Assembly (NCBI GenBank): GCA_048885925.1 | Contig: JBHLLG010000096.1 | Coordinates: 1-10,898 of the forward strand | Direction: 5' to 3' | Length of the DNA: 10,898 nucleotides | Source: Candidatus Hermodarchaeota archaeon | GTDB lineage: Archaea > Asgardarchaeota > Lokiarchaeia > Sigyniarchaeales > SOKP01 | Position numbers and translations under genes: made by a program | Shown: positions 1 through 10,898 of the stretch, piece by piece | Layout: each line of letters begins with the position of its first letter | How positions within the stretch are numbered: the first letter of the stretch is position 1 | Notes under the pieces: model-generated | Database searches by the model: none | What the model saw: the letters and a program-made list of their open reading frames with translations, nothing else | Told to the model about the DNA's origin: nothing

Positions 1-1064
1 ACTGTTACAATCTCGTCTTTTCGAATACTTTCTGAATTACTCTTTTTTGACTCAATTATAGTTCTAACTTCTGTAACCATTGGATCCTCAGCTTTAATAA
101 TCTTAGGCTTAATTTTAGACTCCAGTTCTTTTAAGTAATCGTTGATATCTTTCTCTTTTATGGTATTTAATTTTGTAATGGGATGAATTGTCCCGAACTG
201 AACATCAAATACAAAATCTTTATCAAGTTTTAATAAATAAAAGCAGTTATGGCATCTAAAAACATGTGGTATTTGAGCAATTGAGCTTTTAGCCCATTGT
301 GCCCAACATATTTTATGTACTAATGTTCCACATGAAGGACATTGCACAATGCCCTCAGTATCTTCCTGAAAACAAATTGAACAAACGGTAAGTTCATTGA
401 AAGCCTTAGGATTATCAGCCAGACTTGTAAAAAATGCGTAAGTTTCTTTCTGATTGATATTTAATTTATATCTTGAGTATAGATATTCCATATTATATTT
501 TTTTACTACGAGTTCATTCAATAAGGGTTTCAGATCTTGAGCATTCTTTATTTGATAAAAATCTCCATTACCCAAAGTTGCTATCTTTTTTAAGATTTCA
601 TTCTCTTCATTATTATTAGTTTCTAAACTTATTATATCTATATAAAATGGTAAATTCTTAACGTCCTTAGCTAATTTTTCTATTATAGGAAATTGGTCAG
701 GTGGAATTCTGGAAACACTTTCATCTAATAGAACTAGCAATCGAAATAATTTTTCTGAAGTTTTTTTAAAATTTTCAATAAGTAGAGAAAGTGCAATTAA
801 AATACCCGCGGAAGTATTAGCTTTTATAATATTATTTTTTAATAATTTTAAGGTCTTCAGAACATAATCTGGGTCGAGAGTAAAATGATTTAAATAATTT
901 GGTCCATCATGAAGAAATAATACGAAATTAAATCTACCAGATGGGTCAATTTTGCGCTTATTCTTCATAAAATCAGAGATTGCATCATTAACTTGCTTAG
1001 ACTTGGTAATTTCAGGAGAAAAACCATAAAAAATAAGACAATCTTCGCTAATTATTGTTGTCAT
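1..1064 (-). CDS. vWA-domain protein (Rpn10/MERIT40/Ssl1-like) with C4HC3 RING-variant/PHD-like zinc finger; 3' end outside window
   Basis: Manual translation from ATG 1064 is open to the window edge (354 codons): MTTIISEDCLIFYGFSPEI...KNKRKIDPSGRFNFVLF...FRLLVLLD...PFYIDIISL...LKKIATLGNGDFYQI (vWA pattern), then CSIC-x10-CPSC-x4-HKICWAQW...CHNC at 243-383. Absent from the ORF track, presumably because no stop lies in the window. Confidence 0.85.
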   Translation of the reverse strand, partial: MTTIISEDCLIFYGFSPEITKSKQVNDAISDFMKNKRKIDPSGRFNFVLFLHDGPNYLNHFTLDPDYVLKTLKLLKNNIIKANTSAGILIALSLLIENFKKTSEKLFRLLVLLDESVSRIPPDQFPIIEKLAKDVKNLPFYIDIISLETNNNEENEILKKIATLGNGDFYQIKNAQDLKPLLNELVVKKYNMEYLYSRYKLNINQKETYAFFTSLADNPKAFNELTVCSICFQEDTEGIVQCPSCGTLVHKICWAQWAKSSIAQIPHVFRCHNCFYLLKLDKDFVFDVQFGTIHPITKLNTIKEKDINDYLKELESKIKPKIIKAEDPMVTEVRTIIESKKSNSESIRKDEIVT

Positions 1065-1539
1065 ATTTAGTTTAGAGATTTACATTAATAATAAAAATAG
1101 ACAAATATAAATTTCATGAAAAAAATTATCAACTTTAATCTATAAAACCATTTAGACCATCGATTAGGACCAAGATCCCCTCTATTAATTAACTAAAAAT
1201 AATATTTACAACCTTTTTTCAAAATTTTACAACTAAAGTGGATAAAACAAATATAAAAGTAATTCAAGAAGTTAACAGCTTTTTTGGACAATTTTACTAT
1301 TAGTCAAAATTCAAATTAAATTCCTATTTTTTTATATATTTTTGGAGGGAAACTCTAATTTTTTATAATTTTCTTATATTTTGCTATCTATTTTAACAAT
1401 CTTTTTATTAATTTTTTTCTCTCTTAATGGACTCCTTGATAAAGAACCTTATTGAGTTAATTCAAAATTCATAAATGAACTAATGAAAATTGTTAATTTC
1501 TATTAACTAAAGAGAAGCAAAAGGCAAATACGACAGGTA

Positions 1540-2040
1540 TTAACCTTCATAAATTTTATTTTTTTCTGTGTTTTCGTGATTTATTTTTCTGTAAATGGTT
1601 AATGTTCTTTTCTTTTGAGTTTCCAATTTACATAAATAGTCAATCCAGCTAGATAAATTCGTTATTATCTTATTTAATTTAGCAGTGTAGGATTTTAACA
1701 TTTTGTTATAATTAATTTCTTTCGGTCTTTCTTCCACAATTAAAAAACAAAAGGAGATATTTTTCATTGTAATTGAAAGTAAATTTTGGATTATTTTTTG
1801 AGAATGTGCATTATATTCATGTTTCCACTTTTCATGACATCGTCTTCTGTACCATTTTTCAATCAATTCCTTAATAGAGGCAATATCACACTTAAGAGTG
1901 TGAATTTTTTCTAAATAGGGATACTTTCTCCCTTTAATATGAAGGATAATATCAGGAAAATCGTAGTGATCCAAAATATAGAGGATTTCCTTTGTTACAT
2001 CTTGAACAGTTTTATCAACTTTAAAGATTGAACACATCAT
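1540..2040 (-). CDS. Hypothetical protein (~166 aa)
   Basis: ORF track gives 1540..2079. The GTG at 2079 overlaps the upstream zinc-finger ORF, so ATG 2040 (MMCSIF...) is the more plausible start. No family recognised. Confidence 0.6.
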   Translation of the reverse strand: MMCSIFKVDKTVQDVTKEILYILDHYDFPDIILHIKGRKYPYLEKIHTLKCDIASIKELIEKWYRRRCHEKWKHEYNAHSQKIIQNLLSITMKNISFCFLIVEERPKEINYNKMLKSYTAKLNKIITNLSSWIDYLCKLETQKKRTLTIYRKINHENTEKNKIYEG

Positions 2041-2051
2041 TTTTTTCTTTT

Positions 2052-2201
2052 CTACCCCTTTTTTGTACATAAATAGCACTCAACTTCTTCAAATTCCTCT
2101 AAATCACTTCGATAGATGATAATTTTTCCAGTATTACCACATAACTCACATTTATTTACAATTAAAATTTCATTGATAAAATTTCTTTTTTCTAAACTCA
2201 T
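2052..2201 (-). CDS. Small zinc-binding protein (CxxC...CxxC), 49 aa (55 aa if started at ATG 2219)
   Basis: Manual translation MSLEKRNFINEILIVNKCELCGNTGKIIIYRSDLEEFEEVECYLCTKKG*. Two CxxCxxxG knuckles; TTTATATA box at 2233-2226, about 25 nt upstream. Confidence 0.7.
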   Translation of the reverse strand: MSLEKRNFINEILIVNKCELCGNTGKIIIYRSDLEEFEEVECYLCTKKG

Positions 2202-2248
2202 CACAATATCAGATACCATTCTTTCTATATAAAGAAAAATCTAATTTC

Positions 2249-2371
2249 TCAAAATTTTTTCAATAATTTGTTAACATTGCGATATTCTGTAATGATCCAA
2301 TTTATGATATCTATGATGTCCTCTTCATTTAGACTTACTGTATTTAATTCCTTATCCAAATATTGGAATTT
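2249..2371 (-). pseudogene. Diverged duplicate or remnant of the C-terminus of the adjacent ATP-cone gene (or a 36-aa micro-ORF from TTG 2359)
   Basis: YLDKELNTVSLNEEDIIDIINWIITEYRNVNKLLKKF* aligns without gaps to DLNKIFAERIECKEVVSDIMNWVISEHQEVNKLIKHI* (14/37 identical, stop at the same position). Confidence 0.65.
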
Positions 2372-2395
2372 TAAAGAATATATCAGAAAGAAACA

Positions 2396-2424
2396 TCTTC
2401 TCAACCGGGGAAAAAGTTGAAAGA
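2396..2424 (-). terminator. Hairpin followed by U-rich tract directly after the ATP-cone stop codon
   Basis: Minus strand TCTTTCAAC-TTTTTCCCCG-GTTGAGAAGA (stem with one bulge, 10-nt loop), then TGTTTCTTTCT. Confidence 0.35.
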
Positions 2425-2427
2425 GTA

Positions 2428-2862
2428 TTAAATATGTTTAATTAATTTATTTACTTCCTGATGTTCTGAAATTACCCAGTTCATAATATCCGAAACAACT
2501 TCTTTACATTCGATCCGTTCAGCAAAAATTTTATTTAAATCATAAACAGGTAATCCTATTCGTGTATATTGCAATCGTTCTTTCTCAAAACCTTCTTTTA
2601 GTAAATGGACATTAACGATTTCTCTAATAAGTGGAGCAGTTATCAATTTCAAGTTTGCGGTGACTAAAAAACGTACGACCTGTTCTGTTATTTTTTTTGC
2701 ATTAAATTTTGAAATGTTGGTTTCTTTTAGAAGGGATTGATAAATAAATCCTGGGTGAAAAATATAAGTCCCATTTTTAGTATGGACTTTAGGCAAAAAT
2801 TTAGCAAAGTTAGGCTGTAAATCGCTCCATTTTTTACTTTTTATAGACAATATTAAGAACAA
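2428..2862 (-). CDS. Stand-alone ATP-cone domain protein resembling the N-terminus of archaeal class III ribonucleotide reductase NrdD
   Basis: SLLKET...AKKITEQV...ITAPLIREIVNVHLLKEG...YTRIGLPVYD matches the ATP-cone plus following TRxGxPVYD segment of archaeal NrdD; no catalytic domain. Start uncertain (TTG 2862 or 2850). Confidence 0.75.
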   Translation of the reverse strand: MFLILSIKSKKWSDLQPNFAKFLPKVHTKNGTYIFHPGFIYQSLLKETNISKFNAKKITEQVVRFLVTANLKLITAPLIREIVNVHLLKEGFEKERLQYTRIGLPVYDLNKIFAERIECKEVVSDIMNWVISEHQEVNKLIKHI

Positions 2863-2971
2863 GTTTATAATTATTTAAATTAAAAAAAATAAGGATTGTA
2901 AATAACTAATTGTAATATTGGAGTATATATTATATTAGATATACTGATTTCATTTAATTATTATTGATTTC

Positions 2972-2985
2972 AAGAAATATATAAA
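2972..2985 (+). promoter_or_regulatory. Putative BRE/TATA box for the U32 gene
   Basis: AAGAAA-TATATAAA, starting about 26 nt upstream of ATG 3004, suggesting a leaderless start at 3004. Confidence 0.3.
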
Positions 2986-2994
2986 ATCCTTTAA

Positions 2995-4239
2995 ATGAAC
3001 ATTATGCTTGAAAAAAGAGTAGAATTAATGGCTCCCTTGAAAAACTTTAAATCTTTAAATGCGGTCTTAGGTAAAGCAGATGCCGTATATTTTGGTGTTG
3101 AGTCCTTTAATATGAGAATGTTCAGCGATAATTTCAAACTAAAAGACTTAAACAAGATAGTTAATGTTTGTCATGATAATAATACTCATGCTTACTTAAC
3201 TACAAACATCGTAATATATGAAAATGAATTCCATCTTTTAGATCAAATATTAGATAAAGCGGTAGAGGCAGAAATTGATGCTGTAATTATTCATGATATA
3301 GGAGCGATCCAATTAGCGAAAAAGAAAGGTTTAAACTTTCACATATCAACGCAAGCTAACATTTCTAATTCTCAGACAGCTATATTTTTTGAATCATTGG
3401 GAGCTGAAAGATTAATTTTAGCACGAGAATTATCATTAACACAAATTAAAGAAATTAAAAATAAACTAACCAAAGTCGAAATTGAAACTTTCGTACATGG
3501 TGCTCAATGTACTTCAATTTCAGGCCGATGTTATTTTTCAGCTGAGATTTGTCAATCTCAAGATTATTCAGCAAATAGAGGAAAATGTATTCAACCATGT
3601 AGAAGGAATTGGCGAGTTATTGATGATCAAAATAATGAGATACTATATGATGGGGTATTCTTTATTAATACAAAAGATCTATGTATGATTGAACATATTC
3701 CAGAATTAATTGATGCGAAAATAGATGCTTTTAAAATTGAAGGTCGAATGAGAGATCCAATCTATATTGAAGAGACCACTTCATGTTACAAGGAAGCTAT
3801 TGATGCCTATTATGATAATAATTTCACGCAAGAAAAGGTAAAAAGCTGGTTAAATCGGTTAAATAAGGTATATAATCGAGGTTTTTCTACAGGATTTTAT
3901 TTTGGAATGCCAAATGGCAGCGAAATACAACGAGATTTTGATGGAAATATCTCAGATTATAAAAAAGTTGAAATAGGGAAGGTATTGAATTATTACCCTC
4001 AAAAAAAAGCTGCAAAAATTCTTTTAACTTCGGGACAACTTAAATTAAAAGATGAGATTTATGTTATAGGGACTCACACAGAAACGTATCTAAGACAGGT
4101 AATAAATTCTATTCAAATTAAGCAAAAGAAAAACTTAACAGAAACCCCCTATATTTCCTCCAAGGAAGAGCGAATAACTATTGGAATTACTGTTGATAAA
4201 CCTGTTAAAAAAAATGATAAAATTTTCAAATTAGAATAA
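2995..4239 (+). CDS. Peptidase U32 family protein (TrhP/RlhA-like Fe-S RNA hydroxylase family)
   Basis: ELMAP, ADAVYFG, HISTQANISN, ILARELSL, FVHGAQCTSISGRC...NRGKCIQPCR (4 Cys), FKIEGRMR, NRGFSTGF motifs and a C-terminal beta-rich domain. Start may be ATG 3004. Confidence 0.93.
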   Translation: MNIMLEKRVELMAPLKNFKSLNAVLGKADAVYFGVESFNMRMFSDNFKLKDLNKIVNVCHDNNTHAYLTTNIVIYENEFHLLDQILDKAVEAEIDAVIIHDIGAIQLAKKKGLNFHISTQANISNSQTAIFFESLGAERLILARELSLTQIKEIKNKLTKVEIETFVHGAQCTSISGRCYFSAEICQSQDYSANRGKCIQPCRRNWRVIDDQNNEILYDGVFFINTKDLCMIEHIPELIDAKIDAFKIEGRMRDPIYIEETTSCYKEAIDAYYDNNFTQEKVKSWLNRLNKVYNRGFSTGFYFGMPNGSEIQRDFDGNISDYKKVEIGKVLNYYPQKKAAKILLTSGQLKLKDEIYVIGTHTETYLRQVINSIQIKQKKNLTETPYISSKEERITIGITVDKPVKKNDKIFKLE

Positions 4240-4378
4240 GGATAAAAATTTTTTATATTAGGGATCTATTTATTAAAGAAGAACTCATCAAAACTCCCTT
4301 AATTAATATATTAAAATTTTGATACTGAAAAAGCGAGGTCTAAAAAAAATTAATTATATTTACCAAAATAAGGAAATC

Positions 4379-5683
4379 TCAATCCCAAGTTGGCTTTTTT
4401 ATGCTCTCATCATCATCTTCAGAATGTATACGTTTTAAATCTATATCTTGATAACCTGGAAGAACTCCTAACATTCTTCTCATAGCAAATTCAACATCCT
4501 TCGCTGAAGCAATAAATCGACCAACTATTAAGATATCTGCTCCTTGATCTATTGCATATGTTGCGGTACTAGGTTCAATTCCTCCAGCAACTGCAACTAA
4601 TACTCTATCTCTTCCTGAGGCTTTCTTTTGACCAGCATAAATTTCTTTAATTTTAGGAACTAAACCCCATCTAGCTCTCTGTTCCGCATCAGGAGACTTA
4701 TCTCCCACGGCAGATTGCTCAACATCAATAGCTCTATGGATTATAACAACATCAGGGATTTGTCTCAAAGATTTTAATTTCTCAAGAGGATTTTCAACTT
4801 CCATTGTATCAACAAAAGCGTGTATACCAAGTCGTTGTGCTTCTAAAATGAATTTATCGAGTGAAGAAGATGAAGCTAATCCACTTGCTACAACTCCGTC
4901 AGCAGTGGCATCAAATGCAAAGTCAACCTCTAATTTTCCAACATCTAAAGTCTTTAAATCAGCTACAATAAATTTATCTTTAGCAACCTCTCGAATTTTC
5001 TTAATCGATTCTACACCATACTTTTTTAGAAATGGAGTACCAACCTCTAAAATAATACGATCACTCTTTGGCAATTCCTTGACAACTTTCATTTGTCTCT
5101 CTAAAGCGGGATGATCTAATGCCACTTGGATATAGGGTGGACGCCAAAGCCTAGGAACTCGTATTCCAGCAACAGGGTGTTTTGCTCTATCTTTATCATA
5201 AAATATTTTCTCAATTGGAGGATATCCTTTTAAAGCTCTCTGGATTGCTAACTTTGTAGCACCATAGTTATATTGATAAATTTTACGATAATCTTCAGCT
5301 GCAGGATGTATATATACACTTGCAATTATTAACCAATCGTCTATTTTATTTAGAGGAATAATTCCTTCTTCTACAGCATCGGCTATCCCTTTAGCAACAG
5401 CTGCTTGAGCAGGACCAAAGATTTTGCTTGCATCTTCCATCTTACTAATTGTTACTTTAGGGACAATAATGGTATAAGGACGTGTTAAAAGATTTGGGCG
5501 AATTCCTGCAAGTAATCCTCCATGTCCTTTTGATGGTTCACTTAATGCGCTTGCAAATGAAATTCCTATAGGTCCATTTTTAGAACCAATTACTAAATCT
5601 ACATGAGCTAAATTTGGGTCTTGATTATCACCAACAAGAGCTTCACCGACAAAATATTCAACAGCTTTAGGCATAATTTTCAC
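4379..5683 (-). CDS. fae-hps: Bifunctional formaldehyde-activating enzyme / 3-hexulose-6-phosphate synthase
   Basis: N-terminal Fae (VGEALVG, AHVDLVIG, RPNL, FGPAQAAVAKGIADAVEEG, YNYGATKLAI); C-terminal HPS barrel (QVALD, LEVGTP, VADLKTLDVG, HRAID, AVAGGI, IVGR). Start GTG 5683 or ATG 5674. Confidence 0.95.
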   Translation of the reverse strand: MKIMPKAVEYFVGEALVGDNQDPNLAHVDLVIGSKNGPIGISFASALSEPSKGHGGLLAGIRPNLLTRPYTIIVPKVTISKMEDASKIFGPAQAAVAKGIADAVEEGIIPLNKIDDWLIIASVYIHPAAEDYRKIYQYNYGATKLAIQRALKGYPPIEKIFYDKDRAKHPVAGIRVPRLWRPPYIQVALDHPALERQMKVVKELPKSDRIILEVGTPFLKKYGVESIKKIREVAKDKFIVADLKTLDVGKLEVDFAFDATADGVVASGLASSSSLDKFILEAQRLGIHAFVDTMEVENPLEKLKSLRQIPDVVIIHRAIDVEQSAVGDKSPDAEQRARWGLVPKIKEIYAGQKKASGRDRVLVAVAGGIEPSTATYAIDQGADILIVGRFIASAKDVEFAMRRMLGVLPGYQDIDLKRIHSEDDDESIKKPTWD

Positions 5684-5901
5684 AATTGATATACTTTACT
5701 TTAAACTCAAATTTCTGTATATTTTGTAGATATTTTTTATTTATAATAGTGTGTTTTATAGATAACATAAAAAAATTGCGTATCTACATTTTTCTAGAGT
5801 TAATCTTTTATTAATAAAATTATCCTTGAATAAAAATTCAAATAGACAAAAAAATTAATATAACATTTTATCTAATTATGAGGTTTTCTTCAATTTTTCT
5901 A

Positions 5902-6237
5902 TTAATTCGTTTTAATATTATTGATAGAATCAATTTTCCAAAGGAATTTTTTGAGATCCACCTTAAATTCATCTAAAAACTCAATTCCTTCTTGTTTTAA
6001 TAGATTTTTTTGATATTCTCGATCTTCAACAGATTTCAAAGCGATTAATCCTTTTGAATTGATAACACGGTGCCATGGAAGATTATACTTTTTTGTAGAT
6101 GAATGTAAAATCCATGAAACTTGTCTAGCGGCAGTTGGATTTCCTGCTATTTTAGCGATAAATCCATAAGTAAGGACTTTCCCTTTTGGAATACTTCTAA
6201 TAATGTAAATGATTTTTTCTGTAAATTCACTTGGGAT
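5902..6237 (-). CDS. Alkyltransferase-like protein (ATL, MGMT family, non-catalytic PWHRV type), 111 aa
   Basis: Manual translation (M)PSEFTEKIIYIIRSIPKGKVLTYGFIAKIAGNPTAARQVSWILH...LPWHRVINSKG...QKNLLKQEGIEF...VDLKKFLW...*. No in-frame ATG/GTG/TTG at the 5' end; ATC 6237 follows a GGTGAT SD-like motif. Confidence 0.9.
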   Translation of the reverse strand: MPSEFTEKIIYIIRSIPKGKVLTYGFIAKIAGNPTAARQVSWILHSSTKKYNLPWHRVINSKGLIALKSVEDREYQKNLLKQEGIEFLDEFKVDLKKFLWKIDSINNIKTN

Positions 6238-6265
6238 TAAATATCACCATATCAGTTTATAAGTT

Positions 6266-7615
6266 TTAATTATAAGATTGATCACGATATTTCTCAACAT
6301 CTTTTGCTTCAACATATAATTGTTCCAATTTTTCTTTATTTAATTCTCTTGTCTCGAATATGATGTGATTGCAATCATATTTAGTAAAATCATTTTCAAA
6401 AATATTTATACCGAAATATTCTCTCTCGTCCCACAAACGAGATCCTGGATACGGAGTTGCCACAAAATAGTTCAATTCATCATTCTCGTCTAATGGTAAA
6501 GATTTTATGTATTCTAAGGTTTGAAAAAAGCTATGCTCAGTTTCTCCTGGTAAACCTAGGACAAAGTAAACTTGAATAGCAATATTGTATTTCTTTAGAT
6601 TTTCAATTCCAATTCTCACTTGTTCTGGATTTTGATATTTGAAATTAGTTTTGAGAACAGTTTCATTTGCAGATTCAATCCCAGTAGCTATTACTTGACA
6701 TCCTGCTTCTTTTAATAACCTTGCATCTTCAGAGGTTATTGTATCTACGCGAAGTTCACACCCCCAACGAATTTTAATCGTATTTTCAATAAACATCTTA
6801 CAAAAATTTCTGAAAAAACCTCTATTAATGTTGATATTATCATAAAAGTTGATATGAGTATAAGTTTGTAAAGATAAGATATCTCTTATTTCTCTAAGAA
6901 TTGATTCGGTACTTCTAATCCTAGTATTTTTAAATAAATTTTGTCTAGAGCAAAATGAACATTGATATGGACAACCTCTATTAATAATAACATTTGCTAC
7001 GGTGTAATAATAATTATCTTGAGATAATTTGAAACGCGCAGGTAAAGGTAAGGTTTCTAAATCTATTTGGCTTGTGCTAGGATTATATTTTAATTTTCCC
7101 TTTGAATCGATAAAGGCAATACCTTTAATGGATTGGAGTTGACTTTCATAATTGCTCAACTTTTTTTTATTTTCAATCTGAATTGTTAATATTTTAACTA
7201 ATTGCAAAAAAGAATCCTCAGCTTCTCCAATACACATAAAATCAATAATATTTTCAGTTTTTTTATCATGTTCTAAAATTTGTTTATATGTAAATGAAAC
7301 ATGTGGACCTCCTAAAATAACATAGTTACTTCCATCTTGATTTTTAATGATTCTTGCGATATGAAGAGCAAGATAAAAAGTATTAGTAAGAGCGGTAATC
7401 CCAAAAATCTTATTACCTTTCACCTTTTCTTTAATTACTTTTTCTAACTCAGAATTGTTTAAATCTATAAATTGCTCAAGATCTAAAATTTCAACAGGAA
7501 TATCATTTGAATCTAAAATAGCTGCTAGATACAATAAACCTGTATTAGGTTCTCTAAAAAAATGAGATCGAACCTCTGAGATTTTTGAAGTCCTTGGATT
7601 AATTAGTAGAATCAT
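6266..7615 (-). CDS. B12-binding domain radical SAM protein
   Basis: N-terminal cobalamin-binding motifs (PxxGLLYLAA, ILGGPHVS, GEAE), RGCPYQCSFC (CxxxCxxC), GIES, FVLGLPGET, TPYPGS. Confidence 0.93.
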   Translation of the reverse strand: MILLINPRTSKISEVRSHFFREPNTGLLYLAAILDSNDIPVEILDLEQFIDLNNSELEKVIKEKVKGNKIFGITALTNTFYLALHIARIIKNQDGSNYVILGGPHVSFTYKQILEHDKKTENIIDFMCIGEAEDSFLQLVKILTIQIENKKKLSNYESQLQSIKGIAFIDSKGKLKYNPSTSQIDLETLPLPARFKLSQDNYYYTVANVIINRGCPYQCSFCSRQNLFKNTRIRSTESILREIRDILSLQTYTHINFYDNININRGFFRNFCKMFIENTIKIRWGCELRVDTITSEDARLLKEAGCQVIATGIESANETVLKTNFKYQNPEQVRIGIENLKKYNIAIQVYFVLGLPGETEHSFFQTLEYIKSLPLDENDELNYFVATPYPGSRLWDEREYFGINIFENDFTKYDCNHIIFETRELNKEKLEQLYVEAKDVEKYRDQSYN

Positions 7616-7635
7616 CTTTATAATTAATTCCTATC

Positions 7636-8442
7636 TCAATCTCTCTCTTTTTTTTCGTTATCTTCTGGTATTTTTTTAGGAATTTGGAATGCGTTAGTTA
7701 ATGAGTCGATTGATCTAGGTTTATTAAATTTATCTTCTTGGAAGATTGGTATCTCTAATTTAATAGAGGGAGATTTATCTTCTTTGTTAATGTAAAATTC
7801 AATTCCTTGTATCATTCGGTCTTTTATAATTAATCTCGTTGAGTAGTTATGATCTTGAAAGAAAGTAAAGCCAGTATTCAATCTTCCTAATTTTATTGGA
7901 GTTATTTTGACTTTTTCTTCTTTTAGAAATGATTCTGTGACTTCTTCATCAGTAAATATCTTATCACCTATTACTATAAATCTTCGAATAAGATTATCGG
8001 GATGACGAATTTGATTTACATATTCTAACGCCTTACTGATGTTTGGATTTGAAATAGAAATGTTTCCGGTATATTTATCAGGAGTAAGTTCTGGAAAATC
8101 TTTCTTCTCGATCGGTTTAGCTCGGCCTGCACCAATTGGTTTATCAAGTAATTCAAGAAATTCCTTATCTTCTCTAGAATAGATATTTAATGAATATATC
8201 CTATAAAATAATCTCATTTGCTGTCTAAACATCCCTGCTAAAATTCCACTAAAAATTTGAACTTTAAAAGAACTATATAGTCCATAATATGTCCAAATTC
8301 GTTTAGTATCATGATCTATAAGTATGTAAACTTTGTTATTGTTTGTATCATTTAAAATATCACTAACAACTTGCCCCTGAACTACTTCCTTTGTTACCAT
8401 ATAAGGAAATTCTTGTACTTCAAGTACTTCAAAAATTTGCAT
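7636..8442 (-). CDS. Putative Asgard gelsolin-like single-domain protein with C-terminal extension
   Basis: L...KVYILIDHDTKRIWTYYG..SS......A..FR fits the gelsolin/villin repeat pattern (hhhhD...IWxWxG..S...helix) recalled from Asgard proteins; recognised by eye only. Confidence 0.55.
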   Translation of the reverse strand: MQIFEVLEVQEFPYMVTKEVVQGQVVSDILNDTNNNKVYILIDHDTKRIWTYYGLYSSFKVQIFSGILAGMFRQQMRLFYRIYSLNIYSREDKEFLELLDKPIGAGRAKPIEKKDFPELTPDKYTGNISISNPNISKALEYVNQIRHPDNLIRRFIVIGDKIFTDEEVTESFLKEEKVKITPIKLGRLNTGFTFFQDHNYSTRLIIKDRMIQGIEFYINKEDKSPSIKLEIPIFQEDKFNKPRSIDSLTNAFQIPKKIPEDNEKKERD

Positions 8443-8463
8443 AGAGGAATATCTATATTTTTC

Positions 8464-8471
8464 TTATATAA
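8464..8471 (-). promoter_or_regulatory. Putative TATA box for the gelsolin-like / radical SAM / ATL gene run
   Basis: GAA-TTATATAA, 22-29 nt upstream of ATG 8442, consistent with a leaderless transcript. Confidence 0.35.
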
Positions 8472-8616
8472 TTCTAATAGTTTATTCACTAAAATAAATT
8501 TCATTATCATTGCTAGTAAGGAAGTATTTCTAAACATTATAATTCCATAAAATTTTTATGAAAAAATACATTTTAAAAGTTAATCTTGCTTTTATGTGCT
8601 TTTAAATTGATACATC

Positions 8617-9015
8617 GTGTCTTCTGAAAAAATAGTATATAAACTGAATATCAGTGGCGGAAATGATGGACCTGGAAAGGGATTATCTAAGCTCATTGAG
8701 ATTGATGAAAAGAAATTTCGATTTGAAGGGATGAAGATTGGAGATACTATTAAAGGTGGTGTCATAGGATTTCCAAACTATGAATTTACTATTACCGGTG
8801 GTTGCGATTATAGTGGATTTCCGATGAGAAAAGATGTTCAAGGGCCAATTAAAAAGAGAATTCTTGTTTCTAAAAGAGGAATTGGATATAAACCGAAAAG
8901 AAAGGGACAAAAAAGGAGGAAAACAGTTCGAGGTAACGAGGTTACCCATGATATGGCTTTGATAAATTTGAAAGTAATAAAATACGGAGAAGCTGAACTT
9001 TTTAAGAAGGAGTAA
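8617..9015 (+). CDS. rps6e: 30S ribosomal protein S6e (eS6)
   Basis: KLNIS, GMKIGD, ITGGCDYSGFPMR, GQKRRKTVRGN, INLKV motifs. Confidence 0.97.
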   Translation: MSSEKIVYKLNISGGNDGPGKGLSKLIEIDEKKFRFEGMKIGDTIKGGVIGFPNYEFTITGGCDYSGFPMRKDVQGPIKKRILVSKRGIGYKPKRKGQKRRKTVRGNEVTHDMALINLKVIKYGEAELFKKE

Positions 9016-9043
9016 AATTTAGCAAATTCGGAGTTAATTAATA

Positions 9044-9226
9044 ATGGTAAAAGTAAAAAAGTGTAGTTTCTGTGGTTATGACATCCCAATAGGGAAAGGG
9101 TTTATGTTTATAAAACGGGATGGTCAAATTCTGAATTTTTGCACCAACAAGTGCCGAAAAGCTATGCTTGATTATAATAAAAAAGCAAGAAAGACAAGAT
9201 GGACTGCCCATTACGGAAAACAATAA
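9044..9226 (+). CDS. rpl24e: 50S ribosomal protein L24e (eL24)
   Basis: CSFCG.DIPIGKG.MFIKRDG....FCTNKC...RKTRWT signature. Confidence 0.97.
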   Translation: MVKVKKCSFCGYDIPIGKGFMFIKRDGQILNFCTNKCRKAMLDYNKKARKTRWTAHYGKQ

Positions 9227-9273
9227 TATATTATATTAGTTCTACTTTTTCTAAGGCTTATAAAAAATTAAAA

Positions 9274-9327
9274 TTATTGTAATCGTGGAAATTTGAGTAA
9301 TTCATCGATCAAATCTATATAACCAAT
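9274..9327 (-). repeat. Second, synonymously recoded copy of the rpoN 3' end
   Basis: ATT GGT TAT ATA GAT TTG ATC GAT GAA TTA CTC AAA TTT CCA CGA TTA CAA TAA = IGYIDLIDELLKFPRLQ*, beginning 1 nt after the rpoN stop. Confidence 0.9.
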
Positions 9328-9328
9328 T

Positions 9329-9560
9329 TTACTGTAGTCTTGGAAACTTAAGGAGCTCATCTATTAGATCCACATGACTTATGCTTAGAAAGCGTAAGTG
9401 CTTACTAATCTACAATCATGCGTTTACAACAGAAGCGCTCAATTCCAAGCTCCTTAAAAGCTTTTTCAGAGCTTTCCCCTTTTTCTAACATCTCAAGGTA
9501 CGGTTTATAAACATGAGCAATTAATTTGCCGCAACTGAAGCAGCGGATTGGTATTATTAT
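9329..9560 (-). CDS. rpoN: DNA-directed RNA polymerase subunit N (Rpo10/RPB10), split into two exons (9560-9410 and 9378-9329); 66 aa after removing 31 nt
   Basis: (M)IIPIRCFSCGKLIAHVYKPYLEMLEKGESSEKAFKELGIERFCCKRMIV, then after a 31-nt insert and in another frame (G/S)HVDLIDELLKFPRLQ*. This is the canonical IPxRCxxCG...CCxRM..xHVD signature. Confidence 0.95.
9379..9409 (-). other. Candidate 31-nt bulge-helix-bulge mRNA intron in rpoN
   Basis: Contains in-frame TAG TAA and shifts the frame. Exon-exon stem CGCAUGA/UCAUGUG, central UUGU/GCAU, 3-nt bulges AGA and AAG, inner stem UUAG-U-AAGC/GCUU-U-CUAA with a 6-nt loop. Confidence 0.8.
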
Positions 9561-9567
9561 GGTAATT

Positions 9568-9574
9568 CTCCTCC
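9568..9574 (-). promoter_or_regulatory. Shine-Dalgarno motif of rpoN
   Basis: GGAGGAG, 7 nt upstream of ATA 9560, the codon aligning with the conserved Met1. Confidence 0.7.
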
Positions 9575-9783
9575 ATATTTTCAATTATGGTAAATATTTT
9601 TAAAATTCTATGTTTTAAAGTATCTCTAAACTAAGATTAATTCTGGAATAGTAAATGAACCCTTTAAAAAAAGTTTTACTATTATCTATTCTTAAAAAAA
9701 GAAAATTATCTAATACCTGCGGATATTAATTTAAGTTCTTGAATATTAAGATTTTATTTTTAATTGATATTGAGAGTCGTATA

Positions 9784-10632
9784 TTAAAAAATTTGAAGAT
9801 CTTTCCCTGAAACTACTTTTCCATAATATTTTTTCTTAACCTCAGCTAAAAGTTCTTTTTCACTTGCACCCCAAAAAAGTTGATGATAAAGAATCAATAA
9901 ATCAGGTTTTACTTTAGAAGCAATATTTGCAAGTTCATTTGAGGATGTGTGTACATTAGAATGATATCTTTTCCAATTAGGAGGTAATTTCTCCAATCCA
10001 TTTGAAGAATAGACTTCATGAATCAAAATATTGCATCCTTTATAATAATCAAAACATTCATCAAAAGGAGCTGTATCACCTGAGATTGTAATTATTTTTT
10101 TAGGTGTAATAAACTTAAATCCATATGAAGTTAAAGTTCCATGATTAACAGGGAAAGCTTCTACAGTTATATTCTCATCTTCGTAAATGAAATTAGATTG
10201 TATTTCACTAACTTTAACATTGTATCCTGTTTCATTTGCAGGTTCCAAGCCTTCTAATCTCTCTTTAATATCAAGATGATATGCTTTTAGTATATAGTCT
10301 GTCATTTCTTGAGTTCCCAAAGGGCCATAGATCTCAAGAGGCTTAGATCGTCCCATAATCCATGGAGTTAATATAAGATCTGGATAACCAAGGGTATGAT
10401 CTGAATGCAAATGGGTTAAAAAGCCTTTAGTTAATTGAGAAGTTTCTAGCGATTTAATTCTAAAATTTGAATAAGCTAAATATGTTTGACGGGTGATTCC
10501 GACACCAAAATCAACTAAATATGAAGAATTGTTCACAAGTATTGCTAATGCAGGACCAAAACGCATAGGATCAGGATTAGGATTTCCTGTCCCCAAAAGT
10601 ATAATTTTAGGTTCTTTTGGATTTAATTTCAT
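9784..10632 (-). CDS. MBL-fold metallo-hydrolase, RNase Z/BN (AtsA/ElaC)-like
   Basis: LLGTG.P, LVDFG.G, FLTHLHSDHTLG (HxHxDH), VNHG, ISGDT, LIHEV, HT, LYH motifs. Confidence 0.92.
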   Translation of the reverse strand: MKLNPKEPKIILLGTGNPNPDPMRFGPALAILVNNSSYLVDFGVGITRQTYLAYSNFRIKSLETSQLTKGFLTHLHSDHTLGYPDLILTPWIMGRSKPLEIYGPLGTQEMTDYILKAYHLDIKERLEGLEPANETGYNVKVSEIQSNFIYEDENITVEAFPVNHGTLTSYGFKFITPKKIITISGDTAPFDECFDYYKGCNILIHEVYSSNGLEKLPPNWKRYHSNVHTSSNELANIASKVKPDLLILYHQLFWGASEKELLAEVKKKYYGKVVSGKDLQIF

Positions 10633-10898
10633 ATGATCATCTTTATGATTTTTAAAATAGCTAATCTCTTCTAAGAATTAATTTACTATTAATTATAGTG
10701 CTATGTTTATATTTATAATTCTTAGTTGTTTGATTTTTTGTGGTTCTTCTCATAATAAAATTTATGAAATTTTTTGATTTTTTACCCAAATGAAAAATTT
10801 TATTTAATCTCTACAATTACCTTTATCATTCTAACTCGATGATTTATGAAAATATATCTAAAATTAAATATATTTGAATGAGTGTGATTAAAAATTTC

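Follow-up and report, generated by a model that had tools for sequence, protein, structure and literature searches.

An rpoN gene with two 3' ends in an Asgard archaeon: a probable displaced native end and a candidate bulge-helix-bulge-like mini-intron

How an essential archaeal gene comes to be followed by a second version of its own 3' end, written in largely different codons and detached from the reading frame, is the question raised by the rpoN locus considered here. The gain of archaeal bulge-helix-bulge (BHB) introns, notably of the rare ones that reside in protein genes, is poorly understood. The present locus displays many stages of one process among related species, namely an empty site, a full cassette with an intact endonuclease gene, a broken endonuclease gene, a deleted one with both gene ends left behind, and the intron alone, and it ties a putative mini-intron in an essential RNA polymerase subunit gene to a predicted homing endonuclease. 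The window, i.e. the whole analysed stretch of 10,898 nt from a Candidatus Hermodarchaeota archaeon, is contig JBHLLG010000096.1 of assembly GCA_048885925.1. Homologous proteins bear the name 'Promethearchaeota archaeon' in their sources, which points to Asgard archaea. In the following, numbers preceded by G denote genomes of the genus, with G000 being the genome of the window, and numbers preceded by L denote loci from metagenomes.

Twin gene ends in the window

The RNA_pol_N profile (PF01194) matches the window at 9411-9557 with 79 bits over profile positions 1-49 of 58 and is directly followed by an in-frame stop. As a practical consequence, automatic gene prediction will end rpoN prematurely, at residue 49 of a domain with 58 positions. 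Base 9410 probably belongs to exon 1 as well. The remaining protein end is found downstream in two versions, referred to as copy 1 and copy 2 (Table 1), both of which encode the identical 13 residues and a stop, DLIDELLKFPRLQ*. Copy 2 is offset from copy 1 by 55 nt, and the two differ at 11 nucleotides distributed over nine of the 13 codons, every one of these differences being silent. Exon 1, copy 1 and copy 2 are read in three different frames, and the residues that precede the shared peptide are I-G-Y-I ahead of copy 2 and S-H-V ahead of copy 1 (G-H-V once spliced). When the window is translated in all six frames, no other peptide of at least eight residues is repeated. A repeated 10-mer emerged in none of 100 Markov-resampled windows, and 11 random substitutions left the peptide unchanged in none of 200,000 trials. 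Recomputation thus reproduced the repeat as it had been reported in the preliminary description of this DNA, including its length, its offset and the synonymous nature of all changes, and the claim of three different frames was likewise borne out.

Table 1. Coordinates of the features at the rpoN locus in the window.
Feature	Positions	Strand	Basis or remark
L24e ribosomal protein gene	9044..9226	+	PF01246, 67.6 bits; convergent with rpoN; anchor of native synteny
Native intergenic flank, from the presumed original rpoN stop to the L24e stop	9227..9273	.	Equals the flank past the stop in intron-less alleles
Copy 2, putative displaced native rpoN 3' end (DLIDELLKFPRLQ + stop), now unjoined to the gene	9274..9315	-	Codons and downstream flank of intron-less alleles
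Putative cassette remnant of 13 nt between the copy 1 stop and copy 2	9316..9328	-	Relatives hold the endonuclease gene (~1.5 kb) at the same spot
Copy 1, predicted working 3' exon, (G)HVDLIDELLKFPRLQ + stop, putative cassette-borne import	9329..9378	-	D to stop at 9329-9370
Candidate mini-intron, 31 nt, with bulge-helix-bulge-like fold	9379..9409	-	Excision restores the protein; register uncertain by 1 nt
rpoN (RNA polymerase subunit N/Rpo10) exon 1, ending in ...C-C-K-R-M-I-V	9411..9560	-	PF01194

A duplicated attachment site of an integrase was considered for the twin ends and rejected, given that the copies are not identical (11 of 42 nt differ) and that the open reading frame (ORF) located between the copies in relatives specifies a LAGLIDADG enzyme rather than an integrase.

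The candidate mini-intron and the origin of copy 2

Excision of the 31 nt between exon 1 and copy 1 (30 nt in G046) restores ...RMIV-G-HVDLIDELLKFPRLQ*, in agreement with 32 intron-less loci in which the protein runs ...RMIV-(S/G)-HVD.... In the fold proposed for this insert, the two exons form a 7-bp helix and an inner hairpin makes up the far end. Between them lies a short central helix with a bulge of 3 nt on either side, the one towards the exon helix being on the 3' strand and the one towards the hairpin on the 5' strand. Compared with the canonical 4 bp, the central helix features three standard pairs plus a U-U apposition, and RNAfold alone draws an internal loop at this place. When the fold was imposed on 10 sequences, 97.2% of the cells were paired (29-51% in slid controls), four pairs exhibited compensatory changes, and none of 500 shuffles reached the score; the minimum free energy of the window's intron amounts to -18.9 kcal/mol with a z of -2.76. 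In canonical BHB motifs, each bulge is cut behind its second base. In the present fold, cuts at these places yield Ser or Gly at the junction in all 10 genome alleles (Gly in G000), while Cys would result in G022 from the alternative register. In addition, G000 encodes both the tRNA-splicing endonuclease EndA (PF01974, 101.7 bits) and the ligase RtcB (PF01139, 569.6 bits). From these sequence features we infer that the insert is a BHB-like intron which is removed from the mRNA by splicing. A self-splicing group I intron was rejected as a candidate on account of the insert's length of only 31 nt, its BHB-like fold and the lack of any match to an Rfam family within the window, in which no tRNA gene was found either.

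The relation of the two copies to the intron-less alleles of other genomes is asymmetric. Past copy 2, the window continues with the sequence found downstream of the rpoN stop in intron-less alleles. Copy 2 also shares its codons with these alleles, while copy 1 uses others. Accordingly distributed are the mean differences: copy 2 of the window differs from native ends by 4.8 and from copy 1s by 9.0 on average, and copy 1 differs from native ends by 9.7 and from other copy 1s by 6.5. Three carriers of the interrupted allele with close non-carrier relatives were chosen from a tree of the S6e and L24e genes. From copy 2 (or from just past the lost native stop) onward, the members of each pair are 94.2% identical over 1412 nt (G016/G066), 95.1% over 1476 nt (G046/G065) and 93.5% over 953 nt (G001/G050), whereas exon 1 of the same pairs is only 80.5-82.6% identical and copy 1 matches the native end at 81-82%. 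Moreover, an intron-less contig from sequencing run X1 aligns to 9187-9315 of the window and resumes in exon 1 at 9423; the 21 letters between the two parts encode R-M-V-V-G-H-V. A native C-terminus that is displaced downstream and stands nearer to the native ends of close relatives than the inserted end does is a trait of the mORF-type elements considered below. As judged from these comparisons, copy 2 is the original rpoN 3' end of this archaeon, and copy 1 together with the end of exon 1 is foreign.

Traces of the imported segment are also discernible where copy 2 begins on its left. Here, the 10-20 nt ahead of the native part are of the cassette type in G016 and G046 and not of the native one, which implies a crossover inside the gene end. 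In the window, the GGT TAT ATA just before copy 2 constitutes the right arm of the cassette; TAT-ATA-GAT also occurs in G016, with related forms in G023, G022 and L119. The first 6 nt of the 13-nt remnant resemble the sequence past the copy 1 stop of G008, and the rest of it, extending into the GAT of copy 2, corresponds to the TAT-ATA-GAT arm. An ATT GGT ahead of copy 2, which had earlier been taken to support Gly at the junction, does not serve this purpose, for its GGT belongs to the right arm of the cassette and is not native; support for Gly comes instead from the splice register, which places Ser or Gly at the junction of every one of the 10 genome alleles.

Three readings of copy 2 had been put forward in the preliminary description: the displaced 3' end of an intron-less allele, an alternative 3' exon reached by excising 86 nt, and a scar left by an element that integrates in rpoN and brings a new 3' end along. 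The first is sustained by the flank, the codons and the identities within close pairs, and the third by the endonuclease cassette that is still present in relatives. These two readings are one and the same story, with a homing-endonuclease cassette as the element. The comparison with the rpoN alleles of relatives, which had been proposed at the time, placed copy 2 with the native ends and copy 1 with the other copy 1s, and the likewise proposed look for larger elements at this site in relatives disclosed an endonuclease ORF between the copies in G008, G051, L119 and G022.

Of the 17 interrupted alleles considered, 13 possess a second copy (12 of 16 when the identical L098 and L119 are treated as one), L136 having been left out of the 17 because its sequence ends 96 nt past the motif. 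None was found in the interrupted alleles G001, G054, G058 and L130, nor in any of 37 intron-less loci, 27 of which hold a recognisable first copy. With respect to the encoded residues, copy 1 shows no change across 17 alleles (15 distinct) despite 18 variable sites, and the native ends show none across 32 loci (25 distinct), while the 13 second copies (12 distinct) display six additional residue types. In addition, the His that precedes the gene end is invariant in the 32 native ends and usually replaced by Tyr or lost before second copies. Because residue changes are confined to the second copies, copy 2 is, on the evidence of these alignments, a decaying relic and not an alternative exon. 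Intron-less alleles of different species differ among themselves as much as copy 1 differs from copy 2. Since decay affects the second copies only, the entirely silent pattern in the window reflects the ordinary divergence of two orthologous ends, each selected in its own lineage, rather than present selection on both. The earlier proposal of protein-level selection on both copies therefore holds for copy 2 as long as it was the working gene end in the host lineage, and no longer applies to the present, in which second copies gather residue changes.

The endonuclease gene, mobility of the allele and alternative explanations

The space that separates copy 1 from copy 2 is occupied, on the opposite strand, by an intact ORF of 488 aa in G008 and of 486 aa in G051; L119 features an ORF of 414 aa and G022 a broken one at the same place, and G001 retains a broken ORF but no second copy. 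The 13 nt left between the copies of the window comprise no ORF, and a search of the G000 genome returned no match to the endonuclease. Its former presence at the G000 locus is suggested by the relatives and by the 6 nt shared with G008 past the copy 1 stop.

The assignment of the ORF relies on motifs and predicted structure. The G008 ORF matches PF14528 with 24.5 bits (cut-off 22.5), as do 14 of 28 family members, and two LAGLIDADG-type motifs with invariant acidic residues are recognisable. Invariant positions are G213, L215, G219 and Y318-D319-G320-D321-G322, with D218 being nearly so. Sequence searches against the PDB yielded no match with a single sequence, a chance match (E 0.57) with a profile of four sequences and a non-significant one to I-CreI at the motif (E 0.32) with a profile of 28 sequences; a search by fold was hence required. 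The AF2 model used for this purpose has a pLDDT of 77.3 (an earlier model from four sequences, with a pLDDT of 50.9, was not used for the fold search), and its top Foldseek matches are all LAGLIDADG enzymes, i.e. bI3 maturase, I-AniI, PI-SceI, I-SceI and I-DmoI, at a probability of 1.00. The TM-score reaches up to 0.57 when normalised to I-DmoI. A weak NCBIfam match to the RpoA'' model (17.5 bits against a cut-off of 783) might, as a guess, reflect an intein region in that model. Taken together, the ORF is predicted to encode a single-chain LAGLIDADG homing endonuclease with two motifs, conserved acidic residues and a doubled alpha-beta-beta-alpha-beta-beta-alpha fold.

Homologues with at least 48% identity are located beside rpoN in G008, G051, G022, G001, G023 and G012, and a further fragment was detected in G058 on a short contig of its own; distant paralogues (~30% identity) are located elsewhere. 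In G023, L133 and L134 the gene is situated upstream of rpoN on the same strand, and in G012 it lies beside an intron-less, divergent rpoN end within a block that is inverted relative to S6e-L24e. This varying position indicates that the cassette does not have one fixed architecture. In the endonuclease tree (28 rows, with the genomic context known for six), genes of the downstream, opposite-strand type were not separated from those of the upstream, same-strand type. Extra genes between rpoN and L24e were observed in G008 and G058.

A DNA query spanning the region matched 41 of 53 genus genomes, and the interrupted allele was detected in 10 of the 53 (G000, G001, G008, G016, G022, G023, G046, G051, G054 and G058). 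Beyond the genus, three further families of the order yielded 15 matches, all of them uninterrupted. A pattern scan of metagenome contigs provided 65 loci, eight of which have an interrupted rpoN; as these eight were found by the exon-intron junction pattern itself, they are uninformative on the conservation of that junction, and L098 and L119 are identical in the parts compared. On the S6e+L24e tree of 34 genomes, the 10 carriers require 10 changes, at least six of which are forced by well-supported branches. This patchy presence among close relatives characterises the interrupted allele as mobile, as far as its phylogenetic distribution tells. The last 21 nt of exon 1 are near-identical in all 10 interrupted genome alleles and unlike those of intron-less alleles, which fits co-conversion, though base pairing within the intron fold may account for some of this similarity instead. 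Between G016 and G066, the middle of exon 1 is identical, and both ends of exon 1 as well as 2.2 kb upstream differ. This comparison did not fix the left border of the imported tract, and the contigs of G046 and G065 are too short for it. The 2.2-kb difference further upstream indicates that ordinary recombination also shapes the locus.

Several other explanations have to be weighed against the displacement of a native end by a cassette. An assembly chimera of two co-occurring strains, the outcome that the preliminary description had held up against its own reading, is scarcely conceivable. Run X1, which may be the window's own source, indeed contains the intron-less relative with a copy-2-like end; its contig, however, differs from 9187-9315 by eight letters plus five gap letters. 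Both copies are spanned by single contigs in X2 (9150-9650), X3 (9150-9506) and X4 (9243-9650), each with one difference, and by an X1 unitig over 9272-9381 with none, X1-X4 being runs of one study. The same layout also recurs in 12 further alleles of other species, and a chimera can be regarded as excluded. It is also very improbable that the gene end was duplicated in place, after which both copies would have drifted silently under selection. The tandem arrangement at a distance of 13 nt would suit such an event, but copy 2 clusters with native ends from other species, as copy 1 does with its counterparts in other interrupted alleles, the identity within close pairs breaks exactly at copy 2, an endonuclease gene separates the copies in relatives, and the end of exon 1 is foreign as well. 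A comparably small chance attaches to the use of copy 2 as a second, alternative 3' exon via a longer intron (86 nt here), with both ends in service. The intact peptide in the window and the 12-residue core that is intact in 8 of the 13 second copies would speak for this use. On the other hand, the stretch before copy 2 is unconserved among genomes and lacks a GTCATG partner for the 5' exon, in line with the earlier remark that BHB pairing for this route is poor; the His of the native ends has turned into Tyr or vanished; the spacing ranges from 13 nt to ~1.5 kb and includes an intervening gene; residue changes occur in second copies only; and, since the same protein would be encoded, such an exon would be devoid of function.

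With regard to the insert, it is improbable that the 31 nt remain in the mRNA and are bypassed by the ribosome, be it by hopping from one GUA codon to a matching one, a process known from gene 60 of phage T4, or by a shift of frame. In 8 of 10 genome alleles the insert is bordered on either side by a GTA-A repeat, and this arrangement, accompanied by a hairpin and by a stop shortly past the take-off codon, is reminiscent of a hop. Yet the landing codon is not GTA in G000, G054 and L154, and in these three the change is matched in the paired 5' column (C-G to U-A), as would suit an RNA helix and not a match between codons. A plain +1 frameshift is excluded by G046, whose 30-nt in-frame insert contains stops, and the presence of the EndA and RtcB genes argues against both forms of bypass. 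Somewhat less remote, though still unlikely, is an origin of the cassette-like structure from ordinary homologous and illegitimate recombination between species, with the endonuclease gene as a bystander at an intergenic spot. The locus is variable in other respects, too, as illustrated by the 2.2-kb island of G016, the additional genes of G008 and G058 and the inverted block of G012. Against mere coincidence stand the location of close endonuclease homologues essentially only beside rpoN, the position at which second copies begin on the left, which in all 13 alleles found coincides with the intron insertion site or lies within ~20 nt of it, and the tie of second copies to the interrupted state. 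Moreover, the same layout is documented for endonuclease-borne elements of fungal mitochondria, as outlined in PMC3630166.

A proposed route of invasion and its counterparts in known systems

The reading preferred here, which can be advanced with good though not full confidence, is that copy 2 represents the displaced native end and that a mobile endonuclease cassette invaded rpoN at the V-(S/G)-H-V-D codons. In its complete form, the cassette would begin with the mini-intron and a donor-type 3' end (copy 1). A single-chain LAGLIDADG gene, free-standing and encoded by the opposite strand, would come next, followed by a short right arm that is presumably the stump of a gene end displaced in an earlier round. 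The endonuclease would cleave an rpoN allele devoid of the intron, either at the place of insertion or close to it, and the break would be repaired from a cassette-bearing allele. During this repair, the left end would pair within exon 1, thereby converting at least its last 20-50 nt, and the right end would pair with the right arm of the cassette, so that everything between is copied in. The recipient's own gene end would remain downstream as copy 2, a mosaic of donor and native sequence. The new allele would presumably be immune, as the intron splits the target, and the mRNA would be mended by EndA and RtcB, leaving RpoN unchanged. Subsequently, the endonuclease gene would decay (G022 and G001) and be deleted (G000, G016, G046 and L102), and the loss of copy 2 would constitute the last step (G054 and G058). 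The end state proposed for the window comprises the intron, copy 1, 13 nt and copy 2; alternatively, the window may hold a derivative devoid of the endonuclease that was acquired by ordinary recombination.

A further-reaching interpretation, offered tentatively and with slightly less than even confidence, regards the locus as an archaeal counterpart of collaborative homing, in which a free-standing LAGLIDADG endonuclease would spread a protein-spliced (BHB) mini-intron in an essential Asgard gene, copy 2 serving as the downstream recombination arm that is regenerated with each invasion. If this interpretation is true, BHB introns of protein genes can be gained by homing at the DNA level, which would provide a concrete and testable route for the entry and persistence of such introns in the closest archaeal relatives of eukaryotes. 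In any case, the foreign rpoN end can mislead gene phylogenies. Among the papers searched, none combines archaea, intron, rpoN and splicing endonuclease, and the papers retrieved on Asgard BHB introns did not, as judged by title or abstract, concern mRNA introns. New in this case are the host, the gene and the intron type, within kinds of element that are already known.

The closest counterparts are the mORF elements of fungal mitochondria, which, according to the account given in PMC3630166, were first reported from atp6 of Allomyces macrogynus and later from atp6, atp9, cox2 and nad3 of Glomus. As outlined there, these elements place an endonuclease ORF, either LAGLIDADG or GIY-YIG, at the 3' end of a conserved gene, join an imported C-terminal piece to that gene and displace the native C-terminus downstream; the displaced end is nearer to close relatives than the imported piece, and the protein is kept while the DNA differs (PMC3630166). 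The imported and the displaced end have their equivalent in the rpoN locus of the window, and an endonuclease ORF lies between the two ends in relatives; the pattern of an imported and a displaced native C-terminus is thereby extended to an archaeal chromosome. Unlike the mORF elements, however, the present cassette resides in an essential RNA polymerase subunit gene of an archaeal chromosome, its endonuclease ORF lies on the opposite strand without in-frame fusion and is absent altogether from the window, and the imported end carries a 31-nt candidate mini-intron of the bulge-helix-bulge type.

In the collaborative or trans homing of phages, a free-standing endonuclease mobilises an intron without an ORF, as exemplified by cyanophage psbA with F-CphI and by T4 mobE with the nrdB intron (PMC2790892, citing Zeng et al. 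2009; Bonocora & Shub 2009). The resemblance, as far as that account describes these systems, lies in a free-standing endonuclease gene that adjoins a conserved gene with an ORF-less intron at the presumed cut site, and in the joint inheritance of intron, endonuclease gene and flanking markers (PMC2790892). In contrast, the introns known from this account are self-splicing group I introns in phage genes, while the one discussed here would be of the EndA type, measures 31 nt and resides in a cellular genome, and cleavage at its insertion site is presumed.

BHB introns in archaeal protein genes are represented by those of cbf5 in Crenarchaeota (PMC2738675). Like the candidate in rpoN, they are described as short introns within an ORF that are presumably removed by the tRNA-splicing endonuclease and are gained and lost among related species; gene and lineage differ, and the abstract of that paper does not connect them with a homing endonuclease or a displaced gene end (PMC2738675). 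Finally, the predicted endonuclease shares its fold with I-DmoI and I-Tsp061I from archaeal rRNA introns and with the intein enzymes PI-PfuI and PI-SceI, the rRNA-intron enzymes being archaeal homing systems that are, as here, associated with BHB introns. Whereas the genes of these rRNA-intron and intein enzymes are located inside their intron or intein, the gene considered here lies outside the intron and beyond the 3' exon, and its product exceeds those enzymes by ~185 N-terminal and ~100 C-terminal residues.

The start of rpoN and a further gene in the window

The start region of rpoN comprises a GGAGG-like stretch that is followed, about 7 nt on, by three ATA codons, while the position aligned with the methionine of the relatives' MIIPIRCF is occupied by neither ATG, GTG nor TTG. 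Translation of rpoN may be initiated at a non-canonical start codon. The corresponding IIIPIRCF form is also present in several relatives. An ordinary annotation elsewhere in the window is listed in the table together with the remaining coordinates.

Coordinates of the features discussed, as window positions
Feature	Position	Strand	Remarks
Fused formaldehyde-activating enzyme (Fae) and OMP-decarboxylase/HUMPS-family ORF	4379-5683	-	434 aa; ordinary annotation
rpoN start region	9549-9574	-	three ATA codons
Match to the intron-less allele in run X1	9187-9315 and 9423 onward		related organism

Variation around rpoN

Sediment sequencing run X1, which contains the interrupted allele, also contains rpoN without the intron from a related organism, and therefore carriers and non-carriers of the interruption co-occur. 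Upstream of rpoN, G016 (L084) features a tract of about 2.2 kb, including a leucine-rich-repeat-like ORF, that is absent from G066 (L085), where the counterpart comprises 0.33 kb; this difference is flanked by stretches of 94% identity, and exon 1 of the two genomes is identical in its middle but different in its 5' part. Between rpoN and the ribosomal protein gene L24e, extra genes are located in two genomes: an ORF of 512 aa that matches beta-propeller proteins weakly in G008 (L067), and one of 490 aa in G058 (L071).

Endonuclease genes at and beyond rpoN

In three interrupted alleles, L074 (G023), L133 and L134, a LAGLIDADG gene precedes rpoN and shares its strand, at a distance of about 130 nt in G023, and the part downstream of rpoN consists of copy 1 (the imported 3' end), a short spacer and the second copy (the displaced native end). 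The endonuclease tree did not set these upstream-type genes apart from the downstream type. Paralogues of the endonuclease of about 30% identity occur on many contigs of the genus genomes at many other loci. Several of them are situated within long open frames (900-1358 aa) that may represent inteins. The window's own genome (G000) has none of these paralogues.

In G012 (L075/L018), rpoN is uninterrupted and its end is divergent (...ITSHVDLIDDLLKFSRLQ). Next to this end lies an endonuclease homologue of 52% identity, convergent with rpoN and contained in a 912-aa open frame, and the orientation of this rpoN-endonuclease block is inverted with respect to S6e-L24e. G012 may constitute a carrier that is protected through sequence change instead of an intron.

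What the first reader, a model, noticed from the sequence alone, without database searches (positions are those of the whole stretch)
9371..9422. Candidate BHB-spliced mRNA intron interrupting the RNA polymerase subunit gene rpoN
Seen: the minus strand reads CGC ATG ATT GTA G|ATTAGTAAGCACTTACGCTTTCTAAGCATAA|GT CAT GTG GAT. Unspliced, the frame hits TAG TAA after 51 aa, and the conserved xHVDLID helix lies in another frame. Removing exactly 31 nt restores the CCxRMxxxHVD spacing and a 66-aa protein. The RNA folds as a 7-bp exon-exon helix (CGCAUGA/UCAUGUG), a 4-nt central helix UUGU/GCAU (one U-U mismatch), two opposite 3-nt bulges (AGA, AAG) and an inner intron stem of 8 bp plus one U-U with loop ACUUAC. 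Established: archaeal tRNA splicing endonuclease (EndA) cuts after the second nt of each BHB bulge and RtcB ligates. Applying that rule excises 9409-9379 = 31 nt, the length needed, giving ...MIVGHVDL. The well-known protein-coding case is crenarchaeal cbf5; I know of no report for rpoN. Inference: this archaeon splices a core transcription mRNA with tRNA-splicing machinery, possibly as a regulatory switch comparable to non-spliceosomal HAC1/XBP1 splicing.
Basis: partly seen in the sequence, partly recalled or inferred. Interest (0 to 1): 0.95.

Follow-up and report, generated by a model that had tools for sequence, protein, structure and literature searches.

The report
Mobile mini-intron in archaeal rpoN
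A 31-base intron of the tRNA-splicing type interrupts the gene for a small RNA polymerase subunit in some Promethearchaeota (Asgard) archaea, and it looks like part of a selfish homing-endonuclease cassette, not a regulatory switch.

Summary
Window 9409-9379 (minus strand) is a 31-nt insert in the genome's only rpoN. [quoted passage not shown]

Ten of 53 species genomes of the genus carry it at the same codon (30-31 nt). Five base pairs are kept through double changes. The downstream exon has 19 variable sites and no amino-acid change. So the insert is real, the exon is read in that frame, and EndA/RtcB splicing is the likeliest route (both are encoded). No RNA data were available.

The regulatory reading has no support. 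The insert belongs to a cassette with four parts:
- the intron;
- a replacement 3' exon;
- a LAGLIDADG homing-endonuclease gene, intact in 3 carriers, decayed in 2, gone in 5 including this genome;

Contigs from three other studies hold an intronless allele whose 3' end is that relic. Carriers are scattered on a flanking-gene tree. A paralogous endonuclease sits beside EF-1alpha genes that carry a 32-nt insert of the same kind in 3 species.

This is a new variant of known kinds. RNA splicing and DNA cleavage are untested.

The parts
9410..9560 (-). rpoN exon 1 (IIIPIRCFSCGK...CCKRMIV plus the first base of the junction codon). The likely start is an ATA at 9560-9558, seven bases after GGAGGAG (9574-9568). 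The ORF listing instead offers a TTG at 9584.
   Evidence: PF01194 match 9557-9411, E 1e-21, model positions 1-49 of 58; translation; sequence. The start codon is uncertain.
9379..9409 (-). 31-nt BHB-type mini-intron. It runs from the last base of bulge 1 to the second base of bulge 2.
   Evidence: Same site in 10 of 53 genus genomes. Covariation on 10 sequences. The G046 copy is 30 nt because its loop is one base shorter.
9371..9422 (-). Whole BHB motif: outer helix 9422-9416/9377-9371, central helix 9415-9412/9384-9381, bulges 9411-9409 and 9380-9378, inner stem 9408-9400/9393-9385, loop 9399-9394.
   Evidence: Read. Pair counts. The outer helix never varies (coding constraint), so it says nothing either way.
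9329..9378 (-). rpoN exon 2a: the last two bases of the junction Gly codon, then HVDLIDELLKFPRLQ and stop TAA (9331-9329). This is the cassette's replacement 3' exon.
   Evidence: Across 10 species, 19 of 48 nucleotide sites vary and the protein is identical in all 10.
9325..9328 (-). Four bases between the exon 2a stop and the relic. Carriers G008, G051, G022 and G001 have about 1.5 kb here holding the endonuclease gene; G016, G023 and G046 have a spacer of roughly 60-125 nt.
9274..9324 (-). Displaced original 3' end of rpoN (relic). 9324-9316 is degenerate (G-Y-I in place of G-H-V). 9315-9274 reads DLIDELLKFPRLQ plus stop.
   Evidence: frame 3. Positionally orthologous to the 3' end of intact rpoN in relatives: alignments run to 9315 and then jump to 9412. 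Contigs of runs X5, X8 and X10 join 9315 to 9415 through 13 other letters.
9044..9226 (+). Ribosomal protein L24e gene, the convergent neighbour. It marks the resident side of the cassette.
   Evidence: ORF. Conserved next to rpoN in most relatives. The L24e name is recalled from the sequence pattern, not from a family search.

Best explanation
Window 9409-9379 is a bulge-helix-bulge mini-intron in the pre-mRNA of rpoN (RNA polymerase subunit N/Rpb10).

How it most likely works:
1. The exon-exon helix, the 4-nt central helix and the intron hairpin present two 3-nt bulges.
2. The tRNA-splicing endonuclease EndA cuts in each bulge.
3. RtcB joins the exons, giving a 66-residue RpoN with its conserved C-terminal helix.

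The intron is not a host invention for regulation. It is one module of a selfish cassette that sits exactly at this codon: [mini-intron][replacement 3' exon with its own stop][free-standing double-motif LAGLIDADG homing-endonuclease gene on the opposite strand][displaced original 3' end].

Inferred mechanism of spread:
- The endonuclease cuts intronless rpoN at or near the insertion site.
- Repair copies the cassette, using exon 1 and the relic as homology arms.
- The intron breaks up the recognition site, so carriers are immune (as in collaborative homing).
- The replacement exon keeps the essential gene working.

The cassette then decays: the endonuclease gene erodes and is deleted. This genome is at that stage, with intron, exon 2a, 4 bases and the relic. 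Finally, recombination between exon 2a and the relic can leave a lone intron.

Shown: the anatomy, its conservation, covariation, purifying selection on exon 2a, the presence/absence polymorphism, the LAGLIDADG fold, and the patchy distribution.

Inferred: RNA cleavage and ligation, the DNA target of the endonuclease, and the protective role of the intron.
For: Real and conserved:
- The covariance model was built on 6 carriers. It finds the insert in 10 of 53 genus genomes, 4 of them new, and nowhere else in 40 related genomes.
- On the ten, 89.5% of cells are paired and 5 pairs carry double changes. No shuffle of 500 reaches the observed pairing, double-changed cells or covariation score; 1 of 500 reaches the count of double-changed pairs.

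Translated after removal of the insert:
- Exon 2a has 19 of 48 variable sites and one identical protein in 10 of 10 species.
- The gene is single-copy.
- The G046 insert is 30 nt with in-frame stops, so no single frameshift rescues all carriers.

Machinery:
- One EndA catalytic subunit and one RtcB are encoded.
- ARAGORN calls introns in 19 of 31 tRNA genes.

Cassette:
- The relic is present in 7 of 10 carriers, degenerate in 1 and not seen in 2.
- The endonuclease ORF is intact in G008 (488 aa), G051 (486 aa) and G023 (494 aa). It is broken in G022 and G001.
- Pfam LAGLIDADG_3 matches at 24.5 bits against a cut-off of 22.5, and matches 10 of 13 family members.
- Both motifs are invariant in 4 orthologues.
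- The core-domain model has pLDDT 88 and pTM 0.88. It has 55 PDB matches at E<=0.001, and the matches listed are LAGLIDADG-type proteins (bI3 maturase, I-SceI, PI-SceI, I-AniI, I-DmoI, I-Tsp061I and others).

Mobility:
- Contigs of X5, X8 and X10 (three other studies) match 9150-9315 with 1 other letter. They then join through 13 letters to 9415-9497 with 6-7 other letters. That is an intronless allele ending in the relic.
- All 10 carriers share the codons CGC and GTA just upstream of the intron. None of 97 intact records has both.
- The rest of exon 1 looks like each species' own relatives.
- Relics resemble intact exon 2 records better (39-40 of 42 for four relics) than exon 2a does (35-38 of 42).
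- The flank tree needs at least 6 changes for 9 carriers, and the AU test rejects one clade (p 8.9e-7).

Second case: a paralogue of the endonuclease lies directly upstream of EF-1alpha in the 3 of 53 genomes whose EF-1alpha has a 32-nt insert. The same cutting rule restores that frame.
Against: - There is no RNA evidence of any kind, so splicing is inferred.
- The central helix has a U.U mismatch in 9 of 10 carriers.
- RNAfold's minimum-energy fold draws a longer outer helix and a 5x5 loop, not the BHB.
- Only one EndA subunit was detected. tblastn with it finds no paralogue (next best E 1.5), whereas passages of PMC5829648 give Asgard archaea a two-subunit enzyme.
- The endonuclease link is circumstantial. 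Five of 10 carriers have no such gene near rpoN, and this genome has no homologue at E<=1e-5.
- In G023 the gene lies upstream of rpoN, not between exon 2a and the relic.
- G012 has the gene beside an intronless rpoN.
- No target site has been shown.
- The full-length protein model was poor (pLDDT 50), and PDB sequence searches found nothing.
- The AGA codon that marks exon 2a holds in 8 of 10 carriers, not all.
- The flank tree rests on three linked genes. The tested group was defined by the trait.
- The 97 intact records contain some genomes twice.
- Run X1, the only run whose contig spans the insert, may be the source sample.
Confidence: 0.68

Rival explanations
1. The intron is real and spliced, but the endonuclease association is coincidental. 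On this view the relic came from a simple tandem duplication of the gene's end in one ancestor. The present distribution reflects vertical descent with many losses plus ordinary recombination, not homing.
For: Half of the carriers lack the endonuclease gene near rpoN. G023 has it on the other side of the gene. G012 has it beside an intronless rpoN. No cleavage data exist. The flank tree is only a three-gene proxy.
Against: In 4 carriers the endonuclease gene lies exactly between exon 2a and the relic. A paralogue accompanies the EF-1alpha insert in 3 of 3 carriers. A near-identical flank carries an intronless allele in other samples. Carrier-specific codons hug the intron while the rest of exon 1 follows the host lineage. 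At least 6 gains or losses are needed for 9 carriers.
Confidence: 0.15
2. One reading: the intron is a host regulatory switch. EndA/RtcB splicing of rpoN mRNA would be controlled to tune RNA polymerase assembly, like HAC1/XBP1.
For: Unspliced mRNA would give a 51-residue protein that keeps all four zinc-binding cysteines but lacks the C-terminal helix. A dosage effect is therefore conceivable. Nothing here excludes regulated splicing.
Against: 43 of 53 congeners have no match to the intron model, and every rpoN read in non-carriers is uninterrupted. Strains with a near-identical flank lack the intron. The distribution is patchy. The linked selfish gene and relic explain its presence without any host benefit. 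No sensor or regulated nuclease is associated.
Confidence: 0.06
3. The insert is skipped by the ribosome, not spliced: translational bypass as in phage T4 gene 60, or programmed frameshifting.
For: In 8 of 10 carriers the codon GTA before the insert recurs at its 3' end (GTA-A...GTA-A). A stop codon and a hairpin follow the first GTA. This is reminiscent of take-off and landing sites; the gene 60 comparison is recalled.
Against: This genome has no matching landing codon, and neither does G054. In G022 landing would give Cys where relatives have Ser or Gly. G046's 30-nt insert keeps exon 2a in frame 0 behind two stops, so a +1 shift cannot serve all carriers. The invariant 3-nt bulges and the covarying central helix fit EndA geometry. 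The EF-1alpha insert has no repeated codon, yet it fits the same cutting rule.
Confidence: 0.04
4. rpoN is broken here. It is a pseudogene, or a truncated 51-residue RpoN suffices, or the insert is an assembly error, and exon 2a is not expressed.
For: The annotated frame stops after 51 residues. Run X1 may be the source sample, so it is not independent.
Against: The same structure is present in 10 separately assembled species genomes. There is a single rpoN copy. Exon 2a has 19 variable sites with zero amino-acid changes.
Confidence: 0.03

Closest known systems
cbf5 pre-mRNA intron of Crenarchaeota (Desulfurococcales, Sulfolobales)
   Same: A short BHB intron inside a protein-coding gene. It is removed by the tRNA-splicing endonuclease and has lineage-specific presence and loss (PMC2738675, abstract read; PMC5829648 and PMC6379350, passages).
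   Different: Different gene (rpoN, and EF-1alpha in relatives) and different phylum (Promethearchaeota). Here the intron is tied to a homing-endonuclease gene and a duplicated gene end, and it is polymorphic among close strains. cbf5 splicing was shown experimentally; this was not.
Short hairpin BHB introns of Thermoproteales 16S rRNA genes, co-converted with a neighbouring endonuclease-bearing intron (Pog.S1205 with Pog.S1213)
   Same: An ORF-less hairpin BHB intron under 50 nt spreads because a nearby LAGLIDADG endonuclease cuts the intron-minus allele at the hairpin intron's site (PMC4496867, passages).
   Different: That host gene is an rRNA, and the endonuclease sits in a second intron of the same gene. 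Here the host is an mRNA, the endonuclease gene is free-standing outside the coding sequence, and a replacement exon plus a relic are part of the unit.
Collaborative homing: free-standing F-CphI and the psbA group I intron of cyanophage S-PM2
   Same: A free-standing endonuclease gene lies next to an intron-containing gene. In that system the intron prevents self-cleavage and the enzyme cuts intronless alleles (PMC6083498, passages). The gene layout here matches.
   Different: That intron is a self-splicing group I ribozyme in a phage, and the enzyme is of the Endo VII type. Here the intron depends on host EndA/RtcB, and the enzyme is LAGLIDADG. Cleavage specificity is untested here.
Mobile endonuclease ORFs with carboxy-terminal duplication in fungal mitochondrial genes (Allomyces atp6; Glomus atp6, atp9, cox2, nad3)
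   Same: The layout is an inserted foreign C-terminus, then an endonuclease ORF, then the displaced native C-terminus. The native piece is nearly identical to close relatives and the inserted one is divergent at the DNA level but not at the protein level (PMC3630166, passages).
   Different: Those hybrids are fused in phase with no intron. Here a 31-nt BHB intron sits at the junction, and the host is an archaeal chromosome.
HAC1/XBP1 unconventional mRNA splicing
   Same: Non-spliceosomal cleavage at paired stem-loops followed by RtcB-type ligation. This rests on recalled knowledge and on reference titles seen.
   Different: That is a regulated stress switch cut by IRE1. Nothing here indicates regulation, and the predicted nuclease is EndA.

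Membership tests
Archaeal BHB intron (EndA substrate) | [quoted passage not shown] | tested here: met
   The bulges are 3 nt in 10 of 10 carriers. The central helix has 3 standard pairs plus a U.U in 9 carriers and a U-G in 1. RNAfold's minimum-energy fold does not draw it.
Archaeal BHB intron (EndA substrate) | Flanking outer (exon) and inner (intron) helices | tested here: met
   The outer helix has 7 pairs with 95.7% of cells paired. The inner helix has 9 pairs with 90% paired, and 4 of them carry double changes.
Archaeal BHB intron (EndA substrate) | Symmetric cuts in the bulges give a functional joined product | tested here: met
   Cutting after the second bulge base restores the conserved frame in 10 of 10 rpoN carriers and 3 of 3 EF-1alpha carriers. 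The cut position rule itself is recalled knowledge.
Archaeal BHB intron (EndA substrate) | Host encodes the splicing endonuclease and the RtcB ligase | tested here: met
   PF01974 matches at E 7e-29 and PF01139 at E 5e-171 in the own genome. A second EndA subunit was not found.
Archaeal BHB intron (EndA substrate) | Observed cleavage, exon ligation and released or circular intron | not testable with these tools
   No RNA holder was listed. Reads were laid on DNA contigs.
LAGLIDADG homing endonuclease | Two LAGLIDADG motifs, each ending in an acidic residue | tested here: met
   YYFGLLLA(D/E)G and LLGFYDGDGEE are invariant or conservative in 4 orthologues.
LAGLIDADG homing endonuclease | Family profile and fold | tested here: met
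   Pfam PF14528 scores 24.5 bits against a cut-off of 22.5 and matches 10 of 13 members. The core model has pLDDT 88, and its listed PDB matches are I-SceI, PI-SceI, I-DmoI, I-Tsp061I and bI3 maturase, with TM 0.43-0.58. PDB sequence searches were blank.
LAGLIDADG homing endonuclease | Site-specific cleavage of the element-free allele | not testable with these tools
   Bench assay needed.
LAGLIDADG homing endonuclease | Presence/absence polymorphism and an invasion-decay-loss cycle | tested here: met
   Among the 10 carriers the gene is intact in 3, broken in 2 and absent near rpoN in 5. An intronless allele sits on a near-identical flank.
Collaborative homing (intron plus free-standing endonuclease) | An ORF-less intron in a gene with a free-standing endonuclease gene adjacent | tested here: met
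   rpoN: 5 of 10 carriers. EF-1alpha: 3 of 3 carriers.
Collaborative homing (intron plus free-standing endonuclease) | The enzyme cuts at the intron insertion site and the intron blocks cutting | not testable with these tools
   Inferred only. The relic begins within a few bases of the insertion site.
Endonuclease-ORF hybrid gene with C-terminal duplication (fungal mitochondria type) | Inserted C-terminus, then endonuclease ORF, then displaced native C-terminus closer to relatives' DNA | tested here: met
   This order is seen in G008, G051, G022 and G001. The window relic equals the intronless allele over 9315-9274. Relics match intact genes better than exon 2a does.
Endonuclease-ORF hybrid gene with C-terminal duplication (fungal mitochondria type) | Inserted C-terminus fused in phase with the resident gene | tested here: not met
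   A 30-31-nt insert with stop codons separates them in all 10 carriers.

The most novel reading that the evidence does not exclude
In this Asgard genus, EndA-dependent mini-introns are planted in essential protein-coding genes (rpoN, EF-1alpha) and spread between species by a diversifying family of free-standing LAGLIDADG endonucleases. The intron serves as the element's immunity device. A recoded replacement exon plus the displaced gene end serve as its homology arms. This would be the first mobile BHB introns in mRNAs, and a working mechanism of intron gain in protein genes in the archaeal lineage nearest to eukaryotes.
Probability: 0.45. Interest if true: 0.9.

Novelty: new variant of a known kind. 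Interest (0 to 1): 0.8.

Why it matters
Only one family of archaeal protein-gene introns (cbf5) is well documented in what I read, and how such introns arise is unknown. This locus shows every stage of a plausible gain-and-loss cycle side by side in one genus:
- full cassette;
- decaying endonuclease gene;
- intron plus relic;
- lone intron;
- empty site.

It does so in a core transcription gene and, with a paralogous enzyme, in a core translation gene.

The locus offers a directly testable system for three questions: mRNA splicing by the tRNA machinery in Asgard archaea, lateral exchange between species at essential genes, and new meganuclease specificities.

It also has a practical consequence. 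Gene callers truncate RpoN and EF-1alpha in these genomes, which can distort marker-gene sets.

Tried and rejected
RNA evidence: the look-up of sequencing runs listed 20 holders and no RNA holder. The blank says nothing on expression.

Spliced junction: I did not search for the spliced junction, because that needs a joined sequence typed into a call. I searched an unbroken 30-base stretch of exon 2a in metagenome contigs instead and got 0 matches.

Assembly artefact, pseudogene and recoding: considered and rejected.

An 86-nt alternative intron joining exon 1 to the relic: rejected. I found no pairing partner for the 5' half by eye, and G054 and G058 have no relic at all.

Repetitive element: rejected. 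Model R2 finds no other copy in 40 genomes at E<=1 beyond rpoN itself.

Duplicated gene ends at 30 endonuclease loci: found only at rpoN. No duplicated N-terminal exon was found near EF-1alpha.

Other paralogue loci: the aIF5B gene in L146 is uninterrupted through its G domain, and the two aminoacyl-tRNA synthetase genes (L129, L139) are uninterrupted at the N-terminal parts I read.

EF-1alpha structure count: 85.7% paired but no covariation with 3 sequences.

Protein structure: the full-length endonuclease fold was poor (pLDDT 50) and was not searched. PDB sequence searches were blank.

Viral contigs: only 3 distant relatives at 26-29% identity.

Second EndA subunit: not found by tblastn.

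Supplementary files of papers were not consulted; those of 10.64898/2026.10.13.758758 and PMC5829648 may hold EndA inventories that bear on the subunit question.
Full report
**Observation**

On the minus strand the window encodes RpoN/Rpb10. Pfam PF01194 matches 9557-9411 at E 1e-21, but only model positions 1-49 of 58. Frame 1 ends ...CCKRMIVD followed by two stops. HVDLIDELLKFPRLQ-stop follows in frame 2.

Removing 9409-9379 (31 nt) joins the two frames through a Gly codon. RNAfold gives -22.8 kcal/mol with z -3.7. Its minimum-energy drawing prefers a 9-bp outer helix and a 5x5 loop over the two bulges.

The genome (95% complete) has no second rpoN.

It begins only 4 bases after the stop of the first copy.

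**Is it real and conserved?**

The organism is a Promethearchaeota (Lokiarchaeia-type Asgard) MAG, judged by the titles of its closest rpoN loci.

- Among 40 relatives, 6 genomes of the same genus, counting the window's own, have the Pfam match cut at position 49. All 6 have a 31-nt insert at the same codon.
- A covariance model built on those six (R2) finds 10 of 53 genus genomes at E<=1e-6. Four of them are new (G046, G051, G054, G058).
- The model finds no other copy in any of 40 related genomes and nothing in the 16 genomes of other genera.
- Of the best 80 rpoN loci in the species-genome collection, 78 show the N-terminal motif. Three are interrupted, and one runs off its locus.

On the ten sequences (alignment A2):
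- 89.5% of cells are paired, against 32-51% when the partners are slid.
- Five pairs keep pairing through changes on both sides: one in the central helix and four in the inner stem.
- No shuffle of 500 reaches the observed percentage paired, number of double-changed cells or covariation score; 1 of 500 reaches the number of double-changed pairs.
- The 3-nt bulges never change length.
- The outer helix is invariant, but it is coding, so it is uninformative.
- The central helix carries a U.U in 9 of 10.

**Is the downstream exon used?**

Across the ten species exon 2a has 19 variable sites out of 48, and 13 of those are at third codon positions. All ten encode the same 15 residues.

The G046 insert is 30 nt because its loop is one base shorter. 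There the two exons are in the same frame but separated by stops. Removal of the insert explains all ten carriers; a frameshift does not.

A gene-60-like ribosomal hop needs a repeated GTA codon. This genome and G054 lack it.

EndA (one catalytic subunit) and RtcB are encoded. ARAGORN calls introns in 19 of 31 tRNA genes, although its intron mode is permissive. I found no second EndA subunit. Passages of PMC5829648 and of preprint 10.64898/2026.10.13.758758 describe two-subunit enzymes of broad specificity in Asgard archaea.

**What surrounds it**

Intact relatives align with the window up to 9315 and resume at 9412. The 9315-9274 copy therefore sits where their rpoN 3' end sits.

The same second copy lies downstream in G016, G023 and G046 after a spacer of roughly 60-125 nt. 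It lies about 1.5 kb downstream in G008, G051 and G022. It is degenerate in G001 and was not seen in G054 or G058.

In G008, G051, G022 and G001 the 1.5 kb holds an ORF on the opposite strand:
- It is intact in G008 (488 aa) and G051 (486 aa, 72% identical).
- It is in pieces in G022 and G001.
- G023 has an intact copy (494 aa) upstream of rpoN on the same strand.

Evidence that this ORF is a homing endonuclease:
- It matches Pfam LAGLIDADG_3 above the cut-off, and 10 of 13 family members match.
- Both LAGLIDADG motifs, with their acidic residues, are conserved.
- A model of the core domain has pLDDT 88 and pTM 0.88. It has 55 PDB matches at E<=0.001, and those listed are LAGLIDADG enzymes or maturases, including the archaeal intron-encoded I-DmoI and I-Tsp061I.

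The window's genome has no homologue at E<=1e-5.

**Evidence for movement**

1. *An intronless allele on a near-identical flank.* Contigs from three other studies (X5, X8, X10) match 9150-9315 with one other letter. The X1 contig shows the same letter. They then continue through 13 letters into 9415-9497 with 6-7 other letters. Read by hand, this is an uninterrupted rpoN (...R-M-I-V-G-H-V-D-L-I-D...) whose last 42 bases are the window's relic. So a population with an almost identical downstream flank lacks the intron and exon 2a, and its exon 1 is about 8% different. The X1 contig that spans the insert may come from the source sample.
2. *Carrier-specific codons.* All ten carriers share the codons CGC (Arg) and GTA (Val) just before the intron. 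Of 97 intact records, 7 have CGC, 11 have GTA and none has both; some genomes occur twice among these records. Further upstream, exon 1 resembles each species' own intronless relatives. That pattern looks like short co-conversion tracts.
3. *Exon 2a and relics are different sequence lineages.* The Arg codon is AGA in 6 of 6 exon 2a copies against CGA in 5 of 5 relics. With ten carriers, AGA holds in 8; G054 and G058 have CGA. Four relics match intact exon 2 records at 39-40 of 42, and G008's matches at 34. Exon 2a matches at 35-38. A species' own two copies share only 29-34 of 42. G054 and G058 have no relic, and their exon 2 tails look relic-like. That fits a recombination between the two copies that removed what lay between them (inference).
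4. *Scattered carriers.* On a tree of S6e + L24e + a 268-aa neighbour, 5 carriers among 68 loci fall in at least 3 well-supported groups, interleaved with intronless species. With 9 carriers among 72 loci, at least 6 changes are forced. The AU test rejects a single clade (delta lnL 486, p 8.9e-7). Caveats: the genes are three and linked, the tree used the quick search, and the group was defined by the trait.

**A second gene**

Paralogues of the endonuclease (about 30% identity) are scattered through the genus.

In G005 one paralogue (511 aa) lies directly upstream of EF-1alpha. That gene's coding sequence is broken between GHIDHGK and STMMGAM by a 32-nt hairpin insert.

The same insert is in G001 and G044, so 3 of 53 genomes carry it. 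All three have the paralogue upstream: intact in G005, at least 422 aa in G044, and a 201-aa remnant in G001. The window's own EF-1alpha is uninterrupted.

The insert offers a perfect 4-bp central helix flanked by two 3-nt bulges. Cutting after the second bulge base restores G-K-S-T. The outer exon helix is almost absent, and three sequences give no covariation. No duplicated exon was seen.

**Interpretation**

The most economical reading is a homing cassette.
- The enzyme cuts empty rpoN at or near the insertion codon.
- Repair copies the intron, exon 2a and the endonuclease gene, with exon 1 and the relic as homology arms.
- The intron splits the target, so carriers are safe.
- Exon 2a, divergent at synonymous sites, keeps RpoN complete and discourages a crossover that would leave the endonuclease gene behind.
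- After fixation the endonuclease gene decays and is deleted.

The window shows this late stage. The bases around the exon 2a stop resemble the pre-relic bases of G023 (read by eye), which suggests a microhomology deletion.

G012, with the enzyme gene beside an intronless rpoN that has Thr for Val at the site, may be immune by mutation. This is inference.

Every DNA-cleavage step and the RNA splicing itself are inferred.

**Comparison with what is known**

- BHB introns in mRNAs are documented for crenarchaeal cbf5 (PMC2738675, abstract).
- ORF-less hairpin BHB introns that are co-converted by a neighbouring LAGLIDADG enzyme are described for Pyrobaculum 16S rRNA (PMC4496867, passages).
- The pairing of an intron with a free-standing endonuclease is 'collaborative homing' (PMC6083498, passages).
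- The triplet of foreign C-terminus, endonuclease ORF and displaced native C-terminus is known from fungal mitochondria (PMC3630166, passages).

The combination is what I did not find in seven full-text searches: a BHB mini-intron at the junction of such a hybrid, in a chromosomal RNA polymerase gene of an Asgard archaeon, with a sister case in EF-1alpha. PMC8813620 (one passage) mentions a homing-endonuclease homologue in a Heimdallarchaeum mobile element, but no mRNA intron.

**Verdict**

- The BHB-intron reading is well supported by comparison but unproven at the RNA level.
- The regulatory-switch reading is not supported.
- The thing is best described as a mobile, decaying homing cassette whose intron survives in this genome.
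- It is a new variant of known kinds and of high interest.

Noticed in passing
L124:1211-1350 (minus strand; G005), L168 (G001), L169 (G044): EF-1alpha is interrupted 63 nt after its ATG by a 32-nt hairpin insert with a BHB-like core. A paralogous LAGLIDADG ORF lies directly upstream in all three carriers. That makes 3 of 53 genus genomes; the window's own EF-1alpha is intact.
   Followed up: yes
window 9558-9574 (minus strand): rpoN has no ATG at the conserved Met position. An ATA follows a GGAGGAG box by 7 bases. Several congeners have ATA, ATT, ATC or even GTT at the same place. This suggests near-cognate initiation.
   Followed up: partly
window 9600-10766: The stretch holding ORF 9784-10632 is absent from most relatives. 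In those relatives the sequence matching 10767-10898 lies about 25 bp to 2 kb upstream of rpoN. So the upstream side of rpoN is also a variable insertion spot. The MBL-fold hydrolase look of the ORF is judged by eye, not from a family search.
   Followed up: partly
L121:1489-4212 (G012): A 907-aa ORF fuses a long N-terminal extension to the endonuclease domain. It lies just after an intronless rpoN with Thr for Val at the insertion site. rpoN is inverted relative to L24e here, and also in carrier G054.
   Followed up: partly
L162 (G046), about 150 nt downstream of exon 2a: The relic keeps H-V. It is preceded by 14 bases identical to the intron's 3' end plus the exon 2a start, so it is a duplicated 3' splice-site half. 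This may be a clue to how the cassette formed, or a recent gene conversion.
   Followed up: partly
G000 genome, ARAGORN call tRNA-Pro at 82388-83811 (contig not recorded): A tRNA-Pro prediction with a 1335-nt 'intron'. It could hold an ORF or be a false call.
   Followed up: no
L140 and L148 (G020): Endonuclease paralogues lie beside leucine-rich-repeat protein genes. This recalls the HeimM2 element (LRR protein plus homing-endonuclease homologue) described in PMC8813620.
   Followed up: no
L090: The record is titled as a Nanopelagicaceae bacterium, but its rpoN and flank group within Promethearchaeota loci. It is probably a mis-binned contig.
   Followed up: no
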